Part shown: positions 1 through 45,524 of the stretch, piece after piece | How positions within the stretch are numbered: position 1 is the stretch's first letter | Layout: every line of letters begins with the position of its first letter | NCBI GenBank assembly: GCA_003222305.1 | Contig: QHVQ01000009.1 | Span: forward strand, 1-45,524 | From: Acidobacteriota bacterium | GTDB lineage: Bacteria > Acidobacteriota > Polarisedimenticolia > Gp22-AA2 > AA152 | DNA length: 45,524 nucleotides | Direction: 5' to 3' | Translations under genes and position numbers: made by a program | Notes under the pieces: model-generated | What the model was told of the DNA's origin: nothing | What the model saw: only the letters and a program-made list of their open reading frames with translations | Databases searched by the model: none

Positions 1-193
1 CTTCTTCCCCTCCCTCGCCCAGAGGCCGCATTCCGCCAGCCAGTCGGCGACGGTGCCCTGCTCCGTCGACCGGAGGCCGCATCTCGGCGAGGGAATCGGC
101 GCGCAGGGTGAGCAGATCGGCTTTCCTCCCATGCAGTCCCCGCCACCGCCACTTATCTCGGTTCGCCGGCCAAGCAGGGGGCCGGTGTCTCAT
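1..193 (-). CDS. Possible 5' end of a gene running off the left edge (unknown product)
   Basis: ATG at 193-191 preceded by strong SD (GGGGAGGAG); frame open to position 1; translation not recognisable. Confidence 0.25.
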   Translation of the reverse strand, partial: MRHRPPAWPANRDKWRWRGLHGRKADLLTLRADSLAEMRPPVDGAGHRRRLAGGMRPLGEGGEE

Positions 194-486
194 GTCTCCT
201 CCCCTGAATCTATGAACAGCGCGTTTCTGCGCTCCCTGAAAACTCCCGTAGGATTCAGGCGGAGCTTACGTCGGGCGCCGCGCACCCTGCGAAAACGCAT
301 GCAGAGCCCTCGTTCTTGCGATTAGCAGTTCATTCTCCATGGTCGAGGGGGACTTGTTGCGTGCGGGAAGCAGGGGCGCCACGGGTCCAAGCGCGACCAT
401 GAAAGCCCCGTGAATGGCTTGCAGTTCCGACCCGAACAAGAACGTCCCCACGATACCACGACCCGGCTCATCCACTTCCTTCGAGT

Positions 487-843
487 TCATCGATCCGGAT
501 AGGTAGCCGTGACTACGGTGTGGATGCCACCCCGGATCTTGAAGTCTCCCACCACGCGCATGCGAAGGGGCCGGCAGGCCTCGACGAGATCCTCGAGGAT
601 TCGGTTGGTGACGTCCTCGTGGAACGCTCCTTCATCGCGGAAGGACCAGAGGTAGAGCTTCAGGGATTTCAGCTCCAAGCACAGTTCGGACGGGGTGTAT
701 GTAATGTGGATGGTGGCGAAATCGGGCTGCCCCGTTCGTGGGCAAAGACAGGTGAACTCGGGGCACTCGAAGCTAATCTCGTACTCACGTCCCGTTCGCG
801 GGTTAGGGAACACCTCCAGGCTGCGACCGGGTAGGCTGGGCAA
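487..843 (-). CDS. queF: NADPH-dependent 7-cyano-7-deazaguanine (preQ0) reductase, short unimodular type
   Basis: [32 protein letters not shown] and RGGI motifs; start moved to TTG 843 behind SD AGGAGGAGG. Confidence 0.95.
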
Positions 844-867
844 GTGTACCTCCTCCTGGTAAGCTGC

Positions 868-896
868 ATTATAGGATTCAATCTCCAAAGCGTCAT
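868..896 (-). promoter_or_regulatory. Sigma70-type promoter for queF
   Basis: ATGACG-17 nt-TATAAT on minus strand just upstream of the SD. Confidence 0.6.
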
Positions 897-998
897 GTAG
901 ACGAGGACAGCCCAGTCCCAGGGCAGGCACACCGGCCTCCTCATTCCTGGTTGAGTTCCGCAGCCTGAGACAAATCAGGACCTCTGGCTAAAGTGACC

Positions 999-1015
999 TA
1001 TTGACCCAGTCAATA
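999..1015. promoter_or_regulatory. Perfect 7-3-7 palindrome, candidate operator
   Basis: TATTGAC-CCA-GTCAATA in the queF/hsp20 divergent intergenic region. Confidence 0.45.
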
Positions 1016-1076
1016 CATGCTTAATTACTTGTATTTAAACGTATTACAAAAATATACATTTTCTAACTAATAAGAC

Positions 1077-1105
1077 TTGACAATCTCACACTAATAGCCT
1101 ATCTT
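1077..1105 (+). promoter_or_regulatory. Sigma70-type promoter for hsp20
   Basis: TTGACA-17 nt-TATCTT preceded by a very AT-rich tract (about 1020-1075, UP-element-like). Confidence 0.75.
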
Positions 1106-1158
1106 GTGCAGCGAACAAAGGAGGCCGGAGCGGTCTCTAACTCAAAGGGAGGTATATT

Positions 1159-1605
1159 ATGGCACTGGTCAGGTTCCAGCCCTTCGTGGATGACTTTCAG
1201 GCACTCCAGGACAGAATCAATCGGATCTTCCAGGACACCTCAGTTTCGCGCTTCGGTGGCGATGAAACCATGGGGGCCTGGACTCCCCTCTGTGACATTT
1301 ATGAGGAGGGGGACAACATCGTAGTCAAAGCGGAACTCCCGGGAGTCGACAAGAGCAACATCGATGTCCAGGTCGAGAACAACGTCCTGACGCTCAGGGG
1401 CGAAAGGAAGCGCGACAACGAAGTGAAATCCGAGAATCTCTACCGCACCGAGCGCTTCTTCGGCGCGTTCACCCGTTCCTTCACGCTTCCCGTTAGCGTG
1501 GATACGGAAAAGATCCGGGCGGAGTACAAAGACGGGGTGCTACAGGTGTTCCTCCCCAAAGTGGAGGAAGCGAGGCCTCGCAAGATTAAGGTCTTGACTT
1601 CATAA
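1159..1605 (+). CDS. Small heat shock protein, Hsp20/alpha-crystallin family
   Basis: ELPGVDK, ERFFGAFTRSFTLP and AEYKDGVLQVFLPK motifs plus C-terminal IKV (IxI/V); SD GGGAGG. Confidence 0.95.
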   Translation: MALVRFQPFVDDFQALQDRINRIFQDTSVSRFGGDETMGAWTPLCDIYEEGDNIVVKAELPGVDKSNIDVQVENNVLTLRGERKRDNEVKSENLYRTERFFGAFTRSFTLPVSVDTEKIRAEYKDGVLQVFLPKVEEARPRKIKVLTS

Positions 1606-1632
1606 GGTCTGCTTCTGCTTCGCTTGACAGGC

Positions 1633-1674
1633 GACCCCTTGCCGGTAACAGTCTTCCGGCGAGGGGTCTTTTTT
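1633..1674 (+). terminator. Rho-independent terminator after hsp20
   Basis: GACCCCTTGCCGG...CCGGCGAGGGGTC stem followed by TTTTTT. Confidence 0.85.
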
Positions 1675-2031
1675 AGGACCATTAAGGCCGCTCCTCGACA
1701 GCGTCCGGGCAGTACCTTCATTCCAAAGACAAAGGGGAGCGCCAGGCAGGCCACAAGAGCACAGGTAGGTCAGATCGATGTGCACAGACTCCGCGCACTG
1801 ACATGCAGGTGATACGAAAATAGGTCACGGGCCTGGTGCACAGACTTGCCATGGGATGCCCCAAAAAAGCCGATCTGCTCAGGCGTGCAAGAGCAGCGAC
1901 GGAACCGACCTGTATCGACGACATCCCAGACCGCAGGTGATAAAGTCCAAGGGCGGATGCCTAGATACCCCGGGGTGGCTGAGAACGCGCAGTAGCACGA
2001 GGCGACCCCGGCTTGGTGAGGGGACCTTGAT

Positions 2032-2850
2032 TCAGGCTCCGTACAGTCGCTCGGCTCCCGCGTACACCTGCATCGTCCGTCCCCGGAGGAATCCCGCGAG
2101 CAGCATCCCGGCTTCCCTTGCCAGGTCCACCGAAAGGCTCGAGGCGCCAGAAATGCCCGCCAGGGCTGGAATCCCGGCCATGAGGGCCTTCTGGGTTATT
2201 TCGAAGGAGAGTCGCCCGCTCACAAGAAGCAGGTGAGCCTTCACCGGCACCCCCTCGTCGAGAAACGCAGAACCCACCACCTTGTCCACGGCGTTGTGTC
2301 GCCCCACATCTTCCATCAGCACCCGGAGACGGCCCTCCGGGGTGAACAGGGCCGCGGCGTGAAGGGCCCCCGTTTCGCAGAAGATTCCCTGGGAGCTCCG
2401 AAGCAGATCGGGAAGGGCATAAAGGACTTCCGGATCGAACCGAGACGGGTCGTTCAAGGAAGACGCAGCCTGCCGAACCGCATCGATGCTGGAGCGCCCG
2501 CAGATGCCACAGGAAGAGGAGACATAGAAACGTCGCTGCCACCCCTCATCGGGAGGCGGCGCCCCGGGGTCTGTGAGCACGTTCACCACGTTGCCTCGCC
2601 GATCCTCACCTTCCTCTTCACAGTGGACGATGGCACCCACTTGAAAGGCGCTCGTAAGAATCCCTTCGGTGAACAGGAAGCCAGCTGCCAGCTGGAAGTC
2701 GTGTCCTGGGGTCCGCATGGTCACGGCTACCGGCTTGCCGTTGAGCCGGATCTCGAGGGGCTCCTCTACGACGAGCGGATCTCGTCCTTTCAGGCGTTGG
2801 GTGCCATCCCAACGAACGGAGTCGACTCGACGTATGGGCTGCAGGCTCAT
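2032..2850 (-). CDS. fdhD: Formate dehydrogenase accessory sulfurtransferase FdhD
   Basis: VEEPLEI, TMRTPG, SSCGICG, TGALHAA, EDVGRHNAVDK motifs. Confidence 0.95.
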   Translation of the reverse strand: MSLQPIRRVDSVRWDGTQRLKGRDPLVVEEPLEIRLNGKPVAVTMRTPGHDFQLAAGFLFTEGILTSAFQVGAIVHCEEEGEDRRGNVVNVLTDPGAPPPDEGWQRRFYVSSSCGICGRSSIDAVRQAASSLNDPSRFDPEVLYALPDLLRSSQGIFCETGALHAAALFTPEGRLRVLMEDVGRHNAVDKVVGSAFLDEGVPVKAHLLLVSGRLSFEITQKALMAGIPALAGISGASSLSVDLAREAGMLLAGFLRGRTMQVYAGAERLYGA

Positions 2851-2929
2851 CAGGGGACCGCTAGCTTATTCCGCCGAAAGCATAGCACGCGTTTCGGAGA
2901 GTTTTGGGAGTTATCGCTTGTTCCGGATC

Positions 2930-3826
2930 TCAATGTCCCAATACAGTCCAGAAATCACCCTTGAGGTTGAAGTAGAGATAAGCAAGGGGGTGTGAGAAAT
3001 CCAGGGCCTGGAGGGTCGAGAGGATTCGCCCGTCGTAGGTGAGCTGGTCCACCACGAACGGAGCGGCCGCCAGAAGGTCGGCCACGGCATGGCTGCGCGG
3101 ACATGGCTCCACGCGATTCTCCAAGGCCTTGAAAATTCGGTAAATGCCGGCGATAGGAAAGCTCCCCCGAACGGGCCCGCCTCCCTGGAAGGTCCCCCGA
3201 AACGGAGTGCCTACGACCCGAAAGGCCCCTCCCAGCCTCCGCACCAGACTCAAGTCGTCGCTGAGTACCTCCCCCTTGCTGGATGTCGCGGCCAGTGTGG
3301 ATTTTCCACTGCCCGACGCTCCCACGAAGAGATATCCCCGACCTTCCACCGCGAGACTCGCCGCGTGGAGAAGCGCCCCCCCCTCGGCCACAGCCAGCCA
3401 TGCGGTACAGACTCGTAGGTAGTTCTCCACGCACCAGGGTGCTTTCTCGAATTCCGCGCGCGCCAGTGCCATCTCGCCGCGCCGCTGCTCAATGGAGATC
3501 CAGCCCGCAAAGCCGAAGGACTGCACCAAAAGGATTGGCCCTTCCCATCTTAGGCTCAGTGGATGCGGCGCGCCCGCAGGCACCAGGTCCGGCAAGACGA
3601 AGTGGTTCATCTCCACGCTCAGCAATCGCACTCGAAACGCTTCCTTGGCTCCACTCCCCGAGAACTGGTCATAGCGGTCCGCCAGCAGCTCGCCCAGCAC
3701 CGAATCTGCTCCCACCAAGGAGAATTCCCAGCCCCCGATGTTCACCCCTAGCGGCGGCTCGCTCCCGCGGCTCGAGAGGTTCGCGAAGAAGGATTGCGGG
3801 GGAGGCGGGAAGCGGTTCAGAGTCAA
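2930..3826 (-). CDS. HprK-related P-loop kinase-like protein
   Basis: LLHAASL...LFVGASGSGKSTLA (Walker A) and LSDD signature of the HPr kinase/PEPCK-like fold; SD GAGGTG before TTG. Confidence 0.75.
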   Translation of the reverse strand: MTLNRFPPPPQSFFANLSSRGSEPPLGVNIGGWEFSLVGADSVLGELLADRYDQFSGSGAKEAFRVRLLSVEMNHFVLPDLVPAGAPHPLSLRWEGPILLVQSFGFAGWISIEQRRGEMALARAEFEKAPWCVENYLRVCTAWLAVAEGGALLHAASLAVEGRGYLFVGASGSGKSTLAATSSKGEVLSDDLSLVRRLGGAFRVVGTPFRGTFQGGGPVRGSFPIAGIYRIFKALENRVEPCPRSHAVADLLAAAPFVVDQLTYDGRILSTLQALDFSHPLAYLYFNLKGDFWTVLGH

Positions 3827-3844
3827 ATTGTCACCTCGAGGACT

Positions 3845-4399
3845 TCAATGTGGCCCTCTTCCCGACATCGCCACCAGCCTCGCGACTACAACGAAACGGC
3901 GAGGAGCGGGCCCTATGTAGTGGAAAGGATAGCAAGTCACCAGCGTGAGGACAGGCTGGTCACCCGGATCCAAGACCGATGTCTTCGAAGGATCGATTAC
4001 TTGGGCGGATTCCACTTGATAAACGGCGGTTCCATTTGCCCCTTCCAGGTCCACCCTGTCGCCGGGGCGAAGGGAGCCCAGGTGACGAAAGTGGAGGTCC
4101 CGATGGCCCGCGATGATGCAATTCTCGGGCTGCCCCGGAAGCGCCGATCCGACAAGATGCCCCGGCGCTCTTAGCAGATCACGCGGCTCAGTCCCCTCGA
4201 TGACGGTGACACTCAAACCGATTTTTTGAATCCGGAGGCGGGCGAATGGAAAACCGGTAGGGGGTCCCGCACCATGAAGCCGGGTGGCCGCTGGTAGGAC
4301 CTCCTCAGCATGGCTGGCCTGCCAAGCCGGCGAATGAAGATAGCCTGTGAGCGCCACCGCGAGGACGGCGGCGCCCGCCAGGACCAGTACGGCACCCAC
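3845..4399 (-). CDS. Sortase (class D-like)
   Basis: N-terminal hydrophobic anchor; catalytic His (AGHRD), Cys (TLVTCYPF) and Arg (PRRFVV); start uncertain, frame open up to about 4447. Confidence 0.92.
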   Translation of the reverse strand: MGAVLVLAGAAVLAVALTGYLHSPAWQASHAEEVLPAATRLHGAGPPTGFPFARLRIQKIGLSVTVIEGTEPRDLLRAPGHLVGSALPGQPENCIIAGHRDLHFRHLGSLRPGDRVDLEGANGTAVYQVESAQVIDPSKTSVLDPGDQPVLTLVTCYPFHYIGPAPRRFVVVARLVAMSGRGPH

Positions 4400-4430
4400 C
4401 AGGGCGCTAGGGCTTCTCAGGGAAAGCGCT

Positions 4431-5027
4431 CTATGCGGCGTTCTGCCTCAGCAAGAGCACACCTATTCCCGTCAAAACGAGACCCGAAAGAGCCAGCAGC
4501 GGAAGAGAGCTCCCGGTGGCTGGCATGGATCTCGATGGCTTCTCCTCGGAGGGCTCCTGCGCCGCCGGCTCGGGCGTCGCCGACTCTTGCGCCGGGACCT
4601 CCTTCACCTCCGCCGGTGCAGGGGTAGGATTCGGCACGCGAGGGGCCTCGGCCACTTCGGGCTTCGGCGTTGAAGCGGTCTCGACGGTCGAAGGCTCGCT
4701 GAGAGCCTCGCCTTCCCCTCCCCACGGATATTCAAGATGGTGGCTGGTCAGACTCTGGTAGGTCTCATCATCCAGGAGTCCCCGGTCATTCAGTGAATGA
4801 GCCGATTGGTACTGCGAGAGAGCGCGCTGGGTGTGCCCGTCGAGGATCCCAGGGGTGAAAGCTCCCTGAGACAGATACCCTTCCCTCACCAGTACTTCCT
4901 GAGCTTGCAGAGTGTCCGCGCTGTTGTTGAAGACGTGGCTGTCCTCCGCCCAGAGTGGCGCCATACCAAAGACCAGCAGCAACCCGGCGGTCATGGCGAT
5001 CATTCGGATGATTCGTGCTTTTCTCAT
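4431..5027 (-). CDS. Secreted peptidoglycan-binding protein with LPXTG-like sorting signal (sortase substrate)
   Basis: Signal peptide; PG_binding_1-like repeat (GILDGHTQRALSQYQ...GLLDDET); P/E/A-rich linker; MPATG (4512-4526), TM helix and RQ tail. Confidence 0.85.
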   Translation of the reverse strand: MRKARIIRMIAMTAGLLLVFGMAPLWAEDSHVFNNSADTLQAQEVLVREGYLSQGAFTPGILDGHTQRALSQYQSAHSLNDRGLLDDETYQSLTSHHLEYPWGGEGEALSEPSTVETASTPKPEVAEAPRVPNPTPAPAEVKEVPAQESATPEPAAQEPSEEKPSRSMPATGSSLPLLALSGLVLTGIGVLLLRQNAA

Positions 5028-5363
5028 CTTTCCTCCTTCCCGGCGAAGTTACGCTCACGCCTCGGCCCGGTTTTCCGCACTGCGTGGGTGATCCTTTGTC
5101 CCTAGTTCGGCTTAATGTATCATGCGCCGAATCATCGCTTCAAGATCATTTCCCCTCAAGACGCGCTGAGGGATGCGCCGGGTATGCTATGATGCGCCGC
5201 GTTTGGCAGGCAATCATGGAGGCTTGTGTCATCCTTGGCACGTTCGCCCCCGATGCTGATGCGGCCATCGAATCTGTCCGGATGCGCTTGATAACCCGAT
5301 CGTTCCCATCCTCCTACGGGTCTCCCTGACCCGATGATCGGGCGATTTTCTTAGGCCCCGCTG

Positions 5364-6329
5364 ATGCAAGCACCCTCATGGGAAGACGCCCGGAAAGCCC
5401 GCGAAGTTGTCAGCCGCGCCTTGCACCGAACTCCGCTGGTGGGGTCCGAGACGCTCAGCCGACTCACAGGCCACCGGGTCCAGCTCAAGCTGGAAAATCT
5501 GCAGAAAACGGGCTCCTTCAAGCCGCGGGGCGCGCTGAATCACATGGCTGCTCTTTCTCCCGAAGCGAAGGTGCGGGGCGTGATCACCATCTCCGCTGGT
5601 AATCATGCACAGGGAGTGGCTTATGCGGCGAAGGTCCTGGGACTCAGCGCCACGGTCGTGATGCCCGAGAGCGCTTCCCCGACCAAGGCGGAGGCGGCCC
5701 GCGGCTACGGGGCCGAAGTGATCCTGCACGGTGACGTGGCGGCCGCCTTCGCGAAGGTGCGGGAGTTGGAGCGTGATCGAGGGTTGCATTTCGTCCATCC
5801 CTTTGATGACCCGAGGGTCGTGGCCGGCCAGGCGACTCTTGGGATGGAAATCGTCGAGGACTTACCCGACTTGGATGCGGTTTTGGTGGGCATCGGTGGC
5901 GGGGGACTCATCTCGGGTGTGGCCTGGGCAGTGAAGGAGCTGCGTCCCGGGGCACGGGTGATTGGGGTGGAGCCGGAGGGAGCCGACACGATGCATCGGA
6001 GCCGCCGGGAGGGAAAGCCTGCGCGGCTCGAGAAGACGACCACCATCGCAGACGGCCTTGCCGCCCCATTCGCGGGGGAACTCAATTTCTGCTTGGTGGA
6101 GCGTTACGTGGATGAGCTGGTTCGAGTCACCGACTCGGAGATAGTGATGGCCATGCGGCTCCTCTTCGAGCGGTGCAAGACCGTGGCGGAGCCGGCGGGG
6201 GCCGCTGCCCTCGGCGCATTGCTGGCGCGGAAGATCTCGCTGAACCCTGAAAGCCGCGTCTGTTGCGTGATCAGCGGCGGTAACGTCGGAGCGGACGCGC
6301 TCGCCAGCCTGTTCAGCCTCCCGGCCTGA
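5364..6329 (+). CDS. PLP-dependent threonine/serine dehydratase (short form, no regulatory domain)
   Basis: KLENLQKTGSFKPRG, SAGNHAQG, GGGGL, EPAGA, SGGN motifs. Confidence 0.9.
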   Translation: MQAPSWEDARKAREVVSRALHRTPLVGSETLSRLTGHRVQLKLENLQKTGSFKPRGALNHMAALSPEAKVRGVITISAGNHAQGVAYAAKVLGLSATVVMPESASPTKAEAARGYGAEVILHGDVAAAFAKVRELERDRGLHFVHPFDDPRVVAGQATLGMEIVEDLPDLDAVLVGIGGGGLISGVAWAVKELRPGARVIGVEPEGADTMHRSRREGKPARLEKTTTIADGLAAPFAGELNFCLVERYVDELVRVTDSEIVMAMRLLFERCKTVAEPAGAAALGALLARKISLNPESRVCCVISGGNVGADALASLFSLPA

Positions 6330-6358
6330 CTCGAGCGCGACGCCGCCGACTTCGTCCG

Positions 6359-8383
6359 CTAGGGGCCCAATCTCTTTTCGATCACTTCGCGCGCCTGGCG
6401 CGCCACATTCTCCGCGGTAAAGCCGAACTGCTTCATCACGTCTTCAAGCGGCGCCGACGCTCCGAATCTAGTCATCCCTACGAACGCTCCCGCGGGTCCG
6501 ATGTAGCGCTCCCATCCCATGGAGACAGCCGCCTCGACGGCCAATCGGGGCGTGATTCTCGGTGGTAGGACACTCTCACGGTATTCGCGGGGCTGCCGCT
6601 CGAAGAGCTGCCAACTGGGAAAGCTCACCACCCGGGCTGCGACGGGGCGCTCCCCATTCTCCAGGAGTTTCTGGGCCTCGAGTGCGACGGAAACCTCGGA
6701 GCCGGAGGCCATCAGGATGAGTTGGGGCTCCGCATTGCGGGCCTCGGAGAGGATGTAGGCGCCCTTCTCCACCATGGCCGCCGGGGGGAATCGGTTCCTG
6801 TCCAGGACTGGCAGCTTTTGCCGACAAAAGACCAGCGCAACCGGACCCCCTTGGTGCCGGACGGCGATCTTCCACGCCTCCACCGTCTCGGTGGCGTCGG
6901 CCGGTCGGATTAGCACCAGGTGCGGGATGGCCCGAAGAGCCGCCAGGGATTCCACAGGCTGGTGGGTGGGGCCGTCCTCGCCCAAACCAATGCTGTCGTG
7001 CGTGAACACGTAAATCGGGCGAATCTCCATGAGCGCCGCCAGCCGGATGGAGGGACGCATGTAGTCGGAGAAAATCAGAAACGTCCCCCCGTAGGGAATC
7101 AATCCCGACAGGGCCATCCCGTTCATCATGGAGCCCATGGAGTGCTCGCGGACGCCGAACCAGATGCTCCGTCCCTGATAGTTCTCTTGCGAGAAGTCGG
7201 GAAAGCCTTTCACATAGGTCTGGGTGGAACCTCCCAGGTCCGCCGATCCACCAAGGAATTCCGGGACTTTGGCACAGAGGGATGCGATCACCTTTCCCGA
7301 GGCCTCCCGCGTGGCGAGCGGCTTGGTGTCGCCACCGAAAACTGGAAGCTCGGCGTCCCAGCCCGCCGGCAGATCTCCTCGCCAAATTCGCTCCAGTTCC
7401 CTTGCCTCGGAAGGGAAAGCTCTTTGATATCCCCTCCAGATCTCCATCCATTCCCCTTCCAGCCGGGCGCCTATCTCCAAGGACCTGCGGAAGTGGGCCA
7501 GGGCCTCCGGAGGCACCAGGAAAGTGGCCTCCTCGGGCCAGCCCAGGGCCCGCTTCGTCAGCCGGACCTCTTCGGCTCCCAGGGGCGAGCCGTGAGCCTC
7601 TGCCGAATCCTGCTTATGGGGACTCCCGTAGCCGATGTGTGTTCGGGCCAGGATCAAAGAGGGGCGGGAAACCTCCAGGCTCGCTTCGTCGAGGGCCCCC
7701 TCGACCGCCTCTAAATCGTTGCCATCGATGGCGCGGGTATGCCATCCGTAGGCCTGGAAACGCTTCTCGACGTTCTCGGTGAAGCATTTGCTAGTCGGAC
7801 CGTCCAGACATATCGAGTTCTGATCGTACAGATAGATGAGATTGCCGAGCCCGAGATGCCCCGCCAGGGAGGCGGCCTCGCTGGCAACGCCTTCCATCAA
7901 GTCCCCGTCGCTCACCAGGCCGAGGATCCGATAGTCCAGCAGCCGAAAGTCTTTCCGATTGTACCGCGCGGCGAAATACTTCTGCGCAACTGCCATCCCC
8001 ACGCCGTTACCGAATCCCTGTCCGAGGGGGCCCGTAGTGGTCTCCACTCCTGCCGTCAAGCCATGCTCGGGATGCCCGGGTGTCCGACTCCCCCATTGGC
8101 GGAAACGCTGGATTTCCTCCATGGGCAAGTCGTAACCCGTGAGGTGAAGGAGAGAATAAAGAAGCATCGACCCGTGACCCGCTGACAAAACGAAGCGGTC
8201 CCGGGCGGGCCAGAGAGGATGGGCCGGGTTGTAGCGTAGAAAACGGGTCCATAGGACATAAGCCATGGCGGCTGCTCCCATGGGAAGGCCTGGGTGTCCC
8301 GATTTCGCCTTTTCCACCGCGTCCATGCTCAACGTGCGTAGGGTATTGATGCAGAGACGATCCAAATCGTGTGAGGGCTGCAT
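6359..8383 (-). CDS. tkt: Transketolase
   Basis: [42 protein letters not shown]. Confidence 0.97.
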
Positions 8384-8546
8384 GCCGACTCCTGCTGGCT
8401 CAGGTGGCTGTCGCGTTCAGCTCATGGTAACACATGCCATCCAACCATCCCGGGACTGGGGTCCTTTCCCGAGAGTCCGGTCCCGGGAACTTTCTCCCGG
8501 CTCCCGTCGTAGGATGGTGTGGAAACGCAACGCAGAGGAGAAAACC

Positions 8547-9650
8547 ATGTGCCGACACCTGATCGTCCTGCCTCTCGCCCTCGTCGCTATGGCACTGCTG
8601 GCCCCTCCCCTTGCGGCCGGCGAAGCTACCCGCACCGTGCGCCTGGAGCTCTCCGCGGATCGCAACGGCCCCTTCGCAGTGGAGAACCTGGCGGGGACCA
8701 TGCGGATCTCGGCCGGTCCAGGGAACAAGGTGGTGGCAGTCGCCACCCTACACGCGGAGAGTGAAGCGCTGGCGGAGGGAATGCGCCTCCAGCAAGTCAT
8801 CGGGGAGAAGGGTCTGCCGACTCTCCGGGTCGAGTACCCGCTGGCGGAGCACGAATCCCTCCGGTACCGGCCCAATGATTCCGAAGGAGAGCACCACGGG
8901 ATTTTGGAGAATTTCTTTGGCGGCACCTCCTCCCTCAAATATGCCGGCAGGAGCGTTAAGGTGAGCGGGAACAGCGGAGTTTTCATGTATGCCGACCTGG
9001 AGGTTCAACTCCCGGCTCGTCCGGTGCAGGGCACTTTTAGGAATCTGGTGGGGCGCATTACCGCCGCGGGAGTCCGGGGGACGCTTCTGTTCGACTCCGC
9101 CAGCGGCAACATCGACCTCGACAGGGTCAAGGGCACGATCAAGGCGGACACCGGCTCCGGAGATGTGAAAGCTACCGGCCTCGAGGGGACCTTTCGGTGC
9201 GACACCGGGAGCGGGAACTGCAACCTGACCGGCTTCCAAGGGGACGAGCTATCATGCGACGTGGGCTCCGGTAACATCCGGCTGAAATCTTTGCAGGCCC
9301 GCCTGCTTTCTGCCGACACCGGCTCGGGCAACGTCCGGGTGGAAGACGCCAACCTGGAGAATTTCAAAGCGGACACGGGAAGTGGCGACGTGTTGCTGGA
9401 GTCTGTGGGACCTCGCCTGGTTAAAATCAAGGCCGACACCGGGAGCGGCGACGTGGTGCTGCGATTGGCACCGGAGGCCTCATTCGAGGCGCTGGCCGAC
9501 CAGGGAAGCGGTGACTTGCGCGTGGGCTACAAGGATGCGCAGCCAATCCATAAGGGTCGTGAGGTGATAGGGTATCGTCGGGGCGACTCGAAGATTCGGA
9601 TCGACGTCAGCACCGGCAGCGGGAACCTGGATATTCGGCCGGCCCGCTGA
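8547..9650 (+). CDS. Secreted DUF4097-type beta-strand-repeat (putative adhesin) protein
   Basis: SD GAGGAG then ATG 8547; signal peptide; repeated D(T/S/V/Q)(G/A)SG-D/N units. Confidence 0.8.
   Translation: MCRHLIVLPLALVAMALLAPPLAAGEATRTVRLELSADRNGPFAVENLAGTMRISAGPGNKVVAVATLHAESEALAEGMRLQQVIGEKGLPTLRVEYPLAEHESLRYRPNDSEGEHHGILENFFGGTSSLKYAGRSVKVSGNSGVFMYADLEVQLPARPVQGTFRNLVGRITAAGVRGTLLFDSASGNIDLDRVKGTIKADTGSGDVKATGLEGTFRCDTGSGNCNLTGFQGDELSCDVGSGNIRLKSLQARLLSADTGSGNVRVEDANLENFKADTGSGDVLLESVGPRLVKIKADTGSGDVVLRLAPEASFEALADQGSGDLRVGYKDAQPIHKGREVIGYRRGDSKIRIDVSTGSGNLDIRPAR
9090..9630 (+). repeat. Coding repeat: about 9 copies of a DTGSG-like turn, mostly at about 19-aa spacing
   Basis: DSASG, DTGSG x5, DVGSG, DQGSG and STGSG in the translation. 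Confidence 0.8.
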
Positions 9651-9678
9651 TCCCGAGGCTGGCGATCAGGAGCCTTTC

Positions 9679-10173
9679 ATGGAAACCAGGCAGGCCCAGG
9701 GCACGAACGAAATGGACTTTGCCCGGGGCCTGTTTCGGGAGTATCAAGCGGAGTTGGGCATCGACCTCTGCTTCCAGGGTTTTGAGCGGGAACTGGCCAG
9801 TCTCCCGGGCGACTACGCGCCGCCCAACGGCCGGCTCCTGCTCTCCTGGGTGGAAGGCAGCCTGGCGGGGTGCGTCGCGCTGCGAAGGATTGACCAAGCC
9901 ATCTGTGAGATGAAGCGCCTTTACTTGCGTCCGGGGTTCCGTGGACAAGGCCGCGGTCGACACTTGACCCTCTCCTTGATCCAGGAAGCTCGTAGCATCG
10001 GCTATCAAAAAATGCGGCTCGACACACTCTCCGTCATGAAGGCGGCAGTCGCACTCTATCGCTCTCTGGGCTTTGGTCCCATCCCTGCCTACCGTCAGAA
10101 TCCCATCGAAGGTACCCTCTATCTGGAGCTGGACTTGTTCCTTCCGGTGGAGCCCGCTCCTCCCTCTGGCTAG
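9679..10173 (+). CDS. GNAT family N-acetyltransferase
   Basis: CEMKRLYLRPGFRGQGRG acetyl-CoA motif; AVALYRSLGF. Confidence 0.9.
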   Translation: METRQAQGTNEMDFARGLFREYQAELGIDLCFQGFERELASLPGDYAPPNGRLLLSWVEGSLAGCVALRRIDQAICEMKRLYLRPGFRGQGRGRHLTLSLIQEARSIGYQKMRLDTLSVMKAAVALYRSLGFGPIPAYRQNPIEGTLYLELDLFLPVEPAPPSG

Positions 10174-10287
10174 CGTTTCTCCATCGTTGTGTCCGGCGAC
10201 CCCATTGAATTCTTGGGAAGGTTGTGGTCTCCTTCTCCCGCTTTCCCAGGATCCCTTTCTCGGAGTCTCTCCCTGCCGGAGGTCGCC

Positions 10288-11325
10288 ATGACCCGCCCCC
10301 ATAAGCGCTATCAGCGTCCCGGGACCTCGCCCGGAATCCTTCGGCCTCCTGACGTCTCCCGCGTCGCTCAGGTTTCCATCCGGGTGATGGATTACAACTC
10401 CGAATCGCTGGAGGAGCACGAAGTGGCGGCGCTGGAGGAATGCTTCGACTTCCGGGACCGTCCCACGGTCACCTGGATCGATGTGTGTGGCTTGCAGAAT
10501 ATGGATCTGCTTCAGAAACTCGGGAGCCACTTCGGACTTCACCCGCTCGCTTTGGAAGATGTAGTTAACGAGCACTGCTTCATCGTGATGAAAGAGTTGC
10601 GGCTGGCTGGCGGGGTGGAGGCCGACCAGATTAGCCTCTTCCTGGGGAAGGGATGGGTCATCACCCTCCAGGAATCCCCCGCCGATCCCTTCGAGCCGGT
10701 GCGAGAGAGGATCCGCCGCGGGAAGGGGCGAATCCGGAAGATGGGAGCCGACTATCTCGCCTACGCCCTCATCGACGCCCTGGTGGACGGCGTCTTCCCC
10801 ATGCTGGAGCAGCTTGGCGAGCGGCTCGAGGATCTGGAAAGGGACCTGGTGGGAAATCCCGGCCGGAAAACGCTGCAGGGAATTCACTCTCTCAGGAGGG
10901 AGCTCCTCTATCTCCGTCGCGCCGCCTGGCCCCAGCGGGAGGTGATCCACGCGCTCCAGCGGGAGGAGTCCCCCTTGGTCCAGCCCGATACGCGCATCTA
11001 CCTGAGGGACTGTTACGACCACACCATCCAGATCCTGGATCTGGTGGAGACCTACCGGGACCTGGCGGCCGGAATGCTGGAAGTGTATCTCTCGAGCATC
11101 AGCAATCGGCTCAACGAGATTATGAAGGTTCTCACCGTCATGGCAACCATCTTCATTCCGCTCACCTTCCTGACGGGTCTCTATGGCATGAACTTCAGCA
11201 CCGCCGCAAGTCCTTGGAACATGCCAGAGCTGAACTGGTACTGGGGCTACCCGGCTCTCCTACTGCTCATGCTCGGAGTGGCAGGTCTGATGCTCGCCTA
11301 TTTCCGGAAGAAGCGCTGGCTCTAG
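10288..11325 (+). CDS. corA: Magnesium/cobalt transporter CorA with an apparent internal in-frame deletion
   Basis: HPLALED, YGMNF and MPEL signatures; two C-terminal TM helices; SD GGAGG before ATG 10288. Confidence 0.92.
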   Translation: MTRPHKRYQRPGTSPGILRPPDVSRVAQVSIRVMDYNSESLEEHEVAALEECFDFRDRPTVTWIDVCGLQNMDLLQKLGSHFGLHPLALEDVVNEHCFIVMKELRLAGGVEADQISLFLGKGWVITLQESPADPFEPVRERIRRGKGRIRKMGADYLAYALIDALVDGVFPMLEQLGERLEDLERDLVGNPGRKTLQGIHSLRRELLYLRRAAWPQREVIHALQREESPLVQPDTRIYLRDCYDHTIQILDLVETYRDLAAGMLEVYLSSISNRLNEIMKVLTVMATIFIPLTFLTGLYGMNFSTAASPWNMPELNWYWGYPALLLLMLGVAGLMLAYFRKKRWL

Positions 11326-11349
11326 AAATCTCCCGCAGAGTCGGTCCGC

Positions 11350-12333
11350 TCAGCGCTTTCCCATCTCGAACTCTTCAGCCAGCGAAACCTCCCTGGGACT
11401 GCCGATGTACAGGGGGACTCGCTGGTGGATTTCCGTTGGCTGGACTTCCAGGATGGGAGCCAACCCCGTGGAGGCCTTTCCCCCGGCCTGCTCCACGACC
11501 ATAGCCAGAGGAGCACATTCGTAGAGTAGGCGCAGCTTGCCATGGGCCTTTTTCGGATCTCGGGTATCGGCAGGATAAAGATAGATTCCACCCTCGAGAA
11601 GAATCCGATGCACGTCGGTGACTAGGCATCCGCTGTACCGCGTCGAATAGGGCCGCCCATCCACCCTATCGGGTGTCTGCAGGAAATCCAGGAGCCTCCG
11701 GGTGGAGAGATGATAGTACGTCCGTTGACCCTCATTGGTAGCGTAGAGCTTCCCCTTCTCGGGAATCCGCAACCCCTGCGCCGAGAGAATGAAATCTTCG
11801 CTCTCGGGATCCAGGCAGAAGAGGTGGGCGCCCGAGCCAGTGGTCAGAACGAGCGTCGTGGCGGGCCCGTAATTGATATAGCAAGCTGCCGACTGGGCCG
11901 AGCCCCTCTGGAGCAGCGCTTCCCGGCGGTCCCCACCGGCGTGAGGCGCCCGCTGGATGGACACGATGGAACCCACGCTGCCACCCGTGTCCACGCTGGA
12001 GGATCCATCGAGCGGATCGAAGAGGACGCTGTAAGGAGCTCCGGAGCGGAGGGCAAGCGGCTCCTCCATCTCCTCGGAGGCCACCCACGCGACATCTCCC
12101 GCCATGCTGAAGGCCTCCACCAGGATTTGGTTGGCAATGACGTCCATCTTCTTGACCGCTTCTCCCTGCACATTGATGTCTCCCGTAGCGCCTGTCTCAC
12201 CCGAGAGCCCTGCCCGTCGCAGCTCCCGGGAGATTCGCACGCCGCCCCGTGCAGCGGTCAGAAGCACCCGGGTCAGGTCAACCTGGACACTCGCCCCTTT
12301 GAGAAACCCAGAGAGATCGGTACGCGACGTCAT
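11350..12333 (-). CDS. fbp: Fructose-1,6-bisphosphatase class I
   Basis: SEE, FDPLDGSS, RYSGCLVTDVHR, GKLRLLYECAP. Confidence 0.95.
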   Translation of the reverse strand: MTSRTDLSGFLKGASVQVDLTRVLLTAARGGVRISRELRRAGLSGETGATGDINVQGEAVKKMDVIANQILVEAFSMAGDVAWVASEEMEEPLALRSGAPYSVLFDPLDGSSSVDTGGSVGSIVSIQRAPHAGGDRREALLQRGSAQSAACYINYGPATTLVLTTGSGAHLFCLDPESEDFILSAQGLRIPEKGKLYATNEGQRTYYHLSTRRLLDFLQTPDRVDGRPYSTRYSGCLVTDVHRILLEGGIYLYPADTRDPKKAHGKLRLLYECAPLAMVVEQAGGKASTGLAPILEVQPTEIHQRVPLYIGSPREVSLAEEFEMGKR

Positions 12334-12360
12334 CGACAGACTCCGTAGTTGGCGGTTGCT

Positions 12361-13761
12361 TCACACCAGGTTCTGCTGCGGCGGGCGCTCCAGGTGCCAC
12401 GAGGTCTTGGACTGGTAAGCCTTCGCCACGGCCAGAATCCTGTTTTCTTCGCCTGCACGCCCCACGAACTGGATGCCCAGCGGCAGCCTCCCGGCGCCGA
12501 AGCCCATGGGGACCGAGACTGCCGGGACGCCGCAGCAGTTTCCGGCGCCCCCCAGTGGATCGTCGCCCGCGAAGACCTCCTCGAGGTTGGCTTCCAGTGG
12601 GGAGGCCACTCCCGGCAGCGTCGGGGCCACGAGGGCGTCGACTCCAGCGAACACCTGGTCCAGCGCCTTCTGGAGCTTCCCTCGCAGCCGCAGAGCCCGC
12701 AGATAATCTCGAGCATAGACCATGCTGCTCGAGTAACCGCCCAGCTTCGACCCAGGATCGGCGAGCTCCGACACGCGGCCTGATTCGATGAGGTCCTCGA
12801 AGGCGCTGGCCACTTCCGCCACGATGAGGGTGCCCGCCGTAGCACCGAAGGGAAGGTCGGGAAGCGTGACATCCTTCAGCGTTGCGAACTGTCCCAGTGT
12901 TTGGAGTGCCGCGCCGAAGGCGTCAGGCACTTCCGGCTCGGTTTTCTCCCATGCCTGTTTCACGACGCCGAGCCGAAACTTCCCATGCTTCGCCGCAGGG
13001 AGGTACTTCCAGGGATGCGGGAGAGTGGCCGGGTCCGCTGGATCGGGACCCGCGATTTCCGAAAGGACTGCTCCACAGTCTTCCACGCTACGGGCCAGGA
13101 CGCCAATCTTGTCCATGGTCCACGACAGCGCCATGGCTCCGTGCCGGCTCACGCGGCCGTAGGTGGGACGGATCCCGGAGATGCCGCACATGGACGACGG
13201 GGTGGTGATGGAACCCCAAGTCTCGGTTCCCAGGGCGAATCCCACCATGCCGCCGGAGACGGCCACGCCCGACCCGCTGGAGGAGCCACCGCTCCACCGC
13301 CCCGGGTCCCAGGGGTTCTTTCCCGCACCCGTGAGCGAAGCGGCCGCGTACCGGTATCCCATCCCTCCCGCCAGCTCTACCATGGCGAGCTTTCCCAGGA
13401 GTATGGCTCCCGCTTCCTCGAGCTTCTGAATCACGGAAGCGTCGTAGGTGAATACCTGATCCTTGTAGGGAGTGGCCCCCCAGGTGGTGGGGATTCCCCG
13501 GGTGGCCAGCAGGTCCTTCGCCCCGAAAGGTACGCCATGAATCGGCGAGCGGACCCTCCCCGCGCGGATCTCCTTCTCCGCCCTGTGGGCTTGTTGCAGC
13601 GCCAGATCTCGAGTGATGGTGACTACGGCGCCGAGCTTCTTGCCGGGGCCCTCGAGCCTTTCCAGATATGCCTCGGTCAGATCCACAGGAGAGATTTTCC
13701 GAGCGCGAATCTTTTCGTGGAGCTCTTTGACCGACGCGAAAAGCAGCGCCTCGTCAAGCAT
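12361..13761 (-). CDS. Amidase-signature enzyme (GatA/AtzE-like)
   Basis: Lys-cisSer-Ser triad motifs GAKD, GGSSSGS and GTETWGSI; no signal peptide. Confidence 0.9.
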   Translation of the reverse strand: MLDEALLFASVKELHEKIRARKISPVDLTEAYLERLEGPGKKLGAVVTITRDLALQQAHRAEKEIRAGRVRSPIHGVPFGAKDLLATRGIPTTWGATPYKDQVFTYDASVIQKLEEAGAILLGKLAMVELAGGMGYRYAAASLTGAGKNPWDPGRWSGGSSSGSGVAVSGGMVGFALGTETWGSITTPSSMCGISGIRPTYGRVSRHGAMALSWTMDKIGVLARSVEDCGAVLSEIAGPDPADPATLPHPWKYLPAAKHGKFRLGVVKQAWEKTEPEVPDAFGAALQTLGQFATLKDVTLPDLPFGATAGTLIVAEVASAFEDLIESGRVSELADPGSKLGGYSSSMVYARDYLRALRLRGKLQKALDQVFAGVDALVAPTLPGVASPLEANLEEVFAGDDPLGGAGNCCGVPAVSVPMGFGAGRLPLGIQFVGRAGEENRILAVAKAYQSKTSWHLERPPQQNLV

Positions 13762-14119
13762 GGTCCCCTCTCCAAGCCCGGAAGATGAAAGCCGGTTCCT
13801 CGGTATTATCCAGTGGCACCTTGCGCAATGCGGCGGCGGATTTCAGCCCTCCGTCGAGGGATCGCGTGATCTCTTTCATCGCCGCGTCGTCCAGGCGAGG
13901 GCCGTAGCGCAGCTTCACGATTTCGGCCAACGCCTGCGCTTCCGGCGAAGGAGCCGGCGGTGCTTGGGAGGCCGGCTTCGTCTCCTGCTCGGCTCCGCCG
14001 GACTTCTGATCCGGGGCCGCGACGAGGATCAAGCTCGGCACGAGCGACAACCCGGCCGCGGTGGCTGCCACCCTTCCGAAGTCGCGGCGCGAAAGAGGCG
14101 TTTTTCCCAAGTATCCCAT
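13754..14119 (-). CDS. Small Tat-signal protein, GatC/AtzG-like amidase partner
   Basis: SRRDF twin-arginine motif and hydrophobic region; helical C-terminal part ending NTEEPAFIF; overlaps the amidase start by 8 nt. Confidence 0.7.
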   Translation of the reverse strand: MGYLGKTPLSRRDFGRVAATAAGLSLVPSLILVAAPDQKSGGAEQETKPASQAPPAPSPEAQALAEIVKLRYGPRLDDAAMKEITRSLDGGLKSAAALRKVPLDNTEEPAFIFRAWRGDHA

Positions 14120-14215
14120 CGCGGGTACTCCTCAGAATGAATCGACCGACACAGATTCCCGGAGGTACGAGGGCGCCATCTTACCAGAACGACAGGACCC
14201 AATGCCTTTCCCGGC

Positions 14216-17083
14216 TTGGCGGCTTCTGGTAGCATCGGCCCGGGCAAATTCTCGAAGGGCCGCGCGCCCGAGGTCCCGGGAGCCAGCGCGTTGATCGTCT
14301 TCCTACTCTCCCACCGTACCGCCGCGATCTCGTGTCTCCTGCTCATCACCCTGCTCTCGTGCGGGTTCGTCGGATTGCTTCATGTCGATCCGGGGGTCGA
14401 GTCGCTGCTTCCAGCGGAAGGAAAGAACTTGCGTGTCCTTCGCGAATTCAACGCCACTTTCGCTTCCGACGAAATCATCGTGTTGGCGCTGCATTCCCCG
14501 CGGCTCTTCTCGACGGAGGGACTGAAGCGGCTGGACGGTCTGACCCGCGAAGCCGAGAGACTTCCCAACGTGACGAGGGTCCTCTCCCCGACCAACGCGA
14601 AGGATTTGGAGGGAGACGCTCTGGGGCCCTTTCCCCTGGTCCCCTACGAAAGAGTCGCGAAGGGAGAATGGTCTCCCGAGGAGCTGGGCCGACGACTCGC
14701 GGCCCATCCCCTCTTCGGCGGGCTGCTGGTCTCCTCCGACGCCTCGACCGCGGCGATCCTGATCGAGGTGAGGCGCCTGGAAGGGAATCCCAAGTACCGG
14801 GCTCGGCTGGTGGCGCAGATCCGACAGCTGGCTGCCGCCGGCGCCGCGGGAATGGAGGTTCATGTGGCCGGCATTCCTGTGGAAAAAGTGGACGTAGCCG
14901 ATTACGTGAAGCGCGAGCAGCGGATCTTCGCGCCCCTCATCTTCGGTCTGCTGGCCCTGGTCACCCTCCTGCTCTATCGGCATCCTGCAGGAATGTTGGT
15001 CCCCCTGGGTGTCGTGGCCGCCTCGCTGGTCTGGACGCTCGGTCTGTATGCGGCCGCGGGCCGTCCCTTGAACCCGGTCACCTCGCTCATCACGCCGGTG
15101 GTCCTGGTCGTTTCGGTGGCCGGGAGCATCCATTTCCTGAATCATTATCTCGGAGCCCGCGCCGAGGGACTCTGGCGAGAACCGGCCCTCGAACGGGCGT
15201 TCCGCGTAACCAGGGTTCCCTGCTTCAACGCCGCCTTCACGACCGCCATCGGTTTCGGCTCGCTGCTGGTGCTCCCCATCCCGGCCATTCGGGACTTCGG
15301 GATGTTCACCGCCGCGGGGGTGATGATTTCCTATTTGCTGACCATGGCCCTTACTCCTCTCCTGATTTCCTTGCTCCCGGATTTCCCTCCCCGAGTCACC
15401 CGCAAATTCAAGAGCGGGCCCATCGAGCGGGCCCTGCGTGCAACCATCCGAATCACCTGCCGGCATCCCCTCCTCGCCACCGCGGCCGCCGTGGCCGTGC
15501 TGACCGTCTCCGCGCTGGGCCTGTCCCGGATTCACACGGAAACGGATCTCATCCGGTCCCTCCGGCGCGACAGCCCACTCGCCCGGGCCACCCGGTTCAT
15601 CGACAGTCACCTGACCGGGGTGAATTCCCTAGAGATTCTCGTCCGCGGCGTTCCCCTCGACGATCCGGCGGCCCTGGCGAGGGTGGCCAGCTTCGAGGAG
15701 AAGGTCCGGAGCATGCCCGGCGTCCGCAAGGTCACCGGTCTGCCCGATCTGGTGTCACGGGTCAATCGGGCGCTCCACGAGGGTAACGACGACTTTGCAA
15801 AGTTGCCCGAGGGGCCTGAGGCCCGCGAGGATCTGGCGGACATCGGTCGCCTCTTGAAAGAGCAGGCCCCCGCCGAGCTGGCCCGCTTCGTGGCGCCGGG
15901 CCACGGGACGCTCCGGCTTGCGGCCAGGGTAACGGCCCTCGGTTCGGCGGCCTCCCAACAGCTCTTTGCGCGCATCCGGCGCGCCTCGACCCTCGCCGGG
16001 CTGCCCGGGATCGCTCTCACAGGAAACTTCGTCGTGCTTTCCGACATGTCCACCTCCCTGGTGTCCAATCAGATGCGCGGCCTCGCGCCGGCGCTGCTCC
16101 TGATCCTCGCCGCCATGGCCGTACAGTTGCGCTCCCTCCGACTGGGGCTCCTCAGCGCCATTCCCACGGGCGCGCCCGTGCTCATGACCTACGGGCTGAT
16201 GGGTTGGCTCGGCATCCCCCTTTCGGTTTCCACCGCCATGATCGCCAGCATCACCCTCGGGATGACCGATGACAACACGATCCACCTGCTGGCTCGCTTT
16301 CGGGAGGAGTTCGCACGGGATGGCGATTATGAGATCGCCCTGGCCGCGATGATGGACACGTCAGGGCGCGCCGTGCTCTTCTCGACCCTCACGGTGGCGG
16401 CGGGTTTCTGGGTCGGTGCTTTCAGCTCCTTCCTCCCCTCGGTGCATTTCGCGGTCCTTACCGGCCTCACCCTGCTCCTCGGGCTCCTCTGCGAAGCGGT
16501 GCTCCTCCCCTTGACGCTGATTCTCTTCAGGCCGCTCGGGAAGCCCGCCCTCCCAGGCGAGGCCCCAGGAAGCCGCGCCGCTCTTGCGATCCTCGCGTGG
16601 CTGCCGATGCTTTCCTTCGCCGGAACGGCAGCCTCCGCACCCCGGGCCGAGGTGCTTCTCAGGGACCAATACGGCAGGGCCGATGGGCCTGCGCGTCACG
16701 CGGGGATTCCTCTGCTCCTGCTCTATGGACAACCTCCGGATCTCCGGGGCATGAGGTCATGGGAGGTGAGGATCCTGGAGAAAGCGGGAAGCGGCTTCCA
16801 GGTCATGCGGGCTGTGGACGCCCGAGGCGTGAAGGGGAAAAGGACCGAGGCCGAGGTGAACCATCGCCTGCAGAGAAATGTCCCGCAAGAGATTGCCGTG
16901 TTGGTGGACTGGGACGGGGAGCTGGCGAGGGCCTACGCCCTTCCTGACCGGGGGCTCACCGTGACCGTTCTGGATTCCAAGGGTAAGGCCTGCGCGACCG
17001 TTTCAGGGCCCGTGCGGGACATGACGCTCACAAGGCTGCTGGACGCGCTCGCCCAGGTGCGGGCCAAAGGGGCGTGCCCATGA
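14216..17083 (+). CDS. MMPL/RND-family transporter with an extra C-terminal thioredoxin-like domain
   Basis: Two TM-loop-5TM halves, TTAIGFGSL, GMTDDNTIH; extra C-terminal domain (LRDQYG...VLVDWDG...VLDSKG); start uncertain (14216 or 14291). Confidence 0.85.
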   Translation: MAASGSIGPGKFSKGRAPEVPGASALIVFLLSHRTAAISCLLLITLLSCGFVGLLHVDPGVESLLPAEGKNLRVLREFNATFASDEIIVLALHSPRLFSTEGLKRLDGLTREAERLPNVTRVLSPTNAKDLEGDALGPFPLVPYERVAKGEWSPEELGRRLAAHPLFGGLLVSSDASTAAILIEVRRLEGNPKYRARLVAQIRQLAAAGAAGMEVHVAGIPVEKVDVADYVKREQRIFAPLIFGLLALVTLLLYRHPAGMLVPLGVVAASLVWTLGLYAAAGRPLNPVTSLITPVVLVVSVAGSIHFLNHYLGARAEGLWREPALERAFRVTRVPCFNAAFTTAIGFGSLLVLPIPAIRDFGMFTAAGVMISYLLTMALTPLLISLLPDFPPRVTRKFKSGPIERALRATIRITCRHPLLATAAAVAVLTVSALGLSRIHTETDLIRSLRRDSPLARATRFIDSHLTGVNSLEILVRGVPLDDPAALARVASFEEKVRSMPGVRKVTGLPDLVSRVNRALHEGNDDFAKLPEGPEAREDLADIGRLLKEQAPAELARFVAPGHGTLRLAARVTALGSAASQQLFARIRRASTLAGLPGIALTGNFVVLSDMSTSLVSNQMRGLAPALLLILAAMAVQLRSLRLGLLSAIPTGAPVLMTYGLMGWLGIPLSVSTAMIASITLGMTDDNTIHLLARFREEFARDGDYEIALAAMMDTSGRAVLFSTLTVAAGFWVGAFSSFLPSVHFAVLTGLTLLLGLLCEAVLLPLTLILFRPLGKPALPGEAPGSRAALAILAWLPMLSFAGTAASAPRAEVLLRDQYGRADGPARHAGIPLLLLYGQPPDLRGMRSWEVRILEKAGSGFQVMRAVDARGVKGKRTEAEVNHRLQRNVPQEIAVLVDWDGELARAYALPDRGLTVTVLDSKGKACATVSGPVRDMTLTRLLDALAQVRAKGACP

Positions 17084-18615
17084 AGATCCTGCTCGTCGCC
17101 ATGCCCGACTCCGCCTCCTGCTTCGACCACATCATGGAGCTCCCGAACCTGGCCCTGTGCTGCCTCGCCGGAAACCTGGAGGGCCTCCATGAAGTGCGGA
17201 TTCTGGATCTCGTGAAGCACCGCCGGGTGGCCGCCCAGGCGCTCGAGCGCCAGATGCGTGAGTTCTCCCCGGATCTCGTGGGCATCTCCGCCATGTCCTT
17301 TCAGATCGGCTCAGCGCGCAAGACGGCGGCGGTCTGCAAGGCCATCAAGCCCGACGTCCTCACCGTTCTGGGGGGCTACCACGCCACCATCATGTGGAAG
17401 GAGATCGGGGAAGGCTATGATCGGAATCTCTTCGATTATGTAGTTCGTGGCGAGGGAGAGACGATTTTCAACTCCCTGGTGAAGACGGTCCACTCGCACG
17501 GAGACCTTGATCGAATCTCCGGCCTTTCGTACCGCAGGGGCGGCGAGTACCGACATAATCCGCCGGCTCCCCTGCTGAATCTGGAGGGGGTGCGGCCGCC
17601 GCAGCGAAGCGGTCGAGTCTCGGGCAACTTTCTTTGGATGGGTCGCCCGTTCGACGTCTCCGAGACCAGCCGCGGATGTACCATGCCCTGTGGCTTCTGC
17701 AGCATCCGGCGGATGTACGGGAAGACCTTCCGACTCTATCCCGACGAACAGGTCGTGGCCGACCTTCGAGATGTCAAGGCCCGCGGCGGCAAGGGGGTGC
17801 TCTTCGTGGATGACAATATTACGCTGGACGGACCACGCCTCAAGAAGCTCTGCCAGCGATTCGAGCAGGAGAAGGTCAATGACCTATTCATCGTGATGCA
17901 GGCCAGTGTCTTCCCCATCGCCGCGGACCTGGAAATTGCGGAGGCCATGGCGCGGGGCGGTGTGAAGATGGTCTTCCTGGGAATCGAGAGCGGCGACGAG
18001 CGGAACCTAAGAGTTCTGGGAAAGACGAAACAGGCTCCGAAAACCCGCGCAGTGGTCCGGGCGCTCCGGGACGCGGGGATCATCGTCATCGGAGGCTTCA
18101 TCGTAGGAAACCCCGAGGATCGGGAAGAGGATGTCCGCGCCACTTACCGCTATGTGAAGAAGATTGGCGTCGATCACGGCATCGTCCAGTGCCTGACCCC
18201 TTACCCCAAGACGGAACTGAGGCGCCAGCTGCTGGAGCAAGGACTCGTGACCAACCCGGACGATTTGGATCGCTACAACGGCTTCATTCCAAACGTGCGG
18301 ACGAAGTATCTTTCGGAGAGAGACCTTGCCCGGATTATGACCGGCGCCGGCATCCGCCTCTACTGGGACCCCCAATACGTCCTGCAGAACGGCATCTGGA
18401 AGGCCTGCCCCGCTCAGGCTTTCTGGATGCTCTGGAACAACCTCAAGTACATCTTCACAGGCTACGCCGGCCGAATGTTTCTCTCCCGCCACCGCTTCGA
18501 GCCCAGCCTATCCCTCGACCTCCCGGACGACTTGCGCTCCCCTTCCTATTCCGAGATTCTCACCCCGGGCAAGGATCCTGTCTATGGTAGGGCGGCCGGG
18601 CCTCACCCCTTGTAG
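17080..18615 (+). CDS. Cobalamin-binding radical SAM protein
   Basis: N-terminal B12-binding domain (DLVGIS, LGGYHAT, VVRGEGE); ETSRGCTMPCGFC; FVDDN; GIESG; ATGA overlap with the MMPL gene. Confidence 0.92.
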   Translation: MKILLVAMPDSASCFDHIMELPNLALCCLAGNLEGLHEVRILDLVKHRRVAAQALERQMREFSPDLVGISAMSFQIGSARKTAAVCKAIKPDVLTVLGGYHATIMWKEIGEGYDRNLFDYVVRGEGETIFNSLVKTVHSHGDLDRISGLSYRRGGEYRHNPPAPLLNLEGVRPPQRSGRVSGNFLWMGRPFDVSETSRGCTMPCGFCSIRRMYGKTFRLYPDEQVVADLRDVKARGGKGVLFVDDNITLDGPRLKKLCQRFEQEKVNDLFIVMQASVFPIAADLEIAEAMARGGVKMVFLGIESGDERNLRVLGKTKQAPKTRAVVRALRDAGIIVIGGFIVGNPEDREEDVRATYRYVKKIGVDHGIVQCLTPYPKTELRRQLLEQGLVTNPDDLDRYNGFIPNVRTKYLSERDLARIMTGAGIRLYWDPQYVLQNGIWKACPAQAFWMLWNNLKYIFTGYAGRMFLSRHRFEPSLSLDLPDDLRSPSYSEILTPGKDPVYGRAAGPHPL

Positions 18616-18730
18616 CGAAGGCAGCGCCAACGCACCCGCCTCGCAACTCTCGCCCAGGGCGCCCTCATTCCTTACCCGGCTACCGACCTCGGGAGGATTC
18701 GCTGAACTCGGTCGGCAATCGATGCCCTCT

Positions 18731-19969
18731 TCAAGCGGCGGAGCGGAGGGCTTCGACGGGCTCGAGGCGCGAGGCGATGAGAGCGGGGTAGATGCCGTAG
18801 AGGATGCCCAGGGCCAGCGCGGTGCCCAGGGCGATGGCAAGCCCTCCAGGCTGAATGGGAAGTCCGGAGGGGAAGAAGGCACCGGCCCACAGGGTAATTC
18901 CGACACCTCCGGCGACCCCGAGCCCTCCGCCGATCATGGAGAGAATCACCGACTCTGCCAGGAACTGCAAGAAGATCTCGAAATCGGTGGCGCCGATGGC
19001 CTTGCGAAGCCCGATTTCGTAGAGGCGCTCACCGATGGAGATGAGCAGCACCGACATCAAGCCGATGCCCCCGACAATCAGGGATATCCCAGCGATGGCC
19101 CCCAGCACGATCTGCCAGCTGCGAATCTGATCACCGGTTTGCTGGCGCGCTCGCAGGATCTCCTCCGCAATGTTCTGGACCTTAAAGTCCTCCGCTCCCC
19201 GATGGGCGATACGAAGTGACGCCTCCACCTCCGATTTCAGGTCTCCCAACCGCTCCACCTCTCCGGTCTTGACTGCGATAACCGCCAGCGGGCCGTCTTC
19301 ACCGCTGTAGAACTTGCGCAGCGTGCTCAAGGGAATGTAGAGCCCCTCCATCTCCTGGATGAAATCGTCGTCGTTGACGAACAGGTTGCCCAGCTTCTTG
19401 CCCACGCCGACGACCGTGAAGCGCCGCGAGCCGAGGCTGACGTTCTGCCCCACCGCATCCTCGGTCCCGAAAAGGCGGCGCTTCAGGCGGTAGCCCAACA
19501 CGCAGACCCGCGCGAAGGCCCGCTCGTCCGGCTCGTTGATAAAGCGCCCCGCCTCCATGGAACGGTTGCGCACGATGGGATAGGTGGTCGTGGCGCCGGT
19601 GATGCGCGCCTTGCGCTCCACGTCGCCACGGCGCACGATTTCTTCGTAGAAATCCATGGGCGCTACCGAAGCAACCAGCTTCGCGCGTTCCAGCAGGACG
19701 GTCGAGTCTCGGGGCTGCAGCCCTTCGGAGCGGGCGAACATTGCGGAGTCCCGCAGATCCCGCGCCTGTCGGTTCATCACCAGCACGACGCCGTCATAGC
19801 CTATGTCAGCGAAGCCGGACCACACCGTCTCCACGACCCCCTGCAACAGGCAGGTCATGACCGTGATGGAGAGCGTCCCGAGGATGATGCCCAGCAAGGT
19901 GAGCACCGACCGCATCTTATGATGCCGGATCTCCCCCAGCACGGTGCGCAGGATCTCCCACGGATTCAT
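18731..19969 (-). CDS. MacB/FtsX-like ABC transporter permease
   Basis: RSVLTLLGIILG, ISLIVGGIG, ERLYEIGLRKAIGA, ASRLEPVEALR. Confidence 0.92.
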   Translation of the reverse strand: MNPWEILRTVLGEIRHHKMRSVLTLLGIILGTLSITVMTCLLQGVVETVWSGFADIGYDGVVLVMNRQARDLRDSAMFARSEGLQPRDSTVLLERAKLVASVAPMDFYEEIVRRGDVERKARITGATTTYPIVRNRSMEAGRFINEPDERAFARVCVLGYRLKRRLFGTEDAVGQNVSLGSRRFTVVGVGKKLGNLFVNDDDFIQEMEGLYIPLSTLRKFYSGEDGPLAVIAVKTGEVERLGDLKSEVEASLRIAHRGAEDFKVQNIAEEILRARQQTGDQIRSWQIVLGAIAGISLIVGGIGLMSVLLISIGERLYEIGLRKAIGATDFEIFLQFLAESVILSMIGGGLGVAGGVGITLWAGAFFPSGLPIQPGGLAIALGTALALGILYGIYPALIASRLEPVEALRSAA

Positions 19970-21198
19970 TCGTACCTCAGGGCCTCCACCGGGTTAAGCC
20001 GTGAGGCCTTCACCGCCGGGTAGAGACCGAAGAAAAGCCCGACCGTGACCGACGCCGCAACTCCGATTACGGCCATTTGCAGGGTGATCACGGCCGGCTG
20101 GCCGATGAGGTTGGAGATGGCCTGGGCGAAGATGATCCCCAGCCCCAGTCCCATGGCACCCCCGAGGACCGTTACCAGGATCGACTCCACGAGGAACTGG
20201 ATGGCGATATCCAGCCCCCGTGCGCCGAGCGCCTTGCGCACGCCGACCTCGCGGATTCTCTCCCGGAACGAGGCCAGCATGATATTCATGATGACAATTC
20301 CGCCCACCAGCAGCGAAACGATTCCCGAGACCAGGAAGACGGTGTCGAAGACCTGGTTCTGCTCGGCGCGTTGCCGGAGTCGCTCCGCCCGGTTGATCAC
20401 CTCGAAATCGGTCACCCCCGAGTGCCGACGCCGGACTACCGCCTCGATGGCGGCGGCGGCCTTCGGATTGTTCTCCACCTTGTCCACGATGACGTTGATG
20501 TACTGCACCCGCTTCCGATCGTCTCCCGTGAACCGCGCGTAGAGCGCGGTGAGCGGGATAAACGTCTGCTCGTTCATCCACTCGAGGGCATTGTGTTCCC
20601 CCTTGCCGAAATAAAATTCCTTGCGCTGCATCACTCCCACGACTCTGAAGCCCACGTCTTCGAGGGTCAGGATTCTCCCAACGGGGTCCTCGTTGCCGAA
20701 GTAGCGCCGAGCCGCCGTGTCCCCCAGCACGCAGACACGGGCCTGCGACTCCATATCGTCTTGGATGAGGAACCGGCCGCGAGTCGGATAGAACTTGTAC
20801 ACCGCGGCGTAATCGGGCGTGGCCCCGGTGATTTCGTTGCGGCGCTCATAGTCGCCGTAACGAATGTTGAGCGACTCCAGGGCGATGGGGTCCACCAGAG
20901 TGGCATAGGTCACTTCGTGTTTGATGGCCAGAGCGTCGCTCCAGGTCAGTCCGTCGCTGGCAAGCTGCCGGGCAGTGACCAGCCTCTCCTTCACCGGCCG
21001 GTTCACCACCAGGATCTTGGTCAGGCCGCCGAACTCGCCGAAGAACTTCGTGGCCTGCCTTCGCCCCGAATCGACCAGCCCCTGCACCGCCACCAACGAC
21101 GCCACTCCCAGGATGACGCCCAGGGTTTGGAGGAAGGTTCTCAGCTTGTGGGCTCGGACATCCACCAGCCCGTCGATGATGGATTCACGGAGGGTCAT
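19966..21198 (-). CDS. MacB/FtsX-like ABC transporter permease (second paralog)
   Basis: LRTFLQTLGVILG, ERIREVGVRKALGA, ASRLNPVEALRYE. Confidence 0.92.
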   Translation of the reverse strand: MTLRESIIDGLVDVRAHKLRTFLQTLGVILGVASLVAVQGLVDSGRRQATKFFGEFGGLTKILVVNRPVKERLVTARQLASDGLTWSDALAIKHEVTYATLVDPIALESLNIRYGDYERRNEITGATPDYAAVYKFYPTRGRFLIQDDMESQARVCVLGDTAARRYFGNEDPVGRILTLEDVGFRVVGVMQRKEFYFGKGEHNALEWMNEQTFIPLTALYARFTGDDRKRVQYINVIVDKVENNPKAAAAIEAVVRRRHSGVTDFEVINRAERLRQRAEQNQVFDTVFLVSGIVSLLVGGIVIMNIMLASFRERIREVGVRKALGARGLDIAIQFLVESILVTVLGGAMGLGLGIIFAQAISNLIGQPAVITLQMAVIGVAASVTVGLFFGLYPAVKASRLNPVEALRYE

Positions 21199-21917
21199 GC
21201 TTCGTTCCCGTTGGCGATTCTACCGTCCACGATCTGGACGATCTTATCGGCCCGTGACGCCACGTTGGAATCGTGAGTGACAAGAATGACCGTGTGTCCC
21301 TGAGTGTGGAGCTCCCCGAACAGTGCCAGGATTTCCTGGCCGGTCTTCGAGTCCAGGTTGCCGGTGGGCTCATCCGCCAGGACGATGGAGGGATCGTTCA
21401 CCAGCGCTCGGGCAATGGCTACGCGCTGACGCTGTCCCCCCGAGAGCTGCGAGGGGAGGGACCGGGCCCGTTCCGCCAGTCCCACTTTCTGCAGAGCCTT
21501 GACGGCCCGCTCCCGCCGCTCGACCCTCCCGATGCCGGCGTACAGGAGCGGGAGTTCCACGTTGCGGGCGAGACTCGATCGAGGAAGCAGGTTGAAGCTC
21601 TGGAAGACGAAGCCCACCCGTCTGTTCCGCACCCGGGCCAGGGCGCGGGGCGACATCTGGGAAACGGAGGTGCCCGCCAGGAGATAATCTCCTTCGGTGG
21701 GCACGTCCAGACACCCCAGGATGTGCATGAGGGTCGATTTCCCGGAGCCGGACGGGCCCATGATGGCCACAAAGTCCCCGGGGTCCAGCGTCAACGAAAT
21801 CCCCTGGAGGGCACGGACCTCGTCCTCGCCGCTGCCATAAATCTTGTGAACGTTGGTCAAATGGATGATGGGCTCCGCGAGACCACGCGGGGCGCCGGCT
21901 TCCGGCACGGCGGGCAC
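21195..21917 (-). CDS. ABC transporter ATP-binding protein (MacB/LolD type)
   Basis: GPSGSGKST, LSGGQRQR, ADEPTGNLD, VTHD; start moved to GTG 21917 behind SD. Confidence 0.95.
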   Translation of the reverse strand: MPAVPEAGAPRGLAEPIIHLTNVHKIYGSGEDEVRALQGISLTLDPGDFVAIMGPSGSGKSTLMHILGCLDVPTEGDYLLAGTSVSQMSPRALARVRNRRVGFVFQSFNLLPRSSLARNVELPLLYAGIGRVERRERAVKALQKVGLAERARSLPSQLSGGQRQRVAIARALVNDPSIVLADEPTGNLDSKTGQEILALFGELHTQGHTVILVTHDSNVASRADKIVQIVDGRIANGNEA

Positions 21918-21924
21918 TTCTCCC

Positions 21925-23172
21925 TTACTGGTTCTCATCCACCTGCCTGGGCTTGGTCGGATCCTCAAGCGCAACCTCGACTCCGTCGGTGAGTCCCTCC
22001 ATAATCTGCGCCTTCTCCAGGCTCACCAGTCCAACCTTCACGTCCTTCTCCTCGAAGAAGCGCTGCCAGACGTCGGACACATCCAGCTTTCCCGAACGGG
22101 TATTCCGAGGCTCCTTCTCTCCCGCCTTGGGGGCGTCGAAGGCCTTCTTCAGAATGTAGGCCACCTCTCGGTCCTTTTTCTTGAAGATGGCTTCCACGGG
22201 AATGCCAAGCGCTGCGGTTACTTTGTCCCCTCTCACCTCGATGTTGGCCGTCATGCCAGCGCGAAAGTCCTTGATCTGCTCTTTCAGGGTGACTTCGACG
22301 TCGAAGACCTTGACCTTCTCCTTCAGCCGAGCGGCGGGGGAAATGTGAGTGACCGTTCCATCGAAGCGACGGTAGGGAAACGCGTCCACGGTGATCACTA
22401 CCGGCATCCCCAGACGGACACGCCCGATATCCACCTCGTTGATGGAGGCCTTGATGAGCATGGAGCCCACGTCGGCTACGGTGTAAAGCGGCGTCCCTTC
22501 GTTGAACGAGGAGACACCGGAGGTTACCGTCTGTCCTACCTCCACGTTCCTCTTTACCACGGTGCCGTCCATGGGGGAGACGATATTCACGCGTTGGGAC
22601 GTGGAGATCTGCCCCTCCAACGGGATTCCGCTCTCCACGACGATGCGGCTCTTGGTCTTGGCGGCTTCGAGATTCTCCTTGGCCGTATCGAACTTCACCC
22701 GATAGTCCTTCAGCTGCTGAACCGCCAGCAGACCTTCCTCGTACAGCCGCTGATTGGTCTCCAGATCTTTCTGGGCGTCCTGGGCACGGATTTCCGCCAG
22801 GGTCAACTCCGATCGGACCGCCGAAAGAGTTTGGGCCTGGTTCACGTCCGGCTCGACACGGGCGAGGACCTGGCCGCGCTTCACGCGATCGCCTTCCTTC
22901 ACCAGAAGCTCCGTGACCTCGCCGGATAACGGGGACTTGACGTCTACCTTCACGACCGGCTCGATGGTGCCCATCTCGTTCACGGTCACCTGAATGTCGG
23001 AGACGCCCGACTTCCCGATGCGAAGATCCAGGTCCTCGGCCTTCAATGTCTGCTTGTTATGGGCGAAACCTGACCGGCCGAGAAAGGCGGCTCCGCTCCC
23101 TAAAACAAGAACCCCGAGGATCAGGGCGATCCAGATCCAGCGGCGGGGCCCCCGCCTCAGACCTGCGGCCAT
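21925..23172 (-). CDS. Efflux periplasmic adaptor subunit (MacA/HlyD type)
   Basis: N-terminal TM; lipoyl-like halves (VKEGDRVKRGQVLA; SPMDGTV...VEVGQTV); FRAGMTA; SD GGAGGGAG before ATG 23172. Confidence 0.9.
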   Translation of the reverse strand: MAAGLRRGPRRWIWIALILGVLVLGSGAAFLGRSGFAHNKQTLKAEDLDLRIGKSGVSDIQVTVNEMGTIEPVVKVDVKSPLSGEVTELLVKEGDRVKRGQVLARVEPDVNQAQTLSAVRSELTLAEIRAQDAQKDLETNQRLYEEGLLAVQQLKDYRVKFDTAKENLEAAKTKSRIVVESGIPLEGQISTSQRVNIVSPMDGTVVKRNVEVGQTVTSGVSSFNEGTPLYTVADVGSMLIKASINEVDIGRVRLGMPVVITVDAFPYRRFDGTVTHISPAARLKEKVKVFDVEVTLKEQIKDFRAGMTANIEVRGDKVTAALGIPVEAIFKKKDREVAYILKKAFDAPKAGEKEPRNTRSGKLDVSDVWQRFFEEKDVKVGLVSLEKAQIMEGLTDGVEVALEDPTKPRQVDENQ

Positions 23173-23409
23173 GTGACTCCCTCCCTGTTCATAGGCTTCT
23201 GCGAAATTGGGTTCCTGTTTGGACCTGGCTGGCTTTCCGCCCATCCTCTCCTACGGAAAACTGGGGAAAAAGTTCACCTGGGTTGGAGTTTGGATAAGTT
23301 TGGCACGGCTTCCCGCCACCCTAGGCGGTCGAGCCCTCCCCCTCGGGTTTGACTGCGCCTGTGGCATCTGCTATCAGGGCCTCCTTCGCCCTTCGGGAGT
23401 TGCCGGCCC

Positions 23410-24816
23410 ATGCCCCAGCCAACCGTGAAGGCGTCCAAGGGTCCCCCGCTCGCACAGGCCGGCCGTTTCCTGGCCGACGCCAGTGAAAGGTACTTCCCCG
23501 ACGCTTTCGTCTTCGCCCTCGCTGCGGTGCTGTTGGTATTCGTCGGGGGGCTGTGGCTCGGGGAAAAACCCAGCAGACTGATCTCCGAGTTCGGCGGGAG
23601 CTTCTGGGCCCTGGTGCCCTTCACCATGCAGATGGCTCTGGTGATCATCGGAGGCTTCGTGGTGGCCAGCTCGCCTCTTCTGGCCCGCGCGATCGGGGCA
23701 CTCGGTGCGGTCCCGAAGACCGCGCGGGGCGCCGTGGCGTTCGTGGCCTTCTTTGCCATGACCAGTTCGATGATTTCCTGGGGCCTTTCCCTGGTTTTCA
23801 CCGGGCTCCTGGTCAGAGAGGTCACCCGGAGAGTGGCGGGTGTGGATTACCGGGCGGGAGGAGCGGCTGCTTTCCTGGGGCTGGGGAGGGTCTGGGCGCT
23901 TGGTCTTTCTTCCTCCGCCGCGCTGATGCAGGCGACCCCCTCGTCCATTCCCGCGGCTCTCCTTCCGGTAACGGGCGTCATTTCGTTGTCCGAGACCATC
24001 TTCCTCTGGCAAAGTCTCCTTCTAGCGGCGGTTCTTATCGTTGTCTCGGTGGGGGTGGCTTATTACTCCTGCCCGAGACCTGAGGAGGCGCGCACCGCGC
24101 AGGAGATGGGAGTCCTTTTCGAGGCAAACCCCGAGCGGACTCGGGAGGCCGCCACTCCCGCGGGGAAGATGGAGGAGAGTCCCTTCTGGGGGGTGGCGGT
24201 GGCCCTCCTGATGCTCGCTTACCTGGGACTCGAATGGCAGGAGAAGGGCCTCATCGCCGCCCTGGATCTAAATAACTTCAATCTGGCCTTCCTGGGTCTG
24301 GGACTGATGCTGCACGGTCGGCCCCGTTCGTTCCTCTCCGCCGTGGGAAAGGCGGTCCCCGCCACGTCCGGAGTCTTAATCCAGTTCCCGTTCTACGCCG
24401 GGATCTTCGGAATCATCTCCAAGACGTCCATCGCCTCGCTGTTGGCGGGTTGGTTCGTCAAGATCTCCACTCCCGGCACGTTTCCCCTTCTGGTGGCTCT
24501 CTACTCGGCCGTGCTGGGGGTCTTCGTTCCATCGGGGGGCGGAAAATGGATCGTCGAAGCGCCCTATGTCATGGCCTCCGCCAACACGTGGCATGCGCAC
24601 CTGGGCTGGACCGTGCAGATCTACAACGCAGCCGAAGCGCTCCCGAACCTCATCAATCCCTTTTGGATGCTTCCCCTCATGGGAATTCTCAACGTGAAGG
24701 CCCGAGATCTGGCGGGATATTCCATTCTCCAGCTCCTGTTTCACGCTCCCCTGGTCTTCCTTCTCTCCTGGCTCCTCGCCCAAACGCTGACTTATCACCT
24801 TCCCGTACTCCCCTAA
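23410..24816 (+). CDS. atoE: Short-chain fatty acid transporter (AtoE family)
   Basis: ERYFPDAFVFA, FTMQMALV, LIQFPFYAGI, VPSGGGKW, NLINPFWMLP. Confidence 0.88.
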   Translation: MPQPTVKASKGPPLAQAGRFLADASERYFPDAFVFALAAVLLVFVGGLWLGEKPSRLISEFGGSFWALVPFTMQMALVIIGGFVVASSPLLARAIGALGAVPKTARGAVAFVAFFAMTSSMISWGLSLVFTGLLVREVTRRVAGVDYRAGGAAAFLGLGRVWALGLSSSAALMQATPSSIPAALLPVTGVISLSETIFLWQSLLLAAVLIVVSVGVAYYSCPRPEEARTAQEMGVLFEANPERTREAATPAGKMEESPFWGVAVALLMLAYLGLEWQEKGLIAALDLNNFNLAFLGLGLMLHGRPRSFLSAVGKAVPATSGVLIQFPFYAGIFGIISKTSIASLLAGWFVKISTPGTFPLLVALYSAVLGVFVPSGGGKWIVEAPYVMASANTWHAHLGWTVQIYNAAEALPNLINPFWMLPLMGILNVKARDLAGYSILQLLFHAPLVFLLSWLLAQTLTYHLPVLP

Positions 24817-24820
24817 AAGG

Positions 24821-24848
24821 AAAAGGGGCGGAGAGATCGCTCCGCCCC
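24821..24848 (-). terminator. Terminator hairpin between convergent atoE and yceI
   Basis: GGGGCGGAG-AGATCG-CTCCGCCCC with an A-run on the left (U-tract for the minus strand). Confidence 0.75.
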
Positions 24849-24874
24849 CCTAGCGAACGAGTCTGCAGGGGCTG

Positions 24875-25510
24875 TCAGTTTTTCTTGGGCGCCGTTTCGG
24901 GGGCGGCCGCCTTGGGCGCCGCGCGAACCCCCTCGACGTCGAGCAGGATTTCCACTTCGTCACCCAGCAGGGCGCCGCCTCCTTCGATGGCCTTGTTCCA
25001 GGAGACGCCGAAGTCCTGTCGATTGATCTTGGTCTTCGCCTCGAAGCCTCCGCGGTAATTCCCCCAGGGATCGGGACTGAAGCCAAGCACCTCGGCCTCC
25101 AGCGTAACGGGCTTCGTGACCCCGTGAATGGTCAAATCGCCCTTCACCGTCGCCTTGTTGGTCCCCTGGGGAGTCACCGAGGTGGCTCGAAAGGTGATTT
25201 TCGGGAACTTCTGGACATCAAAAAAATCGGGGCTCTTCAGATGCGTATCCCGATCCTTGTTTCCGGTGTCGATGCTGGCCGCGTCAATGGAGACCTCCAC
25301 CGTCGTCTTCGAAAGATCCTTGGGATCCAGAGTGATGGTGCCCTCATACGTGTCGAACTTCCCGGGCACCTTGCTGAAAAAATGCCGAATGCTGAAACCC
25401 ACGCTGGAATGGTTCGGGTCGATCTTGTAGGTCTCGGGGGCAGCCGCCGCCCGTCCCGCGAACAGCGACATCCCCAGGATGATCGCGGACCACAAGCGCA
25501 TGGTTCTCAC
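24875..25510 (-). CDS. YceI family lipid/polyisoprenoid-binding periplasmic protein
   Basis: Signal peptide; IDPNHSSVGF, RDTHLKSPDFF, GDLTIHGVTKPV, INRQDFG. Confidence 0.93.
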   Translation of the reverse strand: MRTMRLWSAIILGMSLFAGRAAAAPETYKIDPNHSSVGFSIRHFFSKVPGKFDTYEGTITLDPKDLSKTTVEVSIDAASIDTGNKDRDTHLKSPDFFDVQKFPKITFRATSVTPQGTNKATVKGDLTIHGVTKPVTLEAEVLGFSPDPWGNYRGGFEAKTKINRQDFGVSWNKAIEGGGALLGDEVEILLDVEGVRAAPKAAAPETAPKKN

Positions 25511-25648
25511 GTGCCTCTTCCTCCCTTGTGAAAGGTTTCTGTCCAGGCTCCCGTCTTGCCGGTCAGTCTGCGAACACCCGGCGGGCTCCCCGCCCGGGTG
25601 AGCGCTGCATGGGCCGAACGACGCGAGGATTCGACTCTTCTTCTGGAT

Positions 25649-26701
25649 TTACTTGCTGCCGGATTTGGCCAGCTCGCGGTCGATGACTTCGGAAAAAGCC
25701 TCCGGCCCCTGCGCACCCACCACGGCAATGCCGTTGATGAAAAACGACGGAGTGCTGTTGACGCCCGCTTTGGTGGCATCGGCGACGTCCTTGGTGACCT
25801 CGGCGGTGAATTTTCCCGACTCCACGCAGCTCTTGAACTTGTCGGCATTCAGGCCCAGCCGAGACGCCGTGGCCTCCATGTCCGGCACCGAGAGCTTTGC
25901 CTGATCGGCGTAAAGGGCGTCATGAAACTCCCAAAACTTCCCCTGCTCGTTGGCGCACTGGGCCGCCTCGGCTGCCTTTTCTGCGAAGGGATGGAAGCTC
26001 AGGGGGTAGTCCCGGTAGACGAAACGGACTTTACCTTGATACTTCTCAAGCACCTGTTTGATGGCGGCCTCGGCGCGGCTGCAGTAGGGGCACTGGAAAT
26101 CGGAGAACTCGACGATGGTGACGGGGGCGCTGGTGGGCCCTTTGACAGGATCGTCATCCACCGCCACATCCACTCGAGGAGGCTCGAGCAGAATCTGGAC
26201 CTTGTACTTGGATCGGAGGCTCTGAAGATAGCTTTGCTGGGCCTGCTGCCCCTTCTGGTCCTTGAGCCATTTCACGATGTCGGGCGTCACCTGCTCCTTG
26301 GTTTTTCCGGGCATCCGGGCTTTGTTCCCCTCCCAAACCTGGTCGATCTCCGCCGGGGCCGGATCCGCCAGCTTGGCGTTCACTTCTTTCTGGAGCAGTG
26401 CGTCCTTCGTGATCCCCTGGGCCTTGGCCTCCTTCTCCAGGAGCGTATCGGTGACGAGCTGCTCGAGCGCCTGCTGGCGTGCATCGTAGATCTGCTTCGC
26501 AACGCGCTCGTCGACCTGGGCGATGGTAATCGACTGACCATCGACCAGGGCAGCGTTTCCCGAGGAGGACGCGGCCGGTTCCTTGGTCGCGTCTTTCTTC
26601 GCGGAAGCGCCGCTCGGAGTGGCCGACGAGCAGCCTGACGTGGCCAGGAAGCACACCAGGAGCGACATGGAGAGGAGCAGGGTAGACTTACGGCAGAACA
26701 T
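25649..26701 (-). CDS. DsbA-family thiol-disulfide oxidoreductase lipoprotein with N-terminal SurA-like helical domain
   Basis: Lipobox-like TSGC; VEFSDFQCPYC; GVNSTPSFFING. Confidence 0.88.
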   Translation of the reverse strand: MFCRKSTLLLSMSLLVCFLATSGCSSATPSGASAKKDATKEPAASSSGNAALVDGQSITIAQVDERVAKQIYDARQQALEQLVTDTLLEKEAKAQGITKDALLQKEVNAKLADPAPAEIDQVWEGNKARMPGKTKEQVTPDIVKWLKDQKGQQAQQSYLQSLRSKYKVQILLEPPRVDVAVDDDPVKGPTSAPVTIVEFSDFQCPYCSRAEAAIKQVLEKYQGKVRFVYRDYPLSFHPFAEKAAEAAQCANEQGKFWEFHDALYADQAKLSVPDMEATASRLGLNADKFKSCVESGKFTAEVTKDVADATKAGVNSTPSFFINGIAVVGAQGPEAFSEVIDRELAKSGSK

Positions 26702-26860
26702 TGGGAACCTCCAGGGTCCAAATGAAGTTACGCCACCCCGGGCCGGTCCCGGGAACTTCCGGGTGGGCCGGCTTGGTGCAGGGGATGAGTCGGTCGGCGG
26801 CCTATTCTAAGGCCTTCCTCTCATTTGTACAAACCCTCCCTGCAGGGGGTAACCGCATAT

Positions 26861-28039
26861 CTACGGAGCGGGCCCGGCCGCACGCGCCAGAATCCTCGCA
26901 ACTCCTTCTGCAAAGATCTCCTCCCGTGGCAGCAGACTTAGCACCAGATAGGCGGGAACAGGAAATTCGAAAAAGAAGCCCGGATGGGCCAGAACCCCGT
27001 CCTCCTCAAGCAGCCGGAGAACCCAATCCTCTTCGCTCATGATGGCGGGGACCTGAAGTACCGCGGTCCACCCACCTTCGCACGGCAACAGCCGACAGGG
27101 GGAAGGTTGAATCGTTGCCCCCTGAAGGTGCCGCAGGTTTCGGCCGGTTCGCCGCCGGAGTTCCTGGCGAATCCCGCGCGCCGCGGTCAAGAGCGCCCCG
27201 ACGGCGTGTTGCACGGGGGTGTTGACGGAGAGGTAGGTATCGGCCACCAGCTCCAAACGCTCCTTCGCTTCCTGTTTCTCGGGGCCCGGGCCACCCACCG
27301 CGATCCAGCCCAGTTTCATCTGGGGAAGTCCCGCCAGCTTGGACAGCCCCCCCAGGCTGAAGGTGAGCGCCCTCTCGCATTCCAGGACGCCGGCCGCCCG
27401 ATCCGAATCTTCTCCGTGAGGGTACTCGGCGAACACTTCGTCGCCGAGGAGGGCTATTCCCCGCCTCGAGCAGAGGGACTCAAGGCCTCTCAGTTCCTGG
27501 CGCTTCAGGTAGGTACCCGTGGGGTTATTGGGATTCACCGCGACGATTAGACGGGTCCGGGAGCCCACCCGTGCCTCGAGGGTAGCCAGGTCCACGGACC
27601 AGGTGCCGTCCAAGACCAAGGGGTAACCTACACTCACCACGCCCTCCAGCCGAGTGAGGAAATCGAAGAGGGGATAGCTGGGCTGGGGTACCAAAATCTC
27701 GTCACCCGGATCCGCCAGGAGCTTGAAGAGCCAGGCGTAGGCTTCGCTGGTGCTCGCGGTCAGGAATAGATCCTGGGCATCCACCAGGATTCCCCTCTCG
27801 GCGTAGACCCCCGCCACGGCCTGCCGCGCAGCCCACAGGCCCCGTGGATCCGGATGGTAGACGAGAGCGCCGGGATCGGAGAGAGGCGGGAGGAGCTCCG
27901 AACCGGGATAGTTCAACCCTACTTGGGTGGGATTGGTCTCGGTCAGGTCCAGGATCGGCTCCCCGGCGTGCCGTTTGCGTTCCACCGATTCCGCGAGACG
28001 GTTGTGCGATCGGTCCCAGGCGGTGCGTCGGGAAAACAT
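26861..28039 (-). CDS. PLP-dependent aminotransferase class I/II
   Basis: NPNNPTG, DEVF, GGLSKLAGLPQMKLGW (PLP lysine). Confidence 0.9.
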   Translation of the reverse strand: MFSRRTAWDRSHNRLAESVERKRHAGEPILDLTETNPTQVGLNYPGSELLPPLSDPGALVYHPDPRGLWAARQAVAGVYAERGILVDAQDLFLTASTSEAYAWLFKLLADPGDEILVPQPSYPLFDFLTRLEGVVSVGYPLVLDGTWSVDLATLEARVGSRTRLIVAVNPNNPTGTYLKRQELRGLESLCSRRGIALLGDEVFAEYPHGEDSDRAAGVLECERALTFSLGGLSKLAGLPQMKLGWIAVGGPGPEKQEAKERLELVADTYLSVNTPVQHAVGALLTAARGIRQELRRRTGRNLRHLQGATIQPSPCRLLPCEGGWTAVLQVPAIMSEEDWVLRLLEEDGVLAHPGFFFEFPVPAYLVLSLLPREEIFAEGVARILARAAGPAP

Positions 28040-28070
28040 CGGGGAGGAAAACCTCGAGAGGTAAAGGGGC

Positions 28071-29441
28071 CTAGCGGTTGGAGGCCGCCAAGTACTCGAT
28101 CAGGTCGATCTTCGTGACGACGCCCTGGAGGCGGCCGGAGTCGATGATCAGGGCGACCTTCCCCTGGGCCACCACGTCGGACAGGCGAGACACCGGGGCA
28201 GAAGGTTCCACCACCTCGTAGGTGGGCTCCGCGAGGGCCCCGGCGGATTTGTGCGCCGAGGATGGGTCGCTGAGCATGGCGCCGAGGAGTCCCGACTCGG
28301 AGAGCATGCCCACGAGGCGCTCCCCTTCCATCACCGGGACCTGGGAGATTCCATGCATCTTCATCACGCCCAAAACGTCCCTCACCGAATCGGCCGCCTG
28401 AGCGACGATGACCTTTTGTGGACGCTTGTGCAGGAGATCCTCCACGCGCCCGGCCAGCTCCTCCTCCAGAAATCCGTTCTGACGCAGCCAGGCATCATCA
28501 TAGACCTTGCTCAGGTAGCGGGAGCCCGAGTCGGGCATCAGGACCACGAGGGTCCTGCACTCGGGGTGGGCCTGCGCGTATTTGATCGCCCCGGCCATGG
28601 CCCCGCCGCAGGAGCCCCCGCCGAAAATCCCTTCCTTGCGCGTCAGTTCCCGGGCGGTGGAGAAGCACTCCTTGTCGCTCACTTGGATCACCTCGTCCAC
28701 GCATGAAAGATCGATGGTATCGGGAATGAAATCCTCGCCAAACCCCTCCACCTTGTAGGTCTTCAGGATCTTTGGTGACTTCCCCGTCTTGATGTACTCG
28801 TAGAAGATGGAGCCCACGGGATCCACCAAGACGTACTTGACCGAAGGCTTCTTCGGCTTGATATAGCGGGCGATGCCGGTGAGAGTCCCCCCCGTCCCCG
28901 TCGCCACCACCACCGCGTCCAGCTCCTCGCCCATCTGCTCCCACACTTCCGGGCCTGTGGTCCGGAAGTGGGCTTCAGGGTTGCTCATGTTCTGGTACTG
29001 GTTGGCGAAGAAGGCACTGGGAGTCGTCTCAGCGACGCGACGGGCCACCTGGTAGTAGCTGCGCGGGTCTTCAGGCGGTACGGCCGTAGGGGTGGTGATC
29101 ACCTTGGCCCCGAACGCCCGAAGCGCCTTGATTTTCTCGTCGCTGACCTTGTCGGGCATGACCAGGATGGTGTGATAGCCTCGGGCGGCCCCCACCATGG
29201 CAAGTCCCATGCCGGTATTGCCGGATGTGCACTCCACTACGGTCCCCCCGGGCTTCAGCTCACCCGACCGCTCAGCGTCTTCGATAATCTGGACGGCGAT
29301 CCTGTCCTTGACGCTGCTGCCCGGATTCAGATACTCCAGCTTGGCATAAAAGGTGGCTCCCGTGTCCCGGCCCAGGCGGTTGATTCGGACCAGGGGTGTG
29401 TGCCCGATGGCGTCCACGACATTGTCGTAAACGTTTTGCAT
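28071..29441 (-). CDS. Cystathionine beta-synthase (PLP domain plus CBS pair, no heme domain)
   Basis: EYLNPGSSVKDR, TSGNTG, GTGGT, PDSGSRYLSK; C-terminal CBS domains. Confidence 0.93.
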   Translation of the reverse strand: MQNVYDNVVDAIGHTPLVRINRLGRDTGATFYAKLEYLNPGSSVKDRIAVQIIEDAERSGELKPGGTVVECTSGNTGMGLAMVGAARGYHTILVMPDKVSDEKIKALRAFGAKVITTPTAVPPEDPRSYYQVARRVAETTPSAFFANQYQNMSNPEAHFRTTGPEVWEQMGEELDAVVVATGTGGTLTGIARYIKPKKPSVKYVLVDPVGSIFYEYIKTGKSPKILKTYKVEGFGEDFIPDTIDLSCVDEVIQVSDKECFSTARELTRKEGIFGGGSCGGAMAGAIKYAQAHPECRTLVVLMPDSGSRYLSKVYDDAWLRQNGFLEEELAGRVEDLLHKRPQKVIVAQAADSVRDVLGVMKMHGISQVPVMEGERLVGMLSESGLLGAMLSDPSSAHKSAGALAEPTYEVVEPSAPVSRLSDVVAQGKVALIIDSGRLQGVVTKIDLIEYLAASNR

Positions 29442-29685
29442 GGCTCGTCATCTTGACTTGTTCCGGGGTATCGAGTCAAGGACAGGCGTGGCGGCGAGGG
29501 GAGAAGAATACGTGCCAGGCTCGCCGGCTCGTGTCGGAGCGGAATTCCTGGGAGCAGGGACCAGGCCGGGGGTCCCGGGCTGGAGCTGCACTGAGAAAAA
29601 TGAACCCGAACCACTCTGGGAGTGCTAGAATGTCCAGACTTCTCCTGCAGCGGTGCGGCCAGGATTCTCCTTTGGGACGGTGCGT

Positions 29686-29973
29686 ATGGAAGATTCGACG
29701 AGCGACCCCAAGAGCAAGATTCAGGAGCTGATCGATTATCAGATCAATCCGGCCGTGGCGGGACACGGGGGGGTCATCGAGCTCCTGGACTACAAGGATG
29801 GCGTGGTCTACCTGCGCATGGGGGGAGGCTGCCAGGGATGCGGCATGGCCAATGTCACCCTGAAGCAGGGGATCGAGCGGATGCTCCGCGAAGAGATCCC
29901 GGAAATCCTGCAGGTGGTGGACACCACCGATCATGCCGGCGGGACCAATCCCTATTATCAGCCCTCCAAGTAA
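29686..29973 (+). CDS. NifU-C/NfuA-type Fe-S cluster carrier
   Basis: INPAVAGHGG, GGGCQGC, TLKQGIE, DTTDH...NPYY. Confidence 0.92.
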   Translation: MEDSTSDPKSKIQELIDYQINPAVAGHGGVIELLDYKDGVVYLRMGGGCQGCGMANVTLKQGIERMLREEIPEILQVVDTTDHAGGTNPYYQPSK

Positions 29974-30025
29974 AGCGGACTCCGGATACCCAACCTCCGA
30001 CTCCCCGGCATCCACGGATACTTCC

Positions 30026-31477
30026 ATGCGTCAGCCAGGCGGAATTCTCCTCGTCTCCTGCTATGAGCTGGGCCACCAGCCCCTCGGGCTTGCCCTTCCC
30101 CTGGGCTTTCTGGAAGCCGCAGGATTCCGCCCGGAGGCAGTCGATGTCTCGCGCGAGCCGCTAAATCGTGCGCGGATTGCGAGCGCCCGGCTGGCCGCCC
30201 TCTCCGTGCCGATGCATACCGCCTTGCGACTCGGTGTCCGGGTCGCCGGCCTCATCCGACAAGAAAACCCTTCCTGCCACATCTGCCTCCATGGCCATTA
30301 CGCTGCTCTTAATGCCGACTATCTCCTCAGCGGCCCGGCCGATTCCATCCTCGCGGGCGAATGCGAGGCGAGCCTGGTGGACCTTGCCTGCTCGCTGGAG
30401 GCGGGACGGGATCTCTCGGAGGTCTCGGGACTGTCCTTGCCACACCGGAGAGCCGCCCCGATCCGGCGCCGCCTGCGGTTCGTTGTGCCGAGTCGAGAGC
30501 GCCTCCGGCCGCTCGCCAATTACGCTTCGCTGGAAGAGGAGAGCGGGATTCGGATTGCCGGATGCGTGCAGGCCAGCCGCGGATGTCTGCACCTCTGCCG
30601 TCACTGTCCCATCCCCCCCGTCTACCAGGGTCGATTCTTCGTGATTCCTCGCGAGGTGGTGCTCGCGGACATCCGCAGGCAGGTGGAGCTGGGTGCGACT
30701 CATATCACTTTTGGAGATCCCGATTTCCTGAACGGTCCCGGACACTCCTTGGCGCTGGTGGCGGAGATGCACCGGCTCTTTCCCTTCCTCACTTTCGATT
30801 TCACTGCCAAGATCGAGCACCTCCTCAAGCACGCCTCCCTTCTCCCGAAGCTGAAGGACGCGGGGTGTCTTTTCGTGGTGTCGGCTGTGGAATCGCTCAG
30901 CGACCGGGTGCTGAACATTCTGGACAAGGGGCACACCCGTCGAGACGTGGAAACGGTGCTCGATCTGTTTCAGAGTGCACGCCTGACCCTGCGTCCGTCC
31001 CTGGTGCCTTTCACACCCTGGTCAACACCTTCCGACTACTCCGAGCTGCTGGATTTCGTGCAGGAGCGGGACCTCGTGGATGCGGTGGAGCCGGTGCAAT
31101 TCTCGGTCCGGCGGTTGATCCCTCCAGGCTCCGGTCTGCTGGACCAGCCCGCGATGTCCCCCCACCTGGGGGCGCTGGTCCCGGAATCGTTCAGCTACAC
31201 CTGGAAGCATCCGGATGAGCGGATGGATCGACTTCATCGCCGGGTGTCATCCGAGGTCGAGCAGGCGGCCCACCGACGCGAAGCGTCGGAAGAGACCTTT
31301 CTTCGGATTCGCAGAATCTGCTCGGAGATTATCGGAAGGACCGCTCCGGCAGCTCGGAGCATGACGGAGACTGTCCTGAGGCGCCACGTGCCCCGACTGA
31401 CCGAAAGCTGGTTTTGCTGAGCGGAGCCCACCGAGGGTCAGTTGGACCCTCTTCGGCGGGTAGACCGAGTGGTCTGA
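30026..31477 (+). CDS. CUAEP-tail radical SAM selenoprotein (B12-binding-like N-terminus); UGA 31418-31420 read as Sec
   Basis: SCYELGHQP N-terminus; SRGCLHLCRHC; HITFGDPDFLN; tail RLTESWFC-TGA-AEPTEGQLDPLRRVDRVV then stop at 31475-31477. Confidence 0.88.
31426..31460 (+). promoter_or_regulatory. Candidate bacterial SECIS hairpin
   Basis: GAGGGTC-AGTTG-GACCCTC stem-loop (31433-31451) starting 12 nt after the TGA, extendable with flanking CCC/CC...GG/GGG pairs. Confidence 0.65.
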
Positions 31478-31487
31478 GCCGACGGTT

Positions 31488-32726
31488 TCATCGAATCACG
31501 ATTTCCAGACGACGATAGGCTTCCCGCAAGGCGGTCTCCGCGGCAGCGGGGTCGGTCGCGCGGGCAAAGATGAACCCGAGGTACCTGGCCCCCTCCGGCA
31601 GTGGCACCACCGATTGACCCGTCGGAATGCTCTGGACCACCTGTTCAATCCCCGGGATCGCCCTGGCCGACTCCATCCCCCCGAATCGTTTCAGAATGCC
31701 GCCCCGGGGGATCGGGATCATCATGACTCCCGCAGCCCGCCTTTCGCGCTCCAGAGACTCCAGATCCATTCCCAGGGCGTGGCGAATGATGAGCTCCTCC
31801 AACGACATCCCCGCCCCGAATCGCAGGGCGCGCGAGCAGAGTCCTCCCACGGAGCGCGCCGCCACTTCCAAAGGCCAGATCCCTTCCTCGTTCAATCTCA
31901 GTTCCGCGTGGAGGGGCCCTTCCCGCAGTCCCACAGCGAAGGCGGTTCGGGCCGTCATCTCGATAATGTGCCGTTGCCTCTCCTCCGAGAACCGGGAAGG
32001 GGTCACATAGATTGTCTCTTCAAAGAAGGGACCCTCCAGCGGATCCGGCTTGTCGAAAATCGCCAGCACCTTCAGCTCGCCTCCGACCAGCAGCCCCTCC
32101 ACAGCGACCTCGTCGCCCTGGATGTAGGATTCGACCAGAATCCATCCGGCGGCCTCCCCACCCTTCTTCAGGATTTCTGGATCTGCCAGCAGGCGCTTCA
32201 CCCGCTCGAAGGCCAGGGCAAAGCTCTCTCCATCATTCGCCCGTATCACGCCGCGGCTGGCCGAAAGGAACAGCGGCTTGAGCACGCAAGGGTAGCCGAC
32301 GTGCCGAGCCGCGATCCTCGGATCCTCTTCGGTGGAAAACTTCCAGAATTGCGGAACCGGGATGCCCGATTTCCGGAGCAGTTCGCGCGCCCGCAGCTTG
32401 TGTCGGGTAAGACGTACTGCTTCCCCCGGGTTGTGCGGAAGGCCGAGGGCCAGGGAGGCCTCGGCGGCTGTCACCGTGGTCTCGTCCTCCACTCCCACCA
32501 CTCCGTCCAGAGGATGTTCCCGCGCGAACTCAACGATTCGCCGAACGGCGGACGAGGAGTCCTTGAAATCCAGTGCGAGGGTGCCGCCCGGCGCGGCCTC
32601 CTCCAGGGTCTGGCGCTGATCGGATCCGACCACGACTTCCACGCCGAGGCGGATCGCTGCGCTCACGAAATCGGCGGCACGATAGGTGGTGACAGGCATG
32701 AGGAGGAGAATCCGGTAAGAGCTCAT
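31488..32726 (-). CDS. ATP-grasp domain ligase
   Basis: GYPCVLKPLFLSASRGV, LVESYIQGDEVAVE, HAELR, LEVAARSVGG. Confidence 0.9.
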   Translation of the reverse strand: MSSYRILLLMPVTTYRAADFVSAAIRLGVEVVVGSDQRQTLEEAAPGGTLALDFKDSSSAVRRIVEFAREHPLDGVVGVEDETTVTAAEASLALGLPHNPGEAVRLTRHKLRARELLRKSGIPVPQFWKFSTEEDPRIAARHVGYPCVLKPLFLSASRGVIRANDGESFALAFERVKRLLADPEILKKGGEAAGWILVESYIQGDEVAVEGLLVGGELKVLAIFDKPDPLEGPFFEETIYVTPSRFSEERQRHIIEMTARTAFAVGLREGPLHAELRLNEEGIWPLEVAARSVGGLCSRALRFGAGMSLEELIIRHALGMDLESLERERRAAGVMMIPIPRGGILKRFGGMESARAIPGIEQVVQSIPTGQSVVPLPEGARYLGFIFARATDPAAAETALREAYRRLEIVIR

Positions 32727-32732
32727 GGTCGA

Positions 32733-32752
32733 ATTCTAACCTCTGCTATACT
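32733..32752. promoter_or_regulatory. Back-to-back -10 elements for the ATP-grasp gene (minus) and maoC (plus)
   Basis: TAGAAT on minus at 32738-32733; TGcTATACT (extended -10) on plus at 32744-32752. Confidence 0.5.
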
Positions 32753-32787
32753 CCGGTGCGACACTTCCCTCGGCAGCGGAGGCTCTC

Positions 32788-33240
32788 ATGCCGGGTAGGT
32801 ATTTCGACGATCTACAGGTCGGCGAGCGGATCCAGCACCGTGTCGCCCGCACCGTCACCGAGACCGACAACGTCCTCTTCTGTTCGCTCACTGCCAACAC
32901 CCAGCCGCTCCATCTCGACGAGGAATTCGCGGCGAAGACCCCCTTTGGGCACCGCATCGTGAACGGCATCTTCACGCTGGGTCTCGTCGTGGGTCTCACC
33001 GTTTCCGATCTGACGGAGGGGACGATCGTGGCAAACCTGTCCTATGAAAAGGTTGCACATCCGAAGCCGGTCTTCCCTGGCGACACCCTCTCGGTTGAGA
33101 CCGAGGTCCTGGAGAAGCGCCCCTCGAAGTCACGGCCCGAGCAGGGGATCGTAAGGCTGCGACACTTCGGGAAGAACCAGCGCGGCGAAGTCGTGGTGGA
33201 CCTGGAGCGGACCGTGCTGTTTCTGCGCAGGCGGGCATGA
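32788..33240 (+). CDS. MaoC-family (R)-specific enoyl-CoA hydratase/dehydratase
   Basis: GRYFDDL, RTVTETDNVLF, NTQPLHLD, PVFPGDTL. Confidence 0.9.
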   Translation: MPGRYFDDLQVGERIQHRVARTVTETDNVLFCSLTANTQPLHLDEEFAAKTPFGHRIVNGIFTLGLVVGLTVSDLTEGTIVANLSYEKVAHPKPVFPGDTLSVETEVLEKRPSKSRPEQGIVRLRHFGKNQRGEVVVDLERTVLFLRRRA

Positions 33241-34109
33241 GCGCTCCCGGAGAGATTCGCTCGCTGCGCGCGCGGAGGTCCCTCCTGTTCGTACCCGGCG
33301 ACGACGCCCGGAAAATCGCCAAGGCCGCCGCTTCCGGGGCGGATTGCGTGGTCCTGGACCTGGAGGACGGAGTTGCGACGGACCGGAAGCTTGCGGCCCG
33401 CCAGACGGTGGCCTCGAGCCTCTCCAGTCTCCAGTTCGGCGGCAGCGAGCGGCTGGTGCGCGTGAATCCCGTCGGATCGGAGCTCCATCCAGGCGACATC
33501 GAGGCGACCCTTTCCTCTCGGCCGGATGGCTATGTCCTTCCCAAGGTGGAATCACCGGAGCAGGTCCAGCAGCTAGCCCGCCGGACCTTTCCGAGTCCCC
33601 TCCCCCTGCTGGCCCTGATCGAAAGTGCGCGGGGTGTTTTGGAACTGAAGGAGATCGCCGGCTCCGATCCTCGTCTGGTGGCCCTGCTCTTCGGCGCGGA
33701 GGATCTCACCGCCGACATGGGGGCGGTGCGCACCAGGGCAGGACAGGAAGCAGCCTGGGCGCGGGGCGCCGTGGTGGTGGCGGCCGCAGCTTTTTCCCTC
33801 CAGGCCATCGACACGGTGTTCGTAGACCTCCACGATGAAGAGGGACTCCACCGCGAATCGCTGGATGCCTGCGGGATGGGCTATGCAGGGAAGATGGCGA
33901 TCCATCCCAAGCAACTTTCCCTTATCCACCAGGCCTTCACGCCCTCCGATGAGGAGATTGCCAAGGCCTGCCGGCTGGTGGAAGTCCATGCCCGGCACCA
34001 GGACCAGGGAAAGGGGGCCTTTGCCCTGGACGGAAGGATGGTGGATTGGCCCATGGTCCGAGCCGCGGAGCACCTCCTCGCCCGGGCCCGGGCTGCAGGA
34101 AAAATCTGA
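33237..34109 (+). CDS. CitE-like CoA-ester lyase (HpcH/HpaI aldolase/citrate lyase family)
   Basis: RRSLLFVPG, LDLEDGV, LPKVE, LIESARG, FGAEDL, GKMAIHPKQ; ATGA overlap with maoC. Confidence 0.92.
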   Translation: MSAPGEIRSLRARRSLLFVPGDDARKIAKAAASGADCVVLDLEDGVATDRKLAARQTVASSLSSLQFGGSERLVRVNPVGSELHPGDIEATLSSRPDGYVLPKVESPEQVQQLARRTFPSPLPLLALIESARGVLELKEIAGSDPRLVALLFGAEDLTADMGAVRTRAGQEAAWARGAVVVAAAAFSLQAIDTVFVDLHDEEGLHRESLDACGMGYAGKMAIHPKQLSLIHQAFTPSDEEIAKACRLVEVHARHQDQGKGAFALDGRMVDWPMVRAAEHLLARARAAGKI

Positions 34110-34125
34110 AATCGCTCGCCGGAGG

Positions 34126-34641
34126 TCATCCCCCCTTCCCACCCGTTGCATCCAGATCCACCAGGACCTGACCCCGATCCACTTGATCTCCCGCGCCACA
34201 GTGCAATTTGATCACCCGGGCCTGCTCCGGCGCGGTGATCCGGATCTCCATCTTCATCGCCTCGAGGACGACCAGCGTCTGGCCCCGCCGAACCGTCTCT
34301 CCCGCTACCACCGCCACCCGCCGGACGAGTCCGGGCATGGGTGCTTCCAGCCCATGCTCGTGTTGTTGGGGCGCCCGCGGCGAGAGGGGGTCGAGCTTCT
34401 GCAGACGATAACCCTCGCCCTCACAGGCCAGGTGCAGTGACGAGCCGTCTCGCGCGCATGAGATGCGATGGCGCCTCCCGTCCACCTCCAGGTCCAGGGT
34501 TCCGTCTCTTGCCGGATGCAGTCTAAATCGGCATTCTCGTCCGTCCACCCAGGCCCGGATCCCTTCGGGGCCAGACTCGAGTGCGACGACATACTCTTTC
34601 CCCTGACTTTGAAAGCGATATTCCACGCCTTTCCCTTTCAA
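34126..34641 (-). CDS. Biotin carboxyl carrier protein with N-terminal BT-like domain
   Basis: APMPG and LEAMKME biotinylation motif. Confidence 0.9.
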   Translation of the reverse strand: MKGKGVEYRFQSQGKEYVVALESGPEGIRAWVDGRECRFRLHPARDGTLDLEVDGRRHRISCARDGSSLHLACEGEGYRLQKLDPLSPRAPQQHEHGLEAPMPGLVRRVAVVAGETVRRGQTLVVLEAMKMEIRITAPEQARVIKLHCGAGDQVDRGQVLVDLDATGGKGG

Positions 34642-36146
34642 CCGCTCAGTCGGAAACCGTCGGCGACCCTCCAGGGGCTGTGAAGATCCCCCGTCTCGCC
34701 GGCCGCTGTCTTCCCGGACGGCAGTGCCCCTCCCTCAGCGAGGATCGCCGCCGCGATCAGAACTTCGTCCGGCGGGTGGTGGACATTCCCCGCAGGGAAC
34801 AGATGATTCGGCAGGAAGTCGGTCGTGGCGTCTCCCCGACGGAAGACGGGATGGGCGAGCAGTCGTTTCAAGAGTCCCTGGTTTGTTGTCGGACCCAGCA
34901 CCACCGTGTCCCGAAGCACCCCTTCCATCCTACGCAACGCCGCCTCGCGATCCTCCGCGCTCACGATAATCTTGGCCAGGAGGGAGTCATAGTGGATCGA
35001 AACCTCATCCCCTTCGGCATAGCCTGAGTCCACCCGGACTCCGGGCCCCTCCGGCATCTTCCACCGGAGGATCCGGCCAGGGGAAGGGGCGAAGTCCCGA
35101 GCAGGGTCTTCGGCGTAAAGGCGGCATTCCAAGGCATGTCCCCGCGGAACGGCCGCAGCCCACGACGGAGAGATGGGCTCCCCCACCGCCAGCTGGATCT
35201 GAGCCGCGACCAGGTCCACGCCCGTCAGCACCTCGGTGACCGGGTGCTCCACTTGTAGACGCGTGTTCATCTCGAGGAAGTAGAACTCGCCGGAATCGAG
35301 ATCCAGGAGAAACTCCACCGTCCCGGCATTGGAGTACCCCGCGGCTTTCGCGACGGCGACCGCGGTGACCCCCATCCGCTCGCGCAGCTCCTCCGTGAGG
35401 GCGGGTGAAGGGCTCTCCTCCAGGATTTTCTGGTACCGCCTCTGCACGGAGCAGTCCCTCTCGAACAGAGAGATGACGCGCCCCTCCAAGTCCCCCAATA
35501 CCTGGATCTCCACATGTCGGGCAGAGGGGATGAGCTTTTCCAGGAAGACCCGCGAGTTGCCGAAGGCGCCCTCGGCCTCCCGCCGGGCGGAGTGCAGCGC
35601 CTCCTCCAACCCCGCGGGGGTGGCCGCTACCCGCATGCCGCGTCCCCCGCCTCCCCCGGCCGCCTTCACCAGCACCGGGAACCCGAGCTTCTTCGCTTCA
35701 CGCAGGAAATCGGCCTCACTCCCGCCCCCCGCATAGCCGGGCACTACGGGGATCCCCGCGGTGCGGGCGAGCTCCCTCGCCCGGGTCTTGTCCCCCAGCC
35801 GCTGAATGGTCCCGGCCTCCGGCCCGATAAAGACAAGCCCCGCCGCGCGCACCGCCCGAGCGAACGCGGCATCCTCGGAGAGAAAACCGTACCCTGGGTG
35901 AATGGCCTCACAGCCGGCGCTCCGAGCCGCCTCCAAGATCACCGAAGCATTGAGGTAAGTCTCGGCGGGACTCGCTCCTTGAAGCGGGATTGCCTCGTCC
36001 GCTTCCCGCACGTGCAGGGCCGAGGCATCGACTTCGGAGTGGAGGGCTACGGAGACGATCCCCGACTCGCGGCAGGCCCGCGCGATCCGGACGGCGATCT
36101 CTCCGCGATTGGCGATTAGGAGGCGATGGAACAAGAGTGGCCCCAC
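34638..36146 (-). CDS. Biotin carboxylase (acyl-CoA carboxylase alpha, BC part)
   Basis: LIANRGEIA, HPGYGFLSE, GGGGRGM, ERDCSVQRR, EMNTRLQVEH. Confidence 0.95.
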   Translation of the reverse strand: MGPLLFHRLLIANRGEIAVRIARACRESGIVSVALHSEVDASALHVREADEAIPLQGASPAETYLNASVILEAARSAGCEAIHPGYGFLSEDAAFARAVRAAGLVFIGPEAGTIQRLGDKTRARELARTAGIPVVPGYAGGGSEADFLREAKKLGFPVLVKAAGGGGGRGMRVAATPAGLEEALHSARREAEGAFGNSRVFLEKLIPSARHVEIQVLGDLEGRVISLFERDCSVQRRYQKILEESPSPALTEELRERMGVTAVAVAKAAGYSNAGTVEFLLDLDSGEFYFLEMNTRLQVEHPVTEVLTGVDLVAAQIQLAVGEPISPSWAAAVPRGHALECRLYAEDPARDFAPSPGRILRWKMPEGPGVRVDSGYAEGDEVSIHYDSLLAKIIVSAEDREAALRRMEGVLRDTVVLGPTTNQGLLKRLLAHPVFRRGDATTDFLPNHLFPAGNVHHPPDEVLIAAAILAEGGALPSGKTAAGETGDLHSPWRVADGFRLSG

Positions 36147-36151
36147 GGTCC

Positions 36152-37762
36152 TTACATGCGAAAAACGCCATAACGGGTGTCCCGCGGCGGCGCGTTCAGC
36201 GTGGCAGCGAGGGCCAGCCCCAGAACGCGGCGGGTCTGGGGAGGATCCAGGATCCCGTCGTCCCAGAGGCGGGCCGTGGAGTAATAGGGACTCCCTTCAG
36301 TTTCATACTTCTCCAAGATGGGACGCATGAACTCTTCGCGCTGGGCGGTGGCCATGGCAGGCTTCCCGCTCCGAAGGTTCTGCTCATCCTTCACGGTGGC
36401 CAGAACGTTGGCCGCCTGCTCGCCTCCCATGACGCTGATCCGCGCATTGGGCCACATCCAGAGGAACCGTGGAGAATAGGCGCGGCCGCACATCCCATAG
36501 TTGCCCGCCCCGAAGCTGCCGCCAATGATTACCGTGAGCTTGGGCACCGCAGCGTTGGCCACGGCGTGGACCATTTTGGCCCCGTCCTTGGCGATGCCTC
36601 CCGCCTCGTACTGCTTGCCCACCATGAAGCCAGTGATGTTCTGCAGGAAGATCAGCGGAATGCCCCGGGACGTGCACAGCTCCACGAAGTGGGTCCCCTT
36701 CAAAGCCGATTCGCTGAACAGCACTCCGTTGTTGGCCAGGATCCCTGCAAGGCACCCTTCGACGCGGGCAAAGCCGCAGATCAGCGTGGCGCCGTAGCGC
36801 GCCTTGAACTCCCGGAAGCGGCTGCCGTCCACGAGCCGCGCGATGATCTCTCGCACGTCGTAGACCTCGCGAAAGCTGCGCGGGAGCACGCCGTAGATCT
36901 CCACGGGGTCGAAGCGCGGCGCCTCAGGCGACGCCACCTCCACACCCACAGTCCTGCGCCGATTAAGCGTGGCGACAATTTCTCTCACCAGCGCCAGCGC
37001 GTGCTGGTCGTCCTCGGCGAGATGATCGGCCACGCCGGAACGGCGGGTGTGCACCTCGGCCCCTCCCAGTTCCTCGGCGCTGACCTCTTCGCCGGTGGCC
37101 GCCTTCACCAGGGGCGGTCCCCCCAAGAAGATGGTGCCTTTCCCCTTCACGATGACGGTCTCGTCGCTCATGGAAGGAACGTAGGCTCCCCCCGCCGTGC
37201 AGCTTCCCATCACAGCCGCAATCTGCGGTATCCCTAGGGCGCTGAGCCGGGCCTGGTTATAGAAAATGCGGCCGAAATGATCCCGGTCCGGGAAAACCTC
37301 GGCCTGGAGCGGCAGGAATGCCCCTCCCGAATCCACCAGGTAGATGCAGGGGAGGTTGTTCTCGGCGGCGATTTCCTGGGCCCGAAGGTGCTTCTTGACG
37401 GTGACGGGATAGTAGGTTCCGCCCTTCACGGTGGCGTCGTTGGCCACGATGAGGCACTCGACACCACTGACCCGGCCGATCCCCGTGACCAGCCCGGCAC
37501 AGGGGGCCTCGCCATCGTACATCTCCCAGGCGGCGAGCGGACTCAGCTCGAGGAAGGGGGAGCCCTGGTCCAGCAGGCGATCGATGCGATCGCGCACCAA
37601 CAGCTTTCCCTGCTGGACGTGACGCTCGCGGTACTTTTCCCCGCCTCCCATGCGCGCCAGGGCAAGGCGCTCCTTGAGCTCCCCGGCCAGCCGGCGGTGA
37701 TGAGCATCGTTTTGTTTGAAGCGATCGGCGCGAGTGTCCAGAGCGGAGGCCAGGATCTCCAT
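36152..37762 (-). CDS. 3-methylcrotonyl-CoA carboxylase beta (carboxyltransferase) subunit
   Basis: [54 protein letters not shown]-terminal YGVFRM. Confidence 0.93.
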
Positions 37763-37831
37763 GGGCCGTGAGTGTAGCATTCGACCTTCCCCCCCGCAAC
37801 GGCTCGCGGGCGGGGCGGCGGGTGAACGGAT

Positions 37832-38599
37832 TCAGAATGCTACGAGGCTTGCGAGACGAAGCGGCCCTGTCCCCTCCGCCCCGGATTGCCGCAGGGGGTC
37901 GGAGCCTGGCGGAGTTGGGATCCGGAACCAGATCTTCTTGTGGAAAAGGCTGTTCTCGTGACTCACGATGAAAGGAGCCTCGGGAATGTCTTCCGAGATG
38001 AGAAGTCGCGGGCTTTCCTTGCCTTCAGGAAGATCGAATACCAGGTCGGTTGTGTACGACTCTCCGGGGCGAAGCGGGCGATGGAGGAGAGCTTCCGGGC
38101 CGAACTCGGGAGCGAGGGCCTTCTCGCCTTCCGGCGACACGGAATAGGCCCGGCCAGTGCCGTCCTCCACTCGAATGATCCGGGGGTTGGGGGACAGCGT
38201 TCCATTGCCGCGGCGCGGGGAAACGGTCCGCGGGTCGAACCAGGTCTTCACGGAGACGATGACGAAATGTCCTCGGGCAGTCGCCGCGGTCTCGCCGCTC
38301 CCCAAAGTCTTCGCGGTGCGGACAGCCGCGACGGAATAGGCCAAGTGACAGTCGATCTCGCAGAAGTATTTAAGCTGGCCGGGCTCCAGGATCCGGTCTC
38401 GACTGGTGAAGGAGTGGGCCAGAAGCGCCCCACCGTAAATCAGGGCCACGACCACCAAGCCCTCTGCGATCCGCCTGGCTGGGCGGCGCTTCCCCCGCCA
38501 GGCGAGCACCCCCGCGGCGACGAGCCCGGTGAAAAACAGCAGCGTTGTGAACAAGAATAGGAGGAGGACGGCCGGAGCGTTGGGGGGAGTGAATTCCAT
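37832..38599 (-). CDS. Hypothetical membrane protein with extracytoplasmic DUF4352-like Ig-fold domain
   Basis: Two N-terminal TM helices; FCEIDC pair; LRPGESYTTDLVFDLP. Confidence 0.65.
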   Translation of the reverse strand: MEFTPPNAPAVLLLFLFTTLLFFTGLVAAGVLAWRGKRRPARRIAEGLVVVALIYGGALLAHSFTSRDRILEPGQLKYFCEIDCHLAYSVAAVRTAKTLGSGETAATARGHFVIVSVKTWFDPRTVSPRRGNGTLSPNPRIIRVEDGTGRAYSVSPEGEKALAPEFGPEALLHRPLRPGESYTTDLVFDLPEGKESPRLLISEDIPEAPFIVSHENSLFHKKIWFRIPTPPGSDPLRQSGAEGTGPLRLASLVAF

Positions 38600-38623
38600 T
38601 CAGCCACGAGCCCCACGAGAATC

Positions 38624-38698
38624 TGGTAGCGCTACGGGGATTCGAACCCCGGTTTGATGGCTGAGAACCACCCGTCCTAACCCCTAGACGATAGCGCC
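38624..38698 (-). tRNA. tRNA-Glu(CTC)
   Basis: GGCGCTA...TAGCGCTACCA; anticodon loop TT-CTC-AG; GGTTCGAATCC T-arm; encoded CCA. Confidence 0.93.
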
Positions 38699-38704
38699 AC
38701 AGTC

Positions 38705-38778
38705 TGGATCCGGGACAGGGATTCGAACCCCGATACCATGGTCCAGAGCCATGTGTCCTACCGTTGGACGATCCCGGA
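38705..38778 (-). tRNA. tRNA-Gln(CTG)
   Basis: TCCGGGA...TCCCGGATCCA (U1-A72); anticodon arm CATGG-CT-CTG-GA-CCATG. Confidence 0.95.
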
Positions 38779-38789
38779 TCGGAAGGCGG

Positions 38790-38819
38790 ATTCTAGCCAA
38801 ACCCTTGGGAGACTGTCAA
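38790..38819 (-). promoter_or_regulatory. Sigma70 promoter for tRNA-Gln/tRNA-Glu
   Basis: TTGACA-18 nt-TAGAAT followed by a GC-rich discriminator. Confidence 0.75.
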
Positions 38820-38929
38820 CAAACTGGGATCGACGGCGATGGGCTAGGGGATTCATCTCGGCGGGATCAGGACTTCACCTGCTGGCTGCACCGTCGCCGA
38901 AACCGTAACTTGCCTTGAGGATTATGACG

Positions 38930-39532
38930 ATGCTCCCTCCCCATGGTACCGAGGTTCGACCCGGGCTGATCCTGCTCGTCCTGCTGCCGCTTCTCTTCGG
39001 CGCCGCAGCGCCCAAGGGGGCGAAAGGAACCCCGCAATCGGACGCGGGGGTCGATTACCGGATCGGGGTCGGGGACGTCTTGGAGATTCAGGTATGGAAG
39101 GACACGACGCTGAGCCACAGCGTTCCGGTGCGCCCGGATGGAAAGATCTCCTTCCCTCTCCTGGATGACATCCAGGCCGCCGGCATCACCTGCCTGGAGC
39201 TCAAGGCGATCCTGACGCAAAAGCTCAACCATTTCTTGACCGATCCCCAGGTCACCGTCATGGTCAAAGAAGTGAACAGCCGCAAGGTCTATGTGATGGG
39301 GGAAGTGACGAAACCCGGGGAGCTCCCGCTGAGAAGCGAGACGACCCTCCTGCAGGCCATCGCCCTCGCCGGTGGATTCACGCCCTACGCGAACCGCGAC
39401 AAGATCGTCGTCATCCGCAAGAGTCCGGAGGGGGATCGCCGCCTGCGCATCGATTACAAGAAGATCATCGCGGGAAAGGGCCCGTCGGAAAACTTGCTCC
39501 TGGAAGCCGGCGACACGATCGTGGTTCCCTGA
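38930..39532 (+). CDS. Short polysaccharide export protein (OPX/Wza family, Poly_export plus SLBB)
   Basis: YRIGVGDVLEIQVW, VRPDGKISFPL, TLLQAIALAGG, ends LEAGDTIVVP; start 38915-38930 uncertain. Confidence 0.9.
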   Translation: MLPPHGTEVRPGLILLVLLPLLFGAAAPKGAKGTPQSDAGVDYRIGVGDVLEIQVWKDTTLSHSVPVRPDGKISFPLLDDIQAAGITCLELKAILTQKLNHFLTDPQVTVMVKEVNSRKVYVMGEVTKPGELPLRSETTLLQAIALAGGFTPYANRDKIVVIRKSPEGDRRLRIDYKKIIAGKGPSENLLLEAGDTIVVP

Positions 39533-39569
39533 GCCGGGCGCTGCTTTTCGGGATCCGCTACGCCGGCTC

Positions 39570-41009
39570 TTATCGGCCCAGCTCCTGGGATCGGATGAGG
39601 CGGTCGATGCGCCGTAAAGCCCCTTCGCGGCCCACCAGGGTAAGGACCGTGAAGATCCCCGGAGACACCGCCTGTCCGGTGAGCGCGATTCTCAAGGGGT
39701 GGATCAGCTTCGCAGCGGCGATTCCCATTCCGGCAGCCGCCTTCCGGAGAGCTGCCTCGGTGGCCGCCTCATCGAAGGGCTCCACCCTCTCCAGTGCGTC
39801 ACGGAGTGCCACCATGCGCCGGGCGGTCTCGGGATCTCCTAGGTGTTTTGCCGCCGCCCCCGGGTCATAGGCGAAGTCGTCGCTCAAGAAGATCGCGCTG
39901 TCACGCGCCAGGTCTGAGAGCTTCCGCGAGCGAGGCTTCAGGGTTTCCAGGACCTTTTCGAACCATTCGCGTCGCTCCCCCTCCAACGAGGCATCCCATA
40001 ATCCCCGCGCTTTCAGCTCCCCCCGGATGGCCTCGCGGATGGCCGCCGCCGGCATGGCATTGATGTATTGACTGTTGAGCCATTCCAGCTTTTGTTCGTC
40101 GAACACCGCCCCCTTCTTTCCTACCCCTTCGAAGGAGAACCGGCGGATCAATTCCTCCCGCGGCAGGAATTCTCGGCCGTCGCCGGAGGACCAGCCCAGC
40201 AACGCCAGGAAGTTGAAGAGCGCCTCCGGCAAGTAGCCGGCCTCCCGATACTCGGTGACTGCCACCGCTCCGTGGCGTTTGCTGAGCCGCTTCTTGTCGG
40301 GCCCCAGGATCAGGGGAAGGTGGGCGAAGGTTGGAATCGGCTCCCCCAGGGCGCGGTAAAGCAGGATCTGCTTCGGCGTGTTGCTCAGGTGATCGTCTCC
40401 GCGGATCACGTCCGTGATCTTCATGTCCACGTCGTCGGAGACTACCGACAGGTGATAGGTGGGCGTTCCGTCTGAGCGCAGCAGGATGAAATCTTCGAGG
40501 GTCTCGTTGGCAAAGGTGGTGCGACCGTGCACTCGGTCGCTCCACGAAGTGACCCCTTCGGGGACCCTGAAGCGGAAAGCATGGGGCTGTCCCACTGCCA
40601 CCCGCCGCTGCACCTCCTCCGGCAGAAGGGCGAGGCAGGTCCTTTCGTACTTCCAGGTCACTCCTAGCCGCTCGGCCTCCTGGCGCCTTCGCTGGAGCTC
40701 GGCGGGCTCGCAGAAGCAGGGATAGGCGCTGCGGGACGCCTGCAGCTTCAATCCGGTGGCTCGGTGCAGATCCCGGCGCTGGGACTGGTAGTAGGGCCCC
40801 TCGTCCCAGTCCAGGCCCAGCCACCGCAATCCCTCGAGGATGGCGGCAGTCATCTCTTCTTTGGAGCGCTCCAAATCGGTGTCCTCGATGCGGAGGATGA
40901 AGACTCCCCGGCTGGTTCGGGCGAAGAGCCAGTTGAAAAGCGCCGTCCTCGCCCCTCCGACGTGCAGATAGCCGGTGGGAGATGGCGCGAAGCGTACCCG
41001 TACGCTCAT
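39570..41009 (-). CDS. gltX: Glutamate--tRNA ligase
   Basis: RFAPSPTGYLHVGG (HIGH), LRIEDTD, IRGDDHLSNT, KRLSKR. Confidence 0.97.
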   Translation of the reverse strand: MSVRVRFAPSPTGYLHVGGARTALFNWLFARTSRGVFILRIEDTDLERSKEEMTAAILEGLRWLGLDWDEGPYYQSQRRDLHRATGLKLQASRSAYPCFCEPAELQRRRQEAERLGVTWKYERTCLALLPEEVQRRVAVGQPHAFRFRVPEGVTSWSDRVHGRTTFANETLEDFILLRSDGTPTYHLSVVSDDVDMKITDVIRGDDHLSNTPKQILLYRALGEPIPTFAHLPLILGPDKKRLSKRHGAVAVTEYREAGYLPEALFNFLALLGWSSGDGREFLPREELIRRFSFEGVGKKGAVFDEQKLEWLNSQYINAMPAAAIREAIRGELKARGLWDASLEGERREWFEKVLETLKPRSRKLSDLARDSAIFLSDDFAYDPGAAAKHLGDPETARRMVALRDALERVEPFDEAATEAALRKAAAGMGIAAAKLIHPLRIALTGQAVSPGIFTVLTLVGREGALRRIDRLIRSQELGR

Positions 41010-41056
41010 AGTCCTTGTCCGAGTCGATGGTTCGTTCGGGAGGGGTGCAGGAGGGC

Positions 41057-41148
41057 TGGCGGAGAGGGAGGGATTCGAACCCTCGACCCGGTTTTACCCA
41101 GGTAACGCATTAGCAGTGCGCCCTGTTCGGCCACTCCAGCACCTCTCC
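41057..41148 (-). tRNA. tRNA-Ser(GCT)
   Basis: GGAGAGG...CCTCTCCGCCA; anticodon arm GCGCA-CT-GCT-AA-TGCGT; long variable arm. Confidence 0.95.
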
Positions 41149-41178
41149 GCACCGGATCCGCGCTGGCCGGGAGGCGTT

Positions 41179-41208
41179 AGTCTAGCGTGAGACGGCTTTT
41201 CTTGTCCA
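41179..41208 (-). promoter_or_regulatory. Probable promoter for tRNA-Ser/gltX
   Basis: TGGACA-18 nt-TAGACT. Confidence 0.5.
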
Positions 41209-41221
41209 CGGAGCCATTTTG

Positions 41222-41250
41222 TTGACTCATCCCGAAACCACCTCTAAGAT
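41222..41250 (+). promoter_or_regulatory. Sigma70 promoter for the outer-membrane protein gene
   Basis: TTGACT-17 nt-TAAGAT. Confidence 0.65.
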
Positions 41251-41299
41251 CTCGCCACCCGGTGCCACGACGCAACGAGCCATCTGAGGAGAGGACACG

Positions 41300-41875
41300 A
41301 TGAAGATCAAGGCCCTGCTTCTCCTGTCTCTGCTGCCCTTGCTCCTGTCGGCAACTTCCATGGCGCGCGCCCAGAACCGGGCCGAGTCATGGGAGCTCGG
41401 TCCTTATGTGGTCGGCACCGACTTCGACTCCCAAGCTGAGATCGAGGACGCTGCTGGGATCGGCTTCCGGTTCGGATACAACTTCACCCGCCTGCACGAG
41501 GTCGAAATCCTCTTCGATGCCGTGCACACCCAAGATTCGGTCATCAACCAAATCGACATCGACGAAGGCAAATTCGAAGCGAATTACGTCTTCAACTTCA
41601 ACGTCCAGCGGCATCAGCCGGTGGTCCCCTACCTGACCGCGGGGTTGGGGTTCGTCCACTTCAAGGTGGATGATCCGATCTTCGGGACCGACGACGAAAC
41701 AGATTCCCTCTTCAACTTCGGGGGTGGCGTGCGCTTCTTCTTCACGAAGACCTTCAACCTGCGCCTCGACTTCCGCTCGGTCTTCTTCCAGGGGGACAAC
41801 GTCGTCCTACGAGACCTGGACTACCAGGACAACGAGTTTTCCGCTGGAGTCGGTTGGATTCTGGGGAGCCGCTAG
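41300..41875 (+). CDS. Outer-membrane beta-barrel protein (OmpA-like transmembrane, probably 8-stranded)
   Basis: Signal peptide; amphipathic strands GFRFGYNF, VPYLTAGLG, NFGGGVRFF, FSAGVGW; SD AGGAGAGG. Confidence 0.85.
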   Translation: MKIKALLLLSLLPLLLSATSMARAQNRAESWELGPYVVGTDFDSQAEIEDAAGIGFRFGYNFTRLHEVEILFDAVHTQDSVINQIDIDEGKFEANYVFNFNVQRHQPVVPYLTAGLGFVHFKVDDPIFGTDDETDSLFNFGGGVRFFFTKTFNLRLDFRSVFFQGDNVVLRDLDYQDNEFSAGVGWILGSR

Positions 41876-42069
41876 GCTCCCCTCCCTTTGCCCCTAACCC
41901 ACTGCCTCATCGGGGGATAACTCCTTCAGCCCCGTTCAGCCGCCGGCCAACGACTGGGGTTGCGCGCGGACGGACGAATCCTTACATTTCACTCACGGCC
42001 TGGCCTGTCTCGAAGCAGGCCCGTGATTCCAGGGTGCCCAGGCCTGCCGGCCGAGAGGAGGGGGGATCC

Positions 42070-42546
42070 ATGAGCGGCGAGGAGATCTGCCGAAAGTTGG
42101 AAGAGATTTCCAGGTGTGGCGCGAGTCTTGAGGAGATTCTTGCCCAGGCCGTGGACCTGCTGCATCAATCCAATCCCCGGTTCCACTGGACCGGAATCTA
42201 CGAGCTCTATCCCGATAACGTGCTGCGGCTCGGTCCCTTCCTGGGCGCCCCCACCGACCATGTCTTCATCGCCGTGGGTCGCGGGGTCTGCGGCACCGCC
42301 GTGGCGGAGAATCGGAACATCAACGTCCCCGATGTTTCCCGGGCCCCCAATTACCTGGCCTGCTCCAGCGAGACCCGCTCCGAGCTGGTCATCCTCATTC
42401 GTGAAGGTAGCAAGATCTTCGCCCAGATCGACATCGACAGCCACGATCTGGACGCTTTTGACCGCGAGGCCATGACGCAGGTCGAGAAGGTGGCCGACTA
42501 TCTCGCCGCCGCTTATGCTCAAGCCACCGGCGGTGGCGCTCTGTGA
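42070..42546 (+). CDS. GAF-domain protein, free methionine-(R)-sulfoxide reductase-like
   Basis: WTGIY, LGPFLG, GRGVCGTA, YLACS, SELV, IDIDS. Confidence 0.85.
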   Translation: MSGEEICRKLEEISRCGASLEEILAQAVDLLHQSNPRFHWTGIYELYPDNVLRLGPFLGAPTDHVFIAVGRGVCGTAVAENRNINVPDVSRAPNYLACSSETRSELVILIREGSKIFAQIDIDSHDLDAFDREAMTQVEKVADYLAAAYAQATGGGAL

Positions 42547-42592
42547 GTCCCGAAACTTCGCCATTGCACCCTCACGGTGGGGGCACCATCAC

Positions 42593-45013
42593 TTGAAAAC
42601 CCGGCCCGGGGTCCGAGACGCGCCGCCGGAAGTCTCCGCACCGAGCCCGGAAGGCTCGGAGCGTCGTTTCCGACTACTGGACGAGCAGATCCGGGTCCTG
42701 GAGCGGGAGCGCCAAAAGCTCTCGGCCGTGGTCCATCATACCGACGCTGGTTTCCTGGTCCTGGATGCCTCGCTCGCGGTGGCCTGGGCCAACTCGGTGT
42801 TTGCCCGGCGCTTTTCCCGGGGCGCCCACCCCGTGGCCCTGGTGGGGGCTGCCTGCAACAAAGTCCTCTGCGGAGAGGACAAGATCTGCGAACAATGCCC
42901 GGCTGCCCGGCCGTTCGTCACCGGCTCCGTCGCCCACCACGAAATGCGCCTGGAGACTCCCGGGGAAATCCGCGACCTCTACGTGACCGCCGTGCCCATC
43001 AAGTCCCTCGCCGGGGAGACGGACCAATGCATCGTCATGGTCCAGGACGTGTCGGACCTGCAGGTTCTGCGCCGATCCCAGGAAAGCCTGAAGGCCAGCG
43101 AAGAGCGGTTCCGCTCTATTTTTGAAAATGCCGCCACGGGCATGGCCACGGTGAACACCGAGGGAGAGTTCATGCAGGTCAACGCGGCGTTCTGCAAATT
43201 CCTGGGCTACACGCCGGAAGAGCTGGTGGGAAAAAGAGTGGATCAGATCACCCATCCCGACGATCGGGCGACCACCGGGCAAGTGCTTCAGCAGGGACGT
43301 TCGGGATCTCTGCGGGTCGTGGAGATTGAGAAGCGTTACCTGCGAAAGGACGGCTCGGTCGCCTGGGGGCACACCAGTGCCACCTGGATCCAGGATGCCC
43401 GGGGAAGACCTCTTTATTCCGTGGCGCTCGTGCAGGACGTCGGAGAGCGCAAGACGGCAGAGGAGGCGCTTCGGAGGAGCGAGGCGCGCAAGGGCGCCAT
43501 CCTGGACACGGCCCTGGACGCCGTCATCAGCATCGACCACCGGGGAACGATCACGGAGTTCAACCCGGCGGCAGAGCAGATGTTCGGGTTCCGCCGTGAC
43601 GCCGCGGTGGGACGGAACATGGCCGAGCTCCTCGTCCCCCCTCGCCTCCTCGAGGGTCATCAGAGAGGGCTGGAGCGCTACCTGGAGCTCGGCACGGGGG
43701 CCGTCCTCGGCCGGCGCATTCAGATTCAGGCGCTCCGCCGCGACGGGACCGAGTTTCCCGTCGAGCTTGCCATCGCCAGAATTCCCCTCGACGGCCCCCC
43801 GACGTTCACGGGCTTTGTCCGCGATCTCACCGACATCAAGCAGGCCGAGAGCGCCCTGCGGCAACGGGAAGAGCAGCTCCAGCACGCCCAGAAGATGGAA
43901 GCCATCGGCACCCTGGCCGGGGGAGTAGCCCACGACTTCAATAACCTCCTCACGGGAATTCTGGGATATGCCGAGCTCCTCAAGATGGGATCGAAGCCAG
44001 GAGAGAAGGTCCATCAGGCGGCGGAGGTCATCGAACGAGCCGCTTCCCGGGCTGCCTCCCTGACCCAGCAGCTCCTGGGCTTCGCCCGGCGCGGGAAGCA
44101 TCAGAATGTCCCCGTGGACTTGAACGCCACCATCCAGGAAGTGATGGGGCTTCTGGTTCGCACCTTCGACAAGAACATCAGCCTCCGGCAGGAATTCACC
44201 CCACACTCAGCAGCCATCCTGGGCGATCCCGGGCAGGTGGGCCAGATCATCCTCAATCTGGCGGTGAATGCCGCCGACTCCATGGTCGAAGGGGGCGAAC
44301 TGGCATTCCGCACCGAGGTGGTGGAGCTCACCGAGGATCAGCGCCGCCGTCAAGACGGGACCCGGTCCGGCCCCTTCGTGCTCCTCTCCGTCTCCGACAC
44401 CGGCAGCGGGATCCCCCCGGAAGTCCTGCCGCGAATCTTCGAGCCCTTCTTCACCACCAAGGAGTGCGGCAAGGGAACGGGGATGGGACTGGCCATGGTG
44501 TACGGCATCGTGCAGAACCACGGAGGCTTCATCGAGATCGATACGACGGTGGGTCGCGGCACCGTTTTCCGGCTCTACTTCCCCTTGCAGCGCTCGGAGG
44601 ATCGACCCGAGGGGGCCTGGTCCGCGGAGGGTGACGTGATGCCCGGGAACGGCACGATTCTCGTGGTGGACGACGAAGAGGCGGTGCGCTGCGTCGCCAC
44701 AGCCTTCCTGGAGGAGATGGGCTACCGGGTGCTGACCGCCCGCGACGGAGCGGAAGCGGTGGAGATCTACCGGAGTTCCCTGAAATCCATCGACTTGGTG
44801 ATCATCGACATGGTGATGCCGAAGCTAGGGGGTCGCGAGTGCTTCCGGGCCCTGAAGGAAATCAACCCTCGCCTGCGCGCCATCCTCTCGACCGGCTATG
44901 ATTTCAACACCGTAGCCCAGGAGATTCTGGACGAGGGGATGCGCGGCTTCATCCAGAAGCCCTACCAGCTGCGCCAGCTCTCGGAGGTGGTGGCCGCCGC
45001 GCTGGCCGCCTGA
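42593..45013 (+). CDS. Hybrid sensor kinase PAS-PAS-PAS-HisKA-HATPase-REC
   Basis: AHDFNNLL H-box, NLAVNA, DTGSG, FEPFFTTK, GTGMGL, VVDDE...DMVMP receiver; no TM; start uncertain (TTG 42593). Confidence 0.93.
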   Translation: MKTRPGVRDAPPEVSAPSPEGSERRFRLLDEQIRVLERERQKLSAVVHHTDAGFLVLDASLAVAWANSVFARRFSRGAHPVALVGAACNKVLCGEDKICEQCPAARPFVTGSVAHHEMRLETPGEIRDLYVTAVPIKSLAGETDQCIVMVQDVSDLQVLRRSQESLKASEERFRSIFENAATGMATVNTEGEFMQVNAAFCKFLGYTPEELVGKRVDQITHPDDRATTGQVLQQGRSGSLRVVEIEKRYLRKDGSVAWGHTSATWIQDARGRPLYSVALVQDVGERKTAEEALRRSEARKGAILDTALDAVISIDHRGTITEFNPAAEQMFGFRRDAAVGRNMAELLVPPRLLEGHQRGLERYLELGTGAVLGRRIQIQALRRDGTEFPVELAIARIPLDGPPTFTGFVRDLTDIKQAESALRQREEQLQHAQKMEAIGTLAGGVAHDFNNLLTGILGYAELLKMGSKPGEKVHQAAEVIERAASRAASLTQQLLGFARRGKHQNVPVDLNATIQEVMGLLVRTFDKNISLRQEFTPHSAAILGDPGQVGQIILNLAVNAADSMVEGGELAFRTEVVELTEDQRRRQDGTRSGPFVLLSVSDTGSGIPPEVLPRIFEPFFTTKECGKGTGMGLAMVYGIVQNHGGFIEIDTTVGRGTVFRLYFPLQRSEDRPEGAWSAEGDVMPGNGTILVVDDEEAVRCVATAFLEEMGYRVLTARDGAEAVEIYRSSLKSIDLVIIDMVMPKLGGRECFRALKEINPRLRAILSTGYDFNTVAQEILDEGMRGFIQKPYQLRQLSEVVAAALAA

Positions 45014-45017
45014 TCCC

Positions 45018-45329
45018 TCACTCCATCCGAAACTCGATCCGATAGACGAGCTCGTGCGCGTTGCGCACGATCCACCCGAGAAATGCCCCCGTCAGCATGC
45101 CGTTGGAGCGATCCCGAATCTGTCCCCAGAACGTCCCACCGCTCTGCTGGAGCTTCACGTCGCCGCGGTGCGTGATCTGCTGCTTGTGGCGCCATACCGC
45201 CCACCCCTCCCTGCCGCGCTTGCGCTCATGGATCTGGAAGACGTACCGGGGATTCCCCCTGAGCAGATCGTTCAGGTCGTCGAGCCCTTTACCCTGCACG
45301 AAGACCAGATCGCAGTTCACCACGCGCAT
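45018..45329 (-). CDS. Small hypothetical protein (103 aa)
   Basis: SD GGGAGG before ATG 45329; GC3-rich codon usage; globular-looking sequence. Confidence 0.65.
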   Translation of the reverse strand: MRVVNCDLVFVQGKGLDDLNDLLRGNPRYVFQIHERKRGREGWAVWRHKQQITHRGDVKLQQSGGTFWGQIRDRSNGMLTGAFLGWIVRNAHELVYRIEFRME

Positions 45330-45434
45330 GACAACCTCCCTGTTCTCACCGGCCTTCGCAACAAGCGGGGACCCGGACACATCGTCTCTCGATACTCTGT
45401 CTCTGGGGCTGGTTCATGGAAATCCCGCAGGGGT

Positions 45435-45488
45435 TGGCGGAGGGAGCAGGATTCGAACCTGCGGATCTTTCGCTCAGTGGTTTTCAAG
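45435..45488 (-). pseudogene. 3' fragment of tRNA-Ser(TGA), probable att site of an integrated element
   Basis: CTTGAAA loop, variable arm, GCAGGTTCGAATCCTGC and TCCCTCCGCCA present; upstream 45489-45524 cannot form the 5' acceptor or anticodon strands. Confidence 0.75.
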
Positions 45489-45524
45489 CCCCTTCCAGCC
45501 TCCGTATGGGGCCTACTCTAGCCA

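Follow-up and report, generated by a model that had tools for sequence, protein, structure and literature searches.

The window analysed here, 45,524 nucleotides in length, is contig QHVQ01000009.1 (positions 1-45,524) of assembly GCA_003222305.1, from an Acidobacteriota bacterium of the Polarisedimenticolia. On its reverse strand, the gene for a putative sortase substrate (4431-5027) is followed directly by a sortase gene (3845-4399), and the substrate has the layout that a preliminary description of this DNA had proposed. Preceded on the same strand by a Shine-Dalgarno-like AGGAGG (5032-5037), it encodes 198 amino acids: a Sec signal peptide predicted from hydropathy at about residues 1-27 (4947-5027), its cleavage site inferred; a three-helix PG_binding_1 domain at residues 37-93 (4749-4919); a predicted disordered linker at residues 97-167 (4527-4739); the sorting motif MPATG at residues 168-172 (4512-4526), placed by alignment; and a C-terminal transmembrane helix at about residues 175-193 with the short tail RQNAA (4434-4505), placed by hydropathy and the structure model. 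Ala27 is nearly invariant among aligned homologues, and the protein contains no cysteine and hence no lipobox.

The only domain match in the substrate is PF01471, at 28.3 bits against a cut-off of 23 (28.6-43.7 in relatives), and the model shows the corresponding helices; there are no VIT or vWA domains. Domain search and structure model both bear out the earlier statement that the substrate has no catalytic domain. In a fold search, SleB and CtpB domains headed the list, none at E<=0.001, the best being the SleB N-terminal domain (6TCI, probability 1.00, E 0.11).

The linker comprises 71 residues, 54% of them proline, glutamate or alanine, with a net charge of -9 and pLDDT <50 in the structure model. 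The long P/E/A-rich linker of the preliminary description is therefore real in this protein, although such richness is largely peculiar to this family. Across 17 aligned members the linker spans 33-71 residues with a net charge of -22 to +7, and among cluster representatives 23-173 residues, so a spacer of defined length or chemistry is unsupported and a fixed-length ruler was rejected; judged from these alignments, the linker is a leash. The M, P and T of the motif, in contrast to these diverging linkers, are invariant in 17/17 aligned substrates, and an arginine stands two residues upstream in 16/17 (Arg166 here). A basic tail had also been described: the transmembrane segment is there, but RQNAA holds a single arginine, though 16 aligned relatives hold 2-4 K/R. 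The LPXTG anchor model TIGR01167 scores 15.1 bits, below its 15.9 cut-off, and one orthologue passes at 19.1.

The sortase has 184 amino acids if translated from a GTG at 4399 and 191 if from a near-cognate CTG at 4420; its reading frame lacks an ATG, and these starts are inferred from four same-family junctions. In same-family genomes the sortase begins with GTG or TTG a few bases past the substrate stop, which, together with the CTG at 4420, makes translational coupling of the two genes likely. Hydropathy and a model helix predict an N-terminal membrane anchor (4334-4399). The enzyme is intact, as had been claimed: aligned to 2LN7, catalytic His99 (4103-4105), Cys156 within TLVTC (3932-3934) and Arg168 (3896-3898), all on the reverse strand, are invariant in 27/27 aligned sortases.

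Searches on the correct strand for a sigma-70 site or a terminator of the pair gave nothing above shuffles, and one 185-base contig from an RNA run covers 4390-4574, which is insufficient to show transcription. Nineteen bases past the sortase lies an HprK-related P-loop kinase-like gene (2930-3826, reverse strand; weak family scores), followed by fdhD. These two genes lie downstream of the pair in 4/4 same-family genomes but match at 0/34 short f2 loci (1.5-3 kb flanks), so only the substrate-sortase pair is constant and a larger operon was rejected.

A host with two membranes

The host is a diderm. Its genome (2.82 Mb, 87% complete) encodes LpxC, a BamA-type Omp85 and three OmpA-domain proteins, which read as Pal and two barrels. 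Its MurE carries the motif DNPR, which we take to be a mark of specificity for diaminopimelate (mDAP); mDAP is thus available as a potential acceptor. Within the window, an OMP barrel (41300-41875) and a MacA-like gene (21925-23244) were recovered by profile search and an OPX gene lies at 38915-39532, matching the three proteins from which two membranes had first been deduced. A monoderm host or a chimeric contig is ruled out by the diderm markers, by the GC content of the locus (0.62 versus 0.63 for the genome), by synteny of the flanking genes in 4/4 same-family genomes (one split over two contigs) and by contigs from three soil DNA runs, belonging to three studies, that span the substrate-sortase junction without an indel.

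Elsewhere in the host genome, two tandem YkuD (L,D-transpeptidase) genes (G000:C95:40959-42901) could provide another, independent way of attaching proteins covalently to the wall. The window also encodes an MMPL-family exporter and, after it, a B12-binding radical SAM protein (14216-18615, forward strand), and a second B12 radical SAM gene (29933-31420) adjoins an ATP-grasp ligase.

One enzyme and one substrate

In this 87% complete genome, which could hide further sortases or substrates, a sortase, a PG_binding_1 gene and a credible sorting tail each occur once, and the genes adjoin, in agreement with the dedicated pair first proposed. A strict tail pattern applied to 25,302 stop-to-stop frames of the genome matched once, in the substrate, and turned up no second credible tail. 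As 20 shuffles gave 0-1 matches each, 5 in total, the tail pattern alone is weak, and the case rests on adjacency to the sole sortase and on conservation.

Sortase class

Both general models place the enzyme in the sortase superfamily (PF04203, 105.9 bits against a cut-off of 26.6; TIGR01076, 69.4 against 39.35). Its structure model (pLDDT 88.8) has 4D70 as top fold match (E 3.5e-13), with several class C structures also among the matches, and the closest solved sequence is 2LN7. In the HMM classification that had been suggested as a check, class D models gave the best scores of all classes yet remained under their cut-offs (NF033746, 121.4 against 165; NF058671, 123.8 against 140). The scores for class GN (106.7 against 158.25), class C (64.6 against 160) and class E were well under cut-off, and class GN forms a separate clade (support 100). 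The substrate motif, MPxT[GA] across the family, departs from the LPxTA type of class D. By score, the enzyme appears class-D-like, resembling class D while qualifying for neither class D nor class GN.

Distribution and the methionine motif

A sortase is present in 32/41 related genomes. The tagged substrate occurs in 22/34 genomes of the order, as a single copy in each, with no match in the other 12/34. Strong full-length matches were confined to this order in a 301-genome sample of the phylum, and one probable tagged copy lies on a 1.75-kb contig from another order of the class. Most of the named relatives collected with the sortase as query (80 kept of >596) belong to Acidobacteriota; automatic database names for members include 'LPXTG-motif cell wall-anchored protein' and 'class D sortase'.

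Methionine replaces the leucine of LPXTG, as had been pointed out for this protein, in 21/22 members from the order, 19/19 further homologues and 43/44 tagged cluster representatives, counts that lean upward since the search profile itself favours methionine. By these alignments, methionine at motif position 1 is a family trait. In one orthologue (G006; L133 / L029, G006:C2:42602-43805) the motif has degenerated to RPQSA beside an intact sortase with TCHP, a natural control for motif dependence.

Three types of pair in Acidobacteriota

A scripted assignment of 119 distinct sortase cores by substrate gave 18 of PG-binding type, 13 of VIT/vWA type, 58 with another substrate and 30 with none in the flank. 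The motif begins with methionine in all 18 PG-binding-type substrates. Among the 58 others it begins with leucine in 54, methionine in two and valine in two, and four picks look spurious; with two occurrences here, methionine is not unique to the PG-binding type. These other substrates represent a phylum-wide cassette, in which a small module or a bare linker precedes LP[KA]T[AG]. One-to-one sortase-substrate cassettes are common across Acidobacteriota, contrary to the rarity that the preliminary description implied.

Seven Leu-type substrates of 108-136 residues (L002, L003, L004, L007, L008, L012, L013) have no folded domain, consisting of a signal peptide, a low-complexity linker and LPATA or LPRTG, with a sigma-54-like site upstream. 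Using the sigma-54 consensus, a site above 8/11 was found at 0/17 tagged loci versus 7/7 Leu-type loci (scores of 9-10); upstream of the substrate in the window the best site reached 5/11, equalled by 181/200 shuffles, and no sign of sigma-54 control of the pair was found. The commonest acidobacterial substrate module, WxKxTxVTF...LPAGTYVF (L033, L038, L044, L047, L050 and others), had no Pfam or NCBIfam match beyond the anchor in the two members scanned. The gene order is reversed in L090 and L099, with the sortase ahead of the tagged substrate. True class GN pairs occur separately in the order (171.1 and 574.3 bits; 13 pairs), and L114-L125, L128 and L129 join a class GN sortase to a VIT/vWA substrate with LPQGG, LPQTG or LPRGG in Acidobacteriota. 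Genome G017 carries all three pair types.

Sortases beside a tagged PG-binding substrate have a signature of their own: Cys94 in 18/18, Pro79 in 17/18 and a bulky Ile or Val at position 95. Quick trees of the 119 cores place them in two supported groups that follow host family, apart from the Leu-type and GN sortases, and leave the fork between the two groups open. Eleven genomes hold the PG-binding pair and another sortase, which in three of them belongs to a Leu-type pair; from these sequences it is plausible that methionine versus leucine in the motif may keep the pair apart from Leu-type pairs within one cell.

Apparent exchange of the tag for an OmpA-like domain

The substrate profile gave 54 matches in 30/34 genomes of the order. 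Of these domains, 22 continue into a linker and transmembrane helix (21 with MPxT), 25 end in an OmpA-like domain (confirmed by Pfam as PF00691 on three, by motif on the rest), six stand alone and one is truncated. OmpA fusions occur in 3/22 genomes with the tagged form versus 8/12 without it, or in 3/23 versus 8/11 when one untagged genome with a tagged-type sortase at a contig start is moved across. The complementarity (Fisher p 0.005) is overstated, given that the genomes are related and 63-100% complete. Within genus g3 (10 genomes), seven have the tag and no fusion, two have no tag and four fusions each, and one (75% complete) has neither. Across the order, three genomes hold both forms.

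OmpA-like domains bind the mDAP peptide of the wall non-covalently, and the tag therefore occupies the place of a wall anchor. Of 24 distinct OmpA-fused domains, 22 form a group of their own (support 90, 65 columns), which could mean that they are paralogues serving a different role. The cross-brace proposed in the preliminary description gains indirect support from this exchange (25 fusions) as a two-point wall anchor, though not as a fixed spacer.

The fusions in L183-L188, L195, L200, L204 and L205 consist of PG_binding_1, DxDGDGV-type repeats, presumably thrombospondin type 3-like, and an OmpA-like domain; with up to four per genome, a signal peptide and neither a barrel nor a lipobox seen, they read as soluble double wall binders. 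The six stand-alone copies (L160, L189, L190, L192, L193, L198; genus g3) are secreted PG_binding_1 proteins of ~100 residues that form one supported group, and all sit in genomes that also hold the tagged form.

Sortase-substrate fusions

In a survey of 150 listed cluster representatives, with 85 long multi-repeat proteins set aside, three carried the domain and a sortase in one chain (P0129, P0160 and P0066). P0129 and P0160 have a signal peptide, PG_binding_1, MPxT placed 21 residues ahead of the first sortase strand, His and Cys at the catalytic positions and the Arg further downstream, with TCHP in place of TCYP and no hydrophobic helix after the signal peptide. Their mutual identity is 48-49%, and neither exceeds 60.5% identity with an unfused core; they come from different sources and lie on long branches inside the tagged-type sortase group, their monophyly left open by quick trees. 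Each is a singleton known from protein only, and their divergence fits old fusions better than fresh misassembly. Uniting domain, motif and triad without a helix, they tie the two genes together and suggest that the membrane anchor is dispensable, and they are candidate self-processing sortases. P0066 was rejected as a likely artefact or broken gene, being 89% identical to an unfused sortase and lacking the motif and the first strands. A search for further fusions, covering 81 hits from the best 7,990 candidates as well as 119 genomes of the class, yielded none.

Proposed anchoring to the wall and its alternatives

The reading we favour, with modest confidence, is that the sortase cuts after the threonine of MPATG and joins the protein to peptidoglycan through diaminopimelate. 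The substrate would be exported by Sec and held by its C-terminal helix beside the membrane-anchored sortase; an acyl-enzyme would form at Cys156 with a cut at Thr171-Gly172, and the protein would pass to the free amine of mDAP, either in lipid II or in the finished periplasmic wall. With the N-terminal domain gripping glycan non-covalently, the outcome would be either a clamp that holds the wall at two points or a docking module fixed to the wall, linked to neither membrane. Cleavage would leave the protein without a hold on either membrane, save in the case of a lipid acceptor, so under this reading it would be no equivalent of Lpp or Pal. Several observations speak against wall anchoring: the six stand-alone secreted copies show that the domain can work unanchored, the G006 orthologue with RPQSA retains its sortase, and the host already owns Pal and two OmpA-like barrels. 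A second anchor would also bring a wall-binding domain little obvious gain.

The same stand-alone copies and motif-less orthologue would suit release, in which the sortase is a sheddase that hydrolyses off an inner-membrane-to-wall tether, with the helix in the membrane and the domain on the wall. Hydropathy and the model give the precursor just this topology, and the available text of PMC13712847 raises such a tether for the Shewanella substrate. A linker varying at least twofold in length sits poorly with a tether, however, as do the helix-less fusions, which have no membrane tether to free, and peptide ligases such as sortase are reported to favour aminolysis strongly over hydrolysis (PMC9126251, in the part available). 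We regard release as possible but unlikely.

A lipid acceptor such as phosphatidylethanolamine, which would make a lipid-anchored membrane-to-wall tether, seems improbable. The sortase is predicted to lie on the periplasmic side of the inner membrane, and a lipid at one end with a wall-binding domain at the other would amount to a Pal-like tether; by analogy, rhombosortase and archaeosortase systems transfer proteins to an amine-bearing lipid. The enzyme nevertheless has the canonical sortase fold and its nearest match uses DAP, the tag is replaced in paralogues by a wall-binding domain, not a lipid anchor, and soluble fusions would sit off the membrane.

Transfer to a lysine or N-terminus of another periplasmic protein, or into a pilin-like polymer, is a long shot. 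Several class C structures match the sortase fold, and a wall-binding domain would presumably be most useful on a protein that lacks one. Against this, the class C score is far below cut-off (64.6 versus 160), conservation outside the family does not extend to a third gene, the alignment has no invariant lysine, and 10/17 linkers have no lysine at all (L011, L014, L016, L017, L019, L020, L021, L024, L026, L027). A pilin-like polymer was rejected for want of a conserved lysine. Finally, it is very improbable that the pair is decaying or incidental and serves no function today. One could cite for this the missing ATG, the single basic residue in the tail and the 12/34 genomes without a match, but conservation largely refutes it, as triad and motif stay invariant while linkers diverge and the pair is intact and syntenic in 4/4 same-family genomes.

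A bolder and distinctly tentative proposal is that the pair builds a peptidoglycan staple in diderms, compressed in some lineages into one soluble self-processing protein. The wall-binding domain would guide the tag on its own chain to the completed sacculus for attachment to mDAP by the sortase, and the product would be the covalent equivalent of the double binders with an OmpA domain that it replaces. The compressed form (wall-binding domain, MPxT and sortase) would need neither a membrane anchor nor lipid II.

Comparison with known systems

Genomic work has already revealed dedicated sortase pairs in diderms (PMC3237569, as far as its available text goes). The first phenotype of a diderm system was published in 2026, and in the available part of that report (PMC13712847) the authors call the anchoring site unknown. 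The acceptor of diderm sortases is therefore an open question, for which the pair provides a small test case with one substrate and no catalytic cargo; the OmpA-anchor swap and the helix-less fusions are two comparative clues that point to the wall. If true, bacteria with two membranes would have a second chemical route, in addition to L,D-transpeptidation, by which proteins are joined covalently to the wall. An enzyme with a preference for Met-Pro-x-Thr, or a fusion that ligates itself in nature, could also find use as an orthogonal ligase. The pair is open to testing in E. coli, whose wall also contains mDAP. Open-access literature, searched at listing level, leaves the PG-binding Met-motif variant, the swap and the fusions undescribed; Malik and Kim 2019 and Comfort and Clubb 2004 lie outside that scope and may list acidobacterial sortases.

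The best sequence and fold matches are class D sortases, namely B. anthracis SrtC with BasH/BasI (2LN7) and C. perfringens SrtD (4D70), and the enzyme shares with Bacillota class D the segment TCYPF-x-G-x-AP-x-R and a small number of dedicated substrates. A DAP acceptor is reported for B. anthracis SrtC in the available text of PMC8225981. Unlike Bacillota class D, the enzyme scores below the class cut-offs, belongs to a diderm and is paired with MPxT[GA], not LPxTA, on a substrate that is a lone predicted wall-binding domain. Class GN systems (TIGR03784/TIGR03788), such as Shewanella SO2196/SO2195 and PdsO, likewise have a diderm host and a single substrate encoded directly upstream (available parts of PMC13712847 and PMC3237569), but the pair falls short of the GN score and lacks the VIT/vWA domains. 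The LP[KA]T[AG] cassettes of Acidobacteriota share the two-gene order, a small module with a low-complexity linker and tag, and a class-D-like enzyme; the pair differs from them in its PG_binding_1 domain, its Met motif with Arg two residues before, its own sortase signature and the absence of a sigma-54 site.

Braun's lipoprotein Lpp and Dickeya OutB are joined to mDAP by L,D-transpeptidases (PMC12274547, available text), a covalent protein-wall link in the diderm periplasm like the one predicted here. The predicted chemistry is the opposite, however, with the protein as donor of the acyl group, through Thr, and the amine coming from the wall, and the substrate has neither a lipobox cysteine nor a C-terminal lysine, ending instead in a transmembrane tail. 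The closest relatives of the substrate itself are the PG_binding_1 and OmpA proteins of the same order, which share its domain subfamily (E 1e-18 to 1e-29 to the substrate profile) and a signal peptide; where the tagged substrate ends in MPxT and a helix, these proteins end in PF00691, often after short DxDGDGV-type repeats.
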